Of a stretch of DNA of 64,000 bases, positions 1 to 64,000 are shown piece after piece. A program made the position numbers and the translations under genes. This DNA comes from a virus, in IMG/VR virus record IMGVR_UViG_3300045391_003842, positions 51,789 through 115,788 of that record, one strand, 5' to 3'. The notes under the pieces were generated by a model. The model was not told where the DNA came from. It worked only from the letters and a program-made list of their open reading frames with translations, and did not search any database. The stretch's first letter is position 1. Each line of letters opens with the position of its first letter.

Positions 1-35
1 AAGCCGCCTTACCACGCCCTATCCGACACCGGGGA

Positions 36-557
36 TTGATCCTGTCGGACGTATGCAGATACCGAACTGGCGTGGGAGGCTTGGCCACCAGCCTCAATCA
101 ACCCCCCAACCCAGGACCAGCCATGCCAGCACCGCCAGCCAAGCCCGATCCCTGGTATGCCGATCGGCCGAACGAGGCGAACCAGCCGCCGGTCACCATT
201 CCCCTGTCTTTGGCGCGTGCGCTGGAGGATCGCTGCTGGGCGACAGGGGAGAACGAATGGGCGGCCTTCATGAACAAGGCGATCACAGCCGCGGGCCACA
301 CACCGGTTGGGCTCCTGCCGTCTGACACCACGCCGACGCCAGAAGAGGATGCGCTGACCAAGGCTTTCGCTAACGAACCGCACATTCTGGATTTCAAGAA
401 GGCCTGGGCGATCCAGCGGGCGCGCGGCAACAAGCTGATGCATCAGCCGCGGTGCAGTTCGGTACCTGGATGGGATAAGCTATCCGGGCCGACGTTCCTG
501 TGCGATTGCGGCGCGATCGTCGCCGAGTGGCAGAAGATCAGGGGCAAGCTGCCGTAA
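36..557 (+). CDS. hypothetical phage protein
   Basis: ORF with C-terminal HxxxC...CxC motif; the true start may be ATG 123. Confidence 0.5.
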   Translation: MILSDVCRYRTGVGGLATSLNQPPNPGPAMPAPPAKPDPWYADRPNEANQPPVTIPLSLARALEDRCWATGENEWAAFMNKAITAAGHTPVGLLPSDTTPTPEEDALTKAFANEPHILDFKKAWAIQRARGNKLMHQPRCSSVPGWDKLSGPTFLCDCGAIVAEWQKIRGKLP

Positions 558-631
558 GCTTCCGTGCATTAAAAAGGGCCGCCTCCCAGCAGCCCTTACC
601 GCTCGCCCGTTAATTGCTAATTCACACGGTG

Positions 632-1468
632 CTATCCAAGCGCCTCGCGGACCATCCGGTTCACCAGATCCGGGTCTTCCGCGAGCTTTGCGGCCAAGCA
701 CCTGCGTTCGTCGGCTGTCAGCGAAAACCATCCGCTGGCGAAGAATTTTCGGCCCGCCGGTACCGTGGCTGGGCCGAATAGCGAGTCTACGTCTTCCACA
801 TCTGCGTCCTCCCAGGTTCTGCCGCGTTCCGCGGCGATCTCTCTTATCTTGGCCACCTGATCTTCCGGCGCGGCCTTGGCTACGGTCAACAGCACGGATT
901 GGTTGTCGGCGAGCCCGGCGGCGCGCACGATGGTTTTGGCGGCTGGTTCGATGTTCGCCACCCGCATGGCGCGCTGCGCCTCGGTGCGGTCAATGCCAAG
1001 ATCGCGTGCGGCTGCATTAATTCCACTTTCGGGGCGCCCGGCCCGGCGCTGGGATTTCGACGCAAGTTGAGCCGAAACTTCCCGCGACTCGCGCAACCGG
1101 ATCCACTTCGCGATGAGTTCCTTGCGCTCCAGGGCCACCAGTTCGCGCCGATGGAGGTTTTCCGCCACCTCCCACATCTGCGCCGTCTCCAGGTCTGGAG
1201 CCTTGTTGAAGGGAACGGATTCCCAGCCCAGGCGCGTCACCGCCTCCAGCCGGTTGCGCCCGGCGACAAGCATCACGGCGTTACCGATGATACCTTCGTC
1301 GGGCGTCTCCAGGTCTTTGACATAGAGCAATGTGATTGGCGTCCGGAGCCCGATGTCCTTGATAGACGACATCAGGTCCGTAACGGTTTTCTCATCTACG
1401 GACCTGCGGTGCACAGGAACATAGATCGACTCTACGGATTCGTATCCGTCGCAGGCTATGGTTTTCAT
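632..1468 (-). CDS. ParB/Srx N-terminal domain protein with HTH
   Basis: RRSVDEKTVTDLMSSIKDIGLRTPITL...LVAGRNRLEA..LGW...ENLHRREL ParB signature; HTH-like INAAARDLGIDRTEAQR. Confidence 0.8.
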   Translation of the reverse strand: MKTIACDGYESVESIYVPVHRRSVDEKTVTDLMSSIKDIGLRTPITLLYVKDLETPDEGIIGNAVMLVAGRNRLEAVTRLGWESVPFNKAPDLETAQMWEVAENLHRRELVALERKELIAKWIRLRESREVSAQLASKSQRRAGRPESGINAAARDLGIDRTEAQRAMRVANIEPAAKTIVRAAGLADNQSVLLTVAKAAPEDQVAKIREIAAERGRTWEDADVEDVDSLFGPATVPAGRKFFASGWFSLTADERRCLAAKLAEDPDLVNRMVREALG

Positions 1469-1504
1469 TGCGATATTAAACCCGCCGCAAGATAGGGTTT
1501 CGGA

Positions 1505-2608
1505 TTAGGCTACCGGCGGGAATATATCACTGTGCCAGTGCAGTGATCCAGAAAGTTTCTTTTGATTTTGCGTGTACGCGTTCCAACCGAGAATGATCGA
1601 TGCGGCGGTGTGCACGGCGGGGTATCCGTCCACGTTCTTTTGCACGTCGCCGCGCAGGATCGCCTGATGCAGCACGCGCGCCGGATCTTTCGGACCGAGC
1701 GGCGAATTGCCGGTCATCAAAACCTCATAGAACGGCTCAAACAGGGTATCGGCGAACTTGCTCCGCTGCTTGATCAGGTAGCAGGCCGCGGCGCCGGCTG
1801 CCTGGGAAAAGCCAGGGAACCGCTTCCTCTCTTCGGTCGGTCTGCTTTCCTTGAAGCTGTCGTGGATGCCGCGGTACAGCCGAGCCCCAAGCTTCACCGA
1901 CTCATGCACGTTGGGATAGCGCGCGAGCACCGGCATGATGTCGTAAGTCTGGATGGTGATGCGGGTGCGGCCGTTGAACTTGATGTCCTCCAGCAGCCGC
2001 ACCGTGGCGTGCGTGTGGTCCGAATCCGCGACGTTGTTCACCTCCATGATGTCGTTGCCGGCGCGCTGCTTGTTGGTATCGATATTGATGCGGCTCGCGG
2101 CGCTGGCGCCTGTGGTCAGATATACGCCAAGGGTTTCACCTGTAACGAGGCAGGCCAAGCAACGATGCTGGCCAGTGCCCAGGTTATAGTCATCGTGCAT
2201 GACGATGGCTTCCGGGTGCGCGTGGTCCCATTTCCCGTCGCGGATCCAGGTGATGACCCGCTTGAGATCGTCCAGGCTGATGTTGCGGTTGTGCTTGTTG
2301 TGTTGGAGAAGGACGTAGGCATGGGCCGGCGTCATCCGGATCGCCTGCGAGTGCAGCTTGTGCTGCGCTGCCGACATGCCGGTGAACATCTCATCGATTA
2401 CCAGTTGTTCCTTGATGGTTTTGTCGAACCACTGCTGGGCTTCCCAGATCTGCATCGCCGTTAGCTTGTTGATGCCGCGGAGCGTTTCCAAAAGCTTCTC
2501 AGAGTCTCTAGGCCGAGAAGAGTTGTGTACCCGAATATGATACGCGAGCACCTTCATGACACTTTCATCATGGCTGCTCAGTGTGTATTTCTTGCTCGTG
2601 GTGGGCAT
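1505..2608 (-). CDS. ParB-like (DGQHR-type) domain protein
   Basis: TPAHAYVLL.HN.HNRNIS...DGKW....IVM....LGTGQHRCLA pattern typical of phage ParB-like proteins. Confidence 0.65.
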   Translation of the reverse strand: MPTTSKKYTLSSHDESVMKVLAYHIRVHNSSRPRDSEKLLETLRGINKLTAMQIWEAQQWFDKTIKEQLVIDEMFTGMSAAQHKLHSQAIRMTPAHAYVLLQHNKHNRNISLDDLKRVITWIRDGKWDHAHPEAIVMHDDYNLGTGQHRCLACLVTGETLGVYLTTGASAASRINIDTNKQRAGNDIMEVNNVADSDHTHATVRLLEDIKFNGRTRITIQTYDIMPVLARYPNVHESVKLGARLYRGIHDSFKESRPTEERKRFPGFSQAAGAAACYLIKQRSKFADTLFEPFYEVLMTGNSPLGPKDPARVLHQAILRGDVQKNVDGYPAVHTAASIILGWNAYTQNQKKLSGSLHWHSDIFPPVA

Positions 2609-2726
2609 GGAGAATTAACCTTTCTTGGTTGATCAAGCTGGAAGTCGTGCAACCCGGCCATTCAAGCGGGTGTAGGCTAGTAGCTGATATTTGTAATGTG
2701 GAGACAAAATGCTACATTGTCAATAT

Positions 2727-2746
2727 CTGACACATAAATGTGCCAA
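2727..2746. promoter_or_regulatory. palindromic operator-like site (copy 1)
   Basis: CTGACA-N8-TGCCAA in the divergent intergenic region, just before ATG 2750. Confidence 0.5.
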
Positions 2747-2749
2747 TAA

Positions 2750-3031
2750 ATGAACACACGTCTCATTTCTAATTCTGTTCCTCTGCCAACGTTGCAGCGT
2801 ATAGCTCAGTTTGTTAGAACGGAGGCCCAACGCCGCAAGCGCGGATTGGGTTTCGGATACGGTGATGACAAAACCGCAGAATCGCTGATCGCCCAGGCCG
2901 ACGCGTTTGAGGCAGGCCTGAATGGGACTATCCCGCCGCAGTGGGAGTCCTATATATCTGAGGCTATGCACAAGGACGATCCCGAGTTTGACTTGTACGT
3001 GCGGCTGAAATCCAAGTTTGAAAACCCCTAG
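2750..3031 (+). CDS. small protein, DPE..Y.RLK.KF family (paralog 1)
   Basis: C-terminus DDPEFDLYVRLKSKF; similar over its length to the next ORF. Confidence 0.7.
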   Translation: MNTRLISNSVPLPTLQRIAQFVRTEAQRRKRGLGFGYGDDKTAESLIAQADAFEAGLNGTIPPQWESYISEAMHKDDPEFDLYVRLKSKFENP

Positions 3032-3043
3032 CAGGACACTCTA

Positions 3044-3313
3044 ATGCCACATAACTCAGTACAACTTCGTCGCGTTGCCGAACTGGCGTTGCTGGAAGGC
3101 AACCGTCAGATACGCGCCGTTGGCAAATGCGGCTTGCCGAACCCTCCGCGTGAGGCAGCCTTGCGTCTGATCTCTCAGGCGGAAGGCTTTCTGGCGGCGT
3201 TGAGCGGGAACGCGCCGACCGATTGGCGGAGATTTGTGATTGCTGCGGCCCACGAAGGCGATCCTGAATACGCGCAGTATCTGCGCCTGAAGGAGAAGTT
3301 CGATGGAGAATAA
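3044..3313 (+). CDS. small protein, DPE..Y.RLK.KF family (paralog 2)
   Basis: AGGA RBS; C-terminus GDPEYAQYLRLKEKF. Confidence 0.75.
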   Translation: MPHNSVQLRRVAELALLEGNRQIRAVGKCGLPNPPREAALRLISQAEGFLAALSGNAPTDWRRFVIAAAHEGDPEYAQYLRLKEKFDGE

Positions 3314-3647
3314 TGCAGTGCCTGACACGGCCGATGCGCCGGTACCGCCGAGGCGTGACCCGTTTCCGGCGGCCTTGTTCGCTAACCTCGCCGGGCTCAC
3401 GCCTGATCAGATCGGGGCCACGGCGCAGCGCGTTTGGGCCACGGCCAAAACGGAATCCGGCCGGACGGCCAAGCCGGAAATCCTCGAAGTTTGCAAGATC
3501 CGTGAGGCCCAGGCCGTGGCGGTGATCGCGACGCTCAGAGGCACCGTGCTCATCGGGTGGGAGCCTGACGCCAAGGAAGTGCTCATTCGCTGCGATCCTG
3601 AATGGGACACCTATCAGCGGCTGAAACGGAAGTTCGGCGACCGTTAG
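3303..3647 (+). CDS. small protein, DPE..Y.RLK.KF family (paralog 3)
   Basis: GGAG RBS; C-terminus CDPEWDTYQRLKRKF. Confidence 0.7.
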   Translation: MENNAVPDTADAPVPPRRDPFPAALFANLAGLTPDQIGATAQRVWATAKTESGRTAKPEILEVCKIREAQAVAVIATLRGTVLIGWEPDAKEVLIRCDPEWDTYQRLKRKFGDR

Positions 3648-3667
3648 CACGCACAGTTGAGGATAGA

Positions 3668-3841
3668 ATGTCAGGCACGACTCCAGCCGATCATCTGAAA
3701 TGCCGCTACTGCACGTGGATCACAGCGAAGTGGCTCACCAAGAACGGCAAGCGGACATCCGGCTGGAGCCGGCTTGAAGCGCATCTGGAGGACGCGCACG
3801 GCATCATCGCCAAGCTATCGTCAACTTCAGAGGACGATTGA
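3668..3841 (+). CDS. small C2H2-like zinc-binding protein
   Basis: GAGG RBS before ATG 3668; CRYC...HLEDAH. Confidence 0.6.
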   Translation: MSGTTPADHLKCRYCTWITAKWLTKNGKRTSGWSRLEAHLEDAHGIIAKLSSTSEDD

Positions 3842-3856
3842 CTGAGCCGAACCCGT

Positions 3857-3876
3857 ATGTCACATATATCTGCCAC
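3857..3876. promoter_or_regulatory. palindromic operator-like site (copy 2)
   Basis: ATGTCA-N8-TGCCAC(TTAA) upstream of ORF 3900. Confidence 0.55.
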
Positions 3877-3899
3877 TTAACCATTAACCAGGACTCGTC

Positions 3900-4259
3900 A
3901 TGAAACAACTCACTATTGACCTTATTGATATCGGTCTTGAGCGTGCGCTTGCAGCCCTCGAAAATCACTCCGTTGGCAGTGCGGACGCACTTCCCGTCCT
4001 GCACGCGATCGAAGTGATCGCCGAAGCCCGCAAGGCCGCGGCGTTAGCCAGTATGGCCCAGGACGTGCACGACATGGCCCAGACGCTTCGCGCCTTCGGC
4101 GCCTCCAACCAGTTCGCGTTGCTGGCGGATCTCGTGGAAACAGGACTGGCAGCGGCGGTGGTCGGGCTCGACTCGGAGATCGGCAAGCAGGTTGATCCAG
4201 GCTCGCGCGCCGCCGCCACGCTGCTGGCGCGCATCGCCAAGATGGGAGGGAAGGCATGA
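3900..4259 (+). CDS. hypothetical protein
   Basis: AGGA RBS; ATGA coupling to next gene. Confidence 0.65.
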   Translation: MKQLTIDLIDIGLERALAALENHSVGSADALPVLHAIEVIAEARKAAALASMAQDVHDMAQTLRAFGASNQFALLADLVETGLAAAVVGLDSEIGKQVDPGSRAAATLLARIAKMGGKA

Positions 4260-4816
4260 CGGCCGCGGACGAACTCAAACGCATTGACGGCTATATGGGC
4301 GGCCGTATTCCCTATCACTGGGTGGAGCAACGCGACGGCAAGGCCGCTTTCTTCATCGGCTCCATGCATATTGGGTCCGCGAGCTTTGACGGCGCCACCG
4401 AACTCTGGTCCTGGCGCAGCCAGTTCTTTAGCATACCGCCGCACGCGTCGCACAAGTCTCTGGCGAAGTTGACCATGGACGTGGAGCGTGCGGCCGGCGT
4501 GCGCCACGTGGAGCCGCCGCTGACGATGGTTGTCAGAGAGGCGGCCGATGTCGCGCAGCGTTGGTTGCAGACCTACGTCATGCAGTTCGCCGACGCCCAG
4601 CCGATCAAGAGCGCCGACGCCGAATCCTTGGCCATTGCCATGTATGGGGCCATGGATATGGAGACGCGGGCCAACCAGCAGACCAGCCTGCGCCTGAGCG
4701 TGGATATGACGGTGGAGTCGCTGGCCAAACAGATCGGCGTCAGTGAGGCGGCCCTGTTGAGCCATATCGGTCAGGCGAACAAAACGCGCGTGCGCAGCGA
4801 GAAGGGGGCAGCCTGA
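4256..4816 (+). CDS. hypothetical protein
   Basis: coupled ORF within the operon. Confidence 0.65.
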   Translation: MTAADELKRIDGYMGGRIPYHWVEQRDGKAAFFIGSMHIGSASFDGATELWSWRSQFFSIPPHASHKSLAKLTMDVERAAGVRHVEPPLTMVVREAADVAQRWLQTYVMQFADAQPIKSADAESLAIAMYGAMDMETRANQQTSLRLSVDMTVESLAKQIGVSEAALLSHIGQANKTRVRSEKGAA

Positions 4817-4817
4817 C

Positions 4818-5423
4818 ATGCTGACTCTCGGCCCTGAGTTCATCCCTCTCCAGATCAACTGGCGCCAGTCACCGACCGATCCCAACATGCTTGTCGGCCG
4901 CCTGGGTGAAATCGTCCTGTGGAAAATAAACATCGCGGGCGACAAGGTGTTTCTGCGCAGTACCACCATCAGTTCGATTCCGGTGGAGATGCAGAAGCTG
5001 CGGAAACTCACGAATGTCGAGATGATGCAGCCACTGCCGTTCGACACCGTGGATCAGGCGAAGATGGCGGTGCAGATCTACGTCGCCGGTATGCGGGTGA
5101 AGCTACCAGACCATGACGATATGCGTGAGCGGAGCACCGAGGCCACGGCGGCGCTGGTGCGAATTCGCGACGTGCTCGCCGGCTGCCCGATGACCGTACC
5201 GATGCCGGGCTCGTACGACATCATGAACGGCAACGTGAGCGTCGCGGCGACGGCTGACCGGATATGCACGGCGGTCCGCGTCCTCTGCGATGCCTGGGAG
5301 CGACGGCCCAAGGTGACGAAACTTGAGCCCAGCTTCCCGCCGATCCCCTGGCGTGAGCAGGTTTGGCGCTGGGGACTCCTCGCCACGCTCGCCATTGATG
5401 TCGCGGTCAACATCCTGCACTGA
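4818..5423 (+). CDS. hypothetical protein, C-terminal hydrophobic segment
   Basis: ORF within the operon. Confidence 0.6.
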   Translation: MLTLGPEFIPLQINWRQSPTDPNMLVGRLGEIVLWKINIAGDKVFLRSTTISSIPVEMQKLRKLTNVEMMQPLPFDTVDQAKMAVQIYVAGMRVKLPDHDDMRERSTEATAALVRIRDVLAGCPMTVPMPGSYDIMNGNVSVAATADRICTAVRVLCDAWERRPKVTKLEPSFPPIPWREQVWRWGLLATLAIDVAVNILH

Positions 5424-5431
5424 GGCCTGCC

Positions 5432-5983
5432 ATGCTGCACCAAAAAATAGACAGTTTCAGCGGCTACCATGATTTTCTGTCGAACTTCTTTCCCGATGAT
5501 ATATGGATCAAAGGAAAGGCCTACAGAACACTTGAACATGCTTTCCAGGCGGCGAAACATACTGATCCTGTATTTCAGGAACAGATACGGTTGACGCGTG
5601 AACCCGGCGCCGCGAAGCGTTTGGCGCGCTCCAAGCCGGCCCGTGACAACTGGGATTACATCAAAGTGGGCGTCATGCTGGAATTGCTGCGCATGAAGTT
5701 CGCCGATCCTCGCTTGCGGGCGATGCTGCTGGATACCGGTGATCTGTATCTGGAGGAAGGCAACACCTGGGGCGACGAGTACTGGGGCACTGTGAAGGGT
5801 GTCGGCAAGAACATGCTGGGGCATTTGCTGATGCAGGTTCGCAAAGAACTCAAAAAGACCAAATCAAGAACAGAGATGGAAGATCTGCTGAATCCGGCGA
5901 GCATCAAATGCGACGACCAGAACTGTTCCAACTACAGGAACATGCGCGGCGGGTGCGATCTCTGCGGCGCGCCCTGTCTCTAG
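5432..5983 (+). CDS. NADAR family protein (YbiA-like ADP-ribose/N-glycosyl hydrolase)
   Basis: FLSNF...YRTLEHAFQAAK...WD..K..VM.....KF....L..LL.TG...L.E....D.YWG....GKNMLG.LLM.VR. Confidence 0.9.
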   Translation: MLHQKIDSFSGYHDFLSNFFPDDIWIKGKAYRTLEHAFQAAKHTDPVFQEQIRLTREPGAAKRLARSKPARDNWDYIKVGVMLELLRMKFADPRLRAMLLDTGDLYLEEGNTWGDEYWGTVKGVGKNMLGHLLMQVRKELKKTKSRTEMEDLLNPASIKCDDQNCSNYRNMRGGCDLCGAPCL

Positions 5984-6049
5984 GCGATTTCATTTGTATC
6001 GACCGCGCGACCAGCGCTATGGATAGAGCGTCGGTTGCGCGGTACGGAA

Positions 6050-6133
6050 ATGATGACGCTCGCTGAACACATCCTGGTATGTTCTGGGTTGGTTATCTGC
6101 ATTCTGGCCATGATCGTGGTGGTGCGACGATGA
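6050..6133 (+). CDS. 27-aa hydrophobic peptide
   Basis: MMTLAEHILVCSGLVICILAMIVVVRR; ATGA overlap with next ORF; too short for the ORF track. Confidence 0.5.
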   Translation: MMTLAEHILVCSGLVICILAMIVVVRR

Positions 6134-6513
6134 GTTTTCCTGTTCCGCCGGGCGGCCGGACGACCAAAGAGCGCATGCGTCAATTATTGGACGAGGCGAA
6201 AGCCAACGTCAAACGCCTGGATTCCTGTCCAGGACCACACGATTTCCGACAAATCTCCGCGAAAGTCTTTGGTGGGCGCTGGCAATGCGCGTCCTGCGGT
6301 GGTGAAGTCGATACCGTAGCTTACGCGTGGTATATGAAAGGACTGATCCATGGACGATCTACCCTCTCCAGCGCCGGACGGCCCGCGTGCTCGTCTGACG
6401 GAGACCTACCGTCAGGATTTGATGGGTGTGGCGCGGACGATGAAGATCCATGCCCAGCAACTGCTGACGAAGGCGGAAGCTGCGGAGCGGATGCTGACGG
6501 AGGTGATGTCTGA
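6130..6513 (+). CDS. hypothetical protein with C..H / CxxC motifs
   Basis: ATG 6130; CPGPHDF...WQCASCGG; the 3' part overlaps the next ORF. Confidence 0.55.
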   Translation: MSFPVPPGGRTTKERMRQLLDEAKANVKRLDSCPGPHDFRQISAKVFGGRWQCASCGGEVDTVAYAWYMKGLIHGRSTLSSAGRPACSSDGDLPSGFDGCGADDEDPCPATADEGGSCGADADGGDV

Positions 6514-7486
6514 GTCGCGGCCGATCGGCGTTTCGCATGAACAGTACATGGCGGCCTGGAACAGCCGCATGCATGACGTTCTGCACGCGGCCGATCGCAT
6601 GGCGGATATCGACATCCCGGAGCCACCGGAACTGCTGACAGGCAAGCATGGCAGGATCATCGTCATGGATGACCTGGGTGCTGGGGTCGCGGTGGCGTCG
6701 CACACCCATCCGATGCCGGGCGACTATACGCAACTGGAGGCCTACGCCATGACCTGTCCGATGCGCCCGCGTTTGGCAGGGCTCGCGCCGTCGCCGGTCT
6801 TCAAGAATGCCAGTGGTGAGCGCCTTGGCAAGCCCAACGAAGAACCAAGGCCGGATGAAATCTGCGTCGGCTATGTGCCGGTAACCCATACGGGCCGGTT
6901 CCAGCCGCAGAAACTGAGCCACGATGGCAAAAAACTGTCATTGGCGGCGATGTACGGCGGCAAGCTGCATGAAAACTTGGTGCAGAGTTTCAGCCAATTC
7001 GTCGGCATGGACGTGAATGACGCCAAGGTGCAGATCACGGCGGAGACTGTCGCGTTGGTCAGCAAGATGCAGGAAGACATGATGACTACGCTGGGCGTGG
7101 CGCCACACTGGGACATCCCTGACCAACGCGTCATGGTGGTGGCGCCCGGTACGGCCGGCGCTTGCACCGACGCCGAGCGTGAGCAGATCGAACGTTCTAT
7201 GGCGGATCCGGCCATGCTGGAGCCCGAGCGCGCCCGGCTCGAGTCGCTGGGGTTCAAGGCGGCGCCGGTACCGACATCGGGCACCACGCGAATCGCGGAC
7301 ATGGACGTGACGCAGCGCCTGCGAGAGATCCAGGCCGATCGCGAGGCCGCGGAGAAGCAGACGGCACTGCCGGCGGAGGATTGGCGGCACAACGGCGCGT
7401 GTCCGATCTGCAAGACGGGCAAGGTGCGCTATGACACCTCGTACACCCGGCTTGGCTGCGAGGATTGCGGCGCCCAACCCACCTGA
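6350..7486 (+). CDS. hypothetical protein with C-terminal zinc ribbon
   Basis: AGGA RBS; CPIC...CEDC. Confidence 0.65.
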   Translation: MDDLPSPAPDGPRARLTETYRQDLMGVARTMKIHAQQLLTKAEAAERMLTEVMSESRPIGVSHEQYMAAWNSRMHDVLHAADRMADIDIPEPPELLTGKHGRIIVMDDLGAGVAVASHTHPMPGDYTQLEAYAMTCPMRPRLAGLAPSPVFKNASGERLGKPNEEPRPDEICVGYVPVTHTGRFQPQKLSHDGKKLSLAAMYGGKLHENLVQSFSQFVGMDVNDAKVQITAETVALVSKMQEDMMTTLGVAPHWDIPDQRVMVVAPGTAGACTDAEREQIERSMADPAMLEPERARLESLGFKAAPVPTSGTTRIADMDVTQRLREIQADREAAEKQTALPAEDWRHNGACPICKTGKVRYDTSYTRLGCEDCGAQPT

Positions 7487-7487
7487 T

Positions 7488-7526
7488 TTGACCCTAGTAT
7501 CGTGGCATGAGACAGTGCCACGATAC
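7488..7526 (+). promoter_or_regulatory. putative promoter overlapped by an 11-bp inverted repeat (operator copy 3)
   Basis: TTGACC-N17-GACAGT; GTATCGTGGCA-N8-TGCCACGATAC perfect inverted repeat at 7497-7526. Confidence 0.6.
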
Positions 7527-7543
7527 GCAACCCTGGATGAACC

Positions 7544-8005
7544 ATGCGCCCTAGACTCTACCTTGCCGGCCCGATCGGCGGCGAATCCTACTCGGCCGCG
7601 ACCGATTGGCGCGTGGCCACCACATCGGTGCTGGATGGCGTCATTGACTGCTTCTCGCCGATGCGCGGCTTTACCCATCTGAAGGGTGAGCAGTCCATCT
7701 CCGACACCGTCAGCCTGAGGGCGCCGCGCGTGCACACCACCAAGGGTGTGATCAGTCGCGACCACAACGACGTCCTGCGCGCGGACTGCCTGCTGGTGCG
7801 CCTGCATGGGGCGAAGAAGATCTCCACGGGCACGGCGATTGAACTGGCCTGGGCCTATCACCTGCACAAGCCGGCGGTGGTGTGGATCGAAGACGGCGAC
7901 GAGAATATCCACGCTCAGCATCCGATGCTGGTGGAGACGTTCCGCTGGCGCACGCCGTCCATCTCCGAGGCGATTGAGATCGTCAGAGGGGTTCTCCTGC
8001 CATGA
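7544..8005 (+). CDS. nucleoside 2-deoxyribosyltransferase / nucleotide N-hydrolase family protein
   Basis: LYLAGPI...D...V.RADCLLV.....STGTAIELAWAY.L.KP. Confidence 0.85.
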   Translation: MRPRLYLAGPIGGESYSAATDWRVATTSVLDGVIDCFSPMRGFTHLKGEQSISDTVSLRAPRVHTTKGVISRDHNDVLRADCLLVRLHGAKKISTGTAIELAWAYHLHKPAVVWIEDGDENIHAQHPMLVETFRWRTPSISEAIEIVRGVLLP

Positions 8006-8193
8006 GTTTCATCACGCTGTTTAAGGCAGACCGCGTGAAGCTGGTCACGACGCGGGCGGTCCTCATTCAGTATGACGGGCTCCGTGAGATCTGGATTCCG
8101 CGGTCTGTCATCGAAAACGGCGACACGATCGCGAAAGACGATGAAGACGTTGTTGTGCAGGAGTGGTTTGCCGAACGAGAAGGTTTGGAATGA
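8002..8193 (+). CDS. small hypothetical protein
   Basis: coupled ORF, EIWIPRS...VQEWFA motif. Confidence 0.65.
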   Translation: MSFITLFKADRVKLVTTRAVLIQYDGLREIWIPRSVIENGDTIAKDDEDVVVQEWFAEREGLE

Positions 8194-8333
8194 AACTACC
8201 ACAACGCCATCACAAGTATGACCTGTACCCGGCCGATCCTTACGCGGCCGTGGCGCAGTTGGTCATCTGTGTTAACGTTGTGGTTTTGATTGTAATGGCT
8301 TTGATCGGCGTTTGGAAATTGGCGGGTGGATAA
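8190..8333 (+). CDS. 47-aa membrane peptide
   Basis: ATGA/TAATG coupling on both sides; hydrophobic stretch VAQLVICVNVVVLIVMALIGVW. Confidence 0.55.
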   Translation: MKLPQRHHKYDLYPADPYAAVAQLVICVNVVVLIVMALIGVWKLAGG

Positions 8334-9631
8334 TGTCGGACTGTTCTATCTGTGGGCGCCCCCAGTTCGACACACCGAGTGGCGTCACCTGTGAAAATGG
8401 ACATGGAGGTGCACCTTCCGATGGCTATGAACGCTTTGATGGGATACCTGACGCTGGGCCTGATGACATGCCTGTCGCTGCTGATTGGGATGGAGGTCGC
8501 GGTGCGTCGCCGCCGCTTGCGCCCGGCAAGCTACCGCCGCAAAGGTCGCGCGATCCGCTGAGCAACATCGTCCTTTCGGATGAACAGCAAGAGCTATACG
8601 ACAACATTGACCGGTTCATCGGCGATCCGTTTGCTGGCGACGTCTATCACTATGATGGGCTCGCCGGCACCGGCAAATCTGTCGTGTTGGCCAAGGCCGG
8701 GCAGAACAACCCTGGCTGCATGATGGTGGCGCTGTCCGGCCGGGCGGCGTCGCTCCTGCATCAAAAGTCAGGACTAAGCACGTCAACCATCCACGCGGCG
8801 ATCTACAAGCTGATGCGTGAGATCGAATTTGACAACGGCAAGCGCCAGATGGAATGGCGCAGCGCGCATAACGACGGCGCACTGTCCGGCGTGACGTTCC
8901 TGCTGGACGAAAAGTCCATGATCGGGCACCGCATCGCCCGCGACATCCTGCGTACGGGCGCGCGGATCGTGGCGGCCGGCGATCCAGGCCAGTTGCCGCC
9001 GATCCAGGATCAGCAGTACTTCGTCAACCCGGATTTCACCCTGCGCCAGATCCACCGTCAGGCGCTGGAAAGCCCGATCGTGCGGCAGGCGCACCGGGTG
9101 CGGGCCGGCGAACGCTACCAGAACGATGGGTCGAACTTCCGCGTCGTGGATCGATTGCCGCGTGACGAGTTGATGCAGGCCGACATGGTGCTCTGCTGGA
9201 AGAACACCACGCGCGTTGAGATCACCAAGGTGATCAGATCCATGAAGGGTCTGGCCAAAAACTATCCGCGGGCTGGCGAGTTCGTCATGTGCCTGAAGAA
9301 TGCGCCTGACTATGGCCTGTTCAACGGCGCCGTCTATACGCTGACACGAGACTTTAACAACGGCGACAATGTCATCTGGCTGGACTACGAAGGAGAGGAA
9401 ATCTACGTTCCGAACGTCAAGTTTGAAGGCATGGTCAACACGGTGCCGGTTGGTGACGTGGTAACGACTAGCTTCACGTTTGGTTACGTGTACACCGTTC
9501 ACAAGGCTCAGGGCTCCGAAGCGAAGAGTGTAGTACTCGTGGATGAGTATGCTATGCCTGATTTCGCGATCGAGTGGCGTTATACGGCCATTACGAGAGC
9601 GCAAGAACGTATCACGATTATCCCACACTGA
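8333..9631 (+). CDS. RecD/Dda-like superfamily 1 DNA helicase
   Basis: Walker A GLAGTGKS, LLDEKSM, GDPGQLPP, TVHKAQGSE, YTAITRA. Confidence 0.92.
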   Translation: MSDCSICGRPQFDTPSGVTCENGHGGAPSDGYERFDGIPDAGPDDMPVAADWDGGRGASPPLAPGKLPPQRSRDPLSNIVLSDEQQELYDNIDRFIGDPFAGDVYHYDGLAGTGKSVVLAKAGQNNPGCMMVALSGRAASLLHQKSGLSTSTIHAAIYKLMREIEFDNGKRQMEWRSAHNDGALSGVTFLLDEKSMIGHRIARDILRTGARIVAAGDPGQLPPIQDQQYFVNPDFTLRQIHRQALESPIVRQAHRVRAGERYQNDGSNFRVVDRLPRDELMQADMVLCWKNTTRVEITKVIRSMKGLAKNYPRAGEFVMCLKNAPDYGLFNGAVYTLTRDFNNGDNVIWLDYEGEEIYVPNVKFEGMVNTVPVGDVVTTSFTFGYVYTVHKAQGSEAKSVVLVDEYAMPDFAIEWRYTAITRAQERITIIPH

Positions 9632-9641
9632 GAGGTTCACG

Positions 9642-10094
9642 ATGAGCCAGTACCCTACGGTCTACCGCTTCAGCGGGGACGGCTCGCTTTCTCAACTCGG
9701 CCTGCTGCCGGATTGGCTCAGCTTGGTGGTTAGGGAAGCCAATGCGACCGGCGAATGGGAAGACGCCATGGAGGACATCGGCAACTGCAAGATAGTTGAA
9801 GCCTACGGCGTTACAAATGAAACTTTAACGGTATGGCGCCGTAGCGGTGATGAATGGCTGGTGGAGTACCATGACTTTGATCGGCCTATCATGATGATTC
9901 ACATCCTGGGCGGCTTGGATTTCTGGAAGTTCCAGATGACACAACTTCATGTTCTTGCGCAGAAAATCATGGTGGCAGATCGCTACCACAAGGATATTCG
10001 GTCAAATTGCGGCCTAGCGACGGATGAAGAAGAGGACGCCGAGACCGACGCGGATAGCCTATCAAAATTGACACGTCCGACGCGGATGAATTGA
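9642..10094 (+). CDS. hypothetical protein
   Basis: GAGG RBS before ATG 9642. Confidence 0.65.
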   Translation: MSQYPTVYRFSGDGSLSQLGLLPDWLSLVVREANATGEWEDAMEDIGNCKIVEAYGVTNETLTVWRRSGDEWLVEYHDFDRPIMMIHILGGLDFWKFQMTQLHVLAQKIMVADRYHKDIRSNCGLATDEEEDAETDADSLSKLTRPTRMN

Positions 10095-10141
10095 TAAGAG
10101 AGAAGTGATATAGCAGGGCTCCACGCAACAGGAGCCCTGAA

Positions 10142-10360
10142 ATGCCTTCGCAGTCCCGAGCCCAGCACAATTTCATGGAGATGGTGGCGCACGATCCAGG
10201 CGCGGCCAAACGCACGGGCGTACCGAAGAAAGTCGGCGAAGACTTTGCAAACGCTGACAAAAAAGACGATGGTTACAAAGACCGCGAGCATGTCGCAAAG
10301 AAAGCGGCAGAGCACGGGATGAGCCCTGAAATATACAGGACGTTGTACGGCATTCGCTGA
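10142..10360 (+). CDS. small conserved phage protein
   Basis: AGGAG RBS; the MPS.S.AQH.FM..VAH.P...K..G.P..VG..F pattern is familiar from phages. Confidence 0.7.
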   Translation: MPSQSRAQHNFMEMVAHDPGAAKRTGVPKKVGEDFANADKKDDGYKDREHVAKKAAEHGMSPEIYRTLYGIR

Positions 10361-10450
10361 ACGTTCTCTTGCGTCCGGCGGATCTGCCTGTACAGTCCGG
10401 CCGGGTTTTGCATTCCGCAATTCCTTTATCCAAAAATGGAGACACACCTG

Positions 10451-13400
10451 ATGAGATCAGTGGTGACGGTCTATCCGATCGGCTCCCAAGTCTCTGGCGT
10501 GCCTTTTGTCGTTTCGGGAACGATCAACTACTATCCGACGATCGATGTCTCAGACGATGGCGTGAATTTCGATGATGCCAATGTGGGAGGATCGGCGCTG
10601 TCCACCTCCACGTGGCATTTCACGCACCAAGGCATGCCGGTCGGCAACTACACCTTCCGCTTTGAGTCCGGCGACGGATCATCCGGCGTCGTGACGTCCA
10701 ACCCGTTCGCTGTCGTCAATCCGCACACCATCACGCCAAACGCGCCAACCGGCGCCGTGGAAGGCGCGCCGTTCATCTTCACCGGCTCGCTGGGCAACTA
10801 CGCGCAACCGCCCAACCTCACCGCGGCAATCGACAGCGGCACGCCGTTCGCGCTGTCTGGTGTCAGTGCCAGCGGGTGGAACACCACGCTGACTATCGAG
10901 ACATCCGGCACCCACACGCTGACTGTCAGCGATGGCACCTTGTCTACGACCACCGCGGCCTTCAGCGTCGCCGCATCGGGCGTGGCGCCTCCGCCGCCGG
11001 TATCCGGCGTGGTGTGGGATGCAACGCACAAGTCCAGCACCATCGTCCTGTCCAACGGCAGCGGCACGGCGACGTCCAGCGGCACCGGAGCCCAGTCGGT
11101 TCTGGCCACCGTGCCGGTCCCGGCGTCCGGCTTCGCCGCCTGGGAGGTCATCGCGAGCGCGGTCACCACGGATTGGGCGGCTGGCGTGGCCGATCGCAGC
11201 TACGCGCTGGATTTCGGGGGCGGCCTTGGCGGCGATCAGCACGGCGCCGGCTACTACATAAACAGCCCTCCGGAGGAAACCTGGTACAACGGCACGTTGG
11301 TCAACGGCTCCAGCGGGACCGATTCGACCGGCGCGGCCATCTCGTTCGTCGCGTCCGGCCTGCAACTCTGGGTATCGACGCCGGAAATGCGGGCGAACGG
11401 CTTTAACTTCAACAATTCGACCACTGCGGACCCGGCAACTGGCGTCGGCGGCATCAACGTCTCCGGAATCGGCCTGCCGTTCTATCCGGCGTTCAACGTG
11501 CTGGAGACTGGCGCGTCGGCGACGATCAACGGCGGGGCAAGCGGGGCGTTCTCGGCCTTCCTGACCACCTACATGGCGGCGCACACCGCGATCAAGGCGC
11601 TGGACGGCACGATTGTGTCCGGCGGCGGATCGTCTGGCGTGCCGGCGGTTCACACCATAACGCCGGTTTCGCCGGGCACCGTGACGGCCGGGCAGGCGTT
11701 CACCTTCCACGGCACGATCAGCGGCTATGGCGGCACGGCACCGACGCTGCTGTACGAGGTGGACAACGGTTCGCCGGCCCTGGTGTCAGGTGTCACGGCG
11801 TCCGGGTGGTCCATGACGCTGAACCTGAGCGTCCTGGGATCTCACACCCTGCTGGTGACAGACGGTGCGGTGTCGGGTTCCACCACGGTGGTGGTCCAGG
11901 CAGCCTCCGGAACCGGCGGCGGCGGAGCCAATGGCATCCCGCGCGTGACGGCGCCGTTGACGGGCACGGTCACCAAAGGCACGTGGCTGCAAAATCAGCG
12001 GCTGAACGTCGCGGCGATGCCTCATGGGTTCATCGCCTACGATCTGTTGCTGCCGGCGCAGTACGATCCGAGCCTCGTCTATCCGATCATGGTCTACGGC
12101 CATGAGAATGACGAAGGCATGAACGGGGGCTCGTATCCGTCCTCCAATCTGGCGACGGAAAATGGGGCGGTCGGGCCGGGTCTGAGCGCGGACTCGTGTT
12201 TCAACACCGTTGCATTCAGAACGGCGTTCCCCTGCATCGTGGTCGTGCCGTACTGTGACCAATCTCTCGACACCTCCGGTGCCAATCCGAATGCTAACTT
12301 TGGCGGCTACGCGGATACACCGGATAGTGGCGGCAACGAACAGGGCGTGCTGGCGCTGGTGCGGTTCCTGCAATCGACGTACAGTGTGGATGCAACGCGT
12401 ATCTACATCACAGGCGACTCGTTGGGCGCGATCGGGGCCTTGGCCCAGATGGTGGACAACAACGCCTATGGTACCGGTACTGTCAACCACGTGTTCGCCG
12501 CCGGCATGGGTTTTTCCGATCAGCTTTACCGGCCGACCATTTCCGGTGGATCGAACAGCCCCGTCATCCAGGCGATGAAGAACGTCCCGTACTTGGCGAT
12601 CGGCACACCCGACGACAACAACGAGGCGATCTACGATCAAGCGGCGTGGCAGGCGTACACGGGCGGCGCTTCCTACCCGACCGCGGCCAACTACACGTCA
12701 GGTGGCGTGGCGGCGCTGAACGCACCCGGCACCCAGTTCTACTATCTGCATGACGCAAACGATGTGCCGTGGAATGACGGCTATCGCCAGTTGGATGCGG
12801 ACGGCGGCAAGGGTACCGCGCTTTATACGTGGCTGTTCGACCAGATCGTCAGCGGTGTGTCGGTCGGCACAGTGCCGGCACCGGCCGCCTCGGCTGGGTA
12901 CCACACGATCACCTACGGTCCGACCATCGTGCTGGGTAAAACGGCTGATCCGGTGACCAGTTTCCCTGAGTTCTCGGGTTCGGTGAACTGGGTGCCGTTC
13001 ACCTTCTATGGCACATCGTGGGCTTCGATCGGTGCGGTGCAGAACGCGGACGGCTCTGTCACGTTGGATGGAACCGGCCAGACGTTCGGCAACGGGCTCG
13101 CCACGGCCGCGGCAGGCGACGCCAACCTGACGTCGGATCGTCTGTCCTTCACCGGCACGGCCTTTGGCGGCGGCTTCTACGTTGAAGCTGTCATGAAGGG
13201 TGACGGGCCGATGTCGTTCTGGGCGAACGATATCGAAACCATGAATGGCGTCTCGGTGAATGCCGGGCCGAATGCATGGGCCGGTCAGGTGTCAGGCTAC
13301 GGCGATTGGATCGAAGCGGACATCGCGGAGTTCGACACGACCGGATCGTACGGCATCGCGCTCCACAACTGGTACGGAGCGGTCGGGTCCAACAACGATG

Positions 13401-15295
13401 TCAACACCGGCTTTGCCAAGGTGGCGCCCTCGCCGACGCCTGATTACACGCAGTACCACACCTACGGTGCTCTGTGGGTGCCGGCGACGGTATCGGGGCA
13501 TGGTTCCTTCAAGTTCTATTTTGATGGAACGGAAGTTGCGGAGGTAACCTGGGATCAGTTCAATGCTGCGCTGACTCCGCCGCCGACCGCTCAAGCCTCT
13601 GTCACGTCGGGAGTGCCGCAGACGGCTGGCGGCCTGACCGCGTTTGGCGTCATGGACAACCTGCATCTCGCCCTCATCATGGGCGCGGGCAGCGGGAGCA
13701 CCGTGACGTTCAAGAGCGTAACGGTCTGGCAGCGGGACGCCTCGAAAAACCTCGCTCCGTCCGGCACGATCATCCCGCCGCCGTCTGGCGAATCGAGAGA
13801 TGGCACGATCGTCAATGGTACGACCGGCCAGCTTATCGACAGCCAGAACAACGTCTGGGCGATCAACGCTGGTGGCGTGATCACGGTCAATGGCACGCCG
13901 GACAACACTACGGGCAACGTGCTGCGTCTCGTCTATTCCAACCACACGATCTGGCAGCAGAACGCGGATCTCATGTGGTGGAACAAGACAAGCGCGGGCG
14001 CGTCGTGGACGCCGGCCACCGGCACGTCAACATCGCCGTTGTCCAACGCGGCGCCGTCATCGAACAAGGCCACGATCACGGCGCCGACTGCCACCGTGCT
14101 GACGGATGTCTCGGGCAACGCCTACGGCATCAACAGCGGGCAGGTGATGGTCAACGGCACGGCAGACTCCAGCACGTCCAACGTGGTGGAACTGGCGTAT
14201 GTCGCGGGCGTCATGTGGCAGGAAACCGCGTCCGGCGTCTGGTATGGCAAGTCCAGCCCGACCGCGGCATGGTCCCCATCCGGCGGTACCACGACGTCGC
14301 CTTTGGCGTCGGGCAGCGGCGGTGGCGGAACGCCAACCGGCCAGTTCCATATCAGCGGCGGCAAGATCATCGATCCGAACGGAAAGGTGTTCATCGCGGC
14401 CGGTGTCAATATCTATGACACGGATCTGGCGGGCGCGATCACGGGACCGGACTGCAATCCCCTGCTGTCCACGTTCCCAGGCTGCAACTTCGTGCGGGTG
14501 CCGGTCTACGCGTACCAAGATCCCTCTTTCTTCGCGCAGCAGATTGCCTGGGCGACGGCGAAAGGGATCGTGATCGAACTCGAAGACCACACCAACACCA
14601 GCGGTGGCAACGCTGGCGGCAATGACCAGGGCGGTGTCATCTTCTCTGGCTCCAGGCTAACCCAGGAACTGAACTGGTATGCGAGTTGCGCGGCCTATTA
14701 TGCGAACAACCCGTATGTCTGGTTTGGTACCGACAACGAACCGGCGACGAAAACCAACGCGAGCGGATCTTCGGACCCGAACGCGTTGTCCTCGTGGCAG
14801 CAGCAGACCTACAATGCTGTGCGCAACGCGGGCTCCGATGCGATCGTGATGATTGAGGCGGTGGGCTGGGATACGCCCCAGTCGTACGGCCAATACATCA
14901 CACCTTCCTATTTCACCGGCATGACGAACGCGATTATCGACATGCATGTGTATGGAGAGGCCTATAGCGGCACGACGGCGAGCAACATCGCCAGCGTGAT
15001 CAACGAGAACATCGCGTACATCCAGGGGAACCAAACCTCTGCGGATGGCGTGATGCCAGTGCTGATCGGAGAGTTCGGCAACGCCACGGACGGGCAACAC
15101 TTCGACTCGAACGGCGCGGCGACGGTGACGGCTGTCACCCAGGTGGCCGGTGCCAACTCCGCGGGTTTCGCGGCGTGGAACTGGCAGCCCGGCAACGGCG
15201 ACATTGACGCTCTGCGGAACGGCAATGGCAGCCTGACGGACTACGGTCAGCAGATTGCGACGGGCATCGCGGCAGCGGCAGCCAATCGCAGCTAA
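10451..15295 (+). CDS. multidomain carbohydrate-active protein: Ig-like/SPRY-like, alpha/beta-hydrolase, GH16-like and GH5 domains
   Basis: GDSLG nucleophile elbow; WIEADIAEF (ExDxxE); C-terminal FGTDNEP...DMHVY...LIGEFG...AWNW GH5 motifs; GGAG RBS before ATG 10451. Confidence 0.8.
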   Translation: MRSVVTVYPIGSQVSGVPFVVSGTINYYPTIDVSDDGVNFDDANVGGSALSTSTWHFTHQGMPVGNYTFRFESGDGSSGVVTSNPFAVVNPHTITPNAPTGAVEGAPFIFTGSLGNYAQPPNLTAAIDSGTPFALSGVSASGWNTTLTIETSGTHTLTVSDGTLSTTTAAFSVAASGVAPPPPVSGVVWDATHKSSTIVLSNGSGTATSSGTGAQSVLATVPVPASGFAAWEVIASAVTTDWAAGVADRSYALDFGGGLGGDQHGAGYYINSPPEETWYNGTLVNGSSGTDSTGAAISFVASGLQLWVSTPEMRANGFNFNNSTTADPATGVGGINVSGIGLPFYPAFNVLETGASATINGGASGAFSAFLTTYMAAHTAIKALDGTIVSGGGSSGVPAVHTITPVSPGTVTAGQAFTFHGTISGYGGTAPTLLYEVDNGSPALVSGVTASGWSMTLNLSVLGSHTLLVTDGAVSGSTTVVVQAASGTGGGGANGIPRVTAPLTGTVTKGTWLQNQRLNVAAMPHGFIAYDLLLPAQYDPSLVYPIMVYGHENDEGMNGGSYPSSNLATENGAVGPGLSADSCFNTVAFRTAFPCIVVVPYCDQSLDTSGANPNANFGGYADTPDSGGNEQGVLALVRFLQSTYSVDATRIYITGDSLGAIGALAQMVDNNAYGTGTVNHVFAAGMGFSDQLYRPTISGGSNSPVIQAMKNVPYLAIGTPDDNNEAIYDQAAWQAYTGGASYPTAANYTSGGVAALNAPGTQFYYLHDANDVPWNDGYRQLDADGGKGTALYTWLFDQIVSGVSVGTVPAPAASAGYHTITYGPTIVLGKTADPVTSFPEFSGSVNWVPFTFYGTSWASIGAVQNADGSVTLDGTGQTFGNGLATAAAGDANLTSDRLSFTGTAFGGGFYVEAVMKGDGPMSFWANDIETMNGVSVNAGPNAWAGQVSGYGDWIEADIAEFDTTGSYGIALHNWYGAVGSNNDVNTGFAKVAPSPTPDYTQYHTYGALWVPATVSGHGSFKFYFDGTEVAEVTWDQFNAALTPPPTAQASVTSGVPQTAGGLTAFGVMDNLHLALIMGAGSGSTVTFKSVTVWQRDASKNLAPSGTIIPPPSGESRDGTIVNGTTGQLIDSQNNVWAINAGGVITVNGTPDNTTGNVLRLVYSNHTIWQQNADLMWWNKTSAGASWTPATGTSTSPLSNAAPSSNKATITAPTATVLTDVSGNAYGINSGQVMVNGTADSSTSNVVELAYVAGVMWQETASGVWYGKSSPTAAWSPSGGTTTSPLASGSGGGGTPTGQFHISGGKIIDPNGKVFIAAGVNIYDTDLAGAITGPDCNPLLSTFPGCNFVRVPVYAYQDPSFFAQQIAWATAKGIVIELEDHTNTSGGNAGGNDQGGVIFSGSRLTQELNWYASCAAYYANNPYVWFGTDNEPATKTNASGSSDPNALSSWQQQTYNAVRNAGSDAIVMIEAVGWDTPQSYGQYITPSYFTGMTNAIIDMHVYGEAYSGTTASNIASVINENIAYIQGNQTSADGVMPVLIGEFGNATDGQHFDSNGAATVTAVTQVAGANSAGFAAWNWQPGNGDIDALRNGNGSLTDYGQQIATGIAAAAANRS

Positions 15296-15326
15296 GGCAG
15301 AGCGGGAAACCGCTGGCTAAGGCAGG

Positions 15327-15357
15327 GCGCCAGGGTCTTCGGACTCTGGCGCTTTTT
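15327..15357 (+). terminator. Rho-independent terminator
   Basis: GCGCCAGGGTC-TTCG-GACTCTGGCGC followed by TTTTT. Confidence 0.85.
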
Positions 15358-15386
15358 CTTTCACCCGTAGGTGACAATTTTTAGAC

Positions 15387-15416
15387 TTGCACGACCGCGC
15401 AAAATGCGCGATATCT
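15387..15416 (+). promoter_or_regulatory. putative sigma70 promoter of the Y RNA-rsr unit
   Basis: TTGCAC...GCGATATC (alphaproteobacterial-type -10); predicted start near 15421-22 coincides with the 5' end of unit 1. Confidence 0.55.
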
Positions 15417-15421
15417 CCGCC

Positions 15422-15488
15422 TGTCGATAGCGTGAGCCCACGGATACTTCTGGCATGTTGTAAGCCCGTGAGCGATTAAACTTCGACA
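15422..15488 (+). ncRNA. Y RNA-like module 1 (short)
   Basis: terminal stem TGTCGA/TCGACA, TAGCGT motif, inner CACGG/CCGTG stem, ATACTTC motif. Confidence 0.7.
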
Positions 15489-15496
15489 ACAGTTTT

Positions 15497-15588
15497 CGCT
15501 GGATAGCGTAGAACTCGGTTGCATCGGTCTGATAAACCGTTACGGGCTTGCGCCCGTGGCACTGCCGGGATCGCCTAACCTTCCGGCG
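15497..15588 (+). ncRNA. Y RNA-like module 2 (two-hairpin cargo)
   Basis: CGCTGGA/TCCGGCG stem, TAGCGTAG, CGG-TTGCATC, hairpins CGGT-CTGATAA-ACCG and ACGGGC-TTGC-GCCCGT. Confidence 0.7.
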
Positions 15589-15597
15589 TTTGAATAT

Positions 15598-15734
15598 GTG
15601 GGTAGCGTATGTAGCGGTTACTTCTCAAAAACTTTGGGTCGGTGGTTCGAATCCACTTCTGTCATCTTCGGGTGGCGGGTAGCTCAGGGGTAGAGCAAAA
15701 GTCAAACAAGGTCCGTTGCAGTCTGATCTCCCAC
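15598..15734 (+). ncRNA. YrlA-like Y RNA with permuted tRNA domain (module 3)
   Basis: GTGGG/CCCAC stem, TAGCGTA, CGGTTACTTC; T arm GGTGG-TTCGAAT-CCACT precedes a loop-closed acceptor stem and the D arm GCTC-AGGGGTA-GAGC. Confidence 0.88.
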
Positions 15735-15769
15735 TTTTAGTTTGCGTATGGAGGTAGAACACGAAATAC

Positions 15770-15835
15770 ACTGGATAGCGTTAGATTGCGGTTACTTCTT
15801 TGGTGAACCACACCGTAGTCGATTGATCTTCCGGT
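15770..15835 (+). ncRNA. Y RNA-like module 4 (short)
   Basis: ACTGGA/TCCGGT stem, TAGCGTTA, GATTGCGG/CCGTAGTC, TTACTTC, TGATCT. Confidence 0.75.
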
Positions 15836-15842
15836 AGTAAAC

Positions 15843-15981
15843 GATGGATAGCGTAGAGAACGGTTACTTCGCATCTGGAGCGCGAGGTCGTTGGTTCGAG
15901 TCCAACTCCGTCCACCTTTCACGGGCGGGTAGCTCAGTCGGTAGAGCGCGTACTGTTACTGTTGTCGCCTGATCTTCCATC
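15843..15981 (+). ncRNA. YrlA-like Y RNA with permuted tRNA domain (module 5)
   Basis: GATGGA/TCCATC stem, TAGCGTAG, CGGTTACTTC; T arm GTTGG-TTCGAGT-CCAAC, acceptor TCCGTCC/GGGCGGG, D arm GCTC-AGTCGGTA-GAGC. Confidence 0.88.
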
Positions 15982-16017
15982 ACTCGCTACCGGCTCACTT
16001 TCAACAGGAGCCAAGCC

Positions 16018-17394
16018 ATGCGCCTAAACCGAGCCGTCAAGCAGCCGCCGATCGTTACCCATGAGGGTGGTAAGGCCTCTCGTATCAATCTGGTGCAGCA
16101 ACTGCGCCGGTCTGTCCTCTCCTGCATGCTGTGGGAGAAGGAATTTTACGAGGATGGCGACACGATCTCTGCGCGGATCCGCAGCCTCATTCCTATGATT
16201 TCGCCGGCTGTCGTGTCGGCCCTGGCGATCGAGGCGCGCACCAAGTTTCATCTGCGTCATATCCCGCTGTTTCTGACCGCGGCGCTGGCGCAGACGGCTG
16301 CCGGCACGTCGATTGTGTCGGAGACGCTGAACGGTGTCATCCAGCGCGCCGACGAGTTGTCGGAATTTCTGACGATCTACGCGCAGATGAACGGCGTCGC
16401 GCCTGACAAGATCAAGCCGAAGCTGTCCAATCAGGTGCGCAAGGGCCTCGCGGCGGCCTTCGGCCGATTCGATGAATACCAGTTGGCCAAGTACAACCGC
16501 GACGCTGTGATCAAGTTGCGTGATGTGCTGTTTTTGTGCCACGCCAAGCCGAAGGATATTGCTCAGGCAGCGCTGTGGGAGCGGCTGATCAACGGCAAGA
16601 TCGCGGTGCCGGACACCTGGGAAGTCGCTTTGTCCGGGGGCGCCGACAAGAAGACCACCTGGGAGCGCCTGCTTGGCGCCAACCAGCTTGGTTACCTCGC
16701 TCTGTTGCGGAACCTCCGCAACATGCAGGAAGTCGGCGTGGACCCGAACCTGATTCGTGAGGCGATCTTGGCGCGTCGGGGCGGTGCTGATCGGGTGTTG
16801 CCGTTCCGGTTCACCGCGGCGGCTCGAGTCGTGCCGGCGTATGAGCCCGAATTGGATAAGGCCATGATGGCGAACATCATGGCGCTGCCGAGTCTGCCGG
16901 GCCGGACGGCGGTGCTGGTGGACGTCAGCGCCAGCATGGACGAGCGTCTGTCGGCGAAGTCGGATCTGTCTCGGTTGGATGCGGCGGCGACGCTCGCTTC
17001 CATGATAAACGCACAGGATCGTCGGGTGTTCTCGTTCTCGACACAGGTTGTGGAGGTGGCGCCGCGCCTGGGTATGGCCGGCGTGGATGCGATCCGGACC
17101 AGCCAAATTCACCATGGCACGCATCTGTTTGATGCGGTGGATCTGATCAATCGGACGGTACCGCATGACCGGCTCATCATCATCACCGATGAGCAGGCGA
17201 CCGGGGCGGTGGGTTTTGGCTACCGCCTGGGCGGGACGCTCCGGAGCATGCCGGCGCCGGCTTGTGATCATGGCTACGTGATCAACGTGGCGAGTGCGCT
17301 GAACGGCGTTGGATATGGTCCCTGGACTCATATCGACGGCTTTTCAGAGCAGGTGTTGCGCTGGATCGCGGAATACGAGGCCGCGGAGGTCTGA
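16018..17394 (+). CDS. rsr: Ro60/TROVE domain RNA-binding protein with vWA domain
   Basis: THEGG, LWEKEFYEDG, RADEL, FDEYQLAKY, LRDVLFLCH.KP, TWE..LS, ALLRNLRN, LPFRF, MIDAS DVSASM, IITDEQ; AGGAG RBS. Confidence 0.95.
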   Translation: MRLNRAVKQPPIVTHEGGKASRINLVQQLRRSVLSCMLWEKEFYEDGDTISARIRSLIPMISPAVVSALAIEARTKFHLRHIPLFLTAALAQTAAGTSIVSETLNGVIQRADELSEFLTIYAQMNGVAPDKIKPKLSNQVRKGLAAAFGRFDEYQLAKYNRDAVIKLRDVLFLCHAKPKDIAQAALWERLINGKIAVPDTWEVALSGGADKKTTWERLLGANQLGYLALLRNLRNMQEVGVDPNLIREAILARRGGADRVLPFRFTAAARVVPAYEPELDKAMMANIMALPSLPGRTAVLVDVSASMDERLSAKSDLSRLDAAATLASMINAQDRRVFSFSTQVVEVAPRLGMAGVDAIRTSQIHHGTHLFDAVDLINRTVPHDRLIIITDEQATGAVGFGYRLGGTLRSMPAPACDHGYVINVASALNGVGYGPWTHIDGFSEQVLRWIAEYEAAEV

Positions 17395-17403
17395 GATCCG
17401 GTC

Positions 17404-17589
17404 ATGTCACCATCTGACCTGATCACCGCTGGCGAGAGGTTATTTGGCGTGCACTGGCGCCAACCTCTCGCCGACTGGTTGGGGGTGAACATATCGACGG
17501 TGCGGCGATGGGCATCGGCCGAGGTAGCGATACCCCGGTCTGTGGCCATCGCCATCACCCTACGGTTGAAACACGAAGGATCGCCTTGA
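17404..17589 (+). CDS. small HTH DNA-binding protein
   Basis: LFG..W...LADWLGVNISTVRRWA.....IP. Confidence 0.8.
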   Translation: MSPSDLITAGERLFGVHWRQPLADWLGVNISTVRRWASAEVAIPRSVAIAITLRLKHEGSP

Positions 17590-17618
17590 CGCTGCTGGTT
17601 GCGGTGCTGATCATGGCG

Positions 17619-17804
17619 GGTGGTTGGGGCGCAAGTTCACAAAGCCGGTGGCGTTGGAGGGTTCATGGCACCCGCGGCTTCGAGGGCTTACCTCCGTACT
17701 GCGACCGGGACCAAAGTGGTAGTCAAGCCCGGAAGCGACACCGGATATAACCGGGCGGGAAAGCCGGGCGCTTCGTAAAATGGAGCCGGCAAAGGTAGGT
17801 CACC
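17619..17804 (+). ncRNA. candidate structured ncRNA (~190 nt)
   Basis: ORF-free; TTGACGC upstream; GGTGGTT/GGTCACC closing stem, GGGC-GCAA-GTTC, GGAGG/CCTCC, ACCA/TGGT, GCCCGG/CCGGGC; followed by a terminator. Confidence 0.55.
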
Positions 17805-17810
17805 ACGCTA

Positions 17811-17848
17811 GAGAGGGTGCGATGCACTAACCTGCATTGCACCCTTTC
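17811..17848 (+). terminator. hairpin terminator
   Basis: GAGAGGGTGCGATGCA-CTAACC-TGCATTGCACCCTTTC. Confidence 0.7.
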
Positions 17849-17853
17849 ATTCT

Positions 17854-17883
17854 ATTAAGTGGCATGTTATAGTGACACTTAAT
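17854..17883. promoter_or_regulatory. operator-like inverted repeat (copy 4) over a -10 box
   Basis: ATTAAGTGGCA-N8-TGACACTTAAT containing TATAGT. Confidence 0.6.
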
Positions 17884-17893
17884 GGAGGGTTGA

Positions 17894-18145
17894 ATGTCCA
17901 GTCTCTTACGCCCGCAATTCGTTGTTCCAATTCCGTTTTTCATCTGGCTTGGTATCGCCACGGCCTATAGCTATGCGGTGGTGGCCGGGCTTCTGGTGTT
18001 CGGGATATACTGGCTGTTCAAGCGCTATTTGATCTGGGCGCTGGATGTGCCGAACAAGGCCTGGGAGAAGCACGGGAAAGGCTACTACACGGCGCCCGGT
18101 AACATCCTTGTTTACGATCCGAGTGACCCACGCGCCGGCCGTTGA
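17894..18145 (+). CDS. small membrane protein
   Basis: GGAGG RBS; hydrophobic N-terminal half. Confidence 0.7.
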   Translation: MSSLLRPQFVVPIPFFIWLGIATAYSYAVVAGLLVFGIYWLFKRYLIWALDVPNKAWEKHGKGYYTAPGNILVYDPSDPRAGR

Positions 18146-18170
18146 CGCGGCCCTAGGTCTTTGCCATAAC
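18142..18170 (+). promoter_or_regulatory. sigma70-type promoter
   Basis: TTGACG-N17-CATAAC. Confidence 0.65.
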
Positions 18171-18175
18171 ACTCG

Positions 18176-18287
18176 AACGACGGTCGCAAGACCCTTTGAC
18201 ATTGACCATGTCGGCTCTGCCCACGCATAGGTCACAGTTCATAGCAGTGTCGTCTAAGGGGCTGGTCCTTCGGGATCAGCCCCTTTT
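18176..18287 (+). ncRNA. candidate small RNA (~110 nt)
   Basis: lies between a promoter and a terminator, no ORF; GGTC-GCAA-GACC, TGACCATG/CATAGGTCA, GACATT/AGTGTC pairings. Confidence 0.55.
18256..18287 (+). terminator. Rho-independent terminator
   Basis: AAGGGGCTGGTCC-TTCG-GGATCAGCCCCTTTT. Confidence 0.85.
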
Positions 18288-18345
18288 CATTTACGAATAT
18301 CTCCGGTTGGCTTAACTTTGCGTGACACGCCACTCGGAGTCCCCG

Positions 18346-19227
18346 ATGTTTGAAGACCAGGATTATGCGCTGTGCATGGAGTTGCCCATCTTGGTCAAGG
18401 CCAAGACGGAAGGCGACAAGCGCATTGTAGAGGTGGAAGCCTCCAACGAGCAGGTGGATACCGAAGGCGACGTCATCGAACAGAAGTCGCTATTGGATGC
18501 CGGCGCCGGATTCTGCGCTACCGGGCATCTCGATATCGACCACCTGTCAGAGATCGGCGAACGCCTGGGTATCCGGAATCCTTCGCAGTACATCGTCGGC
18601 GTGCCGCTGGAGGTGAAGGATCTCGGCAAGGGCCGGACCGGCGTGCGTGGTGAGTTGAACAAGTCGGCCAAGGCGGAAGAGTTGTGGGCCGGGCTCACGA
18701 TGGATCCACCCGTGCGCTGGCGCGCTTCGATTTATGGGTTCCCGAAAGCTGGCATGATCGATGACATGCGCGTCAGCAAAGGGCCGAACCCGACCGGTGC
18801 CAAACGTTACGTGGTCAAGGGAATCAACTGGCGTTCCTTGGCATTCACCCGGAACCCGATCAACGACAGCATCACCGGTAACGCACACATCGTCACGGCG
18901 AAAGCCATGATGGCGATCATGAAAGCACGTCTAGGGCCTGACGCTTTGGCGGCGATCGAAAAAGGGCCATACGCTTCGGATATGGTTGGCGGCCCGGTGA
19001 ATCCGATGGATTTCATTCTTCCGCCCAGAAACCGCGAAGAACTGATGGGCCACTTCCACTACCAGATGAAGGGCAATCGGTCACCGTACGCCAATCCGGA
19101 CCTTGGGTACTCGGTGTCTAATTTTCAGAACCACTTCCAGTACGTGTGCGGGTGCGCCTCGTGGGAAGCAGATCTTCTGGCAAATGCGCTGATGAATTTG
19201 TTGAAGCGTGAACGGCGCGATAACTGA
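18346..19227 (+). CDS. putative prohead (maturation) protease
   Basis: VEASNEQVDTEGDVI....GHLDIDH...IVGVP...ASIYG...LAFTRNPIN; sits before scaffold and MCP. Confidence 0.7.
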   Translation: MFEDQDYALCMELPILVKAKTEGDKRIVEVEASNEQVDTEGDVIEQKSLLDAGAGFCATGHLDIDHLSEIGERLGIRNPSQYIVGVPLEVKDLGKGRTGVRGELNKSAKAEELWAGLTMDPPVRWRASIYGFPKAGMIDDMRVSKGPNPTGAKRYVVKGINWRSLAFTRNPINDSITGNAHIVTAKAMMAIMKARLGPDALAAIEKGPYASDMVGGPVNPMDFILPPRNREELMGHFHYQMKGNRSPYANPDLGYSVSNFQNHFQYVCGCASWEADLLANALMNLLKRERRDN

Positions 19228-19233
19228 CGCGCA

Positions 19234-19253
19234 TTGGCACCTGTGACTGTCAC
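19234..19253. promoter_or_regulatory. operator-like site (copy 5)
   Basis: TTGGCA-N8-TGTCAC, intergenic. Confidence 0.45.
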
Positions 19254-19358
19254 GGAGCCGTGTCATATTGACATGCCCAAAACATAGTTGCAGGTTTTCA
19301 CTTCTCTGTGGTAGTCAGCCACGTAGTGATTCGCATTTTTGCGACAGCAGAGGTACGC

Positions 19359-20609
19359 ATGAACGTCAAGACAAACGCCAATCGTCCGTCCATTGCGGCC
19401 CTATTCGCTGGGTTCAGCAAGCTGGTTAAGGCGATTCCCGAAGACAAGATGGAGGACATGAAGGACGTCCTCGACATGTGGAATGAGCCCGGTGGCGAGC
19501 ACAAGAATCCCTCCGCCGCGGAAATCACCACCGGCCCGGCTCAGGCTGCGGCAGGCCACGGCGCGGAGAAGATGATCGGCGAATACTCGCAGCCGGCGCC
19601 GCAGCAGGGCATGACCCAGCAGTACCAGGCGTTCGATGGCATGCTGCGGGACTTCGGCAAGTCGTTCCAGGCGCAACTGGCCGCGACGCTCAATCCGGTT
19701 CTGGCCGGGCTCCAGCGCGACAACACCCAGATCAAGAGCTTCCTCACCGGCATTGCCCAGGTGGCGAAGGCCGAGGAAGAGGCGAAGGAAAAGGAAGCGG
19801 AGGAAGCCAAGAAGGCAGCCGCGACCGTCACCATCGATCCGGACGGCTTTTTGGGCAAGGCACAGGCCAAGCTGGTATCCGCCAAATCGCTCAGCAATGC
19901 GGCGTTCATGGCTGGTATCGACGGCGATTTTCCGACCGTCAAGGCCAAGCTGACGGAAGCCCGCACCGTGCTGAAGTCGGCCACTGCCCTCATCGCCAAG
20001 GCGATGGAGGAAAAGGAAGATCCGGAAGCCGAGTGCGAAAAGGCCATGACGTCGGCCAAGAATATCGGCAAGGCGCTCAGCAAGGCCGAGGACGAGGACA
20101 AAGAGCGCGACGAGAAGGAAGCCGCAAAGGCCAAGACGGCAGCGGAAGCCGAAGCCACCGCCAAAGCAGCGGAAGCTGAAGCTGCGGCGAAGGCTGCGGC
20201 AGCCGGCGGCACGGCCGATCCGGCGGCAGCCAATATCGCGGCAACCGCGGCGCAGATCAAGGCGGCCGGTGAGGCGCTGACGAAGGCGGCCGAAGGCAAC
20301 GCTGTGTTGATGGGCAACATCGAAATGGTCATGAAGGCCCTGATGGGCCAGTCGCAGCCCGGCGGCGCGACGGCGCCTGTCATTCAGAAGGGCACCGTTG
20401 AGCCGTTCGATCCCAAGGTTCGTGTGGCTGCCGCTCTGGAATCCCAGACCTTGAGCGGTGACGACACGATGAAGGCGCAGCAACTCCTGCAACAGCACGG
20501 TCTGGTGAAGGCCGGGCGCATGGAGCAGAGCATCTTCGACCGAAACCTCTCTCTGGCGGTGCCTGCCGTCCAAGCATTGTTTGCGGCGCCCGCGGCTGCC
20601 GCGGCGTAA
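19359..20609 (+). CDS. putative capsid scaffolding protein
   Basis: Ala/Glu/Lys-rich coiled coil between protease and MCP; GAGG RBS. Confidence 0.65.
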   Translation: MNVKTNANRPSIAALFAGFSKLVKAIPEDKMEDMKDVLDMWNEPGGEHKNPSAAEITTGPAQAAAGHGAEKMIGEYSQPAPQQGMTQQYQAFDGMLRDFGKSFQAQLAATLNPVLAGLQRDNTQIKSFLTGIAQVAKAEEEAKEKEAEEAKKAAATVTIDPDGFLGKAQAKLVSAKSLSNAAFMAGIDGDFPTVKAKLTEARTVLKSATALIAKAMEEKEDPEAECEKAMTSAKNIGKALSKAEDEDKERDEKEAAKAKTAAEAEATAKAAEAEAAAKAAAAGGTADPAAANIAATAAQIKAAGEALTKAAEGNAVLMGNIEMVMKALMGQSQPGGATAPVIQKGTVEPFDPKVRVAAALESQTLSGDDTMKAQQLLQQHGLVKAGRMEQSIFDRNLSLAVPAVQALFAAPAAAAA

Positions 20610-20657
20610 GGATCAACATCGGCCTCGCTGCATAAGCGCGGAATTCAGGAGTCATAC

Positions 20658-22481
20658 ATGAACGTCGCGATGCAACAGAACCCTGTGTTGATGAAGGCAT
20701 ATCAGCAGGCCGTTGCTGCTTCAAATGCCCTCATGCGGACGCATGGGGAGGGTGAGATCCAATCGTGGCTGGCGGCCATGGCGTCGGCACAGGCCGTGGC
20801 AAAGACGGATGGTGATATCCGCACCATGGTCATGGGCCACGTTGACGCGACCGACGAACTGCGCCGGTTCGAGGGGCCGATGGGGCATATGAATGCCCTG
20901 GCGCGCTTCCGTCGCGAAAATCCCTTCGCCAAGTCGCTGCCGCGTGGCAGTGAGAAATACGCCGACATGGCGGGCGACAATGCCATCATGAAAGCGGATC
21001 TGGACGTTGGCACCCTGACCAATCTGGCGCAGGTGACCGGCGGGCAGACGCTGGGCTGGATTTCACTCGACACGCGTATGGCGCGCAGCACAATTCGGCC
21101 GGGCAGCTTCACGCTGTATCAGATGCTGAAGAAGACCCGCGCCAATCAGATCGTGGATTACTGGCCGTCCGCGACCAGCACGGGTGGCGCCCTGCCCGGT
21201 TCTGCCTTCAATTCGTACGGCTCCGTGACCAACGGCGCGTTGGCGACCAACGCCGGCACGTACGACATGAACTTCATCACGCTGAAGCTGGCTCTGGACG
21301 GCCGCGCCATCACGATGGCCCTGGCAGCCCAGAACTCGTTTGTGAACGTGGCGGAGCAAGAGACCACCAATGCGGCGCTGTCCCTGCTGTCCAGCATGGA
21401 TTGGGCTTGCTACTGGGGCGATCCGACCATCTTCCCGAACCAGCCGCAGGGCCTGTATGGGGCGATCGTTTCGGGCGCACCATCCGGCAACGTGGTGGAC
21501 TTCCAGCAGTACAAGGTAGCGATGGAGTCGGGCGGCTTCAGCGACCCGGAACTGCTGTTCAAGCTGATCTTCCAGCAGGCGGCGGAAGTCGTCGGGTTCA
21601 ACCGTTTCGGCGTCATCACCCACGCCTTCATGGCGCCCGACACGGCCGGCGATCTCCAGGGCATCCCGACTGGAATCCTGAACGCGATCGTCAACGGCAC
21701 GAACCGCATCGCCGACCATCAGGCGCTGGTGATCAACGGCAACCTCCAGGGGCTGAATACCCGCTTCGGCGACATTCACTTCCCGGTGGACCTGCTGATG
21801 GTCTCTCGTGATCTGCCGGCCCAGGCGATCACCGTTCCGGGTGTGTCTGGCAACGCGGCCAGCACCACGTTGACCAAGCCGACGTCGGTGACAGTGGCGG
21901 TATCCGGCGCGAACGCGGCCTCCGACTGGTTCGGCGACTACATCGCGACGGTGTCCGGTGGTGTGGTCTACGGCGTGGCCGCGGCCGACTCGCTGATGAA
22001 CGAGTCCACCCTGACGTTCTCCGCGGTGACGTCGGGCGTGGCGGCCGGCGGCGCCTACGTCGTGACGGTAACACCCGCCAACGACACCAACGTGATCGCG
22101 ATGCGCGTGTTCCGGTCCGGCATCTACGCATCTGGTGTGGCGACATCCACCGATCCGAATTCGGTGCGCTTCATCGGCACGATCGTGGTTCCCAACGGCA
22201 ACGGCACCAACCCGGTGACGTTCACCGATTTGAACACCCACATCCCAGGCAGTGAGACGGTCTTCCTGCTGGATCTGGACGAGGAAGACGACGCGTTCGA
22301 CTATCGCTACCTGCTGCCGCTGACCAAGTTGGACCTGTTCGCCAACAATGCCTACATGCCGTGGGCGGTCACCAGCATCGGCGCGCCGCGGGTTCGCATT
22401 CCGCGCTTCCACGGCTTGATCACCAACTATGTGCCGACCACGCCGACCTTCAATCCGCTCAATGGAACGAAGTTCCGGTAA
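20658..22481 (+). CDS. major capsid protein
   Basis: position; ET.NA...L....DWA.YWGD...P....GL motif; AGGAG RBS; strong terminator downstream. Confidence 0.8.
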   Translation: MNVAMQQNPVLMKAYQQAVAASNALMRTHGEGEIQSWLAAMASAQAVAKTDGDIRTMVMGHVDATDELRRFEGPMGHMNALARFRRENPFAKSLPRGSEKYADMAGDNAIMKADLDVGTLTNLAQVTGGQTLGWISLDTRMARSTIRPGSFTLYQMLKKTRANQIVDYWPSATSTGGALPGSAFNSYGSVTNGALATNAGTYDMNFITLKLALDGRAITMALAAQNSFVNVAEQETTNAALSLLSSMDWACYWGDPTIFPNQPQGLYGAIVSGAPSGNVVDFQQYKVAMESGGFSDPELLFKLIFQQAAEVVGFNRFGVITHAFMAPDTAGDLQGIPTGILNAIVNGTNRIADHQALVINGNLQGLNTRFGDIHFPVDLLMVSRDLPAQAITVPGVSGNAASTTLTKPTSVTVAVSGANAASDWFGDYIATVSGGVVYGVAAADSLMNESTLTFSAVTSGVAAGGAYVVTVTPANDTNVIAMRVFRSGIYASGVATSTDPNSVRFIGTIVVPNGNGTNPVTFTDLNTHIPGSETVFLLDLDEEDDAFDYRYLLPLTKLDLFANNAYMPWAVTSIGAPRVRIPRFHGLITNYVPTTPTFNPLNGTKFR

Positions 22482-22505
22482 GCTGCCGGCGACGGATAGG
22501 TGACA

Positions 22506-22536
22506 GAGACGCCGGGTTGAAAGACCCGGCGTTTTC
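22506..22536 (+). terminator. Rho-independent terminator
   Basis: GAGACGCCGGGTT-GAAA-GACCCGGCGTTTTC. Confidence 0.85.
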
Positions 22537-22557
22537 TATATCAGGGCAAGATCTGAC

Positions 22558-23229
22558 GTGCAGCAGGGAGCCCGCCACGTGCCTACCCACAACAACGAAG
22601 ATGTCACAATCCGTAGACTCCTGGCTGAGCATGAAGATCGACCGCGCGCCTATCGGTTCCCGCGGATCTACCTGGACGTCGGCGCCCACGATCCTCACAC
22701 GACATCCAACACGCACGGGTTCTATTTGGAAGGGTGGCGCGGCGTTGACGTGGAACCCCTGCCGGCCTTGGCCGCCAAACTGCGTGAGGCGCATCCGGAA
22801 AACCACGTGTTCCAATGCGCCGTGGGCGACGTGGATGATGGGCTCATGAGCCTGTACGTTCCGGATCGGTCGGATATTCTGGGGCTCGCGACGTTAGATC
22901 CAGCTATCGCGGTGCGGCATGTTGAGACCGGGTTCGGCCGGTTTCAAGCGCAACAGGTGGAAGTGCACCGGTTGGCCACTATCCTCGAATCCATTGACCT
23001 GGACGGTGAAGATATCGCCTTCATGAGCATGGACGTGGAAGGTTTCGAGGCTGCGGCATTGCGCGGGCTGGACCTGCGCCGCAATCATCCTTTCGTCTTG
23101 GCGATCGAAGCGACTATACCTAACACGCGCATTCCTTCCTGGGCGACCTGGGAGCCCTATGTTCTGGAGAACGGGTACGAGTTCGTTGAATTCGACGGCT
23201 GCAACCGGTTCTATCGTTTGAAAGGTTGA
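22558..23229 (+). CDS. FkbM family methyltransferase
   Basis: YLDVGAHDP...SNT..FY..GWRG..VEP...MDVEGFE..AL.G; start codon uncertain. Confidence 0.9.
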   Translation: MQQGARHVPTHNNEDVTIRRLLAEHEDRPRAYRFPRIYLDVGAHDPHTTSNTHGFYLEGWRGVDVEPLPALAAKLREAHPENHVFQCAVGDVDDGLMSLYVPDRSDILGLATLDPAIAVRHVETGFGRFQAQQVEVHRLATILESIDLDGEDIAFMSMDVEGFEAAALRGLDLRRNHPFVLAIEATIPNTRIPSWATWEPYVLENGYEFVEFDGCNRFYRLKG

Positions 23230-23231
23230 CC

Positions 23232-23693
23232 ATGCAGATTCGAGCCATCCTGAAGCGCACCAGTACCGCATACCGGCGGTGGCGTGCCCATAAGCGCCGG
23301 GCCGGAAAACTGAACGGCGTGCGCTTCGTGCTGGTGGGGCAGGACTATCTGACAGCCTCCAGCCCGACCACGCCGGATGAGATTCAGGCCTTGCGCCACA
23401 ACTCCATGGTGTCGCTGGAGATGATGTCGAACCCACCGGCCGGCGTCGTGGAAGAAGCTGGAATTGATTCCCTGTTCCAGAGCGGTGACGATGGCGACAA
23501 CGACGGCCAAGGGGACGGCGGCCAGGGTGATGGCGACCAGGGCGATGACGGCCAGGATGATGGTCAAGGCGGCGACGCCGGCACCGATCAGGCAGAACTG
23601 AACGCGCTGTTCGGCCGCAATGTGCCAGACCAACCGCCGCAGCCGATCAAGCGCCGGCCCGGCGGCCGGACGTCGTCGCGCACTGGAGCCTAA
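23232..23693 (+). CDS. hypothetical protein with acidic D/G/Q-rich tract
   Basis: ORF in the head module. Confidence 0.6.
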   Translation: MQIRAILKRTSTAYRRWRAHKRRAGKLNGVRFVLVGQDYLTASSPTTPDEIQALRHNSMVSLEMMSNPPAGVVEEAGIDSLFQSGDDGDNDGQGDGGQGDGDQGDDGQDDGQGGDAGTDQAELNALFGRNVPDQPPQPIKRRPGGRTSSRTGA

Positions 23694-23696
23694 GTC

Positions 23697-24698
23697 ATGG
23701 GCGTACCCGGGTACATTTCCTTCTGCTCGCCCGGCGCGGCGTCGGTGGTATCCGGGCGCGCACTGTGGAACTGGGACATCACCAATCCGAACGAACCGGT
23801 GGTCAAGAGCTACAGCGGCAACAAGGCGACCAAGACGGGCCTGGGCGTCACGGATCTTCAGCAGGCTGCCGGCGTGCCTCTGGTGTACTACAACACTGAC
23901 CCGCCGACGCCGGTACCGGCGCCGCAGTTGCTGGATTGGATCCGCGACGCGGAGGATTGGGTTGAGCAGGAAACCGGCCTGCTGTTGACGCCAACCTGGA
24001 TCGCGTCGCCGCCTGAGATCCAGCCGTATGCCGCGCTGTCCACTGGGACGCCTGTCGCGTCGGGAGGCTGGGGCGGCCAGCGGCAGGGGATCGATTACGA
24101 TTTGGCCGACGCCGGCTACGATTTCATCTTCGATCGCGCGCAGGATGACGGCTGGGTGGTGCAGCCCCTGCGGTATCGGCCGATTCGGAATGTCCACGTC
24201 AGCGCGGCCGATTTCACCGCGGTCAAGAACATGGCCGGAATCTACCCGCTGCTGAGCGACTTCTTCCGTGTGCCGCCGACGTGGTTTGTGGAAGACCAGG
24301 ACTACGGCATGCTGCGCATCGTGCCGGCCGAGAACGTGCAAATGCTGCCGATGTTCGCGATGCAGCTTGCGTTGATGGGTTTTGCCGAATCGGTACCGGG
24401 CGCGTGGCATTTCCAGTACACCGCGGGGCTCACGGCGACCGACTACAGCAGCCGATTCCGCTTCATCAAGCGCCTTGTCGTGTTGGACGCAGCGATGCGC
24501 GCTCTGAACTCCATTCAGAGCACCGTCAACATGGGCCTGCTGCGAACGTCGGTGCTGGTGGATGGCATGCAGACCCAGTTGCAGTACCCGGAACAGGGCG
24601 CCTTCGGCGCGCAGATTACGGCCTTCAGCAAAGAGCGAGATTCCCTGATGCACACGGCCCAAACCAAGGTTATGGGGCCGTCTCTCCTGACCCTGTGA
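23697..24698 (+). CDS. putative head-tail adaptor / neck protein
   Basis: position; WIRDAEDWVEQETG...VPGAWHFQYTAG. Confidence 0.6.
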   Translation: MGVPGYISFCSPGAASVVSGRALWNWDITNPNEPVVKSYSGNKATKTGLGVTDLQQAAGVPLVYYNTDPPTPVPAPQLLDWIRDAEDWVEQETGLLLTPTWIASPPEIQPYAALSTGTPVASGGWGGQRQGIDYDLADAGYDFIFDRAQDDGWVVQPLRYRPIRNVHVSAADFTAVKNMAGIYPLLSDFFRVPPTWFVEDQDYGMLRIVPAENVQMLPMFAMQLALMGFAESVPGAWHFQYTAGLTATDYSSRFRFIKRLVVLDAAMRALNSIQSTVNMGLLRTSVLVDGMQTQLQYPEQGAFGAQITAFSKERDSLMHTAQTKVMGPSLLTL

Positions 24699-24748
24699 TA
24701 TACCACACATTTGTGATTGGAATCGTGTCGTTTTAGCTAGGATGCGGC

Positions 24749-25543
24749 ATGTCCAGCTTGCCGCTATTCCCCGTCCCGTACATCCCGAATTTTGGACGGC
24801 GACTCATGCCGCCGGCCCTGACGAACGCCACGATCCGGAACAACGGCCTGCGCTTGCAATGGCTGCAAAGCCATCAGTGCCCCTGCACGTACTCGACTGA
24901 GATTCCAGGCTCCCCTGATCCCGCCTGCAACACCTGCCACGGCCGCGGGCGCTACTGGGACAGCCCGACTCCGGATGGAAGCTTCATCGGGCTCGTCACC
25001 TTCATGCACACCAGCGAGGCGGCCGACGAACCGGGTGTCACGACCAACCCGGCGATGGGGCAGATCGCGCATGCTGAGCCCACCATTACCGTTCCATCCG
25101 ACGTGCATCCAGTATGGGATCTGGCCAGTGAGTACGACGCCTTCGTGGAGACTGACGCGATCAATCGTTTTGAAACCGTATTCACGGTGGGCGATAATCA
25201 GATCCTGCCTTACCAGCAGAACCTGGAGATCTTGGACGTCACGACTTACGATCTGGCCGCTAAGGAAGTGATTCCGCTCACGTCCGGCAGCTATGTGGTG
25301 TCGGGCGCCTCCGTGCTCTTGCCCGGCTACGCGGACGGCACGTCCTACGTGGTGGCCTACAATGCCAGCCCGGTGTGGGTGGCGTTCCGCCGGGCCGGCG
25401 GCTTGGCGCACAATCGGCCGTTCGGTGCGGGCGTCGCACTGCCGAAACGCTACCGCGGCATGCTTCTGGACGTTTGGACTCGAGCGCAGAATAATGGAGG
25501 CCTTGGCCAATCCCGGTCACCACAAGGCATGCTCCCTCCATGA
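24749..25543 (+). CDS. putative neck/head closure protein
   Basis: CPC...C.TCHG.G motif seen in myovirus neck proteins; position. Confidence 0.55.
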   Translation: MSSLPLFPVPYIPNFGRRLMPPALTNATIRNNGLRLQWLQSHQCPCTYSTEIPGSPDPACNTCHGRGRYWDSPTPDGSFIGLVTFMHTSEAADEPGVTTNPAMGQIAHAEPTITVPSDVHPVWDLASEYDAFVETDAINRFETVFTVGDNQILPYQQNLEILDVTTYDLAAKEVIPLTSGSYVVSGASVLLPGYADGTSYVVAYNASPVWVAFRRAGGLAHNRPFGAGVALPKRYRGMLLDVWTRAQNNGGLGQSRSPQGMLPP

Positions 25544-26415
25544 TCCACATGTACGTTCAGGCGCCGCCCCAGTACGAGAATATGCAGTTGATGGGCGACA
25601 GCATAGCGCAGTTGCCATTCATCTATGCCATGTCACAGAAAGACAAAATCGAAATAACCGGAGGTTTTAACGTCCATGTCATGGAACTGACAAAAGGCTG
25701 GAATGTCGAATTCCAGCCTTTATTTGACCGGGCTGATGGCTCCATTCTGCTTTACGCTTCGGAAGCGCTGAGCACCCACATCCAGACCGGGCGCCGGCTC
25801 TATATGGGCCAGTGCTATTTCAGACAGAACGGCCTGGAGGTTCCGGATCTTCCTTTGTCGGCACCCTTGCGCCGCACGCCTGTGGACCTCCCGCCGGGCA
25901 TCATCATCTCGCCGTATAGCGTCAGCGACATGGGCGGCAACAAGCTTTGGAGCCCAGAAAGCTGGATCGCGACCATCCAGGAAATCCGCCGGGCCGGCTA
26001 CGTTTGGCCGGTGTATGTGCTGGGCAGCAACCGGCGTGATGACTTCCTGCCGTACGAAGCCGCCGGTATGGTCAAGGTGTTCGACAGGCCGTTGTCTCAA
26101 ATTCTGCAACTGATGCGGGAATCGCCCTGCGTCATGACGTTGGACACAGGCACCAACCATTTGGCGCATATCGGTGGTGTGGAACGGCACGTGATGCTAT
26201 ATCCCGCGTGCCTGCCTAATGCCTTCGCCGAATCACCGCGAGCCATTCATGTGCGCGGCCCACGCCCGAACATGATCACACCGCGCCAGATGGCAGAGGC
26301 GGCACTGACGATGTTGCAAAAAGGTGCACCATGTGGCCAGCGTTTGTCGCGTATCTCTCCCGCTGTGGCATTGAATTCGACATCAGCATCAATGTCCTCA
26401 CAGGCGGCAAGCTAG
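25540..26415 (+). CDS. glycosyltransferase family 9-like (heptosyltransferase-like) protein
   Basis: IIISPYS...NKLWSPESW...TLDTGTNHLA...IT...V pattern. Confidence 0.75.
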   Translation: MIHMYVQAPPQYENMQLMGDSIAQLPFIYAMSQKDKIEITGGFNVHVMELTKGWNVEFQPLFDRADGSILLYASEALSTHIQTGRRLYMGQCYFRQNGLEVPDLPLSAPLRRTPVDLPPGIIISPYSVSDMGGNKLWSPESWIATIQEIRRAGYVWPVYVLGSNRRDDFLPYEAAGMVKVFDRPLSQILQLMRESPCVMTLDTGTNHLAHIGGVERHVMLYPACLPNAFAESPRAIHVRGPRPNMITPRQMAEAALTMLQKGAPCGQRLSRISPAVALNSTSASMSSQAAS

Positions 26416-26774
26416 GGCAGACTGTCAGCTACCGAGTCGCCGACGCAGACCGCGAAGGCAAGCGCTGGGGCTGCGTGTTCTGTTGGTTTTTGTACTATTT
26501 CGTGCAGCCCGATCACTGCGCGCTTCAGTTCGTCAAGGGACCGTCCACGTTTTGGACCTACATCCGCGCCGGCATCGCATTCGGGGTGGCCATTGCCATC
26601 CTGGTTGGTGTCATTGGCGCGCTGTACGTGTTCATCACTGGGCATCCCTGGAACATCGGACGGCCGCTCTGGACCGGCGTCCTCATCTGGGCAAGCATCC
26701 TGCTGATCATGGCCGTCGTCAGTCTGCTGCTGGGCCATGTTAAGCGGGCCTGGACGATGTTCATCACCGGCTGA
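26331..26774 (+). CDS. membrane protein
   Basis: N.L.GG....TVSYR motif plus two hydrophobic segments. Confidence 0.6.
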   Translation: MWPAFVAYLSRCGIEFDISINVLTGGKLGQTVSYRVADADREGKRWGCVFCWFLYYFVQPDHCALQFVKGPSTFWTYIRAGIAFGVAIAILVGVIGALYVFITGHPWNIGRPLWTGVLIWASILLIMAVVSLLLGHVKRAWTMFITG

Positions 26775-27352
26775 TGCCCGGCCGCACCTACAACGTCTAC
26801 ACGAACCTGCCGCCCGGCCAACTTCAGGACGTGGCGGCAGTGTTCTATTTCACGTGGCTCGCTTTTGCGATCGGCAAGACGGATATTGGCGGCAAGCGGT
26901 TGAAGCACCCGTCCGGCCGCTACGCCGCGGCGCTCCGCGTGGAGAAGCGCGGCGACAACCTGATTTCGATCATCGCCGATGACGACGCGGAGCCACAGGT
27001 CGGCATCATTGAGGAAGGGCACCCTGCCTTCAGCTTGAAGGATCGCATGCTGGCGAGCCCGAAAGCCAAGATGTCGAAAGCCGGGTACCTGTATCGCGTC
27101 CTCTATCTGCGGCCGGATCAGCAGGGCGAACCGCCGGCCACCATGTTGGATAAGGTGGTGACCGAAAACGACGCGATGAATATCCCCAAGATCTGGGCAC
27201 GGCCGCGCCCGTTTGTGGATCCGAACAGCCGCGGCCCGTTCACGATGTCTAACAAGCCTGGGTCATCGCCATGGCGAATCCCGGCCATGGTGGCATACTC
27301 ACCTGCCGCGATCCTTGCGGCTGAGATCAGGCGGGCGTACGGTAAGCGATGA
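26774..27352 (+). CDS. putative neck/tail-associated structural protein
   Basis: position; IIEEG..AF.LK..L...F.TMS.K...W..P motif. Confidence 0.55.
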   Translation: MPGRTYNVYTNLPPGQLQDVAAVFYFTWLAFAIGKTDIGGKRLKHPSGRYAAALRVEKRGDNLISIIADDDAEPQVGIIEEGHPAFSLKDRMLASPKAKMSKAGYLYRVLYLRPDQQGEPPATMLDKVVTENDAMNIPKIWARPRPFVDPNSRGPFTMSNKPGSSPWRIPAMVAYSPAAILAAEIRRAYGKR

Positions 27353-28227
27353 GCATCACGGGCGAAGCCGGGACAGACCCGAAAATCGGCTGGGCCGTGT
27401 CGCCGACCGGCGGCATTGTCACCTTGCGCCTGGGCTCCAACGCGGACTCAGAGACCTGGACGTTGACGCGGGGTGTGGTGTCAGGCGGCGTCGTGGTTGA
27501 GTCCACGACGCTATTTCAATTCCTGGATACGCCGCCTTTGGTGTTCGTGGACATCGGTGACCAGCTTCAGACGCCGTTGGACCCGACCAAGCTGTACCGG
27601 TACACGTTCACGACGGTGTCAGGTTCGGTGAGCACGGATGATCTGAGCCCGGCGGTGACGCTCACGCTGGAGCCCGACAGCCTGACCCAGATCCTGATCC
27701 GCGCCTTGCAGGCAGGCCTGCGGTCCCTGGTGATTCCGACCGAGTTCAAAAAGCGACCGTCCGTGTTCCACGCGATGCCGATGGGCAGCCTGCCGCCGCT
27801 GCCGTTCGTCAGCGTGAATGACACATTACTTCAGCAGGACTCGATACCGATAGGCCAGAACTCTGTACCGATGAATACAGAGAACCGGTATGCAGTCGGC
27901 GGTCTAGCTAACCATGGCTATACTATCGCTATATTTACAACGACGTCACAAGAACGGACGTTCTACAAGAACGCCGTGATCGGTATTTTCACGGCCGCGC
28001 TCGGCCCGATCATGGAGGCGATCGGCGAAAACGCTACGCACCGGTTTATAGCCAACTCCAGCCAGATGGTGAGCGAGGATACGCAGCCTGGGTTCTACTA
28101 TGTGGAGATCGGACTCGAGATGGTGGGCAACTTCCAAATCGGCGTGTCCACCCAGTACGGTGTCATAAATGAGATCGATTTCACCGACACGAACACCGGT
28201 GATGAAGTGATTGTGCCTCCCCACTGA
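27349..28227 (+). CDS. putative tail completion protein
   Basis: position upstream of the sheath gene. Confidence 0.5.
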   Translation: MSITGEAGTDPKIGWAVSPTGGIVTLRLGSNADSETWTLTRGVVSGGVVVESTTLFQFLDTPPLVFVDIGDQLQTPLDPTKLYRYTFTTVSGSVSTDDLSPAVTLTLEPDSLTQILIRALQAGLRSLVIPTEFKKRPSVFHAMPMGSLPPLPFVSVNDTLLQQDSIPIGQNSVPMNTENRYAVGGLANHGYTIAIFTTTSQERTFYKNAVIGIFTAALGPIMEAIGENATHRFIANSSQMVSEDTQPGFYYVEIGLEMVGNFQIGVSTQYGVINEIDFTDTNTGDEVIVPPH

Positions 28228-28265
28228 TCGTAGGACTATTGCGGCGCTACACTGGTAAGTGATAA

Positions 28266-28502
28266 TTGCGTGGTGGTGTACACCGTCTTGGAGCCAATCC
28301 TGTGGTCCAGCCGCTCGCGATTACGCTGAACGCGTATATGTCCAGATTGGCGCTGGGCGACAAAAGGCGCCTTCAACTGCGTGCGCTCCTGCGCACCAAC
28401 GGTGGTCAAGTCCACACCCCTGCCGAATGGGATGCGCTGATGGCGGAAAATTCAGGGCGCCCGTTGCACGACAAGCCCCTGAGAATGACGGCGCGGAGTT
28501 AA
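28266..28502 (+). CDS. small hypothetical protein
   Basis: ORF immediately before the sheath; start uncertain. Confidence 0.45.
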   Translation: MRGGVHRLGANPVVQPLAITLNAYMSRLALGDKRRLQLRALLRTNGGQVHTPAEWDALMAENSGRPLHDKPLRMTARS

Positions 28503-28506
28503 GCTC

Positions 28507-30309
28507 ATGCCCAATGCAAACGTCCAGTTTCAGGGCCAGATCTTCCCGATTCCCGGCTCATACGAGGCGGATAACGTTCAGGCCGCACTGCCGGCGAATC
28601 CGGGCCTCATCCCGCCGCTCATTTTCATCGCCTACGGCTACGGCGGCAAATACCTGACGCCGAAGTCGTACCCAGGCGGCCTGGGGCTCCAGACGCTTCA
28701 AGATGACATGCGTGGTGGGCCGGGCGCGAGCTTCGTGCCGTTCATCGCCAATCCGTCGCCCGTTCTGTTTGGTGCGAATCAGGTCACCTACATCAACGTT
28801 GGCGACAACACGGCGTCGACTCTGACGTTGAACAGCACGTCCGGCACAGCACTGCTGAACCTGACATCGGCCGATTATGGGCCACCGTCCAATCTGCTCC
28901 AGGCCGAGGTGGATGCGGGCTCGCAGGCAGGTGTCCAGATCACGCTGGTGGACGGCTACAACAACGCCAACACCCTGCAAGCCGACAACCTGGGTTATCC
29001 GTTCTCTGTGGCATACACGGGCGCCGAGACCACGGCGACGTGGACGGTATCGGGTTCGGCCACGGAGATCGTATCGCTGACCCTGTCGGACGGCGCCGTG
29101 TCAGGTGCATCGATCACCTTCCCGCTCGGGACCGGTCAGTACAACACGGTGCAGCAGCTTGTGGAAGCGATCAACGCCGCTTCGCAGCCGTTCATCGCCC
29201 GCGTCACGGCCAATCAGAGCAACGCGCAGCAGCCCACCAGCACGCTGGACGTGGCGAATGGCACCTTGGCAGAACCCAATGCCGGCGCACCGCAGTACGT
29301 GTTCATTCCAGGCACGAAGGGCGGTATCAATTTCTGGATCAATCGGTTTGCTTCGAGTTTGGCAACGTCGGCTATCGCGCCTACAGCGTCCGGCACGCTT
29401 GGCGTGGCATTGCCATCCGGCACTCCGGCGACGCACTTCAGCGGCGCCACGGCGGTGGCACCGACGAATGACGACTATATCGCGGCGTTCGGCGTCGCAG
29501 CCACGATTCCCGGCTGGGCGATGTTCGCCGATTCGAACGATCCGGGCGTGATCGCGGCCGGCGTGCAGTCAGCGTTCGATTGCAGCCAGCCGGCGGTTGG
29601 CCGCCCGCGGCGTTTCATCTCGGGTTCCAGCATCGGCGACACGGTGACAGAGGCGCAGACCCAGGCTCGCGACATGCAGGTGATGCAGGGAACCTACGTC
29701 TATCCCGGCATCTATGCCACTGACACATCCACGGGAATCAACACGCTGTATGGTGGCTTGTACGCTGCCGCGGCCGTTGCATCCATGATGTCGGGCAACC
29801 TGATCGCGCAGCCGTTGACCCAGCAGCCGCTTTTTGGCACGGGTGTGGAAGTGCCTCTGACCCTGGGCGCTGGCGGTGAAATCGATCTGCTCCAGCAGGC
29901 CGGTGTAATGCCGGTGTACATCAGTTCGTCCAACGGCCAGCCGACGATCGTGTCGGATTTCACCACGTGGCAAACCGACAATAATCCCGAAAACGTATTC
30001 AACCAGCAGGTGGCGTGCCGGCAGGCGCTGGCCTATTCTCTGTCGCAGGGATTGCAGCCGTATGCCGGTTCGATCGCGTCGCCGTTTGGCCTGACGGCGA
30101 TCAAAAATGCGACGAAGTCCATACTGAACCAGTTGATCTATTCGCCGGGCAACAACGGCATCCTGGTGAGTTGGGACGCCAAAAACCTCAAGGTGACGTA
30201 CACGGGCTCCACGCAGACCGTGAACATCCAGGTACCGGTGGTCTTCGTTGGTCAGGTGCGGTTCATCTTTGAGTATGTGCTTGTGCAGCCTTTGAACCTC
30301 GCTGCGTAA
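28507..30309 (+). CDS. tail sheath protein
   Basis: F.G...PIPGSY N-terminus; YAAAAVA...G......LT...; LLQQAGV..; size and position before the tube gene. Confidence 0.8.
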   Translation: MPNANVQFQGQIFPIPGSYEADNVQAALPANPGLIPPLIFIAYGYGGKYLTPKSYPGGLGLQTLQDDMRGGPGASFVPFIANPSPVLFGANQVTYINVGDNTASTLTLNSTSGTALLNLTSADYGPPSNLLQAEVDAGSQAGVQITLVDGYNNANTLQADNLGYPFSVAYTGAETTATWTVSGSATEIVSLTLSDGAVSGASITFPLGTGQYNTVQQLVEAINAASQPFIARVTANQSNAQQPTSTLDVANGTLAEPNAGAPQYVFIPGTKGGINFWINRFASSLATSAIAPTASGTLGVALPSGTPATHFSGATAVAPTNDDYIAAFGVAATIPGWAMFADSNDPGVIAAGVQSAFDCSQPAVGRPRRFISGSSIGDTVTEAQTQARDMQVMQGTYVYPGIYATDTSTGINTLYGGLYAAAAVASMMSGNLIAQPLTQQPLFGTGVEVPLTLGAGGEIDLLQQAGVMPVYISSSNGQPTIVSDFTTWQTDNNPENVFNQQVACRQALAYSLSQGLQPYAGSIASPFGLTAIKNATKSILNQLIYSPGNNGILVSWDAKNLKVTYTGSTQTVNIQVPVVFVGQVRFIFEYVLVQPLNLAA

Positions 30310-30325
30310 TCAGGAGTTGTAACCC

Positions 30326-30844
30326 GTGCCCGGATACAATCAGCAGCAGCTAAACTACAAGGTTCTGAACGGCAACGCCTGCTCGCTGATGATCGGCGAC
30401 CAGTTGATTGGCTTCGCTCAGACGGTGTCGCCATCCATCGATATGGGCGCCGAAGGCCTCTATGGTATCGGCTCGGCCAAGCCGCAGGAGATCCAGCAGC
30501 TTCGGTTCACCAACTCCATCACCTTGGACAAGTTCAAGTTGACGGATGAGGGTGTCGCATTTTTTGGCGGCAGCACGGATCTCGCCACCATTCTTGCGTA
30601 TAATCAATTCAACATCTTCATGTTGGATAACGCGGGTGTGGCGTTCCTGTCATATGTCGGTGCCGTTGCCGGGACGAACAACACCAGCATTTCGTCCAAC
30701 CAGCCTATCACCGAAGGTGTGAGTTTCCTGGCGCTTGACGTTCTCGACAAGGACGGCAACTCTGTGCTCAACAGCAATTCTGCCGACGTGTTCAACACGC
30801 TGGCGAGCGCTGTGAATCTGCCGCTCGTAACGCCGGGCGGCTAA
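30326..30844 (+). CDS. tail tube protein
   Basis: V..GN...L.I....IGFAQ......D.G..G.YGIG...PQE; AGGAG RBS. Confidence 0.8.
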   Translation: MPGYNQQQLNYKVLNGNACSLMIGDQLIGFAQTVSPSIDMGAEGLYGIGSAKPQEIQQLRFTNSITLDKFKLTDEGVAFFGGSTDLATILAYNQFNIFMLDNAGVAFLSYVGAVAGTNNTSISSNQPITEGVSFLALDVLDKDGNSVLNSNSADVFNTLASAVNLPLVTPGG

Positions 30845-30862
30845 CCGCCACCCGGAGTTTCC

Positions 30863-31273
30863 ATGAACGCCATTTTGAATCAGACCATCGAACTATCGTC
30901 CGGTGGTCATAAATTCGTGTTTGCTGTCCCGACTCCTGTGGAGCGCGCCCGGCTCGGCCTGCGGGAAGCCGGCCTGCGTCGCCAGTTCGATCCGGCCAGT
31001 GGCGGCTGGCCTGACGGCATGGACATGGACACGTTCAACCTCATCCGCGGTTTCGCCGTGCTTCAGCTTTACCTGCGGCAGACCGACGCCGAATGGGTGT
31101 ACACGGCGACCGACAAGGGCGAGCCGATCGTTGACATCGATAAGTTCCCGGCTGGCAAGGATTCCGTGATCATCGAACTGGGCCAGGAGTTTCTGCCCGC
31201 CCTGGCTCGATTTCACGGAGAAGGGTCTAAATCTGGACGACCCGATATTCAAGAAGCTGTGGACCGTAGCTAG
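30863..31273 (+). CDS. tail assembly chaperone (G-like)
   Basis: lies between tube and tape measure; GGAG RBS. Confidence 0.7.
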   Translation: MNAILNQTIELSSGGHKFVFAVPTPVERARLGLREAGLRRQFDPASGGWPDGMDMDTFNLIRGFAVLQLYLRQTDAEWVYTATDKGEPIVDIDKFPAGKDSVIIELGQEFLPALARFHGEGSKSGRPDIQEAVDRS

Positions 31274-31604
31274 TATCCAGGGGCATTTTGATCCCTGGCA
31301 TCCGAATCTGCTGGCACGGACCGAAGCCCAACTTGACGCGATCCTGGAAGCCTACAGCGTCGATTACCCGAAGAAGCTGAACTTCGTGCGCGAGTCGACA
31401 CGGCGCGAGCAAGAGCGTCCCTTAAATGAGATGCGTGGGTTCGCGAACGTGCTGCTCGGCGATGCGAAGGCCAAGCTTATGGGCAAGGTGGCGTTCAAGC
31501 TGCCGGCACGGTTCCAGGGTCCACAGATGGGGAAGATACCCCAGGCGAAAGCTACCGCGCCGGGCGCTGGTCATGTATCATCCCCGCCGCCAAGGCGGAG
31601 ATGA
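31212..31604 (+). CDS. tail assembly chaperone extension (T-like), likely reached by frameshift
   Basis: +1 frame open from 31170 to 31604 with no good start; candidate shift site CGA-TTT-CAC at 31208-31216. Confidence 0.55.
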   Translation, partial: FTEKGLNLDDPIFKKLWTVASIQGHFDPWHPNLLARTEAQLDAILEAYSVDYPKKLNFVRESTRREQERPLNEMRGFANVLLGDAKAKLMGKVAFKLPARFQGPQMGKIPQAKATAPGAGHVSSPPPRRR

Positions 31605-31607
31605 TGC

Positions 31608-34373
31608 ATGCCTACCATCAATATTCATGGCAATGGTGGCCAGTCTCCCGGTAGGCCGGGCATGACATCGTCCAGCGGGTTCGATGCGGCAGAGCGCCAG
31701 AAGATGCAACAGGACCGCTCGGCGCTCCAAGCGGCGCAGCGTAAGGATCGCGATTACGGTCGCATGGAGGCGGCCCAGCGGGCGCAGCAGCGCGCCTTGG
31801 ATGCGGAGATCCGGTCCTGGGAGAACTACAAGAAAGAGGTGGAGCGGGACGCGCAGCGCCGGCAGCAGAGGCTTGAGCGGATCCGCAGGGCTGACGATCG
31901 GTTCCATGACCGGTTGGAGCGCCAGCAGCGTGCCTACGAAGTCTCCGACGCGTTGGCTATGGACCGGCAGCGCACGCAGCGCCAGCGCCAGCAGCGTGCC
32001 TACGAAGTCTCTGACGCCATGGCAATTGATCGGACACGCACGCGGCGCATGCGTGAGGAACAGCGCCTGCGGGATCGTTACGATATCCTGCAAACCAAAT
32101 CACGCGATGTTCTGACGCCGGCAAACTTCCGCACGATGACGCGTCAAACCGGAATTCTGGAGCGTGACGTCAACCGGTACGCGGCGCGCTACGGCGGGGC
32201 GCCGGGCTGGGCCGGTGGCATCGGCGGTATGCGGACCGGGTTCGGCTCGGAGATCGGCGCCTTTGGTGTGCAAAACGCGGTGCGCCTGGGCGTCGCCGGC
32301 CAGCGCGCCGCGGAAAACAAGGACTGGGTTGAGCTTGCACGCATCAACCAGGAATTGAAACGTATTGAGAACATAAACGCTGCCCAATTGAACAGCCAGC
32401 GCGCCATGTCGCAGGAGCAAAAGGCGAACGCACAGCGCATGTTGGGCGCCGTCGCCCAGGCGCGATCGCGGATCGGCGCCGGGCGGTCTGGCCACAGCGC
32501 CGTGACGAACGCCATGGGCAGCATCAGCGGCATGCTTGGCATAGCAGATGAATTCCCTGTCGTTGCAGGCGTGATGGGAGCCGCCAAGCTGGGGTATCAG
32601 GCATTCATGCTGCCGGCGACGATCTCCAGCTACGCGCACGGACTGGCCGGGCTTGCCAAGCCCTGGGACCAGTTCGTTATGGATACGTCACGCGTCGGTC
32701 GCGGTGGCAATTTCAACAGCCGGGCGCTGCGGGCGCAACTGTATGGTGGATACAATGGTGGTCTCGCCGGTCAAGTGCCTGACTGGGTGAAGACGCTCGG
32801 CGTGACATCCGACAACGCCAACTCCATCTTGGGCGCTTATGGCCGCAGCTTCGGCGACGCGCAGTCCGCGGCGCAGTTTGTCGGCACGGTGCGGCATTGG
32901 AATTTTTCACCCTACATGGACATGGGCGACCAACGCCTTGCCCAGTCGGCCGGGCTCGCGACTCAGTTGGGCCTGCGCCTCGGTACCGTGCGGCAGGGCG
33001 ACATGTACGGCACTGACGTGAACGGCGCCGCCAGCAAGGGGTGGTTCGCGACGCTGCAAAAAGTCATGGCGGCGGCGACCGCGCAGGGCCTGGATCACTC
33101 CATCGCCATCAACAACGTGGAAGGCTTGCTGCGGCAGGGCGCTGGGGCCGGTGCCACGTCGCTGTCCGGCGGCGGCATGGCCAGTTTCTGGAATCGCATG
33201 GTGTCGTCTGGCCTGCCCGGCATGCGCTCGGGCGAAGGCGTCATGGCGGCGGCCGGCGGCATGAATGCGGCTATGAGCAAGATCGGCGTCAACGGCGCGC
33301 CGGCTCAGATGTTCATGATGCAGTCGTATTTCCAGAAAAACGGCGGCATGCCGAAAACCGCCAGTGCGTTGCAGAAGTTTCTTGGCGTCAGTGGTGATCA
33401 GTGGGAGTCGATGAACAGCACGCCGGCCAAGCGTGCGATGGTGCAGCAATACCTATCGGCGGCCCAGGCTGGCCAGTTCCCGTTGGCGATGTCCTATCTC
33501 CAGCCGTTGATGGCCGGCAACTATGACCTGTGGAACAAGATCTTCCAGGGCTCGGCCTACGGCGGTGTCAACCCGCTGATCAAGCCGTTGGTGGGTTCGC
33601 AGGTAATGGGCACGTCGCTTGGCGGCTACAACGCCATGACCTATGGCGATAAGAGCCTGCCGAACGGACCGGGACAGGTGCCCATCGTGGCGCCGAACAT
33701 CCGGTCGGCCTTGCGCACGGCCGCTGGGGCGACAGGCCTTCCATACGCCGTCGTGGCCGGGCTCGCGCAGACCGAGTCTAGCATGAACCCGAATCAGACG
33801 ACGCCGGGTTCCAGCGCCGCGGGCCTGATGGGGATCATCAAAGGCACCCGCGACCAAATGGGCCTTGCGGATGCTGACAAGTTTGACCCTGGGCTGAACG
33901 CGCTGAAGGGCAGCCAGTATTTCGCCAAGATCTACGCCAGCCTGGACGATATTCAAAATCCGCAAGAGCGGCTTCGGATGGCGTACGAGTTGTACAACTG
34001 GGGGCCGGGCGGCGACCACGCGACTGCGGTTAAGCGAGGTATGGAGCCCAACGACATCAGGGCCAACGGCGCTCGTTTCATGCGCAATGTCACGGCGTTT
34101 GCCAACATGCCTGGACAGCAGAACGAAACCGCGGCGCAGCTTAATCAGCTTGACCTGAACATCGGTCGGCAGATCCGGCAGAACGTGATCAACCCGGCGA
34201 ACAACATGGGTGTCACTGATGCGGCCGTTTCATTCAGCACGGCGATCGTCAACGGCACCAGCGCGGTGGAACAGTTCACCCAGGCCTTGATTCAAGGCGC
34301 CGCGGCGATAGGCCATCGTCCAGCGGTGCGCGGGTCTATGTCGCTTCCCTATCCAGCGCCGATGCAGCCCTGA
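31608..34373 (+). CDS. tape measure protein with C-terminal lytic transglycosylase domain
   Basis: helical Ala/Gly/Met-rich body; AQTESSMNP...SAAGLMGI...YNWGPG SLT motifs. Confidence 0.85.
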   Translation: MPTINIHGNGGQSPGRPGMTSSSGFDAAERQKMQQDRSALQAAQRKDRDYGRMEAAQRAQQRALDAEIRSWENYKKEVERDAQRRQQRLERIRRADDRFHDRLERQQRAYEVSDALAMDRQRTQRQRQQRAYEVSDAMAIDRTRTRRMREEQRLRDRYDILQTKSRDVLTPANFRTMTRQTGILERDVNRYAARYGGAPGWAGGIGGMRTGFGSEIGAFGVQNAVRLGVAGQRAAENKDWVELARINQELKRIENINAAQLNSQRAMSQEQKANAQRMLGAVAQARSRIGAGRSGHSAVTNAMGSISGMLGIADEFPVVAGVMGAAKLGYQAFMLPATISSYAHGLAGLAKPWDQFVMDTSRVGRGGNFNSRALRAQLYGGYNGGLAGQVPDWVKTLGVTSDNANSILGAYGRSFGDAQSAAQFVGTVRHWNFSPYMDMGDQRLAQSAGLATQLGLRLGTVRQGDMYGTDVNGAASKGWFATLQKVMAAATAQGLDHSIAINNVEGLLRQGAGAGATSLSGGGMASFWNRMVSSGLPGMRSGEGVMAAAGGMNAAMSKIGVNGAPAQMFMMQSYFQKNGGMPKTASALQKFLGVSGDQWESMNSTPAKRAMVQQYLSAAQAGQFPLAMSYLQPLMAGNYDLWNKIFQGSAYGGVNPLIKPLVGSQVMGTSLGGYNAMTYGDKSLPNGPGQVPIVAPNIRSALRTAAGATGLPYAVVAGLAQTESSMNPNQTTPGSSAAGLMGIIKGTRDQMGLADADKFDPGLNALKGSQYFAKIYASLDDIQNPQERLRMAYELYNWGPGGDHATAVKRGMEPNDIRANGARFMRNVTAFANMPGQQNETAAQLNQLDLNIGRQIRQNVINPANNMGVTDAAVSFSTAIVNGTSAVEQFTQALIQGAAAIGHRPAVRGSMSLPYPAPMQP

Positions 34374-36004
34374 TGCCCCAGTTCACCGCGATACCGGCGG
34401 CGTTCGCCGACATCTATCCGTTCGAGGGTGGCGTGTACTCGGTGCACGGCAACAACGGTGGCATGCTCGCGCTGGAAACGGACAAGAGCCTCAAGGGTTC
34501 GTTCGGTACCTTTAACATAACCTTGGAGGATGGCGGCCCGCTCGGGTTGAATGCTCGGCCAACATGGCTGGAGACAATCACGACCATGTCCCTGGTGGTG
34601 ATCGGCATGGCGCGCATGGGCCGGGCCAAGATTGTCATGATCGGTGTGGTGCGCAACGTATCGGCAGATACGGCCTGGATACCGGGCAAAGGCGTTCGCC
34701 GGGTGATCAAAGTGGCCGGTGACGACTTCGGCTATTTCTTCTCGTTGCAAAACTATTATGTTCAGAGCCTTTTGAATTTCAGTCTGCAAGGCGTGCTCGG
34801 CGCGGCCGGATCGCTCGCTGTGTTCCAGCCGAACGCCCTGGCGGGAACGCCGGCTTCGGTAGGCCAGCAGTGGTACGAAAAGATCATGGCCGGACCGAAC
34901 AGCATCATGGCCAAGCTGACTTTTCAATACCAGAACGGAAGGGTTGGTTTCTATGATCTTGTGGCCACGTGGTGGGAGACCCTTGCCGCCGACTCAGCAT
35001 CCGTACAGATCCCGTTCGGTGATAATTTTATGGTGGCCGGCGGTAATTGGATCAGCAAATTCCTTCAGATCTTCCCGTTTCCTTGGTACGAATTCTTTGT
35101 CACCACAGGAGATATTGGCGAATTTCCCGCGGCACAAAGGATGGGCTCCGGGCTTAGCGTCCAGTCCATGCCGTATGCCGCCGCAGCCGCACCGCAAGTC
35201 GTTGCTCGCGTCAATCCGCTACCGCGCATGCGGAATACAGGCACCACATCCACGCCGCAATTCACGACGGACATGACGCGCTGGAACGCGCTCCCGTTGT
35301 TTTCCCTGGACTCGCCTCAGTTCCAGCAGAGCTTCAGCTTCTCCGATGACGAGATGCGCAACTTCTACATGATCGATCCGCTCTGGATCAGCAACCAGAT
35401 CGGCGTGGATAACGCCATGCAGACGCCATTCGCCTACTTGTTCAATGCGTGGCTGGATGAAGCGAGCGTGCATCGCTACGGCTTTCGCCCGGACATCAGC
35501 GACCTGCATTGGTTCTACGATCCGAACGGGCTCATCGCCCAGAGCAATGCGGCGGCCGGCGTCGGCATCCCGGAGTATGACGGGTTGATCGAACAGCTTG
35601 CGGCCGTAAAATTCAGCTATCATGAGCCGACTCCGAACATGCTGTCTGGTGCGCTGACGACAAACCTTCGGCCTGACATCACGATCGGATCGAAGCTGCG
35701 TGCCAATCCGTACAAAGATCCGCAGCCATGGTTGTTCTATATCGAACAGGTCTCCCATAAATGGGCCTTTGGAAATAACGCGGCGACGCAGCTAGGCCTG
35801 TCGCGCGGCTTGCCCGAATCGGTCTATTCGGATGACGCGATGATGGTGGCCCTGCACACAGGCAATGCAGAGCGGGTGGACGGCGAATACCTGATCGGTC
35901 TGCCGCCGGGACTCGGCGATCCGATCAAGCCCATAAACTACCAGAACGCGCAGCAGCTTACCGGCTCCCTGGCTGCGATCTTCACGCAGGCCCAGGCGAA
36001 ATGA
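34373..36004 (+). CDS. putative baseplate hub protein
   Basis: KSL..SFGTFNITL; FYIEQVSHKW....ATQLGLSRG hub-type C-terminus. Confidence 0.7.
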   Translation: MPQFTAIPAAFADIYPFEGGVYSVHGNNGGMLALETDKSLKGSFGTFNITLEDGGPLGLNARPTWLETITTMSLVVIGMARMGRAKIVMIGVVRNVSADTAWIPGKGVRRVIKVAGDDFGYFFSLQNYYVQSLLNFSLQGVLGAAGSLAVFQPNALAGTPASVGQQWYEKIMAGPNSIMAKLTFQYQNGRVGFYDLVATWWETLAADSASVQIPFGDNFMVAGGNWISKFLQIFPFPWYEFFVTTGDIGEFPAAQRMGSGLSVQSMPYAAAAAPQVVARVNPLPRMRNTGTTSTPQFTTDMTRWNALPLFSLDSPQFQQSFSFSDDEMRNFYMIDPLWISNQIGVDNAMQTPFAYLFNAWLDEASVHRYGFRPDISDLHWFYDPNGLIAQSNAAAGVGIPEYDGLIEQLAAVKFSYHEPTPNMLSGALTTNLRPDITIGSKLRANPYKDPQPWLFYIEQVSHKWAFGNNAATQLGLSRGLPESVYSDDAMMVALHTGNAERVDGEYLIGLPPGLGDPIKPINYQNAQQLTGSLAAIFTQAQAK

Positions 36005-36765
36005 GCATTACGCCCCTCATCGCACGGGCTCGAGTCGTCGCAGTGGACGTGCCAAGCCGGCGGCTGATGGTGTCGTTGCCGTCCACCCAGATCGTGATTG
36101 TGCAGACTGGCTACCATGGGCAGGCCGATGGTTTGCGCATTTCGCATAAGGCGCTCCCAATCCGCGGCACTGAAGGCCTTGTCGTATTCCCGTCCGGCGA
36201 CAACCGGAACGGCGTCTGGCTCATGTCCATCTACGTGCAGCAGGTGAATGCGCTCACCACGCAAACCGATGCCAATATGGAATATGACGCGCACTGGTCC
36301 GGCTTCTGGCGCCTGCTGGATGGGTCAGGAAACCTGACTAATCAATTTCCGGATGGCACCTTTATTCAGATCGGCTCCGGTACCACGCCGCCGGCCACGA
36401 CGCGCAACATCGTCAACGCCAAGCAAGAGCAAGAGCAAACGCCTGTCGAAATGTCGGATCGTGTGGCCAAGCCACCGAGTCCGTTCAATGTCACGGTAAA
36501 GCACGCAACCGGAACCACACTGAACGTTGCGCCAAACGGCGACGTGTCTGTGTCAGGCGGCGCCGGCAACAAGATGACGATGACGTTCGGCGGCACTGTG
36601 GTCACGATCGATAGCCAGGGCCTGCACGTGAACAACAGCATAACGGCACAAGGAAATATCACGGCGGGCAGCGGCACGAATGATTCTGTGACGCTCCAGT
36701 TGCACACCCACAAAGAGAACGGCACAGGCGGTGGGACAACCAATCCGCCCAACGCAGGCACCTAA
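36001..36765 (+). CDS. baseplate central spike (gpV-like)
   Basis: OB-fold N-terminus LP..GTEGLV.F..GD; beta-helix; L..HTH....G..T..P tip. Confidence 0.85.
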   Translation: MSITPLIARARVVAVDVPSRRLMVSLPSTQIVIVQTGYHGQADGLRISHKALPIRGTEGLVVFPSGDNRNGVWLMSIYVQQVNALTTQTDANMEYDAHWSGFWRLLDGSGNLTNQFPDGTFIQIGSGTTPPATTRNIVNAKQEQEQTPVEMSDRVAKPPSPFNVTVKHATGTTLNVAPNGDVSVSGGAGNKMTMTFGGTVVTIDSQGLHVNNSITAQGNITAGSGTNDSVTLQLHTHKENGTGGGTTNPPNAGT

Positions 36766-36767
36766 AT

Positions 36768-39700
36768 ATGTCAGGCACACAGACTAACACCGTTGTCATG
36801 ACCTTCCCTGGCGGCAACCAGACCGGCCGGGCTGTTTCGCTGACGCCATGGGGTGTCGCCGATCTGCTGATGCCGCTCTGGCCGAATAAGGCGGCCTATG
36901 GGTTCAGCGCGTCAGGGAATGCCGTTGTTGTCACGCCGGTACCGGTACCTGTTTTCGCACTGCCACTTCTGCGCCCTGGCGCGCCGGGTTCCATCACCGA
37001 CAGCAATGGCCTGATCTACGAACTGACCAGCGACGAGCATATGACCGTCAACGGCCAGGAAATCGGCGACAGCGCCGGCACGGTCGCGCTTACCTATGTG
37101 AGCGGCACGATCTGGGCGGAATCGGATACTTTCAACACGGGGGATTGGTTCACCTACAGCCCGGCTACATCCGGGTTCACGCCGATGGCGCCGGCCCAGC
37201 CGCCGGGCTGGAACGGCGTTTCATCTCTAACGGTGGATTCCACACCCGGGTACGCGGGTGCCGTCTCCGACGCGTCGGGCAATGCATGGCTTGCGCCCTA
37301 TAATGGGCCGCTCACTTTCGTGCCCGGCGATGGCTCGTTTGGCACCCTGTATCCGATGCCGTTGACTGCGTCAGGCACCATCACAACTGACATCGTGATG
37401 CTGAACGATGTTCCTTACGTGGTCACCACGTCAGGCAGCATTTACGGCCTGTCCGGGTCCATCGTTGTGCCGATTACCGGCAGCTTCGGGGGCCTGACGC
37501 GAGGCGCCGCGGCGGATACCAGCAACATCTATGCTTTGCTGCCGCAGACCAAGCAGATGGGCGTCTTTTCGTTCTCGGCGCCGTTCTCGGGCTCCGTCGC
37601 GAAGCATACCACGCCGATGGACGTGCCAGCATTTGTGGTGTCCGGCCCGAACGGCACGGCGATCGGCGGATGGTCGCAGAGCACGTTCAGCTTCGTCACG
37701 ACGGCGGTTGACCTAAGCCCGGCGTCAGGCTTCGCCGCGGCCGTCACCAGTGGCACTGGGGATCTCACGCTGCTGACGGGCCATGATCCATCTTGGACGG
37801 TGGTGCAGACGGTCTCGGGCCTGACCGGGCCGGCAGATGTGGCCTGGGCGAACGCCGGCACGCAGGTGCTGGTGACAGAACCTTCCGCGAACCACGTTGC
37901 GATCTACAATCTGATCACCGGCACGCTGACATTTGACATCAATCTGTCTGTGTCAGGCGCAACGAATATCGCGATCCTGACGACAGATTCGCAAGCTTTG
38001 GTGTCGCAGTCGTCGCATAATCAGGTTTCTCTCATCACCTCCGAGGTGAACAACTGGGTTGTCAGTTCCGTCGTCACAGGGATCGCCGCGGCGTCTGACA
38101 TAGCCATTGTATCTGACACGGAAGCCTTGGTGGCGTGCGCGAGCGGCGTCGCCTTCCTTTCGTTCAACACCGGCACCTGGGGGGTGAGCAAACTCGTATC
38201 GGGACTGCCCTACAACCCGACCGGGATGGATTGGTTCATTGATACGGATGGGCTGATCACGGCGGTTACGGCCGGTGTGGTGGGTGCGTCCGGCCGCGTG
38301 GATCTGGTGAAGACCACAGGACTCGGCGCCAGCGGATCATGGGCGGGTTCGGCCGGCGAGGTGCTATGGCGTCAAGGCCAGATCGCGATTGCGGACCCAA
38401 GCAATGATGTGGTGCGCGTGTTCGGTGAAGTCGGCGCAAGCTTGCGGAGCATGGGCACAAACGCCGGGCCGGATGGCGTGGCCACGATCGGGCAGACCGG
38501 CACGAGTCTGTGGCTCGGCGGCAGCGCGGCGACATGGCAGAGTCGGTTCACCGCGCCCTACAAAATCGTGCCGTACAACCATGGTTATGTCGCCACCTGG
38601 GATGGTAGCAGCTTCACGACGGTGGACCTGGGTGTGGAGCACCAGCCGAGTGCTGGCGTGTGGGGGCCGTCCGGCGTTTGGGTGGCGACCACACAAAATG
38701 ATCTTTACGTCATAAACGATGGTATCCTGGTGCAGCAGCTTATCCTGCCCGCTGATCCGCAGCCGGCAGGCGTGCCACTGGGCATGTCGGAATTCCAGTT
38801 CTGGAACGGCGAGCTTTACGCGTCCAGCAGTCTGAATAATGGGCTCATGGCATTGGCGCCAGCCCAGGCCAGCGGCGCGCCGGTTCCGCCCAGCAACCTT
38901 GTTTTGGCGCTGTCCGGAGCCGCAGCTACGTCGGTGGGATTGACTTGGAACGTGCCTGCCGGAACACCGCCGTTTTCGTACGAAACATTCTACCGCGTGG
39001 GATCGCTTGGCTCGTTCTCGCTCTATGCGTCCGGTACGGCAACCAGCCTGCTTGTCTCGGGCCTGAGCGGCAACACCAACTATAACTTTGCGGTATCTGG
39101 CATCAACGAAGCTGGGCACACGACGTCGAATATCCTTTCGGCGCAGACGCAACCTACGATCGGGTCTCCGACTCTGACCGGTACGCTTGGCGCGTCTGGC
39201 GTAGAGAACCTGTCTTGGACGGTGCCAAGCGGCGCGCAACCGATCAACTACCAGCCGTTTTTCCAGGACACCACGCTGGGCTCCACGTGGACTCCGTTCG
39301 GTGGCGTCACGTCGCAAACCAGCACGCAGATTGGCAACCTGACGGCAGGCCACACCTATAACTTCGCGGTGTCGGGCATCAATTCGACTGGCAACAACGT
39401 GTCTAACACGGTGACGCAGCTTGTGCCGGGGCCGCCGGACGCGCCTGTGCTGAGCGTCACGCAGATCAATTCCAGTTCTGTGGCGGCGTCTTGGAACTTA
39501 GTTGCAAATGCAATAAACTATCAAATGCAGCTAGGGCCTGTGACGCATGGCTCGCCGACCTTCGTAAACTACGGCGGACCGCTGTCGAACACGACAACAT
39601 CGATCACTGTCAGCGGTCTTAACCCTCTGACCACGTATAGCTTCCGGGTAGTGGCCACGAGTGCCGGCGGCTCTACGAACTCGAATGTGGTGACGCTGAA

Positions 39701-41735
39701 TGCGGCGACGACACCGCCAACGTCTATAGCATTCACAGGCGTCAGCGGTGTGACCAATAGCTCCGCTCTGCTTGGCTATGTGGTTTGCGGCGGATCAACG
39801 CCGATCACGACTCAGTTTCGTGGCACAAACGAGACTAATTCCATAGTTGCCAACATGGCGACCACGACAGCCACGTCTGGGTCTGTTTTGATTAACGGTC
39901 TCTTTCCGGACACCAGTTATGCCTTTGTCGCGACCGCGCAAAATAGCGCCGGTATCGTAATAACGAGCCAAGGCGTCGGCTTGACAACGAAGGCCTTGGC
40001 AGCGGCGAGCGGCACCCAGGTTGCGACGTTCTCGCCATCTGGCCAGACGCCCGTGTTTGTCGGCCCGACCGGGCTCACGGTTGCACCCGGCATGACGATC
40101 GCGCTCAATGGCATATCGGTGTTTGACGAACCGACGTCGGATACGGTGATTCTGGTCAACACAAATTGGGATAACGCCACGGTGTTCGCCACCAGCAGCG
40201 GCGTACCGTGCCAGGGTGCAGGGACCGGCGGCCCAGATGGCGGCATGGCCATACCGTCCACCAGCAGCGGCCTGGACATCAACGGCATCAACGCGGCGCT
40301 GGCGACGCTGACTTACACCGCACCGCCGAACGGCTCTGGAATCACTAGCGACGTCATCCAGATCCTGGGTTTTGACAGCAATACACCGTCCGGCTCGCCG
40401 ACGGTACCGAACATCAGCATCGCGGTGACGATCACAAGCGGGGTGGCCAGCGGCTTTCCGGTGTCTGGCTACAGCCAGTACCATCCATCTGCCTATACCA
40501 ACCCTGGTAGTGGGCAGGCGCTCCTACTGCCACAAGGCTACCTGTCCACCAGCGGCAACCAGTTTGTGGATCCGAACAACGGCAACCTGCCGGTGCGCAT
40601 CATGGGCGCCAACTACGCCGGGATGGAGTTTGGCAACGCGCTCAACACGGAGTCTGACCCGTCCTCCATTCCGTTCTGCACGTGGCAGGTGTCTTACAAG
40701 GTCTTCTTCAAATCGCTGGTGCAGAACGGCATCAATGCGATCCGGTGGAATTACTGCGATGCCGGACTAGCAGGCACGCCGCCGATGAGCACGGACGGCG
40801 CCAACTTCAGCATCAACACCACGGTCAATCCGGATCTGGCCGGCAAGACGGTGCTGGAGATCATCGATACGATGCTGGCGTATTGCGCCGAAATCGGGCT
40901 CAAGGTGTGGTTTGGCCGCATGTGGCAGAACCCGACCGTGGGTCAGACCACGCTGCCTTACGGCACTCCGTCTGGCATCGGCAGTCTTGTCAACTGGACC
41001 CAGCAGGCGGTTATCGACAACATGGTTATGTTGGCACAAAGATATGCCAACAATCCAACTGTTATCGGCTTCGAGTTGAACAATGAGATCTTCTCGCCGC
41101 CGTGCACATGGGGCGACGGAAACCCGGACACGGACGTGCGGCTGTGGTGGCAGAACGCCGGCAACGCGATCTTGGCCGTTAACCCGAACGTGCTCATCAT
41201 CTGCCAAGCCTATGGCATCCTGACTCCGCCGCCGTTCAGCGCGGATGGCGGCACGATCGCGGACCTGTCGCCGTTCACCCAGTTTCCGGTGGCGCTGACG
41301 ATACCGAACAAGCTGGCTTTCTCGGTGCACTCGTACGAACCGTCCATTAACTCGGGACCGCAGCAGCCGGCGACCTGGAATCCGTACTGGGGTTTCCTCT
41401 ACAGCAGCAACACCGTGCCTATCCTCATGACGGAGTACGGTTATCTTGCCGCGGACATCGCCTCCGGTGCGCCCAATTTTGCGTCTACCCAGGCCTGGGT
41501 AAGCCGCCTGACCACGTATGTCACGGCCGGCACGTCCGGATCCATTTCGGGCATTCCGGCCGGCGGCTATCCGCCATCCATGACATGGTTTTGTGCTGAT
41601 GCGAGCGGGCCGACCGAAGGCGACGGCGCCAGTGTGGACAACTCCGGGTTCTGCTTAGTGGCAGCCGCTGACTGGACCACGATCCTGCCGGGCCAGTTTG
41701 CGTGGCTTCCGCCGGTAATGTTCTATAGGAAGTAA
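36768..41735 (+). CDS. large tail/baseplate protein: beta-propeller + FN3 repeats + C-terminal GH5 endoglucanase
   Basis: FN3 repeats (LTW..P......Y...Y.F.V...N..G); GYLSTSGNQFVD, GFELNNE, SVHSY, P.LMTEYG. Confidence 0.8.
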   Translation: MSGTQTNTVVMTFPGGNQTGRAVSLTPWGVADLLMPLWPNKAAYGFSASGNAVVVTPVPVPVFALPLLRPGAPGSITDSNGLIYELTSDEHMTVNGQEIGDSAGTVALTYVSGTIWAESDTFNTGDWFTYSPATSGFTPMAPAQPPGWNGVSSLTVDSTPGYAGAVSDASGNAWLAPYNGPLTFVPGDGSFGTLYPMPLTASGTITTDIVMLNDVPYVVTTSGSIYGLSGSIVVPITGSFGGLTRGAAADTSNIYALLPQTKQMGVFSFSAPFSGSVAKHTTPMDVPAFVVSGPNGTAIGGWSQSTFSFVTTAVDLSPASGFAAAVTSGTGDLTLLTGHDPSWTVVQTVSGLTGPADVAWANAGTQVLVTEPSANHVAIYNLITGTLTFDINLSVSGATNIAILTTDSQALVSQSSHNQVSLITSEVNNWVVSSVVTGIAAASDIAIVSDTEALVACASGVAFLSFNTGTWGVSKLVSGLPYNPTGMDWFIDTDGLITAVTAGVVGASGRVDLVKTTGLGASGSWAGSAGEVLWRQGQIAIADPSNDVVRVFGEVGASLRSMGTNAGPDGVATIGQTGTSLWLGGSAATWQSRFTAPYKIVPYNHGYVATWDGSSFTTVDLGVEHQPSAGVWGPSGVWVATTQNDLYVINDGILVQQLILPADPQPAGVPLGMSEFQFWNGELYASSSLNNGLMALAPAQASGAPVPPSNLVLALSGAAATSVGLTWNVPAGTPPFSYETFYRVGSLGSFSLYASGTATSLLVSGLSGNTNYNFAVSGINEAGHTTSNILSAQTQPTIGSPTLTGTLGASGVENLSWTVPSGAQPINYQPFFQDTTLGSTWTPFGGVTSQTSTQIGNLTAGHTYNFAVSGINSTGNNVSNTVTQLVPGPPDAPVLSVTQINSSSVAASWNLVANAINYQMQLGPVTHGSPTFVNYGGPLSNTTTSITVSGLNPLTTYSFRVVATSAGGSTNSNVVTLNAATTPPTSIAFTGVSGVTNSSALLGYVVCGGSTPITTQFRGTNETNSIVANMATTTATSGSVLINGLFPDTSYAFVATAQNSAGIVITSQGVGLTTKALAAASGTQVATFSPSGQTPVFVGPTGLTVAPGMTIALNGISVFDEPTSDTVILVNTNWDNATVFATSSGVPCQGAGTGGPDGGMAIPSTSSGLDINGINAALATLTYTAPPNGSGITSDVIQILGFDSNTPSGSPTVPNISIAVTITSGVASGFPVSGYSQYHPSAYTNPGSGQALLLPQGYLSTSGNQFVDPNNGNLPVRIMGANYAGMEFGNALNTESDPSSIPFCTWQVSYKVFFKSLVQNGINAIRWNYCDAGLAGTPPMSTDGANFSINTTVNPDLAGKTVLEIIDTMLAYCAEIGLKVWFGRMWQNPTVGQTTLPYGTPSGIGSLVNWTQQAVIDNMVMLAQRYANNPTVIGFELNNEIFSPPCTWGDGNPDTDVRLWWQNAGNAILAVNPNVLIICQAYGILTPPPFSADGGTIADLSPFTQFPVALTIPNKLAFSVHSYEPSINSGPQQPATWNPYWGFLYSSNTVPILMTEYGYLAADIASGAPNFASTQAWVSRLTTYVTAGTSGSISGIPAGGYPPSMTWFCADASGPTEGDGASVDNSGFCLVAAADWTTILPGQFAWLPPVMFYRK

Positions 41736-41738
41736 GGT

Positions 41739-42407
41739 ATGGCCAACGCGCTCACCTCCCTGCTGTCGCAGAACTTCCGCACGGTAAAGGTGCCGAATGT
41801 CCGGCTCGCGCTCTACACGCTGAGCATACGGAGCCCTGGCTTCTCCCTGCTGTCGTTCTTCACGTACACGTTTGCGATCAGCCCGATGTCACTGCGTAAA
41901 GCGCCCGTGGCGATGAGCGCGGTCTACGATTCTTCCGGCCCGGCGTCGAAAGGTGGCGTCACGCGGAATATCGACAGCTTCGGCATGGCGCCGCCGATCT
42001 TCATGCTGGAGGGCACCACTGGCTGGGACCGTCACAATATTGACGGCTATATCTTCACTGGCCAGCAGTCAGTGCAGCAGTTGCAGTACTTGTTTGAACT
42101 GTATGCGCAGCTAAACCAAGCGCAGAAGAACGTCAACAATCCCAATCTGTACACGCTGGAACTGTACGATTACTTCAACCAGGATTACTGGCAGGTTGAA
42201 CCGATCGGCGAGATGGAATTCCGACTGACGGCGCAGGCGCCCATGCTGACGTTCTACAGTCTGCGGCTCGCCGCGATCCAGCCGGTGAGCGCGCCGATCA
42301 TCTCCGACATCTTCGCCGATCCGGTGCAGCAGATCTTCGCCGCCGGGGCGAGTTCAGCGGCTTCTGGATTGAAAGACGCAATCAGTGGCATATTAGGCGC
42401 CTACTGA
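41739..42407 (+). CDS. baseplate-associated protein
   Basis: position; DSFG.....F.LEGTTGW. Confidence 0.55.
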   Translation: MANALTSLLSQNFRTVKVPNVRLALYTLSIRSPGFSLLSFFTYTFAISPMSLRKAPVAMSAVYDSSGPASKGGVTRNIDSFGMAPPIFMLEGTTGWDRHNIDGYIFTGQQSVQQLQYLFELYAQLNQAQKNVNNPNLYTLELYDYFNQDYWQVEPIGEMEFRLTAQAPMLTFYSLRLAAIQPVSAPIISDIFADPVQQIFAAGASSAASGLKDAISGILGAY

Positions 42408-42419
42408 CCGAGGGTTGTT

Positions 42420-43832
42420 ATGGCACTGCCGCTGGCCGGATACCCGCTAACGATCTGGACAGCCATTCGCGCTGCCCTGACGTACGCGGCTGCCAACATC
42501 AATGCCAGCGATCCGACGCAGACTAAGGCGCTGATCATGGCCTTGGCCGAGACGTTGGACAACGGGCAAGCCGCCTTGGCCGCATACCAATTCTCGGTTG
42601 GTACACAGGTCAATTTTGAAGCCCTGGTGCAAGTCGCCTCGCTGCCTCTGACCCTGGACCCTGCCACCAAGGCCGCCCTGCTGAACCGAATCGAGGCGAT
42701 GCAGGAAGCCGTGCTTCAGGCGCAGGCGCTCCAGGTTGTGCCGACTGTCAACCCGGCGGTCATGGTGAACGGCACGCCGATGATTCCAGATCCCAAGTAT
42801 CTGGAGTTCCTGTTGAATTTCACAGGAGAGGCGATACCGGACGGACTCACCCTGACCAATTTGACAGCCCAGGCGGCGGCCAACGCCCAGGCTTGGACCA
42901 CGATCGCACAGGCCTTGCAGACCCAGGGTGTGAATTTTACCGGTACCTCCTTAAACGAGGTGCAGCAGATGGGCCGGGCCGCGTCGGTGGTGGCCAGCAT
43001 CCTGCCGAATGTGCAGCTTGCCTCGAATGCGAACCTGCTCACGGTGTGGAACACGCTGGTGGCAATGCCGACGATCGGGCGCACTGCCTCTATGACAGCT
43101 ACGGACCCAACCAGCCTGACAGCGCAGGCGATGGCTATTGCACGGTTGGTCACGCTGACCGCTCTGCAAAAAGTGAACAACCTGATCGTCACCATGCGGG
43201 CCTCCGTCGTGGTGGGCCAGCCGCGGCTGGCAACCGTGCGGCGCAATGACAATCTGATGGACATCGCGAGTCGGGAGCTTGGCAATTTCGAGGCGTGGCG
43301 CGACATCGCGACGCTCAATAATCTGTCGCCGCCGTACGTGGCGAACGTCAAGAGCCTGGGCGTCGCTGGGCCGGGCGATCAGTTGTTCATTCCGCAGCCC
43401 GGCGCGACAATCACAAGCACGGGGCAGGCGCCGAACTATCTGAACAACTACCTTGGTGTGGATCTCTACCTGGGGCCGCTCAATTCGGACATGGCGCCAT
43501 GGGCCGGCGACTTTCAGGTCATTGGCGGCTACCAGAACCTTTCGTTCTCGCTCGGGCGGCGCCTGCAAACGCCGCTGGAGCAACTGATCTACCATCTCAA
43601 TTTTGGGTCACGCATCCCGCCTGAGATCGGCTCCATCACGGATTCCAGGATTGCCGGCGTGCTGGAAGCGTACACGGAATCCTGCCTGCAATCTGACCCG
43701 CGTGTGGATAAGATTGTCAGCGTTGATGTTTCCATTCAGCGAGACAACGCGTTTCAAATAAAATCAGTTGTGCAGCCGAACGGCTTGGGTGCCAATGACG
43801 TGACGGTCAACGAAGTGTTAGGGCCTATCTGA
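42420..43832 (+). CDS. baseplate protein: LysM-like domain + gp25-like wedge domain
   Basis: VRRNDNLMDIASRELG....WRDIA.LN.L; NL...L.RRL.TP...L.YH..FGS...L..DPRV. Confidence 0.8.
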   Translation: MALPLAGYPLTIWTAIRAALTYAAANINASDPTQTKALIMALAETLDNGQAALAAYQFSVGTQVNFEALVQVASLPLTLDPATKAALLNRIEAMQEAVLQAQALQVVPTVNPAVMVNGTPMIPDPKYLEFLLNFTGEAIPDGLTLTNLTAQAAANAQAWTTIAQALQTQGVNFTGTSLNEVQQMGRAASVVASILPNVQLASNANLLTVWNTLVAMPTIGRTASMTATDPTSLTAQAMAIARLVTLTALQKVNNLIVTMRASVVVGQPRLATVRRNDNLMDIASRELGNFEAWRDIATLNNLSPPYVANVKSLGVAGPGDQLFIPQPGATITSTGQAPNYLNNYLGVDLYLGPLNSDMAPWAGDFQVIGGYQNLSFSLGRRLQTPLEQLIYHLNFGSRIPPEIGSITDSRIAGVLEAYTESCLQSDPRVDKIVSVDVSIQRDNAFQIKSVVQPNGLGANDVTVNEVLGPI

Positions 43833-45022
43833 TGTCAGGATCGCAAGCCTCCACCATCACCGTTGCCTCGCCGCCGACGACAGAGGAAGTCGCCGCGGAC
43901 TTTTTGGGCTGGATGGGTGCACAGAACGAGGTGGTGACCGACGTCAACGAGGGCTCGCAGGTGCGCACCTTCGCCGAAGCCGTTGGCTCCGTTGTCGATA
44001 CCGAATCCGTCTCTGCCCAGGCCTTGGCATTCCAGGCCTTGGTCTACTCGGCGTTTGCTGCGTTCCAGGTTTTCCCGATCCCGGCGCAGCCGGCGACCAC
44101 GACGCTGACATTCGGCACAGGCGCAGGGGCGAATCCGCCGCCGGTACCGGTGGCTGTCGGCATCCCCCAGGGCACCATCACCCAGACGGTGGGCGGTATC
44201 CAATTTCAGACGCTGGAGAACGCCACCATCCCGGCCGGTGGCACGAGTGTCACGGTACCAGCCGCGGCTGTCGTAGCGGGCGCCGCCGGCAACGTCGCCA
44301 TCGGCACCATTACCCAGATCCTGTCGTCTATCCCCTACACGCTTGTCGTCAACAATCTCCAGGCGGCAACCGGCGGCGCGGATGCGGAAACCCCGGCGGC
44401 GACGCTGGCGCGGTTCACCGCGGTGGTGGGCTCCATCGGCCTGGGCACGCCGGTTGCCGTCGCAAACGCGGCGATCGGCGTCACGGTGTCCGGCACGGGC
44501 GAGACGGTTCGATACGCCACCTGCTACGAGCCCTGGATCGCGCAGCTTATGGCCGGCGTGCAAAACCCGGCGGCCGGCTTTCAGGTCTATGTGGACAACG
44601 GCAGCGGCACGGCGTCGTCTGACCTGCTCGCGGCTGTGGCGGCAAAATTGGATGGTGATTTCGCGTTGAACCTGTTGGGCAATCGTCCGGCAGGCGTGCC
44701 GTATCAGGTCAAACAGGTTGTGCCGGTCCTCGCCAGCGTCGTTGTATCTGGCGTGGTGATCCAGCCGGGCGCGGTGCCGGCGGTGACATCCAGCACGCAA
44801 ACCGCGCTGAACAACTACTATGCGACGCTCAATTTCGGCGACGCGGCGCAACTCAGCCAGATCATCGCTGATGTCGCGAGCGCGGTGCAAGCATCCACCA
44901 GCAGCCTGAGCATCACGCTTCTGGACGCGAACGGCAACTCGCAATCCGTCATCCCGACAGGGCCAACGCAGCGCATCATCCCAGGCGCTGTCGTCATCAA
45001 TTTCACCGGGCCTAGCATCTGA
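43832..45022 (+). CDS. baseplate J-like wedge protein
   Basis: TD.NEGS..R...EA; G.AGNV....IT; TGG.D.ET. Confidence 0.85.
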   Translation: MSGSQASTITVASPPTTEEVAADFLGWMGAQNEVVTDVNEGSQVRTFAEAVGSVVDTESVSAQALAFQALVYSAFAAFQVFPIPAQPATTTLTFGTGAGANPPPVPVAVGIPQGTITQTVGGIQFQTLENATIPAGGTSVTVPAAAVVAGAAGNVAIGTITQILSSIPYTLVVNNLQAATGGADAETPAATLARFTAVVGSIGLGTPVAVANAAIGVTVSGTGETVRYATCYEPWIAQLMAGVQNPAAGFQVYVDNGSGTASSDLLAAVAAKLDGDFALNLLGNRPAGVPYQVKQVVPVLASVVVSGVVIQPGAVPAVTSSTQTALNNYYATLNFGDAAQLSQIIADVASAVQASTSSLSITLLDANGNSQSVIPTGPTQRIIPGAVVINFTGPSI

Positions 45023-45663
45023 TGGATTTCACCGCAGTCAAAAACCGGTTGGATGATCTGCCGCTGACATATAAGCGGCAGGGCTCCACGTACAGCAAGT
45101 TCGACAACGCGCAGACTGCGGCGTTGTTTCGGTATACGAACGCTGTGGACGGCCTTATCACGCAGCTTACCTTCAGTCAGGCGGTCGGACCGTGGTTGAA
45201 TGTGTGGGGGCAGTTGTTCTGCATTCCGCGCAACGCGAATGAGTCTGACAGCGCGTACCGAAACCGCATCACGTCTACCCTGTTGTCAGGCCGGTGCACA
45301 CCTGTCGCGATCGTGGATTATCTGGGCCTGCTCGGGTACAAGGCCACGATTGAGGAAGACTTCGTCAACACGGCGTTCCACATTCAATTTTCGGCGCCGT
45401 TGAACAACGCCACCTTGGCCAACATCGCGACGAACCTTGTGAACGTGCGCCCGGCCGGCGTGCCGTTCCTGCCGTTCAATACGCTGCAAGGTGGGCTCTA
45501 TATCGGCACCGTTGATTTTCTGGACGCACCGAAAGTGACCGGCGCCTATCTCGATACGCCGGTAAGTTCGTTCATTCCGACCATCGCCCAGGCGACAGAC
45601 AACAACATGCCTACCCTGCCGACGCTGTTCCTGACTGACCCAACAATCAACCCAGGTCTATGA
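45022..45663 (+). CDS. baseplate wedge protein (gpI-like)
   Basis: A.G.WL..WG.....R...ESD.AYR.RI ... RPAGV. Confidence 0.8.
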   Translation: MDFTAVKNRLDDLPLTYKRQGSTYSKFDNAQTAALFRYTNAVDGLITQLTFSQAVGPWLNVWGQLFCIPRNANESDSAYRNRITSTLLSGRCTPVAIVDYLGLLGYKATIEEDFVNTAFHIQFSAPLNNATLANIATNLVNVRPAGVPFLPFNTLQGGLYIGTVDFLDAPKVTGAYLDTPVSSFIPTIAQATDNNMPTLPTLFLTDPTINPGL

Positions 45664-47333
45664 CGATGCAGATCCCTCAGTTTGTTGACGGCCAGTTCGT
45701 AAACGGTTCGCTTCTCAATGACGCGATGACGCTGATTGAGGATGATTTCGCGTTCCTGGGTTCTGGCTTGCATTCTCCAGGCCTGCTGAATCCGGGATCG
45801 TTGACCTTCACCGCGGCGTCTCCGTCTAACCTGTCTGTCACGATCAACGCGCCGTCGCCGTTCGCGGTGTTGTTCGGATCTGGCTCCCTGGTGGACGCGC
45901 ATGGCACCGTCAGTGGTGCGACGACGTTCACTTACGCCCTGGATTTCACGTCGCTGGTGCCATCGTCCGGCGCTCCTGTCACAGCGTATATACTGGCGTC
46001 ATATGGAACGATCGGGCAGGACTCGGTGCAGGTCATCGGGCCGCCAGAAGGTCATCCTGATTACGATCCGGATTTTGCGCCGTTCACCTTCTACACGGAT
46101 GCACAGGACACGATCGTCATTACGGCGAGCCTGACGCCGCCGAACAACAACACGACGTTTGCGCTGGCATCTCTGCCGCTGTCGGTTGGCCAGACGATCA
46201 TCACGCAGAACTCTATCGTCAGTGGTTCCGTGTGGAAATACGCGAGTTCTGTCCTTAATCCGACAGGCGTTGTGTCGGGTACCTATGTCGGCGCTACGGT
46301 GCAGGTAGCACCAGACGGCCGCATTATCGGCGTGTCAGGCGTGAGCTACGGACCGTTGGCGGCGAACAACGTGTGGACCGGTACAAACGCGTTCAACAAA
46401 GGCATCACGGCAACTGATCTGAACGGCGGAGGCGGTGTCACTATCACCGGAACATCCAACGGCGCCGTTCTGGGCCTGCTCGGGAATGGCGCTACCACGC
46501 CGAATAAATACATCCGTGCCGTGAATGGTAGCCTTCAGTTCATTAACAGCGCGTTCACCGCGGCGGTCATGACCATGACCGATACGGGCGGTCTGACTGC
46601 TGCCGGCAACATCACGTCTAGCGGGGGGAATGTCAGCGCTAGTAATGCGGTGTCGGCTGGTGCGGGTGGGTTCAGCACGACGGGCAATGCGCAAGCCAAT
46701 CTTGCGGTAACCGCCGGTACATCGATGACGGCCGGGGGTAATATTACCAGCACGACTGGCAGCATCACTGCCACAGCGGGCAATGTCAACGCGGGCGGTA
46801 CGCTGAATTCGACAGCCGGCATACTCGTTGCTGGTGTTTCTAACCCGATCCTGAATGAACATGGTGGGTTCCAGGTTCTGGGCGATGGGTCATCTCAGAT
46901 TTACGCCGTGAATAAGAATCCAATCGGTATCGGCATGGGTATCGTCGGTACCTTGATTGGTTTCTTTTTTGGCAATGGCCTCGTCGGTTCGATCACACAG
47001 AATGGCGGTTCTGTGCAGTTCAATCAGACATCTGACGAACGGGTCAAAACCATCCTCGGAAAAGGCGATGGCTCATGGGTAGCAAAGCTTCCCATTTGGC
47101 GCGGTCGTTACAACAAAGATCCGCGCCGTGCCGTGCAGCCCATGATCCTGGCGCATGAAATGCAAGCGCTTGCGCCGTGGACCGTGACCGGTAAGCGCGG
47201 TGAGGTTGACCCTGACACCGGCAAGGACATCATGATGCAGGTGGATTGGCTCTCCGCGATGCCGTCTATTGTCGATTATATCCAGCAGGTGGATCGGCGG
47301 CTTCAGGCTGTCGAAAAGAAGGATGGCACCTAA
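45660..47333 (+). CDS. tail fibre protein with C-terminal intramolecular chaperone (S74-like)
   Basis: G.IT...G.V beta repeats; TSDERVK...AHE.Q...P..V. Confidence 0.75.
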   Translation: MTMQIPQFVDGQFVNGSLLNDAMTLIEDDFAFLGSGLHSPGLLNPGSLTFTAASPSNLSVTINAPSPFAVLFGSGSLVDAHGTVSGATTFTYALDFTSLVPSSGAPVTAYILASYGTIGQDSVQVIGPPEGHPDYDPDFAPFTFYTDAQDTIVITASLTPPNNNTTFALASLPLSVGQTIITQNSIVSGSVWKYASSVLNPTGVVSGTYVGATVQVAPDGRIIGVSGVSYGPLAANNVWTGTNAFNKGITATDLNGGGGVTITGTSNGAVLGLLGNGATTPNKYIRAVNGSLQFINSAFTAAVMTMTDTGGLTAAGNITSSGGNVSASNAVSAGAGGFSTTGNAQANLAVTAGTSMTAGGNITSTTGSITATAGNVNAGGTLNSTAGILVAGVSNPILNEHGGFQVLGDGSSQIYAVNKNPIGIGMGIVGTLIGFFFGNGLVGSITQNGGSVQFNQTSDERVKTILGKGDGSWVAKLPIWRGRYNKDPRRAVQPMILAHEMQALAPWTVTGKRGEVDPDTGKDIMMQVDWLSAMPSIVDYIQQVDRRLQAVEKKDGT

Positions 47334-48430
47334 TGGGGTATCTCAATCTTGACGTCGCGCTGAAGGCGAGTCGTCTGGCGCTCCTGAACACCGCGCTTGG
47401 GAACGGTGCGGCCTTGGATTTTTACACGGGCGAACCGCCGGCCGGGCCGGATGCCCCACCACCAGGGACTCTACTGGCAACGCTCACCTGCGGTGCGCCG
47501 TTCGGATCCACATCATTCGGCCTGGATTCGCCTGAGATCGTGGACGGCGGGACCGGCTACACGTCGGTGCCGGCGTTCCAACTACGCGGCGCGACCGGCG
47601 GCACGGGTGCGAGCTTCAACGTGGTGATGGGCGTGGACGCGTCGGCCTATCGTCTCACGGGCGGGAACAACTACAGCCCTGGTGACCTGATCCGGGCTCC
47701 CGCGAGTGCGCCGTTCCAGGCGGTCTTCAGCGTGGCGACGATCGGGCCGGGCGGGGCGATCCTGACATCCACCTTGGTGGACCCAGGCCAGTTCACGGGA
47801 GATTTGCCGCTTGGGGCCTTGGCCAGCGAGACGAACGGCGCTGGCGTCAACGCCAGCCTGAACGTACCCGGGTACTCGGTTGCCGCCGTCCAGGCGCTGA
47901 CGCCGGGCACGGCGTACACGTCTGCCGGCGCGTCTGGTACGGCACTGTTTTCCGGTGGCGGCGGCTCAGGCGCGTCCGCGGCGCCGGCACTCACCGCGGT
48001 GCTCACGGCGAACGCGATAGCCACGGCCAACGCGGTGTCCGGCGGCGTGATCGGCATGGGCAAGCTGCGGAACGTCTCCGGGCTCGCGCTTGCGGTGTCC
48101 GGAGTGGGCTCGGGCGGCACGGATGGCACCTACGATCTGACGGCGACCGGCGGGGCTGGTGCTGGGTTGCAGGCGACGTTCACCGTCTACCAGGGCGCCG
48201 TGGCCGCGCTCCAAATCGAGAACATGGGCACCTACAGCGCTGCGCCGACACTCAGCACGGCCAACTGTCCGGGGCTCACGGGTGCAGCTATCGTGGCGGC
48301 GCTAGGCGCTGGAATCATAGACCTGGATGTTGGATTGGCAGGATCTGGTGCCAGCGTTATCATTAATTCGACAACTGTAGTGGCCGGTGGTCCGGTTGTG
48401 GTAACAAACGCGCAAATCGCAGAGGCGTGA
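47333..48430 (+). CDS. virion structural protein
   Basis: TAATG coupling; FYTG..P...D....GTLLATL; GGTGYTS.P repeats. Confidence 0.65.
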   Translation: MGYLNLDVALKASRLALLNTALGNGAALDFYTGEPPAGPDAPPPGTLLATLTCGAPFGSTSFGLDSPEIVDGGTGYTSVPAFQLRGATGGTGASFNVVMGVDASAYRLTGGNNYSPGDLIRAPASAPFQAVFSVATIGPGGAILTSTLVDPGQFTGDLPLGALASETNGAGVNASLNVPGYSVAAVQALTPGTAYTSAGASGTALFSGGGGSGASAAPALTAVLTANAIATANAVSGGVIGMGKLRNVSGLALAVSGVGSGGTDGTYDLTATGGAGAGLQATFTVYQGAVAALQIENMGTYSAAPTLSTANCPGLTGAAIVAALGAGIIDLDVGLAGSGASVIINSTTVVAGGPVVVTNAQIAEA

Positions 48431-48443
48431 AAGGAACCCTCTC

Positions 48444-49010
48444 ATGGAAATTCTGAACGTAAGTGAGTTGATCAACGCCGGCATGAGCGCGGGCAACGCA
48501 ACGGATGAGATCTGCGGCATTCACGGCCACTACGATCTGGTGTGCACCGACGAGAACGGCACCGTGCTTTGGGAAGAAAGCGCGGATAACGTTGTCGTCT
48601 ACACCGGCAAGAATCAGCTTCTGAACGGCGGCATCGTCAGCCTTGGTACGACTGACACATTTTTGGGACTCATCGGTTCCGGCACGGTCACCGCGGTGTC
48701 GGACACCATGTCCAGCCATCCGGGTTGGATCGAAGCCGGCGGTGCGCAGACTCCGGTGTACGGCACCAGCCGTCCGGCTCTGGCGCTGAGCGCCCCGGTC
48801 AGCGGCGTGACGAACAACACGGCCAGCGCCGCAACGTACATCTTCACCAACGCCGGCACGGTGCAGGGTGCCTTCGCCGCGATCGGCGCCAATGCCGGCA
48901 CGGTGGACAACACGACAGGCACGCTGATTTCAGCGGCAGCATTGGGCACGCCGCAGCCGGTTATCAGCGGCAACACTGTGACGATGACATACACGCTCAG
49001 CCTGACGTAA
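48444..49010 (+). CDS. virion structural protein
   Basis: W.E...N.VV..GKN.LL...; GD/NT.T.TY C-terminus typical of fibre-associated proteins. Confidence 0.65.
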   Translation: MEILNVSELINAGMSAGNATDEICGIHGHYDLVCTDENGTVLWEESADNVVVYTGKNQLLNGGIVSLGTTDTFLGLIGSGTVTAVSDTMSSHPGWIEAGGAQTPVYGTSRPALALSAPVSGVTNNTASAATYIFTNAGTVQGAFAAIGANAGTVDNTTGTLISAAALGTPQPVISGNTVTMTYTLSLT

Positions 49011-49037
49011 ACTCTCAGGCGCACCAGAGGGCGCGCC

Positions 49038-52000
49038 GTGACCACAACAACCATCTACATCGTCGGAGTCGGCGCGGGGATCATCACCGCGCCGTCTTCT
49101 GCGACGTGGAATATTGAGTGTTGGGGTGCTGGCGCCGGCCCGGACGACACAACCGGCAACGGCGGCGCTGGTGGCGACTATGCTACCGTAAGTGGTTTCG
49201 CCGCGGCCGGCGGCACCAACTATTCTTTTTCCATCGGCGCGCCCGGCCAAGGCGTTGCGAACGCGACGGCGCCCGGCGGTGACACGTGGCTTTCAGACAC
49301 GGGTGCTAAGCCAACATCCGTGTCGCAAGGCGCGCTGGCCAAGGGCGGCGGCAGTTCAAGCACGTCAATTGGATCTCACATCCACGCAGGTGGCGCGGGC
49401 GGTTTATACCCGCCGGGCTCGGGTGGCGCTGGTGGCGGTGCTGGTGGCCCTGGAGGCGCTGGCAGTGCTGGCGGCAACGGTTCTGATTCGGGCGGCCCAG
49501 GCGGTGGCGCATCGAACGGTAACGGCGTCGGCAACGCTGGGTCCGGTGGTGTGGGCGGTACCGGCGGCGGCGCCACAGGCGGCGTTGGTGGCAGTGCGTC
49601 CGGGACATCTGGCGCGAACGGCGGCCCTGGCTCGGGCGGTGGTGGCGCGGGTTCATCTTCAGGTGCCCTGGCCAACAAGGGCGGCGACGGCGGCGATGAC
49701 TATGACAACGGCGGCGGTGGTGGTGGCGGCGGCGGCATCGGCGCCAGCGGATCATCGCAGGGCGGTAATGGCGGCACGCCGGGCGGTGGCGCGGGTGAAA
49801 CCCTAGCCGCCTCGAGTCCAACATTCGCCCGCGGCGGTTACGGCCTCATAAAGATCACCTACACCGGGACAGATCCCAGCCAGATCATGGTGCTGGGTGG
49901 CATCTCGACAGTCCAGATTCCGACGTCCTGGAACTCCACTGCGATTGTGGAAGCCTGGGGCAACGGCGGCGACGGCGGCGCGGGTGCCACAACGGGTTCG
50001 GGTGGATCCGGTGGCGGCGGCGGCTACAGCAAGCTGAACGCCATGGCGATCACGCCGGGCGGTACCGTCAGCGGTATCAGCGTCGGCAACGCGTCAGGCC
50101 TCGATTCATCCATCACCACCATCCTGCGGGCCGGCGGCGGCCATACCGGTGGATCTGGGGCGGGAGGATCGGCCGGCGCAGGCGGTTCAGTCGGCACGGG
50201 TGACGTGTCGGTTGCCGGCGGTGCGGGCGCGGCCGGGTTCTCGGGTTCTGACGGTGGCGGCGGTGGTGGTGGCGCCGGATCTGCTGGGGGGACCGGCGGA
50301 GCCGGCACGAGTGGGTCTTCGTCCACAACCGGTGGCGCGGGCGGTTCGTCTCCAGGTGCCGGCGCTGGCGGTACCGGTACCGCGGCGGGCAATGGCCATT
50401 CTGGTCTGTCCAACACCAAGGGTGGCGGCGGCGGCGCTGGCGGCGGCATCGGCGCAACGGTCAACGGCGGCGCGGGCGGGTATCCCGGCGGTGGTGGCGG
50501 CGCTGGCGGCCATGGCTCCACATCGCGCACCGGAGGCGCCAGCGCTGCCGGCCTGATCATCTTCACCAACGGCAGCGCCGCGCCGACCGCTCTGGCGGTA
50601 GCCGAATCAACGACCACGTCAGACTCGGCTGCGTCCGCCATGCTGGCGGCAGGTGGCGTGTCGGATAGCGCGGCCACCGCCGACACGGTGCAGGCGGCAG
50701 CGAAATCCGCGGGTGCGGTCTCCGAGTCCACCGCGACCGGTAACTCCGTGGCCAGCACCATGCACGGCACAGCGTTTGTGTCGGACACGGTGCACGACAA
50801 CGAAGCCATCGCAGCCAGCATGTCTGGCGCTGCGGCCGTGGCGGAAAGCGTAAGCGCTGCGGACGCGATCCAGCTTGGCGTCGTCATCACCCTGGGGATC
50901 TCCGAGTCCGCCGCGACCAGTGATTCCGTGGCCAGCGCCATGCACGGCACAGCGGCCGTGTTGGAAACGGTACACGATAACGAAACCGTCGCCATCGGTG
51001 CTGACTTCAGTCTGTCGGTGTCGGATAGCACGGCGACATCGGACGCTGCTCAGGCGACGATGCGTGCGGTCGCAAATGTTTCGGAAACGACAGCATCTTC
51101 TGATCACGTAGTATCCAGCATAAACTATGCGCTGGCGCTGTCGGAATCGGTAGCCAGTTCGGACAGCATTGCCAGCGCCATGCAGGCGCTCGGCATCGTG
51201 ACGGAAAGCGTGCACACGCCGGACGTCGTCAATGCCGAAGGCAACGCCAGCCTGTCAGTGTCCGAATCAGCGGCGACGTCTGATGCGATCGGCTCGGCGA
51301 TGCATGCGGCCGGCGCGATTGCGGAATCGGCCACGGCGGCGGAATCGACGGCGATTATCAGCGTAGGCTTGCTCATCGGCGAATCGGCGGCGACATCCGA
51401 TTCCGCTCACTCGCTGATGCATGCGGCGCTGGCGCTTTCGGACAGCACGGCCACGACCGACCACCCGGCGGCCACGATGCAGGGCGTGGCCGGCGTCTCC
51501 GAGACGGTCACTACTGCGGATAGCGTGGCGATCAGCCTGGGTGCTCAGGCCATTGCGGAGACCGTGAACCCGGCTGACTTGGTAGCGGTCACGGTCCAAA
51601 CTGCCATTGCGGAGTCGGCCGCGACATCGGACCACGTCGCCCTGACAGCGGTGCCGGGCGTCAGCGAATCTGTAGCTACGACAGACAACATTGCGTACAC
51701 CATAAGTATAGCACTGTCCGTATCGGAAAGTGTCTCCGTATCTGAAGAAATTCACAGTGTACAATCTGGTGAGTTCTTTGAAGACGTAAAGGAAAGCCTA
51801 GCTACCGCTGATTCTATATCGGCGTTGCTATCTGTCGTGCACCTCTCGATATCGGAGAGCGTGGCCGCCTCGGATGCGGTGCAGGGGCATGGCTCGGCGA
51901 CCTGGACGATCCAAGAAAGCACCGCGGCGACCGACGTTCTGGGCAGCGGCATGACCGCATCGGCCGCGGTGTCGGAAAGCACCACACCCCATGCCGACGC

Positions 52001-52889
52001 TGCCGTATCCACCACCTACGAGTTGGGCGTGTCGGAGCACGTCCATCCCACGGATGAGGTGGGTGCCTCTCTGCTTGCGGTAGGCGTCATCAGCGAATCA
52101 GCGGTGACCGCAGATAGCTCGGCCGCTACGATGCACGGCACAGCGGCTGTCGCAGAAAGCACGGCCGCCCAGGATACCGTCAGCACGTCCACTAACTATG
52201 TGCTCGGTGTTGATGAAACTGCCAGCGTGTCCGACACGATCGCAGCCAAGGCGCGAGCGCCAGCGGCTATCACGGAGACCGCGAGCGCATCGGACGGTAT
52301 CGACAGCGCAGCGGCCATGTCGGCGCGCGTGGTTGAGACTGCCACAACGGATGATGAGGTAGACGCCGTCAGTTCTGGCGTATTTCATCTGAGCATTCAT
52401 GAAACTGTAACAACTAACGATTCTGTAGCTGCGCGCCTGCCTATTGTCATTGGCATCAATGAACTGGTTGTTACATCGGATATAACCGCTGCCGGGTTGA
52501 CGGTAGAAACGGGAATATCAGAAACTACCTCCGCTGGTGAAGTTGTCCTGCTTCAAGCCAGCATGCGGGTCCAGGTGGTTGAGGGTGCGACAGCCTCCGA
52601 TCACCTGGGCCTCACGGCGAACGCTTACCATATCAGCATCGAAGAAAGCGTCTCGGCGGTTGACGACGTCAACAGCATTCTGACGCTAATGGCTGGCATC
52701 AATGCCAGGATACCGCGGCCGGGTGCGCACGCAACAGCCTTCAGCACGTCCGGTGTCACGGCGTCCATTCTCTCTCGGGTACCGGTACCGCGAGCGACAA
52801 TCCAGGCCTTGACCGTGTCCTTCGGTGCGATTGACACGGTCGTCGTGCAACCCGATGTCCGAACCGTTGAAGTACCGAGGGATCGATGA
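49038..52889 (+). CDS. Gly-rich fibre-like protein with long (V/I)SES.ATSD repeat tract
   Basis: two glycine-rich domains (IECWGAG, VEAWG.GG) followed by dozens of ~21-aa SES repeats. Confidence 0.7.
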   Translation: MTTTTIYIVGVGAGIITAPSSATWNIECWGAGAGPDDTTGNGGAGGDYATVSGFAAAGGTNYSFSIGAPGQGVANATAPGGDTWLSDTGAKPTSVSQGALAKGGGSSSTSIGSHIHAGGAGGLYPPGSGGAGGGAGGPGGAGSAGGNGSDSGGPGGGASNGNGVGNAGSGGVGGTGGGATGGVGGSASGTSGANGGPGSGGGGAGSSSGALANKGGDGGDDYDNGGGGGGGGGIGASGSSQGGNGGTPGGGAGETLAASSPTFARGGYGLIKITYTGTDPSQIMVLGGISTVQIPTSWNSTAIVEAWGNGGDGGAGATTGSGGSGGGGGYSKLNAMAITPGGTVSGISVGNASGLDSSITTILRAGGGHTGGSGAGGSAGAGGSVGTGDVSVAGGAGAAGFSGSDGGGGGGGAGSAGGTGGAGTSGSSSTTGGAGGSSPGAGAGGTGTAAGNGHSGLSNTKGGGGGAGGGIGATVNGGAGGYPGGGGGAGGHGSTSRTGGASAAGLIIFTNGSAAPTALAVAESTTTSDSAASAMLAAGGVSDSAATADTVQAAAKSAGAVSESTATGNSVASTMHGTAFVSDTVHDNEAIAASMSGAAAVAESVSAADAIQLGVVITLGISESAATSDSVASAMHGTAAVLETVHDNETVAIGADFSLSVSDSTATSDAAQATMRAVANVSETTASSDHVVSSINYALALSESVASSDSIASAMQALGIVTESVHTPDVVNAEGNASLSVSESAATSDAIGSAMHAAGAIAESATAAESTAIISVGLLIGESAATSDSAHSLMHAALALSDSTATTDHPAATMQGVAGVSETVTTADSVAISLGAQAIAETVNPADLVAVTVQTAIAESAATSDHVALTAVPGVSESVATTDNIAYTISIALSVSESVSVSEEIHSVQSGEFFEDVKESLATADSISALLSVVHLSISESVAASDAVQGHGSATWTIQESTAATDVLGSGMTASAAVSESTTPHADAAVSTTYELGVSEHVHPTDEVGASLLAVGVISESAVTADSSAATMHGTAAVAESTAAQDTVSTSTNYVLGVDETASVSDTIAAKARAPAAITETASASDGIDSAAAMSARVVETATTDDEVDAVSSGVFHLSIHETVTTNDSVAARLPIVIGINELVVTSDITAAGLTVETGISETTSAGEVVLLQASMRVQVVEGATASDHLGLTANAYHISIEESVSAVDDVNSILTLMAGINARIPRPGAHATAFSTSGVTASILSRVPVPRATIQALTVSFGAIDTVVVQPDVRTVEVPRDR

Positions 52890-53005
52890 GCCTGCCGCGC
52901 CCTATCGCCGCCATCACCGCAAGGTTCGTGTGGTCTGTCACGCGTTGTGTTAGTGTCGCACCATACGTCAATGAGGTGGTCATACCTCCGCGGGGTAAAG
53001 ACTGA
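52886..53005 (+). CDS. 39-aa peptide
   Basis: ATGA and TGATG coupling on both sides; resembles the C-terminus of the upstream protein. Confidence 0.45.
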   Translation: MSLPRPIAAITARFVWSVTRCVSVAPYVNEVVIPPRGKD

Positions 53006-53319
53006 TGTCAGGCAGCTACGGGACCACCACGCTTCGGTTTGGCGACATGGCCGTTGGCGACGTCGGACCGTTCAAGTTCGACTGGAGTCAATGGCTGGCG
53101 CCGAATGACGCGCTCCTGACAACGACAGTCGTCACGTCGGCGTCGGGGGAGCTACCGGTCATTGGCGCGCCGGGCATAGCCGATGGGGCTGTCATCTTTT
53201 GGATGGGCGGCGGCTGCGCTAATACTGACTATTCTGTGTATTGCAGCGTCACAACTTTGGCGGGTCAGGCTGCAACCCGTCGCGCTTTTGTATTCGTCGC
53301 CCCGTCAGTTCCTGATTGA
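53005..53319 (+). CDS. small virion protein (fibre/tail adaptor-like)
   Basis: F.FDWS.WL...D.L...W..GG.....Y...C...T..G....R. Confidence 0.65.
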   Translation: MSGSYGTTTLRFGDMAVGDVGPFKFDWSQWLAPNDALLTTTVVTSASGELPVIGAPGIADGAVIFWMGGGCANTDYSVYCSVTTLAGQAATRRAFVFVAPSVPD

Positions 53320-53346
53320 CAGTAAGCAACCCGATTTATACTGTCA
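53316..53346 (+). promoter_or_regulatory. promoter with overlapping inverted repeat
   Basis: TTGACA-N17-TACTGT; TGACAGTA...TACTGTCA inverted repeat. Confidence 0.55.
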
Positions 53347-53393
53347 GCACATGCCTGTCCTGACCGGGCCGCAAGCCGGTATTCGACGGCATT

Positions 53394-53429
53394 GAGACCG
53401 CACCTGGAGGTGGCTCCAGGTGCGGTCTC
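53394..53429. terminator. hairpin terminator between convergent units
   Basis: GAGACCGCACCTGGAG-GTGG-CTCCAGGTGCGGTCTC, 16-bp perfect stem. Confidence 0.85.
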
Positions 53430-53435
53430 TTCATT

Positions 53436-56400
53436 TCAGGCTGCCTGCTTCTGGTTCATCAGTGCGCCGATGCCCAGGTCAAATACATCCGCCGGCACGT
53501 GCGGATCTCGGATGTCGGCTTCCTTGGTCAACGCGACTTCAGTTTGAATCGTCTCTGCCACCTTCCTGAAATAGCCGATGGCACCCACCGTACCGTTGCC
53601 GACGCCACAGAAGATGACCTTCTGAATGTCCAACATCAGGGCCAGACCGATGAAATTATCCGCGCTGCCACGGATATCGATCGGCTGGACGTGCGTCGCG
53701 TGCGGGAACGTCAGGTGGCAGTTGTGGCCATTCAACGTCACACAAAGCGGCAGGTGCCCGGCGTCCCATTGCGCCAGGGCGTCAACCATGGTGCCATTTA
53801 CCAGCAGCACGCGCTTGCGATCGATCGTCCAGGGCTTCGGCACGGCGTTCTGAGTGCCTTGCGTCAAATGCGGGTGGAACATGAGGTTCTTGTTCCATCC
53901 ACCATCCACGATCCTCTTGTGCCGTGCCATCAGCCGTTCTTCGGCCGCTATCATCGTCTCCCGCTTGTAGCCGATGAGGTGCTGCCGCTTGGTGACGCCT
54001 TCGTGGTGGAACACCAAGGCCTGCGCCGAGACGATATTGCGGTAGCCGGCGGCATGCAGGCGTAGGCAAAAATCGACGTCGTTGTAGTCGATCGGGAAGG
54101 CGTCAGCGTCCATGCCGTTGACGTTCTCGTACAGGGATCGGCGCACCACCAAACAGGCGCCGGTCACCGCTACCCATTCCTGCGTGATCAGGTTGCGCGC
54201 GGCCTGCCCGGTATCGTTCTGCCCCATCCGCTGGAACGCATGCAGGCACTTCCCGCCCGGCGGCGCGCTCCAGTCAATGATGATGCCGTTCTGCTGCACA
54301 TGGCCGCTCGGGTACAGCAGCTTGGCGCCGACCGCGCCGACGCCCGGTCGGTTGGCCAATGCAACCATGTCGCTCAGCCATGACGGCTCCAGCGGTTCGG
54401 TGTCGTCATTCAGCAGGCAGACGAACTGCGCTGTCGTGTCGCGCACCGCTTCGTTGTTGATCGCAGCGAAATTGAACGGACCGGGCCGGCGCTTGACCGT
54501 CACCTGCTTATGGGTCTGCACCGTGTTCAGGAACGTCAAGGTGTCCTTTTGCTTGCTGCCGTTGTCCACGATGACGATGTTGAAGTTGGGGTACATCGTC
54601 TTTTGCAGGACGGCGTTAAGGCAGCGCGCCAGCACGTCCTTGTTGTCCTTCGTCGGGATGATGATGGTGACCGATGGCGCATCCTGCTCATTCAGCCAAC
54701 GCACCATGGTGTAGGCCGGAAACACCGGGTTCGGCCCGACGATCGCACGCTGCCCGGTCTGCGCCAGATGATCGATGACAGCGCGCTGCCCGGCCGCCAA
54801 GGCGTACGGCTTGGAGTTGATGTTCATGCTCACGCTGTCGGGGCTCATGCGCCAGTGGTAGAGCACGTGCTGAATGTGCACGATCTTGCTTTTGTCCGGC
54901 GGGTTGCCGCAGGTGTGGGTGATGTAGCGGAGCGCCAGATCCCAATCCTGGGAGCCCTCGTACCCGGGTCGCAGGTTGTCCACCGCCCGGATACCCTCCA
55001 GGCGGTAGCACGCCATGTGCGTCACGTAGTTCTGCGCCAACAGCAGTTCATAGTTAAAGTCTGGCGAGAAGTAAGGGAAGTTGCGGTCCGGATGCTCCAC
55101 AGACTTGTTCGGATCCACTGGCTGGATCTTGTCCGAATCCGAATAGATGAACTGGGCATCCGGGTTCGTCAGGATGGTGTGAGCCAACATCCATAGCGCG
55201 TGCTTCGGCAGCCTGTCATCATGGTCCAGGAACACCACCCAGCCGTGCTCCGCCATGTCCAGCGCGTCGTTGCTGGCCACGCAGATATGGCCGTTCTCCG
55301 GGCGCTTCTTGTATTCGATACGGGGCTCCCGGCTCCAGAAACCTTCCGCGATCTTGCGCACCTCCGAATCGGTGGACGCGTCATCCACGATCAGCAGGCG
55401 CCAGTATGGATAATTCTGCGCCAGCACGCTTTCGATGGCTTCCATCAGGAACTCATGCGGCGTGTTGTACAACGGCATGACGATGTTGATCCGCGGCAGG
55501 TTGTCGCCGCCACCGCAGTTCGACTCCCATTCTGCTGTCATGGCGTCCATGGCGGCGAAATCGGCGGTGCCGGGCGTGTCGTTGATGCGAGACCAACTCA
55601 TGTAGCTGCTGTCGTGCTGCGGCTTCCGGTAGAAGTGCCGGTTGTGCGCCAGTTCCAGTTCTTCGCGCACCGGGCCTAGCGGGTTGGACCGAACGAAATT
55701 TTGCAGCGTTGGCGTCAACATCGGCATCCAGGCAGACACCTTGTTGACGAAATGCTCGGTCATCTCTTTCGGTCGGGTGACCCGTCGCTTGGTGTGCACG
55801 AAGGCGTTCGCCGTCAGGATGTGCTTGAGTCCTAGCTCGGCGCAGCGAGCCCCCCAGTCCATCATGGCACCCTCCAGGTCACCACCGAATGAGGTGATGT
55901 CCGGCAGGCCGAACCGAGACAGCGCCGCGTCGCTCATTAGCACCGCCGGGCCGGTCGGGAACGGCAGAATCACCGGCTTGGCGTCCAGCAGGATGGAGCA
56001 CTCATCCAGGTCGGCCGCGACAGAGTCGGTCATGTCCACGAACCGCTGCGGGTCCGGGTACTGGCTGTCATTGGTCAGAGCGGACACCGACGCAACATTC
56101 GGGTTCCCCAGGCTGCCGACGAACGTCATGAGTTGGCGCGACGTCAGCTTGGTGTTGTCGCGGATGTAGAGGACATGGTTGTGGGGATGGGCGATGCGCG
56201 CCGCTTCCACGGAACTGAACGTCTCGATATCCATGCCGCCGGTCCAGGACGTCGTGCACACGACACTGACGCCCTGGGTGTCCGCGGCGTTGAAGTTTTT
56301 CGCCGGCTCGAATCGCGTGGCGTTCCGCGGCAGCAGCTTCTGCACGCGATCGGCGATGTTCCGATCCATGCAGCGCGTCTCGCACACCCAGAGGTGCAGC

Positions 56401-57389
56401 TTTTCAGCCAAGCTGTCGCGGCGCTCTTTGTCGCCCAACAGGCTGACGATCTCTTCGGCCCAGGCTTGTGCATTCCAGGGTGCGCGGGCGATGACCGGGC
56501 AGTCGGCATAGGTGACGATGTCACTTGCCAGAACCGGGAAGCCAGCGGCTCCGTACTCGAGAATTCGGAGGTCGGATTTGCATCGGTTGAACATATTGTC
56601 CTGGAGCGGTGCCAAGGCCAGATCCAGGCGCAGCGCGCCCATGGCCGCCGGGTAGTCCTTGAAATCCACACCGGGCGTGAACTCGGCCGTCACGCCTTCC
56701 GGCACCCAGTCCATGTTGATCTGTTGGCCGTGTTTCTGGCCCGGCGCCCAGCCCATGAACACCCAGTGCACCGTGTCGCCCAGACGCTTCATGACGTCCG
56801 GCAGGATGGACAGGTCACCGCTGTGGCCAACCCCGCCAACCCAACCGACGCGCGGCTTGGTGCTGCTGTCGGTGGACTTGGCATTGCGCCGCCCCTCACG
56901 CGCGGCATTGATGAACCACTGCGGCAACTCGTTCGGAATGATACGAACGTCCACGTTGCGCGTCAGGCGCTTCATTTGATCCGCGAGGTACGGCGTGGTC
57001 ACCGTGATCGCGTTGCAGATCTTGGCGGCGCGCTCGATTCGCTCTTTCACGTCCGCAGGCACGCCGGCCTTGTGAATGGACTCATCCGGCACGCGCCAGA
57101 AGATGTCATCGATCTCGTACACCATGAATGCATCCGGAACGGCTTTCCGGTAGCGCTTCATCGCTTCGATCTGGGTGTCGGTCTGCTGGAACTGGAGCAC
57201 CACGACATCCGGCGCCATGGCCGTCAGTACGTGATCGTCCAAAATTGTGGGATGGGCCTGGGCGAGCGCCACGCCGGAACCGCGCATGATAGCAGCCGGT
57301 TGTAGGATGCGGTATTGGCCGCCACCGAATACGTTACCGTTATGCATCAGGACACGAGGCGCACTCGTGGAAAAGTCTAGCCGCGGCAT
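53436..57389 (-). CDS. multidomain glycosyltransferase (GT4-like + tandem GT2 domains)
   Basis: YEIDD..W, LAPLQDN.FN.CKS..ILEY; IVMPLYN...VDDAS...FLDHDD...EGSQDWD; IIIPTKD...LNDD...VTGAC...YNDVDFC. Confidence 0.9.
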   Translation of the reverse strand: MPRLDFSTSAPRVLMHNGNVFGGGQYRILQPAAIMRGSGVALAQAHPTILDDHVLTAMAPDVVVLQFQQTDTQIEAMKRYRKAVPDAFMVYEIDDIFWRVPDESIHKAGVPADVKERIERAAKICNAITVTTPYLADQMKRLTRNVDVRIIPNELPQWFINAAREGRRNAKSTDSSTKPRVGWVGGVGHSGDLSILPDVMKRLGDTVHWVFMGWAPGQKHGQQINMDWVPEGVTAEFTPGVDFKDYPAAMGALRLDLALAPLQDNMFNRCKSDLRILEYGAAGFPVLASDIVTYADCPVIARAPWNAQAWAEEIVSLLGDKERRDSLAEKLHLWVCETRCMDRNIADRVQKLLPRNATRFEPAKNFNAADTQGVSVVCTTSWTGGMDIETFSSVEAARIAHPHNHVLYIRDNTKLTSRQLMTFVGSLGNPNVASVSALTNDSQYPDPQRFVDMTDSVAADLDECSILLDAKPVILPFPTGPAVLMSDAALSRFGLPDITSFGGDLEGAMMDWGARCAELGLKHILTANAFVHTKRRVTRPKEMTEHFVNKVSAWMPMLTPTLQNFVRSNPLGPVREELELAHNRHFYRKPQHDSSYMSWSRINDTPGTADFAAMDAMTAEWESNCGGGDNLPRINIVMPLYNTPHEFLMEAIESVLAQNYPYWRLLIVDDASTDSEVRKIAEGFWSREPRIEYKKRPENGHICVASNDALDMAEHGWVVFLDHDDRLPKHALWMLAHTILTNPDAQFIYSDSDKIQPVDPNKSVEHPDRNFPYFSPDFNYELLLAQNYVTHMACYRLEGIRAVDNLRPGYEGSQDWDLALRYITHTCGNPPDKSKIVHIQHVLYHWRMSPDSVSMNINSKPYALAAGQRAVIDHLAQTGQRAIVGPNPVFPAYTMVRWLNEQDAPSVTIIIPTKDNKDVLARCLNAVLQKTMYPNFNIVIVDNGSKQKDTLTFLNTVQTHKQVTVKRRPGPFNFAAINNEAVRDTTAQFVCLLNDDTEPLEPSWLSDMVALANRPGVGAVGAKLLYPSGHVQQNGIIIDWSAPPGGKCLHAFQRMGQNDTGQAARNLITQEWVAVTGACLVVRRSLYENVNGMDADAFPIDYNDVDFCLRLHAAGYRNIVSAQALVFHHEGVTKRQHLIGYKRETMIAAEERLMARHKRIVDGGWNKNLMFHPHLTQGTQNAVPKPWTIDRKRVLLVNGTMVDALAQWDAGHLPLCVTLNGHNCHLTFPHATHVQPIDIRGSADNFIGLALMLDIQKVIFCGVGNGTVGAIGYFRKVAETIQTEVALTKEADIRDPHVPADVFDLGIGALMNQKQAA

Positions 57390-57465
57390 GCGGAGGTTCC
57401 TTTAGGGTTAAGGGAAGAAGGATTATGGCTCGGCAGAGCGCCGCGTCAACGACGCTCTGCTTTCG

Positions 57466-59262
57466 TTAAGACGGTGCTGCGTTGCCCGGTCTGGCATCAC
57501 CAATGAAAATATCCTGGACATCCTTGTTCGGGTCGGGGTCAAGCTGCGACTCGAATATCTCTGGCGCTGCCGCCTTGGAACTTTCAGCCCGGCTGTCGCG
57601 ACGCACGCCTGACGTATGCCCGTGGTCCTCTGCTCGGGCCGGGTCTTTCTTGTGATCGAACGGCGCACCTTTGCCGCCCTCTCCAGGCGCGGGCTTGGGC
57701 GCCAGGACTGCTTGCACGATGGATTGAAACACATTGGTGAGCGCTGGATCTACCGGGGCCTTGCCCATGATACGGAGGATTTTCTTTTCGTCCTCATCTT
57801 TTCCGAGTGATTCGAGCGGCGGATCATCGTTTAAAGCACGTCTTTCATCCACAGTTGATGCGAGCACGCGCGCTTCGTACTCACGGGCGTCCTCTTTCGG
57901 GCTGCAACCGGTCCAGCCGAATTCGAGGTGCGACCACGTGTCCCAAATAAGATACTCATTGATCAGCGTGGCGACGTGGTCCAGCAGCACCGACAGGTAG
58001 GGATCGTAATCGTCAATGCCGGGCGCTGCCGTCGCCGGTACCTCGGGCTTCGAATCGCGGGTGTGACCGGAGATATGGTAGCCGAGACGGGTGACCGGGA
58101 ACTTGTAGATAGCGCAGAACAGACCGGCAACCATGTTCATGAAATCGGCATAGTATGTCTCGTTCTCTTTCAAACGGGACAAATCGACAACTTCAATCTT
58201 GCCATCCTTTGGGATCGGGATGACAGGCAGTGCCCACGATTTGCTGATGCCACGCTTCAGGTTCTGCCAGATCCTGGTCAGCACATCCAACTGCCGTTGG
58301 TTCCACATGCCGGTCGCGGTCAGGAAGCCGTTGGGGATACTGTTGCGATTGAAAATATCGGCATTCATATCTATAACGTTTTGAAATGCCTGGATGAGAC
58401 GAATCGTCATCTCAATCTCAGGGTAGCCGTACCCCATGATATCGGCGTCGGCTCGTGGATTGCGCACCGAGAAGACAAGCTGCTCGCGTGTGAACTTGTG
58501 GATGACCTGCCCGGCCTCATCGATCGCCACGGCAAACACGTTCGGATCTTGTCGGTAACCGTCAGGACCGCACAGCCGCATGTTGAACGCCGAGTACGCT
58601 TTGAACGATTTCACGCGGTCCATGAGATCGCGATCCGTCCACACCGCCATGCCGTCATAGGTCAGGCTGTCGCGCACCACCTCCGACAAAAACCCAGCGA
58701 AATTCGTCAGCTTTTTCTTGTCGCGCTCGCGAGCGTTTTCAGTTTCTCTGTTGCAGTTCAGTAGGAACTTTTGCGCAGCCAGGATGTCCTTCAGATCCTG
58801 TTCGCCGGGGCTCCGATCGGCTTGCCGCAGTGTGATGCGCCAGCCGGGCTTCCACGGATGCTTCGATAGCTTCTGGTAGCGGAGCACGTCGCCGACGCGG
58901 AGGTTGATGATGGTCTGCGGAATCAGGTTCTCCCGCACCACCTTGCGCAGCGCTTCCGGCGGCATGCCCGGCCACTGTTGCACACCGCCGTTGTGCACTT
59001 CCGGCAGCATGCTGATGCGGGCGAATGACACCATCTCGGGCGGCATCGTCAGCGCCTTGGCGATCCCCTCGCTCTTGGCCTTAACGATGTCGTCGGTGAG
59101 CCCGGTGACCCAGCGTTGGAATTGGGACGGTTCCGGCAGGTTCATGCCGGCGAAGGCCCGCGCGTAGCTGTCGATATCGTAGGCGTGCTCGTAGACAGGA
59201 AAGCCGCCGGCTTCACCGCCGTTCGGATTGAAAGGCTCGGGTCTCTGCGCGGGTTGGCTCAT
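57466..59262 (-). CDS. portal protein
   Basis: F.....VRDSLTYD, RNPR.D...YGYPE.E, FN....PNG.L; adjacent to terminase. Confidence 0.85.
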   Translation of the reverse strand: MSQPAQRPEPFNPNGGEAGGFPVYEHAYDIDSYARAFAGMNLPEPSQFQRWVTGLTDDIVKAKSEGIAKALTMPPEMVSFARISMLPEVHNGGVQQWPGMPPEALRKVVRENLIPQTIINLRVGDVLRYQKLSKHPWKPGWRITLRQADRSPGEQDLKDILAAQKFLLNCNRETENARERDKKKLTNFAGFLSEVVRDSLTYDGMAVWTDRDLMDRVKSFKAYSAFNMRLCGPDGYRQDPNVFAVAIDEAGQVIHKFTREQLVFSVRNPRADADIMGYGYPEIEMTIRLIQAFQNVIDMNADIFNRNSIPNGFLTATGMWNQRQLDVLTRIWQNLKRGISKSWALPVIPIPKDGKIEVVDLSRLKENETYYADFMNMVAGLFCAIYKFPVTRLGYHISGHTRDSKPEVPATAAPGIDDYDPYLSVLLDHVATLINEYLIWDTWSHLEFGWTGCSPKEDAREYEARVLASTVDERRALNDDPPLESLGKDEDEKKILRIMGKAPVDPALTNVFQSIVQAVLAPKPAPGEGGKGAPFDHKKDPARAEDHGHTSGVRRDSRAESSKAAAPEIFESQLDPDPNKDVQDIFIGDARPGNAAPS

Positions 59263-59272
59263 ATTTGCGTCC

Positions 59273-60433
59273 TCAAGAGCGCGGAAACGACATCAGGAAT
59301 TGGTCGGCGTACCTATCGCATGCAGGGTTCATCGCGGTTGTAACACGTTTGTGCGCTTTACACAGGCAGGGATTCACAAAGTTCGTGCAGGTGCCGCAAG
59401 TGCCATCAAATGGGTTGATCACGAGTCCGTCCTCCAGCAGCTTGCCGATGTCGAACATGCGTTCTTCCATCGCCACACCCATTTCAACGGCGCCCATGGC
59501 GTACGCTGCATCGTTCCCCATGGATGGCCCACCGTTGTGACCCATCATGGAGCGATCCACCTGCTCTGGCGTCTGATAGCCGGTCGGCATCAGGCCGCTG
59601 GCGCTGCCTTCACGGATTGCCCAGTTTGTGATGTGCACCAGAGCGTCCACCTGATCGTCGGTGCCGCCGCGATCGCCGGTAAAGTCCTTCAGTTCGATCT
59701 CAAACTTTTCCAGCCAGGGCAGGAATATCGCGTTGTCCACCTTGCTGTCATAGGTCGGAAAGTGGATCCGGCCGGACCGGAACCAGCCTTGCGTGGAGCC
59801 CGCGCCGCCGCCGCCGTTGACGGCACGGTCGCGTTTGTTCTCAGACGGTGTGACGCCCTCCAGCGGTATGTTGGTGTTGGTCAACGTTTGTAGGGCGGCG
59901 GCGCCGTTGGCCTTTTTCTCTACAACCATGATGTGCGGGTTCCACAACCGGTGCAGGCGCCGCATGTTGGTGACCAGATCGCCGATCTCCACTTTGTCCC
60001 GGTACACGTCAAGAACGTATATCTCAAAATGTGGATCGCACGGGCCGACTTCGTTCGGATCTTCGCCGCGGTGATATTCGGTGCACGGCACCATCAGCAC
60101 GGTGACACCCACCGTGTGGTTGGAGTCCGGCGTCGCCGTCAGCGCGGTGTCCCAGCCCTGCCCGATCATGCCGCCGCTCGCTTCCACGAACTTGCGCACG
60201 TGCGGCGAGTGCATGCCTAGCTCCAACTCAGGCGGGGCTCGGTAGTAGCAAAAGTCAGCCTGGACGAAGATGGAACCGGTGCGCGCGCCGGGCCGGCACT
60301 GATAGACCGATTCCGCGATGTCCGGTGTGAGCCGCTTGATGCCGAAGTAGTCTATGCGCTTCTGCTCAGAGTCGGCCCAGTAGAACCCCTGCTTCTTCGG
60401 GTCATGCGCATAGGGGTATTTGACGTGTCTCAT
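59273..60433 (-). CDS. terminase large subunit, C-terminal nuclease part
   Basis: YQC.P, QGWDTA, VVEKKANG, K.DRA, DDQVDAL. Confidence 0.85.
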   Translation of the reverse strand: MRHVKYPYAHDPKKQGFYWADSEQKRIDYFGIKRLTPDIAESVYQCRPGARTGSIFVQADFCYYRAPPELELGMHSPHVRKFVEASGGMIGQGWDTALTATPDSNHTVGVTVLMVPCTEYHRGEDPNEVGPCDPHFEIYVLDVYRDKVEIGDLVTNMRRLHRLWNPHIMVVEKKANGAAALQTLTNTNIPLEGVTPSENKRDRAVNGGGGAGSTQGWFRSGRIHFPTYDSKVDNAIFLPWLEKFEIELKDFTGDRGGTDDQVDALVHITNWAIREGSASGLMPTGYQTPEQVDRSMMGHNGGPSMGNDAAYAMGAVEMGVAMEERMFDIGKLLEDGLVINPFDGTCGTCTNFVNPCLCKAHKRVTTAMNPACDRYADQFLMSFPRS

Positions 60434-61263
60434 GGTTCATCCACCGGCCACATGGTTCCATCTGGCATGCGGCACATCCCATCAGTGAAGACGCACTCCA
60501 TGTCGTCTGGCATGAAGATATCGTAATATAGTATCTCAGCCCCGTCGCGTTCCGCCGGAAGCTCCAGCACCACCCAATCGTTTTCCTTCAGCACGCCATA
60601 GATGTCATTCTGGTGCCATCGTCGCCCGGCCATGACAAAGCGTGCGCCCATCGGATCGGCGCGGCCGACGATGGTTTTCGCGTACTTCTCGACCACTTTC
60701 TTGCACTGCTCGGCGTTGGCTGAGTTTTCCTCGTTGTGCAAGTCGTCAATGATGATCGTGCGGCCGTGCTTACCGGTCAGGTATTTGCTGTCGATACCGC
60801 AGGCGAGATAGCTCGCGTCTGGGATGCCGGGCCGGCGCCCGGTCACGAACGCACCGCCCTCGGTTGACCACCCGGCTGACTTGTCCGCGCGCACGCCTGG
60901 GAATATGCGGGGCCAGTGCTTGGAGTTTTCGATCACCGCCATGACAGCTTTTTGGAACCCCTGCATCAGCGCCTCACCGCCTGAGATTCCCAGAACGGTC
61001 ATATTCGGATCAAGGCCTATGCGCCATGCTGGGTATGCGATTGAAATCGCCTGACTTTTTCCGGAGCCCGGCCCGATAATGAACATCAACTTGTTGATAC
61101 GGGTGTCGCAGAGCCCGTGTGACAGAGGCATGAGATGCTTCGGGTAGTCCCATGCCATGTCACTGAAAATCAATTCATAAAAGGCCATGAAGCCGATCGG
61201 CGTCGAACGTTGGCACAAGGCCGCCGTTGGATCTTGGTACGCCCCTGGTACGAACTTCTCCAT
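60430..61263 (-). CDS. terminase large subunit, N-terminal ATPase part
   Basis: GPGSGKS Walker A, LTGKHG..IIIDD.H Walker B, RWHQND.YG, W.VL.LPA. Confidence 0.85.
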   Translation of the reverse strand: MEKFVPGAYQDPTAALCQRSTPIGFMAFYELIFSDMAWDYPKHLMPLSHGLCDTRINKLMFIIGPGSGKSQAISIAYPAWRIGLDPNMTVLGISGGEALMQGFQKAVMAVIENSKHWPRIFPGVRADKSAGWSTEGGAFVTGRRPGIPDASYLACGIDSKYLTGKHGRTIIIDDLHNEENSANAEQCKKVVEKYAKTIVGRADPMGARFVMAGRRWHQNDIYGVLKENDWVVLELPAERDGAEILYYDIFMPDDMECVFTDGMCRMPDGTMWPVDEP

Positions 61264-61323
61264 GGCGAACAAAACTCCCGTAAGGTACAGTTGAGCATGT
61301 CAACCGCGTAACTACCACGTGAT

Positions 61324-61343
61324 ATGGCACTCTGGCCTGCCAG
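61324..61343. promoter_or_regulatory. operator-like site (copy 6)
   Basis: ATGGCA-N8-TGCCAG in the divergent intergenic region. Confidence 0.45.
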
Positions 61344-61373
61344 ACTAGCAGGAACATAACAGGACACCCAACC

Positions 61374-61877
61374 ATGGCCTACAAGCTTACGGATCGTCTC
61401 AAAGAATGGACAACCTACGCTGGCGTGGTGCTGGCAGGTGTCGGCGCAGTGATTCCGGATCTCATCCCGCCCGACGCATGGTCCCATTATCTCGGCGATG
61501 CGCAAATCATCCTGGGTGCAGCGATGGCGTTCATGCCGCAATCCGCTGGATCCACAACGGCGATCGAACAGGACGCCGTGTCGCTGCTTCAGGCTTTCAC
61601 CAGCAAAATGCCGGCTGACTATGCTGAATCTGTTCGTCCCGTTCTCAACTCTCTGGCTCGCGCTGCTATCGCGCACCAGATCGTTCCACCCACCAGCGTG
61701 GCAACACTGCATCCCCAACTCATCGGCGGAGCAGCGCCCATTGTGGTCGCGGCACAGCCCGGTGCTGATCAGGCTGCGCAGGCGCCAGCCGACGCGTCAG
61801 TCAAGGCGGTGCCGGTACCGGCAGAAACGGCGGCGCAAGCGCCGTCGCGCGTATCCCCTAACCTCGGAGCCAAGTAA
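61374..61877 (+). CDS. putative holin-like membrane protein
   Basis: RLKE.TT.AG N-terminal motif plus two hydrophobic helices. Confidence 0.5.
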   Translation: MAYKLTDRLKEWTTYAGVVLAGVGAVIPDLIPPDAWSHYLGDAQIILGAAMAFMPQSAGSTTAIEQDAVSLLQAFTSKMPADYAESVRPVLNSLARAAIAHQIVPPTSVATLHPQLIGGAAPIVVAAQPGADQAAQAPADASVKAVPVPAETAAQAPSRVSPNLGAK

Positions 61878-62389
61878 TGTTGCAAGCTTTTAACCCGGCA
61901 CGCCGTGCCGCGATCGGCGTCGGCGCCAGCGCAGTGCTGGCCGGCGCCCTGGCCGCCTGCGCCAAGCAGCAGGCCGATGGAACCACGGTCACCGTCACGC
62001 CGGCCATGATCGCGGCCCAGGCGAAGACCACGCTGGATGCGGTGTCCGGCGCCGTCACCGTGTACCTGACCGGCAATCCTGGTGCGATCAGCGCGGACGA
62101 TCAGGCGAACATCGCGAGCGCGGAATCGGCGGCAAACGCGGCCATCGGTTCGATCGCCACCCTGGACCTGTCCAATGTGGCGTCCACCGCGCTGAGCATC
62201 GCCAACAGCATCGTCACCATCGTCAACGCGATTCCGGCGTTGCCTATCGCGGTGCGTGTCGGCGCCGTTGCGTTCCAGGTTCTGGTGGCCAATCTGCAAC
62301 CGCTGTTGTCAGCGCCGGCTGCCGGTGCCACATCCAAGCTTCCCCAGATCACGCATGGCGCGGTGATCTGCCAGCTTGTGAAGGCGTAA
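61877..62389 (+). CDS. putative lipoprotein
   Basis: RR + hydrophobic signal + LAAC lipobox. Confidence 0.65.
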   Translation: MLQAFNPARRAAIGVGASAVLAGALAACAKQQADGTTVTVTPAMIAAQAKTTLDAVSGAVTVYLTGNPGAISADDQANIASAESAANAAIGSIATLDLSNVASTALSIANSIVTIVNAIPALPIAVRVGAVAFQVLVANLQPLLSAPAAGATSKLPQITHGAVICQLVKA

Positions 62390-62393
62390 GCCG

Positions 62394-63161
62394 ATGCGTG
62401 CCGTCTGGTCTGAAAAGAAACTGGGCGGCTTGGTTCCGCAGGGTGAGGATACGTCCTCCCCTGCCGGCGCCGATCTCGTCACCGCGGCCGGGCCGCTGAG
62501 CCTGGACATCCCAGCCGTCATCCGGTGGGATCTGTCGGTGGCCGAATGGCCGATGGATGACAACGACAACACGGGCGACTGCACGTCAGCCGCCGTGGCC
62601 CATGCCATCCAGCAATGGAGCCTGTACGGGCAGGGCGTCTCGAAAATGATGAGCGTTGCCAAGACGCTTGAGTTCTTCGCCGCGACCAAGGCACCAGGGC
62701 AGGACGGCGCGTATCTCGCCACAGTTCTGACGTATTGGCGTGATACCGGCGTGGACACTGGATACGGCGTCGAGCGGATCGAGGGTTTCGCCAAGCTGAC
62801 TCCCGCCCTCATCACGTGGTCCGCTGCGTGGTTCGGAAACGCGTTCCTCGTTCTCGCGCTACCCCTCTACGCCCAAGCGATGTCGGATGATTGGACCATT
62901 CCAGACGGCATCACCGATCTGGAGCCCGGTAGTTGGGGGGTGCACTGCATCATCGTGGTTGGTGCAGATGCGAATTGGCTGTACTTCGTTTCCTGGGGGA
63001 AGCTGATGCGCATGACTCGCGCATTCGCTCAGGCATATTTCCAGGAAGCCTATGCTGTTCTGTCGCGCTTGTGGGTGAAGTCGAACGGTTATGCTCCGTC
63101 AGGGGCGTCGTTTGATTTCATGCGTCAACAACTGAAGGCTTTGCCGCCAGCTAACGGGTGA
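62394..63161 (+). CDS. papain-like (C1-type) cysteine protease
   Basis: NDNTGDCTSAA (Cys), WGVHCIIVVG (His), FVSWG. Confidence 0.75.
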   Translation: MRAVWSEKKLGGLVPQGEDTSSPAGADLVTAAGPLSLDIPAVIRWDLSVAEWPMDDNDNTGDCTSAAVAHAIQQWSLYGQGVSKMMSVAKTLEFFAATKAPGQDGAYLATVLTYWRDTGVDTGYGVERIEGFAKLTPALITWSAAWFGNAFLVLALPLYAQAMSDDWTIPDGITDLEPGSWGVHCIIVVGADANWLYFVSWGKLMRMTRAFAQAYFQEAYAVLSRLWVKSNGYAPSGASFDFMRQQLKALPPANG

Positions 63162-63169
63162 TAACGAAT

Positions 63170-63499
63170 ATGAGCGATTCAACTGCGGGTATGGAGGCAC
63201 GTTTGGCTATCGCTGAGCACGGCCTTGAAAGGCTGTCGGTGCAAGTCGCGCGCATGGATGTTGATATCGTTGACATCAAAACCAGACTGGCAACAACGGC
63301 CACGAAGGATGACGTCAACAACCTGAAATTGGATATCGCGAATATCAGTTCCAAGATCGACAGCACCTTCAACGGACTCTTGCGTGACGCGCTGAACGCC
63401 GTTCCGCAGAGAACAACGCATTTCCTCATGGGAGCCGCGATCGTCATCAGCGTCATCAGTGTGGCGGCTACCATTGTCTTCGGCGTCCTCCACCACTAA
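63170..63499 (+). CDS. coiled-coil protein with C-terminal TM helix
   Basis: EARL...E...I.DIK......ATKDDV; hydrophobic C-terminus. Confidence 0.65.
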   Translation: MSDSTAGMEARLAIAEHGLERLSVQVARMDVDIVDIKTRLATTATKDDVNNLKLDIANISSKIDSTFNGLLRDALNAVPQRTTHFLMGAAIVISVISVAATIVFGVLHH

Positions 63500-63902
63500 G
63501 CTCAAGCGGTCTGGCCGCTGGCTGACGCTGTACACCAAGCTACGCACAGGAAAGGCGTTCCTGCTGATCCTGACGTGCTTCTGTGCGTTCTGGATTGCAT
63601 GGAACGAATTGCCGTTCCTGCCGCACTTCGATGACAGCATGTTCGGCCGACTGACGCTGTTCCTGTCGGTGGAAGCATCGTTGGCAACGTCAATGCTGAT
63701 CATGGCAAATGAAAAGGCCGAAGAGGCGCAGCGGAAGACGATTCAGTATATGATGGATCTCATGGTGGCCCAGCGCGACACGATGAACGTGATCCGCGGA
63801 CTGCTGGAGAAGGAGCGCCATTATGTACAGGATAGCCTGGATGCGGTGCCATCTGATCAGGCTCAGAACGTGGTCGTGGTCAAACCTGATCAGGCGGCAT
63901 AG
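63459..63902 (+). CDS. DUF1003-like membrane protein
   Basis: WI.WN....FD...F..L.L.LS.EA......IMA; start uncertain. Confidence 0.7.
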   Translation: MWRLPLSSASSTTKLKRSGRWLTLYTKLRTGKAFLLILTCFCAFWIAWNELPFLPHFDDSMFGRLTLFLSVEASLATSMLIMANEKAEEAQRKTIQYMMDLMVAQRDTMNVIRGLLEKERHYVQDSLDAVPSDQAQNVVVVKPDQAA

Positions 63903-63908
63903 GCGCGG

Positions 63909-64000
63909 CTACATTCCCAAGGCGCGCCGGTAGACATCCAGCATCGCTTCTTCTTCTTCAACGGCCGTGGCTTCGCGCTTGCGGATCTTGATCAGCGCGC
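63909..64000 (-). CDS. gapR: GapR/DUF2312 family DNA-binding protein, 3' end (truncated by the window)
   Basis: translates ...ALIKIRKREATAVEEEEAMLDVYRRALGM*, the characteristic GapR C-terminus. Confidence 0.8.
   Translation of the reverse strand, partial: ALIKIRKREATAVEEEEAMLDVYRRALGM

What the first reader, a model, noticed from the sequence alone, without database searches (positions are those of the whole stretch)
15387..17589. Phage Ro60 (Rsr) operon led by a tandem array of five modular Y RNAs
Seen: between a terminator (15327-57) and the TROVE gene lie five units (15422-488, 15497-588, 15598-734, 15770-835, 15843-981). They share one scaffold: outer stem - TAGCGT(A) - inner stem ending CGG - (T/A)T(A/G)C(T/A)TC - variable cargo - C(C/T)G.. 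stem - T(G/A)A(T/A/C)CT - outer stem. The stems differ in sequence between units yet stay complementary (TGTCGA/TCGACA, CGCTGGA/TCCGGCG, GTGGG/CCCAC, ACTGGA/TCCGGT, GATGGA/TCCATC), so covariation is visible within one genome. A promoter sits just before unit 1 and an HTH gene follows rsr. Established: Ro60/Rsr binds Y RNA stems, bacterial loci usually carry one or two Y RNAs (YrlA/YrlB), and some phages encode them. Inference: this is a polycistronic cassette of interchangeable RNA adaptors (constant Ro-binding handle plus variable cargo), a multi-guide-like RNP. No RtcB ligase gene, a frequent bacterial partner, is visible in this window.
Basis: partly seen in the sequence, partly recalled or inferred. 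Interest (0 to 1): 0.93.

Follow-up and report, generated by a model that had tools for sequence, protein, structure and literature searches.

The report
Phage Ro60 gene with five Y RNAs
An uncultured soil phage carries a gene for the RNA-binding ring protein Ro60 preceded by five small RNA genes that share one conserved docking stem but carry different inserts (two are tRNA look-alikes); this layout is the rule in a large group of phage and bacterial Ro60 loci, and no paper I could search describes it.

Summary
Five tandem units lie at 15422-15981, on the strand of a genuine Ro60/Rsr gene (16018-17394) and directly upstream of it. All five share one scaffold: an outer stem, then U-A-G-C-G-U-A-G, an inner stem ending CGG, UUACUUC, a variable insert, UGAUCU and the outer stem again.

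- **The RNAs.** U3 and U5 carry YrlA-type permuted tRNA domains but score only 30-32 bits on Rfam YrlA, against a cut-off of 69. U1, U2 and U4 have no full tRNA domain.
- **Conservation.** Two covariance models built here find the same handle only beside rsr and always on its strand. They hit 22 related viral loci, 12 bacterial or MAG loci and 56 further viral loci, with 1-8 units per locus.
- **Covariation.** Over 77 units, 94% of cells are paired, against 67% when shuffled, and all 16 pairs show compensatory changes.
- **How unusual five is.** Five units is the upper tail of this family, not unique. CcrColossus has 8, a Brevundimonas phage 6 and a Xanthomonas phage 5.

My reading is a co-transcribed set of Y RNA adaptors for the phage Ro60. 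Binding, processing and partner proteins remain inferred. Phage Ro60 with Y RNAs is published (Chen 2014; phiLo 2025), but I found no paper on arrays of this size, the minimal 65-nt members or the intact anticodon-arm mimics. This scan has noted similar arrays on many other genomes.

The parts
15324..15355 (+). Intrinsic terminator of the upstream 1619-aa gene. It separates the array from upstream transcription.
   Evidence: 14-bp stem with 8 G-C pairs, a 4-nt loop and a T run.
15387..15415 (+). Candidate sigma-70-type promoter: TTGCAC, 17 nt, GATATC. Its -10 element ends 6 nt before unit 1.
   Evidence: Read from the sequence. Not called by the consensus scan. A TTGAC box lies at a similar distance before the first unit in CcrColossus, Gurke and Sopo. 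Inference only.
15422..15488 (+). Unit 1: a minimal Y RNA of 67 nt, made of the handle plus a loop of about 14 nt.
   Evidence: R1 62.7 bits, E 1e-15. Fold. A variant from a related strain, 15486 A>G, keeps the outer stem as a U-G pair.
15497..15588 (+). Unit 2: a medium Y RNA of 92 nt. It has the handle, a 4-bp/7-nt hairpin (CGGU-CUGAUAA-ACCG) shaped like an anticodon arm, and a G+C-rich hairpin. It has no T or D arm.
   Evidence: R1 35.2 bits, R2 35.4 bits. The minimum-energy fold shows both hairpins, z -2.4.
15598..15734 (+). Unit 3: a YrlA-type Y RNA of 137 nt. It has the handle, a T arm, a closed acceptor-like hairpin capped by UUCG, and a D arm. It is a tRNA opened at the anticodon loop.
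   Evidence: R2 97.5 bits. Rfam YrlA 30.2 bits over model positions 1-114, below the cut-off of 69. Consensus structure.
15770..15835 (+). Unit 4: a minimal Y RNA of 66 nt, made of the handle plus a loop of about 14 nt with a 3-bp UUC/GAA mini-hairpin.
   Evidence: R1 65.4 bits, E 2e-16. Fold z -2.5. Fully covered by an identical contig from an RNA library.
15843..15981 (+). Unit 5: a YrlA-type Y RNA of 139 nt that also keeps a closed anticodon-arm-like hairpin (UUCGC-AUCUGGA-GCGCG), an AGGUC variable loop, a T arm, a closed acceptor-like hairpin and a D arm.
   Evidence: R2 107.7 bits. Rfam YrlA 31.9 bits. Its 5' half scores 27 bits on Rfam tRNA, cut-off 29. blastn aligns it to a unit of Caulobacter phages CcrColossus and CcrPW. 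Hairpin.
16006..16010 (+). Ribosome-binding site AGGAG, 7 nt before the rsr ATG.
   Evidence: Read from the sequence.
16018..17394 (+). rsr: the phage Ro60 ortholog, 458 aa. It has a TROVE HEAT-repeat ring and a vWA domain with the metal-binding (MIDAS) motif D302-x-S304-x-S306.
   Evidence: Pfam TROVE 69 bits, cut-off 23. PHROG 850 E 5e-46. Thermus phage phiLo Ro60 (9KOP) E 2e-17. AlphaFold model pLDDT 82.5. The top 12 listed PDB matches are all Ro60 structures, TM 0.62-0.70. D302, S304 and S306 are invariant in 17 homologs.
17404..17589 (+). 61-aa ORF after rsr, possibly a small helix-turn-helix protein.
   Evidence: PHROG 3626, unknown function, E 1e-10. Pfam HTH_23 E 0.023, below cut-off. 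A homolog follows rsr on the same strand in 4 of 34 loci compared.
17811..17848 (+). First terminator-like site downstream of the array, and the likely 3' end of the transcription unit.
   Evidence: 16-bp stem followed by a T-rich tail. There is no other + strand terminator-like site between 15375 and 17811.

Best explanation
This is a phage Ro60 (Rsr) ribonucleoprotein locus. One transcription unit of about 2.4 kb most likely begins just before unit 1 and ends at the terminator at 17811-17848. It encodes five Y RNAs, then Rsr, then a 61-aa protein.

Each Y RNA is closed by pairing of its own 5' and 3' ends. The closing helix is an outer stem, a bulged U and an R-G/C-Y step. Next to it lies a conserved 5'-strand motif, U-A-G-C-G-U-A-G. 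This is the local form of the GNCGAA-type motif that Chen et al. 2014 consider likely to be involved in Rsr recognition. An inner stem ending CGG and a UUAC (YUAY) turn follow.

I infer that this constant handle docks on the Rsr ring. The precursor would then be cut in the short A/U-rich spacers (7-35 nt) and trimmed back to the protected stems.

The variable inserts are the effector modules:
- Two are full tRNA-shaped domains (U3, U5), able to engage proteins that read the tRNA elbow.
- U5 and U2 also display a closed hairpin shaped like an anticodon arm.
- U1 and U4 offer only a short loop. Such loops are A-rich across the family's short units. By analogy they could be the kind of single-stranded element that tethers PNPase in Deinococcus, Salmonella and phage phiLo particles.

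The phage would thus make several Ro60 particles with different partners during infection.

Shown here: the anatomy, the conservation, the covariation, the strict linkage to rsr and the Ro60 fold. Inferred: Rsr binding, processing, partner identity and biological role.
For: - **The protein is Ro60.** TROVE scores 69 bits. It matches phiLo Ro60 at E 2e-17. The model matches phage, Deinococcus, frog and human Ro60 at TM 0.62-0.70. The DxSxS metal-binding motif is invariant.
- **The RNAs resemble YrlA.** Sub-threshold YrlA matches fall on exactly U3 and U5, E 2e-4 and 6e-5 for the 751-nt region.
- **The handle model is specific.** R1 hits only 15422-15912 in the 64-kb window (U5 only at E 0.9; R2 finds it at 107.7 bits). 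At E <= 0.001 it reports three units and nothing else in the 115.8-kb genome.
- **Every related locus has units.** All 22 viral and all 12 bacterial or MAG rsr loci found by protein carry 2-8 units. Every hit but a few weak partial ones at L023 is on the rsr strand and within about 1.4 kb of the gene.
- **An independent sample agrees.** Of 114 viral stretches found with a 16-base handle pattern, 59 have an rsr homolog within 1 kb, and all 59 are on the same strand.
- **Covariation is strong.**
  - Over 77 units, 93.9% of cells are paired, against 66.9% shuffled and 33-53% with partners slid.
  - All 16 pairs carry compensatory changes.
  - In the long units, 30 of 32 consensus pairs are compensated, including the T, acceptor-like and D arms.
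- **Known YrlA features are present.** These are a GNCGAA-like 5' motif, YUAY, T/AS/D arms, and a position near rsr on its strand (PMC4201824).
- **There is a phage precedent.** phiLo Ro60 binds two upstream Y-like RNAs and forms a complex with host PNPase in vitro (PMC12135203).
- **The transcription-unit layout fits.** No terminator-like site lies between the units and rsr. An RNA-library contig identical over 15700-15856 bridges U3, U4 and U5.
Against: - No unit reaches the Rfam YrlA cut-off. The scores are 30-32 bits against 69, and the same holds in 7 related loci.
- The 5' motif departs from GNCGAAN0-1G by one base.
- Nothing here shows binding, discrete mature RNAs or any partner protein.
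- The expression evidence is a single assembled contig from a metagenomic RNA library, which could come from contaminating DNA.
- The promoter was not called by the scan.
- The recovered 76% of the genome has no RtcB, no Rnl-type RNA ligase and no CCA-adding enzyme. There is therefore no genomic hint of the effector.
Confidence: 0.78

Rival explanations
1. tRNA-decoy or tRNA-sensor library. The point of the array is to display tRNA shapes and anticodon-arm mimics with different 'anticodons' on a Ro60 platform. These would soak up or report host tRNA-directed defences such as anticodon nucleases, or present mimics to tRNA repair or modification enzymes. This extends the best explanation rather than excluding it.
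For: - A 5-bp stem with a 7-nt loop, anchored on the conserved UUC, is perfect in 19 of 107 units. For loop lengths 4-6 and 8-10 the count is 0-4.
- All 19 loops have U at the position of U33 and a purine at the position of R37. The middle triplets vary: GUU, GCU, CUG, UGU, GAU, ACG, GUC, UCU, GAC and others.
- In the long units this hairpin is followed by an AGGUC-type variable loop and a T arm, as in a real tRNA.
- Window U5 (AUCUGGA) and U2 (CUGAUAA) fit the pattern.
- Annotators and Rfam read the 5' halves as tRNA-Gln or tRNA-Ser.
- The published YrlA structure paper states that YrlA lacks the anticodon loop (10.1101/312249), so this feature is additional.
- The phage has no tRNA genes of its own.
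Against: - Only 2 of the 5 window units show a convincing hairpin. U3 is open at the loop, U1 has none, and U4 has only 3 bp with a 6-nt loop.
- The signature could be a relic of origin from a tRNA dimer (the model cited in 10.1101/312249) rather than a selected function.
- Related sequences inflate the 19 of 19 count, although 14 of the loops are distinct.
- No nuclease, ligase or defence or anti-defence gene is linked in this genome.
Confidence: 0.15
2. Cis-acting leader. The repeated structures are Rsr-binding sites in the rsr mRNA leader that autoregulate translation or stability. They would not be separate stable RNAs.
For: - In the window all five units lie between the promoter-like site and the rsr start.
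- No terminator lies between them.
- The last unit ends 36 nt before the ATG.
Against: - In several loci the units lie downstream of rsr: L020 entirely, L014 and L019 partly, and also L039, L063, L076 and L117.
- The units carry complete tRNA-like domains, which a leader would not need.
- Established Y RNAs are likewise encoded beside rsr on its strand, within 4 kb (PMC4201824).
Confidence: 0.05
3. A degenerate phage tRNA gene cluster that merely lies next to rsr.
For: - T and D arms close to the tRNA consensus are present.
- The 5' half of U5 scores 27 bits on Rfam tRNA.
- Homologous units are annotated tRNA-Gln or tRNA-Ser in GenBank records.
Against: - ARAGORN finds no tRNA in the window or in the genome at default settings.
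- The T arm precedes the D arm, and the acceptor is closed by a loop.
- Three of the five units have no tRNA core.
- Covariation supports the pairing of the unit's two ends and the handle.
- The link to rsr is strict.
Confidence: 0.02

Closest known systems
YrlA/YrlB Y RNAs with Rsr in Salmonella Typhimurium and Mycobacterium smegmatis, and the YrlA-like RNAs of 254 bacteria and 22 phages (Chen et al. 2014, PMC4201824; Rfam RF02553; structure preprint 10.1101/312249)
   Same: - The RNAs are encoded beside rsr on its strand.
- The 5' and 3' ends pair.
- There is a GNCGAA-type motif near the 5' end and a YUAY turn.
- The tRNA-like domain is permuted: T arm, closed acceptor-like hairpin, D arm.
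- More than one Y RNA can occur per locus.
   Different: - The units here score less than half the Rfam cut-off.
- The motif is UAGCGUAG or UGGCGUAG.
- The closing helix with its bulged U and covarying R-G/C-Y step is longer than the part covered by the Rfam model.
- Arrays reach 5-8 units.
- Many units are 65-70 nt with no tRNA domain at all.
- Many long units keep a closed anticodon-arm mimic, whereas YrlA is described as lacking the anticodon loop.
Thermus phage phiLo Ro60 with Yrl1 and Yrl2 (PMC12135203; PDB 9KOP, 9L5Y)
   Same: - It is a phage-encoded Ro60 with Y-like RNAs directly upstream of the gene.
- It is the closest solved structure: E 2e-17 and TM 0.70.
- It forms a complex with host PNPase in vitro, which serves as the model for how the particle may act.
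   Different: - It has two RNAs rather than five.
- They were identified by a CGAA motif.
- No tRNA-like domains are reported in the passages I read.
- Protein identity is only about 23%.
[quoted passage not shown]
   Same: - The Rsr clade and the RNA handle are the same.
- blastn aligns window U5 plus rsr to it.
- The array lies between a TTGAC-type promoter box and the gene.
   Different: - It has eight units rather than five.
- One unit's 5' half is annotated as tRNA-Gln.
- It is a 280-kb jumbo siphovirus, whereas this is a myovirus-like genome of at least 116 kb.
Deinococcus radiodurans Rsr with Yrn1 and PNPase (the RYPER RNA-degradation machine), and the Y RNA sets of vertebrates (two to four distinct Y RNAs in most species)
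   Same: - One Ro60 is served by several Y RNAs that share a Ro-binding stem and differ in the rest.
- The Y RNA acts as a tether between Ro60 and an effector protein.
   Different: - There is no detectable sequence relation in the RNAs.
- Vertebrate Y RNAs are separate genes (from memory, transcribed by RNA polymerase III), not one bacterial-type operon.
- The effector here is unknown.

Membership tests
Ro60 / Rsr protein | TROVE (HEAT-repeat ring) domain above the Pfam cut-off | tested here: met
   PF05731 scores 69 bits against a cut-off of 23. PHROG 850 'RNA-binding protein' E 5e-46.
Ro60 / Rsr protein | C-terminal vWA domain with the DxSxS metal-binding (MIDAS) motif | tested here: met
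   D302, S304 and S306 are invariant in 17 homologs. Pfam VWA_2 scores 24.5 bits, just under its cut-off of 27. vWA structures follow the Ro60 matches in the fold search.
Ro60 / Rsr protein | Overall fold like solved Ro60 rings | tested here: met
   The model has pLDDT 82.5 and pTM 0.77. The top 12 listed PDB matches are all Ro60: phiLo TM 0.70, Deinococcus 0.64, Xenopus 0.65-0.67, human 0.62-0.66.
Ro60 / Rsr protein | Binds Y RNA on its outer surface | not testable with these tools
   Needs gel shifts or a pull-down.
YrlA (Rfam RF02553) | Score at or above the curated gathering threshold of 69 bits | tested here: not met
   No match at gathering. U5 scores 31.9 bits and U3 30.2 bits. No YrlA match in 7 related loci either.
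YrlA (Chen et al. 2014 criteria) | Within 4 kb of rsr and on the same strand | tested here: met
   The units lie 37-596 nt upstream of rsr on the + strand. The same holds in 59 of 59 pattern-found loci that carry rsr.
YrlA (Chen et al. 2014 criteria) | GNCGAAN0-1G motif near the 5' end | tested here: inconclusive
   U2 and U5 read AGCGUAG, which has U where the motif has the first A. U1, U3 and U4 differ further in the last three positions. Relatives read GGCGUAG, GGCGAAG or GGUGAAG. This is the same place and a near match, not an exact one.
YrlA (Chen et al. 2014 criteria) | T arm, closed acceptor-like stem and D arm forming a permuted tRNA-like domain | tested here: met
   Met for U3 and U5 only. 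U1, U2 and U4 lack it.
Y RNA (functional class) | Helix formed by the 5' and 3' ends, with a conserved bulged stem next to a variable loop or domain | tested here: met
   Over 77 units, 93.9% of cells are paired, against 66.9% shuffled and 33-53% slid, and 16 of 16 pairs are compensated. The alignment was fitted to the model, which favours the structure. The unfitted MAFFT alignments give the same helices.
Y RNA (functional class) | Stable small RNA bound by Ro60 in cells | not testable with these tools
   The only hint is one identical 157-nt contig in an RNA library.
tRNA gene | Called by tRNA finders, with an open acceptor end and the D arm before the T arm | tested here: not met
   ARAGORN finds 0 in the window and in the genome. 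Rfam tRNA scores 27 bits, below its cut-off of 29, on the 5' half of U5. The T arm precedes the D arm and the acceptor is looped.

The most novel reading that the evidence does not exclude
Phage and bacterial Ro60 of this clade work with a genome-encoded library of plug-in RNAs. The constant handle docks on the ring. The inserts include complete tRNA mimics whose intact anticodon-arm hairpins carry different 'anticodons'. The particle set would then act as decoys, sensors or repair platforms for tRNA-directed attack, such as anticodon nucleases, during infection. That would give Ro60/Y RNA a defined role in the phage-host conflict. It would also capture living intermediates of the proposed origin of YrlA from a tRNA dimer.
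Probability: 0.15. Interest if true: 0.85.

Novelty: new variant of a known kind. Interest (0 to 1): 0.55.

Why it matters
- **Open question.** Ro60 and Y RNAs are conserved from bacteria to humans and matter in autoimmunity. What the variable parts of Y RNAs recruit is still largely unknown outside the PNPase case.
- **What this clade offers.** It gives a natural series of 1-8 RNAs per locus on one handle. The series runs from bare 65-nt handles to full tRNA mimics with anticodon-arm hairpins, and it occurs in cultivable phages of Caulobacter, Brevundimonas and Xanthomonas. That makes the question 'which module binds what' directly testable.
- **Practical fixes.**
  - Rfam YrlA misses the whole clade at its cut-off.
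  - Genome annotations call the 5' halves of some units tRNA-Gln or tRNA-Ser.
- **This locus alone.** It is one more example of that family, not a singular system.

Tried and rejected
- **Rfam at gathering thresholds.** Nothing in the window, and nothing but two tRNA calls in 7 related loci.
- **ARAGORN.** No tRNA or tmRNA in the window or the genome. At relaxed settings it gives only weak calls inside U3 and U5.
- **First regex scanner for units.** It missed U1 and U2 and many homologs, so I replaced it with covariance models.
- **First automatic anticodon-arm parse, anchored on the T loop.** It mis-registered many units, so I replaced it with a parse anchored on the conserved UUC.
- **Pattern scan of viral contigs.** About half of the 114 stretches have no rsr nearby. 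I estimate that a 16-base pattern with 7 spacings gives chance matches of that order in this collection, and some stretches lie at contig ends. I did not count these as orphan Y RNAs.
- **Sequencing runs.**
  - Only small shares of the sampled words were held, and only assembled contigs were available. No starts, ends or levels of RNAs could be read.
  - Parts without cover mean nothing.
  - The other pieces from the RNA run were tRNA-like sequence from other organisms.
- **Partner genes.** RtcB, Rnl-type RNA ligase and CCA-adding enzyme were not found in the 76%-complete record. This does not show that the phage lacks them.
- **Literature gaps.**
  - Chen 2014's supplementary tables, which list the phage YrlAs, are not held.
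  - The 2020 Annual Review on bacterial Ro60 is not held.
  - I therefore cannot exclude that some long units of CcrColossus were already listed there.
- **Complex prediction.** Not tried, because the tool does not model RNA.


Full report
**What is in the sequence**

Between a strong intrinsic terminator (15324-15355) and a 458-aa ORF (16018-17394) lie five head-to-tail units. They sit at 15422-15488, 15497-15588, 15598-15734, 15770-15835 and 15843-15981. The spacers between them are 8, 9, 35 and 7 nt, and 36 nt separate the last unit from the ATG.

Each unit reads as follows:
- an outer stem;
- U-A-G-C-G-U and, in U2 and U5, A-G;
- an inner stem ending CGG;
- UUACUUC (AUACUUC in U1, UUGCAUC in U2);
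- a variable insert;
- the return strand of the inner stem;
- UGAUCU (UAAACU in U1, UAACCU in U2);
- the return strand of the outer stem.

The five outer stems differ in sequence, and each is fully complementary.

Single-sequence folding energies are only modestly better than shuffles, z -0.3 to -2.5. The case therefore rests on comparison with other loci.

**The protein**

The ORF is a genuine Ro60/Rsr:
- Pfam TROVE scores 69 bits against a cut-off of 23, with a sub-threshold vWA match.
- PHROG 850 matches at E 5e-46.
- The best solved relative is Thermus phage phiLo Ro60, E 2e-17.
- An AlphaFold model built on 17 homologs has pLDDT 82.5.
- The top 12 listed PDB matches are all Ro60 structures, from phage, Deinococcus, frog and human, at TM 0.62-0.70.
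- The DxSxS metal-binding motif (D302, S304, S306) is invariant.

The window belongs to a 115.8-kb IMG/VR virus record estimated 76% complete. It has a major head protein and a tail sheath downstream, so it looks like a myovirus.

**Relation to catalogued RNAs**

Nothing reaches an Rfam gathering score. In a sensitive scan of the 751-nt region, the two best matches are YrlA, on U5 (31.9 bits) and U3 (30.2 bits), against a cut-off of 69. The 5' half of U5 scores 27 bits on the tRNA model, cut-off 29. ARAGORN calls no tRNA in the window or the whole record.

The features Chen et al. 2014 (PMC4201824) list for YrlA can be recognised:
- a GNCGAAN0-1G-type motif near the 5' end, here AGCGUAG and in relatives GGCGUAG, GGCGAAG or GGUGAAG;
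- a YUAY turn, here UUAC;
- in U3 and U5, a T arm, a closed acceptor-like hairpin and a D arm, in that order.

**Conservation**

blastn against phage records matched Caulobacter phages CcrColossus and CcrPW from U5 through rsr. It also matched the rsr of Brevundimonas jumbo phages and of 43-kb Xanthomonas and Xylella phages. Reading their upstream regions showed the same repeated scaffold.

I built two covariance models:
- R1, from nine short units.
- R2, from 21 long units.

| Sample | Loci | Units per locus |
|---|---|---|
| Window plus viral loci found by Rsr protein | 23 | 2 to 8 |
| Bacterial and MAG loci found by Rsr protein | 12 | 2 to 6 |
| Viral loci found by handle pattern, with rsr | 56 | 1 to 7 |

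- Every match is on the rsr strand and adjacent to the gene, apart from a few weak partial R2 matches 1.3-3 kb away at L023.
- CcrColossus has 8 units, Brevundimonas phage Gurke 6, and Xanthomonas phage Sopo and this window 5.
- In the window, R1 and R2 hit only 15422-15981. In the whole genome, R1 reports three units at E <= 0.001 and nothing elsewhere.
- Of those 114, 59 have an Rsr homolog within 1 kb, and all 59 are on the same strand. The rest are what I would expect by chance for such a pattern, or lie at contig ends.
- In the 56 pattern-found loci, the counts of loci with 1 to 7 units are 3, 11, 18, 17, 5, 1 and 1.

Five units is therefore the upper tail of a common arrangement.

**Covariation**

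- On 77 units aligned to R1, 93.9% of cells form standard pairs. The figure is 66.9% after shuffling (0 of 500 shuffles reach the observed value) and 33-53% when partners are slid by 1-3 columns.
- All 16 pairs show changes on both sides.
- That alignment is fitted to the model, which flatters it. Plain MAFFT alignments give the same helices: 11 of 17 pairs compensated in A1 and 30 of 32 in A2, including the T, acceptor-like and D arms.
- One step of the closing helix covaries between genomes. A-U (UAG...UCU) occurs here and in a minority of loci, and G-C (UGG...UCC) in most.
- A near-identical soil strain has 15486 A>G, which turns a U-A pair of the U1 outer stem into U-G.

**The inserts**

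Across 107 units from 32 sources (the window and 31 loci), three kinds recur:
- **Minimal units** of about 65-75 nt. Their insert is a 6-20-nt loop that is 37% A and 14% C (U1, U4).
- **Long units** of about 130-140 nt with a permuted tRNA domain (U3, U5).
- **Intermediates** of 80-120 nt with part of a tRNA or other hairpins (U2).

The long units come in two wirings. In U3 the tRNA is opened at the anticodon loop, as described for YrlA. In U5 and many relatives a closed hairpin precedes an AGGUC-type variable loop and the T arm. There the tRNA is in effect opened between the D arm and the anticodon arm.

That hairpin is anchored on the conserved UUC. It is a perfect 5-bp stem with a 7-nt loop in 19 of 107 units, against 0-4 units for any other loop length from 4 to 10. 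All 19 loops (14 of them distinct) have U at the second position and a purine at the sixth, as in anticodon loops, while the middle triplet varies. Window U5 has UUCGC-AUCUGGA-GCGCG with 4 of 5 pairs. U2 has CGGU-CUGAUAA-ACCG.

This explains why GenBank records annotate the 5' halves of homologous units as tRNA-Gln (CcrColossus) and tRNA-Ser (Gurke). It also explains why one such half in phage Sopo just passes the Rfam tRNA cut-off.

It fits the tRNA-dimer origin model cited in preprint 10.1101/312249. That paper also states that YrlA lacks the anticodon loop. Another first-reader note on this genome proposed an anticodon mimic in every unit. I can support that only for U2 and U5.

**Transcription**

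- A TTGCAC, 17 nt, GATATC element ends 6 nt before U1. The scan's rules did not call it.
- No terminator-like site occurs on the + strand between 15375 and 17811.
- AGGAG lies 7 nt before the rsr ATG.
- The simplest reading is one transcript covering the five units, rsr and the 61-aa ORF.
- The only expression hint is a 157-nt contig, identical to 15700-15856, in a root-metagenome RNA-seq run. It bridges the end of U3, all of U4 and the start of U5. Nothing else in 15300-17900 matched that run exactly. DNA carry-over cannot be excluded.
- In several related loci the units lie downstream of rsr. This argues against a purely cis-acting leader.

**Mechanism, with the status of each step**

- Shown: a Ro60-fold protein; a conserved, covarying handle; modular inserts; strict genomic coupling.
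- Established elsewhere:
  - Ro60 binds the conserved stem of Y RNAs, and Y RNAs tether it to effectors such as PNPase (PMC4201824).
  - phiLo Ro60 binds two upstream Y-like RNAs and forms a complex with host PNPase in vitro (PMC12135203).
- Inferred here:
  - the phage Rsr binds all five handles;
  - the precursor is cut in the A/U-rich spacers;
  - the different inserts recruit different partners.

No RtcB, Rnl-type ligase or CCA-adding enzyme was found in the recovered genome, so the effectors are probably host proteins.

**Novelty**

Already known:
- Phage Ro60 with Y RNAs is published. Chen 2014 reports 355 YrlA-like RNAs in 254 bacteria and 22 phages, and the phiLo paper names CcrColossus among them. 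phiLo itself was described in 2025.

Not found in the library I searched:
- arrays of 5-8 units;
- the handle-only 65-nt members;
- the closed anticodon-arm mimic;
- the fact that Rfam YrlA misses this clade at its cut-off.

Chen's supplementary tables and the 2020 review were not available to me.

This scan's notebook holds many similar notes. Six words (Ro60, Rsr, TROVE, YrlA, tandem, array) matched 198 findings in at least 180 genomes, and several follow-ups describe handle-sharing arrays beside Ro60-like genes. Those are unchecked AI notes, not evidence, but they agree that the pattern is general.

I rate this locus a well-supported new variant of a known kind, of moderate interest.

Noticed in passing
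L001:2506-2573 (CcrColossus JX100810) and L003:2221-2295 (Brevundimonas phage Gurke ON529850): Features annotated tRNA-Gln and tRNA-Ser in GenBank are the 5' halves of Y RNA units: handle, anticodon-arm mimic, T arm and one strand of the closed acceptor-like stem. They are probably not tRNA genes.
   Followed up: partly
L002:2136-2206 (Xanthomonas phage Sopo): The 5' half of the last Y RNA unit passes the Rfam tRNA gathering score (29.3 against 29). This shows how close these units remain to a tRNA. It fits an origin from a tRNA dimer.
   Followed up: partly
window 17590-17848: An ORF-poor stretch lies after the 61-aa gene and ends in a strong terminator (17811-17848), with a promoter-like TTGACG, 17 nt, GATCAT at 17586-17614. 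Another first-reader note proposes a structured ncRNA here. My models R1 and R2 do not hit it.
   Followed up: no
window 10436-15295: A 1619-aa ORF directly upstream of the array has a C-terminal GH5 cellulase domain (Pfam E 1e-20). This is an unusually large glycoside-hydrolase protein for a phage.
   Followed up: no
window 15354-15624 versus run X1 (soil metagenome DNA): A near-identical strain differs at 3 positions in 271 nt. One change (15486 A>G) converts a U-A pair of the U1 outer stem to U-G, one (15434 G>A) lies in the loop motif, and one (15589) lies in a spacer.
   Followed up: partly
short units across loci (for example L004:2435-2501, L063:693-761, L076:10111-10177): The loops of many 65-70-nt units begin with 7-mers such as CUGAUAA or CUGUUAA followed by GAAA/AAAC. 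They resemble an anticodon loop closed by only a 3-bp UUC/GAA stem. The loops are 37% A overall.
   Followed up: partly
L014, L019, L020, L039, L063, L076, L117: In these loci some or all units lie downstream of rsr rather than upstream, so the position of the array relative to the gene is not fixed.
   Followed up: partly
L023-L034 (for example a Paracoccus sp. ME4 plasmid, Mesorhizobium sp. Z1-4, Acidicapsa dinghuensis, and a Candidatus Amesbacteria MAG): The same Rsr clade, with 2-6 handle units, occurs in bacterial genomes and MAGs of several phyla. I did not check whether these loci are prophages.
   Followed up: no

What the first reader, a model, noticed from the sequence alone, without database searches (positions are those of the whole stretch)
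15451..15879. Y RNA cargos present different anticodon-loop-like heptamers: possible decoys for host anticodon nucleases
Seen: unit 2 has the hairpin CGGT-CTGATAA-ACCG (15525-39), whose loop is a canonical tRNA-Ile(GAU) anticodon loop. In unit 3, the 7 nt in exact tRNA register (positions 32-38) before the anticodon 3' strand read CTCAAAA (15624-30; Leu CAA). In unit 5 the same register reads ATCTGGA (15873-79; U33-CUG-G37). Units 1 and 4 contain GTTGTAA (UGU) and TTGGTGA (GGU). All fit N-U-NNN-R-A. The picks for units 1 and 4 are post hoc: the pattern has about a 1/32 chance per position, so those two are weak. Inference: the array could display a panel of anticodon mimics on Ro60 to titrate tRNA-cleaving defences (PrrC/RloC, PARIS, VapC-type) or tRNA-modifying enzymes.
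Basis: partly seen in the sequence, partly recalled or inferred. Interest (0 to 1): 0.8.

Follow-up and report, generated by a model that had tools for sequence, protein, structure and literature searches.

The report
Phage Y RNAs displaying tRNA anticodon arms
A phage carries five small Y RNAs in front of its Ro60 gene, and one (perhaps two) of them displays a convincing copy of a tRNA anticodon arm, a feature that recurs with many different "anticodons" in about a hundred related loci and may let phages interfere with enzymes that read or cut tRNA anticodon loops.

Summary
All five heptamers are at the stated coordinates, but only two stand up. Unit 5 (ATCTGGA, 15873-79) is the 7-nt loop of a real anticodon arm. 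Unit 2 (CTGATAA) caps a 4-bp hairpin. Unit 3's CTCAAAA is in tRNA register but is not a loop, because its 3' neighbour pairs with the strand after the D arm, as in canonical YrlA. The unit 1 and 4 picks are at chance level.

In 96 non-redundant homologous cargos from 88 loci, U33 is kept in 84, R37 in 84 and A38 in 78. Positions 34-36 show 24 different triplets. A34 is avoided and G37 goes with G36, as in real tRNAs.

New here: covariation shows a composite anticodon stem. Pairs 27-43 and 28-42 use the two bases after the D arm, and pairs 29-31/39-41 use the 5' strand. The Ro60-binding stem is therefore inserted between 28 and 29 of a complete, closed-acceptor tRNA body. Published work calls this hairpin a "variable arm" and says YrlA lacks an anticodon loop.

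The decoy function is untested. The triplets are free to vary but do not demonstrably vary faster than neutral sites.

This scan has noted similar anticodon-displaying RNA arrays beside Ro60-like genes in other phages.

The parts
15387..15415 (+). Possible promoter of the array (TTGCACG, 14 nt, GCGATATC), about 7 nt before unit 1
   Evidence: Read. The resemblance to the Caulobacter housekeeping promoter consensus is from memory. The sigma-70 scan found none. Weak.
15422..15488 (+). Y RNA unit 1: shared scaffold (AGCGUG .. CACGG-AUAC-UUC / CCGUG .. ) with a small cargo (GGCAUG..). Not anticodon-like.
   Evidence: The cargo type recurs as UGCAUAG-like in other loci.
15497..15588 (+). Y RNA unit 2: scaffold plus a three-way junction with an anticodon-arm-like hairpin and a GC-rich UUGC hairpin (15544-59)
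   Evidence: MFE fold (z = -2.2). Scaffold repeats.
15525..15539 (+). Unit 2 hairpin CGGU-CUGAUAA-ACCG (C32 U33 GAU A37 A38)
   Evidence: Identical loop in full tRNA-mimic units L153, L206, L219, L241, L249.
15598..15734 (+). Y RNA unit 3: canonical YrlA-type tRNA mimic without an anticodon loop. 'Anticodon stem' 15631-35 with 15698-15702. T arm 15641-57. Closed acceptor 15658-64/15673-79. D arm 15682-96.
   Evidence: Rfam YrlA 30.2 bits, full-length match but below the gathering score of 69. 5/5 pairing with the strand after the D arm.
15624..15630 (+). Unit 3 heptamer CUCAAAA: in tRNA register but on the 5' side of an internal loop, not a closed loop
15770..15835 (+). Y RNA unit 4: scaffold with a small cargo UUUGGUGAAC. 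Not anticodon-like.
   Evidence: The UGGUGAA cargo recurs in L029, L051, L077, L125.
15843..15981 (+). Y RNA unit 5: scaffold carrying a complete tRNA body. T arm 15890-15906. Closed acceptor 15907-13/15923-29 (7/7 pairs, 9-nt loop). D arm 15932-47.
   Evidence: Rfam YrlA 31.9 bits and tRNA 27 bits..
15870..15884 (+). Unit 5 anticodon arm. Stem strand 29-31 (CGC 15870-72), loop A32-U33-CUG-G37-A38 (15873-79), stem strand 39-43 (GCGCG 15880-84). Followed by variable loop AGGUC 15885-89.
15949..15950 (+). Unit 5 bases 27 and 28 of the composite anticodon stem: C15949-G15884 and G15950-C15883
   Evidence: Covariation in homologues: 42 pairs with this position in 82/83 cargos with all four Watson-Crick types. 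By the tool count on 110 unselected units: GC 46, AU 32, CG 16, UA 6.
16018..17394 (+). rsr: Ro60 orthologue (TROVE + vWA), 458 aa, probably co-transcribed with the array
   Evidence: Pfam TROVE 6e-19. PHROG 850 'RNA-binding protein' 4.6e-46.

Best explanation
The 560-nt stretch upstream of the phage rsr gene encodes five Y RNAs of the YrlA family. They share one Ro60-binding scaffold and carry different cargos.

Unit 5 carries a whole tRNA look-alike: T arm, acceptor stem closed by a loop (so it cannot be charged), D arm and a genuine anticodon arm. The scaffold is spliced into the 5' strand of the anticodon stem between positions 28 and 29, so the arm is a composite helix built from both strands. 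Unit 2 shows a smaller free-standing anticodon-arm-like hairpin. Unit 3 is a classical YrlA mimic with no anticodon loop. Units 1 and 4 carry unrelated small cargos.

Shown by sequence comparison: the arm exists, is kept by compensatory changes, and obeys tRNA loop rules (Y32, U33, no A34, R37 coupled to base 36, A38), while the triplet differs between units and phages.

Inferred: Ro60-bound, non-chargeable tRNA bodies with defined anticodons are offered to proteins that read anticodon loops. The most likely role is as competitive decoys for host tRNA-cutting defence nucleases. Modification enzymes are an alternative target.
For: Array and scaffold. rsr. YrlA-like matches.

In-register stem: 40 cargos have 5/5 pairs at the tRNA register, against 1-9 at shifted registers.

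Loop frame in 96 cargos from 88 loci: U33 84, R37 84, A38 78, A34 4, 24 triplets. G36/G37 coupling has odds ratio 43; per distinct triplet it is 8/9 against 1/15.

Independent replication on metagenome loci: U33 24/27 and R37 26/27, against U33+R37 in 4/20 where there is no stem.

Covariation on 126 and 110 units not selected for pairing: pairs 29-41, 30-40 and 31-39 have 23-46 double changes. Pairs 42-28 and 43-27 with the post-D strand are 92% paired with 54 and 18 double changes. The local U28-42 alternative has none and 33 mispairs.

Closed acceptor: at least 6/7 pairs in 74/83.

U33 differs at 0.00-0.06 per site between loci, against 0.45-0.72 for the triplet.

Gene finders take these units for tRNAs: ARAGORN, and GenBank annotates tRNA-Gln in CcrColossus and tRNA-Ser in phage Gurke.

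Functional leads from papers: PMC7790460 (competitive-inhibitor idea for YrlA) and 10.1101/2024.10.10.617714 (a phage Ro60-like protein counters a defence system).
Against: There is no experimental datum on expression, Ro60 binding, modification, cleavage or phenotype.

The nearest-neighbour model prefers a different local hairpin for unit 5 (ACUUCGC/GCGAGGU with a 9-nt loop, -46.9 kcal/mol) over the composite fold (-39.5 kcal/mol).

The triplet varies about as fast as the acceptor strand (0.40-0.65 per site), so diversifying selection is not shown.

Same-triplet frequency is flat against acceptor divergence, so lineage and convergence cannot be separated.

Only 1-2 of the 5 units in this window show the feature.

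The same architecture is found in bacterial contigs, whose prophage status was not checked.

The held 115.8 kb of the phage has no tRNA genes, RtcB or Rnl2 ligase.

In Salmonella, YrlA was not cut by the SOS-induced anticodon nuclease (PMC7790460). That fits an inhibitor but proves nothing here.
Confidence: 0.4

Rival explanations
1. Evolutionary leftover kept for folding. YrlA RNAs are thought to descend from a tRNA dimer. The hairpin would be the anticodon arm of the first tRNA, retained because a stable U-turn hairpin helps the tRNA-like core fold or stack. The triplet itself would have no role.
For: The dimeric-tRNA origin model is cited in 10.1101/312249. The 5' half of unit 5 scores 27 bits with the Rfam tRNA model, and ARAGORN such units. 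Triplets vary no faster than acceptor-stem sites. Many related units, including unit 3 here, do without the arm.
Against: A folding role alone does not predict avoidance of A34, the G36-G37 / U36-A37 coupling, or A38. The stem's 5' strand is fixed by the scaffold motif, so the loops are not fresh copies of tRNA genes. The frame is kept across Rsr proteins only 45-60% identical.
Confidence: 0.25
2. Effector tether rather than decoy. As in the Rsr-Y RNA-PNPase machine, the tRNA body with its anticodon arm would recruit a specific tRNA-binding protein to Ro60, to act on other RNAs. Candidates are a modification enzyme, a synthetase, a ligase or an exonuclease.
For: Y RNAs tether Ro60 to PNPase in Deinococcus (background in PMC4201824). 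Wang et al. predict a tRNA-binding effector for YrlA (10.1101/312249). The 36-37 coupling matches the determinants of position-37 modification enzymes (enzyme specificities are from general knowledge).
Against: One effector would not need 24 different triplets. The commonest triplet, GCU (Ser), belongs to a tRNA whose synthetase does not read the anticodon (general knowledge). No candidate effector gene lies next to the array.
Confidence: 0.2
3. They are real tRNA genes or precursors. Processing would release working, possibly split or permuted, tRNAs.
For: tRNA calls by ARAGORN and in GenBank records. CcrColossus unit 4 has ACCA after the acceptor 3' strand.
Against: The acceptor stem is closed by a 2-9 nt loop in most units and is better paired (7/7 here) than the alternative with the 5' strand. 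ARAGORN finds no tRNA in the window or in the whole record. The scaffold with the Ro60 motif and the position beside rsr are constant.
Confidence: 0.05
4. Chance resemblance: the heptamers are picked out of unrelated loops.
For: This is true for units 1 and 4, and consistent with chance for unit 3.
Against: For unit 5 and its class, the shifted-register controls, the replication set and the covariation exclude chance.
Confidence: 0.03

Closest known systems
YrlA-type bacterial and phage Y RNAs (Rfam RF02553; Chen et al. 2014, PMC4201824; structure 6CU1, Wang et al. 2018, 10.1101/312249)
   Same: Encoded next to rsr. 5'/3' stem with a GNCGAA-like motif. Conserved YUAY (UUAC here). T arm, closed acceptor-like stem and D arm. 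Several Y RNAs per locus. [quoted passage not shown]
   Different: The literature calls that stem-loop a variable arm ('V') and states that YrlA lacks the anticodon loop. Here it sits in anticodon-arm register, has a 7-nt loop with tRNA loop rules, and its stem is completed by the two bases after the D arm. The Rfam score is far below the gathering score (30-32 against 69 bits). There are five units in a row.
Deinococcus radiodurans Yrn1
   Same: Chen et al. 2014 model a potential 'anticodon arm' with a 5-bp stem in this Y RNA.
   Different: The loop there is 6 nt, the arms are oriented differently and there is no V arm. No repertoire of triplets is described.
Canonical tRNA (Rfam RF00005)
   Same: All four arms, a class I variable loop AGGUC, a U33/R37 loop, and 36-37 coupling.
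   Different: The acceptor is closed by a loop with no free CCA end. The chain is interrupted between 28 and 29 by the Ro60-binding stem. Score 27 bits against a gathering score of 29; ARAGORN makes no call in the window.
Phage-encoded tRNAs that escape or replace tRNAs cut by host defences (T4 PrrC repair, T5 and PARIS, mycobacteriophage tRNAs; from general knowledge, not read here)
   Same: A phage-borne answer to attacks on anticodon loops. Repertoires differ between phages.
   Different: Those are working tRNAs that restore translation. These RNAs cannot be charged and would act, if at all, by competition.
Handle-tagged tRNA-mimic RNA arrays beside Ro60-like (DUF2828) genes noted earlier in this scan (e1-5642392, e1-5790181, e1-5899216)
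   Same: Arrays of small RNAs with one shared handle that display anticodon arms, next to a Ro60-like gene in phages.
   Different: A different handle (7-bp stem + ACAGCAA) and a different protein family. Those are AI notes and were not re-tested here.

Membership tests
YrlA-type Y RNA | Encoded adjacent to an rsr/Ro60 (TROVE) gene | tested here: met
   The array ends 37 nt before rsr at 16018.
YrlA-type Y RNA | 5'/3' stem with the GNCGAAN0-1G Ro60-contact motif near the 5' end | tested here: inconclusive
   The stem is present in all five units. The motif reads AGCGUAG/AGCGUGA here and GGCGUAG/GGUGAAG in homologues. It is similar but not exact, and binding was not tested.
YrlA-type Y RNA | Conserved YUAY followed by T arm, closed acceptor-like stem and D arm | tested here: met
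   Met for units 3 and 5. Units 1, 2 and 4 have YUAY but no T or D arm, like YrlB-type partners.
YrlA-type Y RNA | Reaches the Rfam RF02553 gathering score (69 bits) | tested here: not met
   30.2 and 31.9 bits.
YrlA-type Y RNA | Bound by Rsr in vivo and modified by TruB/DusA | not testable with these tools
   Needs immunoprecipitation and modification mapping.
tRNA anticodon arm (mimic) | 5-bp stem and 7-nt loop placed 5 nt before the T stem | tested here: met
   Unit 5: composite stem of 5 Watson-Crick pairs, loop 15873-79, AGGUC, T arm. Unit 2: 4 bp and no T arm. Unit 3: not met.
tRNA anticodon arm (mimic) | Loop rules: Y32, U33, wobble base not A, R37 matched to base 36, A38 | tested here: met
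   Family level. Unit 5 has A32 (15/96 have A32), U33, C34, G36-G37 and A38. Unit 2 has C32, U33, G34, U36-A37 and A38.
tRNA anticodon arm (mimic) | Stem kept by compensatory changes | tested here: met
   The slid controls give 30-56% paired, against 82-92% for the proposed pairs.
tRNA anticodon arm (mimic) | Stacks under the D arm in an L-shaped fold; loop exposed | not testable with these tools
   Pairs 27-43 and 28-42 made by the post-D strand argue for it. No 3D test is available, and the MFE disagrees.
Functional tRNA gene | Free acceptor end able to carry CCA and an amino acid | tested here: not met
   The acceptor is closed by a loop. ARAGORN finds none in the window or the record.
Anti-defence decoy for anticodon nucleases | Binds or inhibits a tRNA-cutting nuclease; loss gives a host-dependent plating defect | not testable with these tools
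   Literature leads only (PMC7790460; 10.1101/2024.10.10.617714).

The most novel reading that the evidence does not exclude
Phage and prophage Ro60 particles carry a small library of complete, non-chargeable tRNA bodies. Their anticodon loops are tuned to the tRNA species attacked by the host's anticodon nucleases, so the displayed triplets would report which tRNAs a host defence targets. The Ro60-binding handle is grafted into the anticodon stem between 28 and 29, giving a modular 'plug-in' design that lets any anticodon arm be shown on the same scaffold.
Probability: 0.3. Interest if true: 0.85.

Novelty: new variant of a known kind. Interest (0 to 1): 0.7.

Why it matters
The effector side of bacterial Y RNAs has been an open question since 2014. 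The tRNA-like domain is known, but what it binds and why it mimics tRNA are not.

If many YrlA-type RNAs carry a full anticodon arm with real tRNA loop grammar and a varied but restricted set of triplets, the partner is likely to read the anticodon loop. That turns a vague idea into concrete experiments: cognate nuclease competition, modification mapping and loop swaps. Tractable systems exist, namely Caulobacter phage CcrColossus, Xanthomonas phage Sopo and Brevundimonas phage Gurke.

There is also an annotation problem. Gene finders call a good share of these units as tRNA genes, which inflates phage tRNA counts.

Tried and rejected
- Rfam at gathering thresholds and ARAGORN found nothing in the window. 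Only the permissive Rfam search showed the sub-threshold YrlA and tRNA matches.
- No near relative of this phage was found. The best Rsr identity is 60-62% in IMG/VR, GTDB genomes and metagenomes. The unit 1, 2 and 4 cargos have no BLAST match elsewhere, so conservation of those three heptamers could not be tested directly.
- My first regex for whole units missed the window's own motif variant and undercounts units per array. I therefore make no claim about array sizes beyond the examples read by eye.
- I considered claiming diversifying selection on the triplet. I dropped it because a held-out control (acceptor strand 66-72) varies as fast.
- I considered claiming that arrays avoid repeating a triplet. 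No repeats were seen, but only about 6-10 arrays have two or more such units, which is not significant.
- I considered that triplet lineages are conserved. Same-triplet frequency does not depend on acceptor divergence, so this is undecided.
- A fully local 5-bp stem (27-31 from the 5' strand) was my first model. It is replaced by the composite stem.
- The first MAFFT alignment (A2) put gaps inside the arm and was not used for counts.
- The plasmid collection held no Rhizobium etli rsr locus with which to re-read the published 'V' example.
- The Sim & Wolin reviews and the supplement of Chen 2014 are not held, so an earlier description there cannot be excluded.

Full report
**Context.** The window is the 3' 64 kb of a 115.8-kb IMG/VR phage record, estimated 76% complete. 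It encodes a tail sheath, baseplate, portal and major head protein. At 16018-17394 (+) lies a Ro60 orthologue with TROVE and vWA domains (Pfam; PHROG 850). A terminator follows the upstream gene at 15324-55. Between that terminator and rsr lie five units that share a scaffold. The 5' part reads GGAUAGCGU .. CGG-UUAC-UUC and the 3' part reads CCG .. CG.UUGAUCUUCC. All five fold as a long stem with internal loops and a variable apical cargo. They are Y RNAs of the YrlA kind. Rfam's YrlA model matches units 3 and 5 at 30.2 and 31.9 bits, well below its gathering score of 69. The conserved UUAC corresponds to the YUAY of Chen et al. 2014 (PMC4201824).

**The observation.** Their standing differs.
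- Unit 5 (ATCTGGA, 15873-79) lies 5+5 nt before the T stem, is closed by a stem and is followed by AGGUC. This is the exact tRNA register.
- Unit 2 (CUGAUAA) caps a 4-bp hairpin in the MFE fold.
- Unit 3 (CUCAAAA) is in register but has no 5' stem partner. Its 3' neighbour ACUUU (15631-35) pairs 5/5 with AAAGU (15698-15702) after the D arm, as in canonical YrlA. The heptamer is therefore one side of an internal loop.
- The unit 1 and 4 picks match a pattern expected once per 32-50 positions. Their cargos belong to recurrent small types (GCAU.., UGGUGAA) that do not vary.

**Homologous arrays.** Caulobacter phages CcrColossus and CcrPW carry about eight such units before their TROVE gene. I fetched loci around Rsr homologues of 45-62% identity: 99 from IMG/VR, 80 from GTDB genomes and 77 from metagenomes. 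I then listed every T arm (5-bp stem, TTCRANN loop) within 1.5 kb upstream of rsr that also had the YUAY-UUC motif within 60 nt upstream. The distance from that motif to the T stem peaks sharply at 17-19 nt. That is the length needed for an anticodon arm plus a 5-nt variable loop.

- In the tRNA register, 40 of 184 non-redundant cargos have 5/5 local pairs, against 1-9 in registers shifted by 1-4 nt.
- In the pooled 96 cargos with at least 4/5 pairs (88 loci), the counts are Y32 81, U33 84, R37 84 and A38 78. A34 occurs 4 times, one of them ACG, the only bacterial A34 anticodon to my knowledge. There are 24 distinct triplets.
- G37 goes with G36 (20/26 against 5/70). Per distinct triplet the figures are 8/9 against 1/15. 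This is the pattern of real tRNAs, not what a merely stable loop requires.
- The metagenome loci, de-duplicated against the first set, serve as a replication. U33 is 24/27 and R37 is 26/27 with a stem. U33+R37 is 4/20 without one.
- Between loci, U33 differs at 0.00-0.06 per site, like the invariant T-loop bases, and the triplet at 0.45-0.72.

So "U33/R37 conserved, triplet varies" is confirmed for this cargo class. The acceptor strand 66-72, held out from pair selection, varies just as fast (0.40-0.65). I therefore do not claim positive selection on the triplet. Whether the same triplets recur by descent or by convergence is undecided.

**Structure.** I counted pairs on 126 units chosen only by motif-to-T distance (alignment A3). 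Pairs 29-41, 30-40 and 31-39 show 25, 46 and 46 double changes. Pairs 27-43 and 28-42 made with the invariant UU of the scaffold show almost none and many mispairs.

The reason emerged. Base 42 pairs with the second base after position 26 downstream of the D arm in 82 of 83 cargos (C-G 16, G-C 29, A-U 29, U-A 7). Base 43 pairs with the first such base in 81 of 83. The tool count on 110 unselected full-length units (A4) agrees. For 42-28 it gives GC 46, AU 32, CG 16, UA 6 and 54 double changes. For 43-27 it gives 18 double changes. The helix is 92% paired, against 30-45% for slid controls. The all-local alternative is worse.

The anticodon stem is therefore composite. Bases 27-28 come from the 3' strand, as in a normal tRNA after the D arm. 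Bases 29-31 come from the 5' strand. The Ro60-binding stem joins between 28 and 29 through short linkers.

In unit 5 this gives five Watson-Crick pairs: C15949-G15884, G15950-C15883, C15870-G15882, G15871-C15881 and C15872-G15880. It also removes the apparent U-C mismatch. The acceptor stem is closed: 7/7 pairs here, and at least 6/7 in 74/83 homologues, with loops mostly of 2-9 nt.

One caveat applies. The nearest-neighbour model prefers a local hairpin ACUUCGC/GCGAGGU (-46.9 against -39.5 kcal/mol). The comparative evidence, not the energy, carries the argument.

**Relation to the literature.** Chen et al. [quoted passage not shown] Wang et al. 2018 state that YrlA lacks the anticodon loop, and they cite the dimeric-tRNA origin model. 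I found no paper in the held library that reads this hairpin as an anticodon arm, notes its loop rules or describes the composite stem. The Sim & Wolin reviews and the 2014 supplement are not held.

The functional idea is not new in outline. Hughes et al. 2020 suggested that the YrlA tRNA-like domain might competitively inhibit an anticodon nuclease. The PhageMaP preprint reports that the Ro60-like gp130 of phage Bas63 counters the Ppl defence, and it suspects that neighbouring "tRNA" genes are Y RNAs. This scan has also noted anticodon-displaying RNA arrays beside Ro60-like genes in other phages. Those notes were not re-tested here.

**Mechanism.** The following is shown: Y RNA scaffold, a complete closed-acceptor tRNA body, and a composite anticodon arm with tRNA loop grammar and varied triplets. 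The following is inferred: the RNP offers these bodies to proteins that read anticodon loops.
- A decoy or competitive inhibitor of host tRNA-cutting nucleases best explains the several features together. These are non-chargeability, many specificities, differences between related phages (CUG in CcrColossus against UAG in CcrPW at the same unit), and the phage or prophage setting. I give it about 0.3-0.4.
- Rivals are a folding relic of the tRNA-dimer ancestor (0.25), a tether for a tRNA-binding effector (0.2), real tRNA precursors (0.05) and chance (0.03, but true for units 1 and 4).
- The held part of the phage record has no tRNA genes, RtcB or Rnl2-type ligase.

**Verdict.** The finding is partly right in its details (units 5 and 2 yes; units 3, 1 and 4 no) and right in its core. 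It leads to a concrete structural variant of YrlA-type Y RNAs that appears to be undescribed. The function remains open.

Noticed in passing
L001:1506-1573 (CcrColossus) and L262:2221-2295 (Brevundimonas phage Gurke): GenBank annotates these as tRNA-Gln and tRNA-Ser. They are the 5' halves of Y RNA units (scaffold 5' strand + anticodon arm + T arm + acceptor 3' strand). ARAGORN likewise of 69 such units as tRNAs, so phage tRNA counts near rsr genes are inflated.
   Followed up: partly
L017:2700-2830: One unit has the tRNA parts in normal order after the scaffold motif: hairpin, D arm, anticodon arm CUUCG-CUUACAA-CGAAG, AGGUC, T arm. The handle can therefore be grafted at more than one point of a tRNA body.
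   Followed up: no
L001:1565-1615: In CcrColossus unit 4 the acceptor 3' strand is followed by ACCA and a 24-nt extra hairpin before the acceptor 5' strand. It looks like a remnant of a tRNA 3' end plus spacer, as the dimeric-tRNA origin model predicts.
   Followed up: no
window 15387-15415: TTGCACG, a 14-nt spacer, then GCGATATC. This resembles the Caulobacter-type housekeeping promoter (from memory) and would start transcription at about the first base of unit 1. The generic sigma-70 scan found nothing.
   Followed up: no
window 15866-15889 and homologues: The invariant scaffold word ACUUC is complementary to G43 plus the variable loop (GAGGU). This gives an alternative hairpin that the energy model prefers. 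It could be a switch or just coincidence.
   Followed up: partly
96 homologous cargos: Displayed triplets are skewed. About 57% end in U (tRNAs for ANN codons: GCU, GAU, GUU, UGU, UUU, CUU, UCU, CAU) and about 29% end in G. Triplets ending in C are nearly absent. This was not corrected for shared ancestry.
   Followed up: partly
window 15770-15835 and 15422-15488; L029, L051, L077, L125, L001:1095-1175: Two small cargo types recur across distant arrays: UGGUGAA (as in unit 4) and UGCAUAG/GGCAUG, often followed by a GGGC-UUCG-GCCC hairpin (as in unit 1 and CcrColossus unit 1). Their role is unknown.
   Followed up: partly
L261:950-1600 (Xanthomonas phage Sopo): This 44-kb cultured phage has a four-unit array before its rsr, including a GUU-displaying unit with the composite stem. 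It would be a small, tractable system for experiments.
   Followed up: partly
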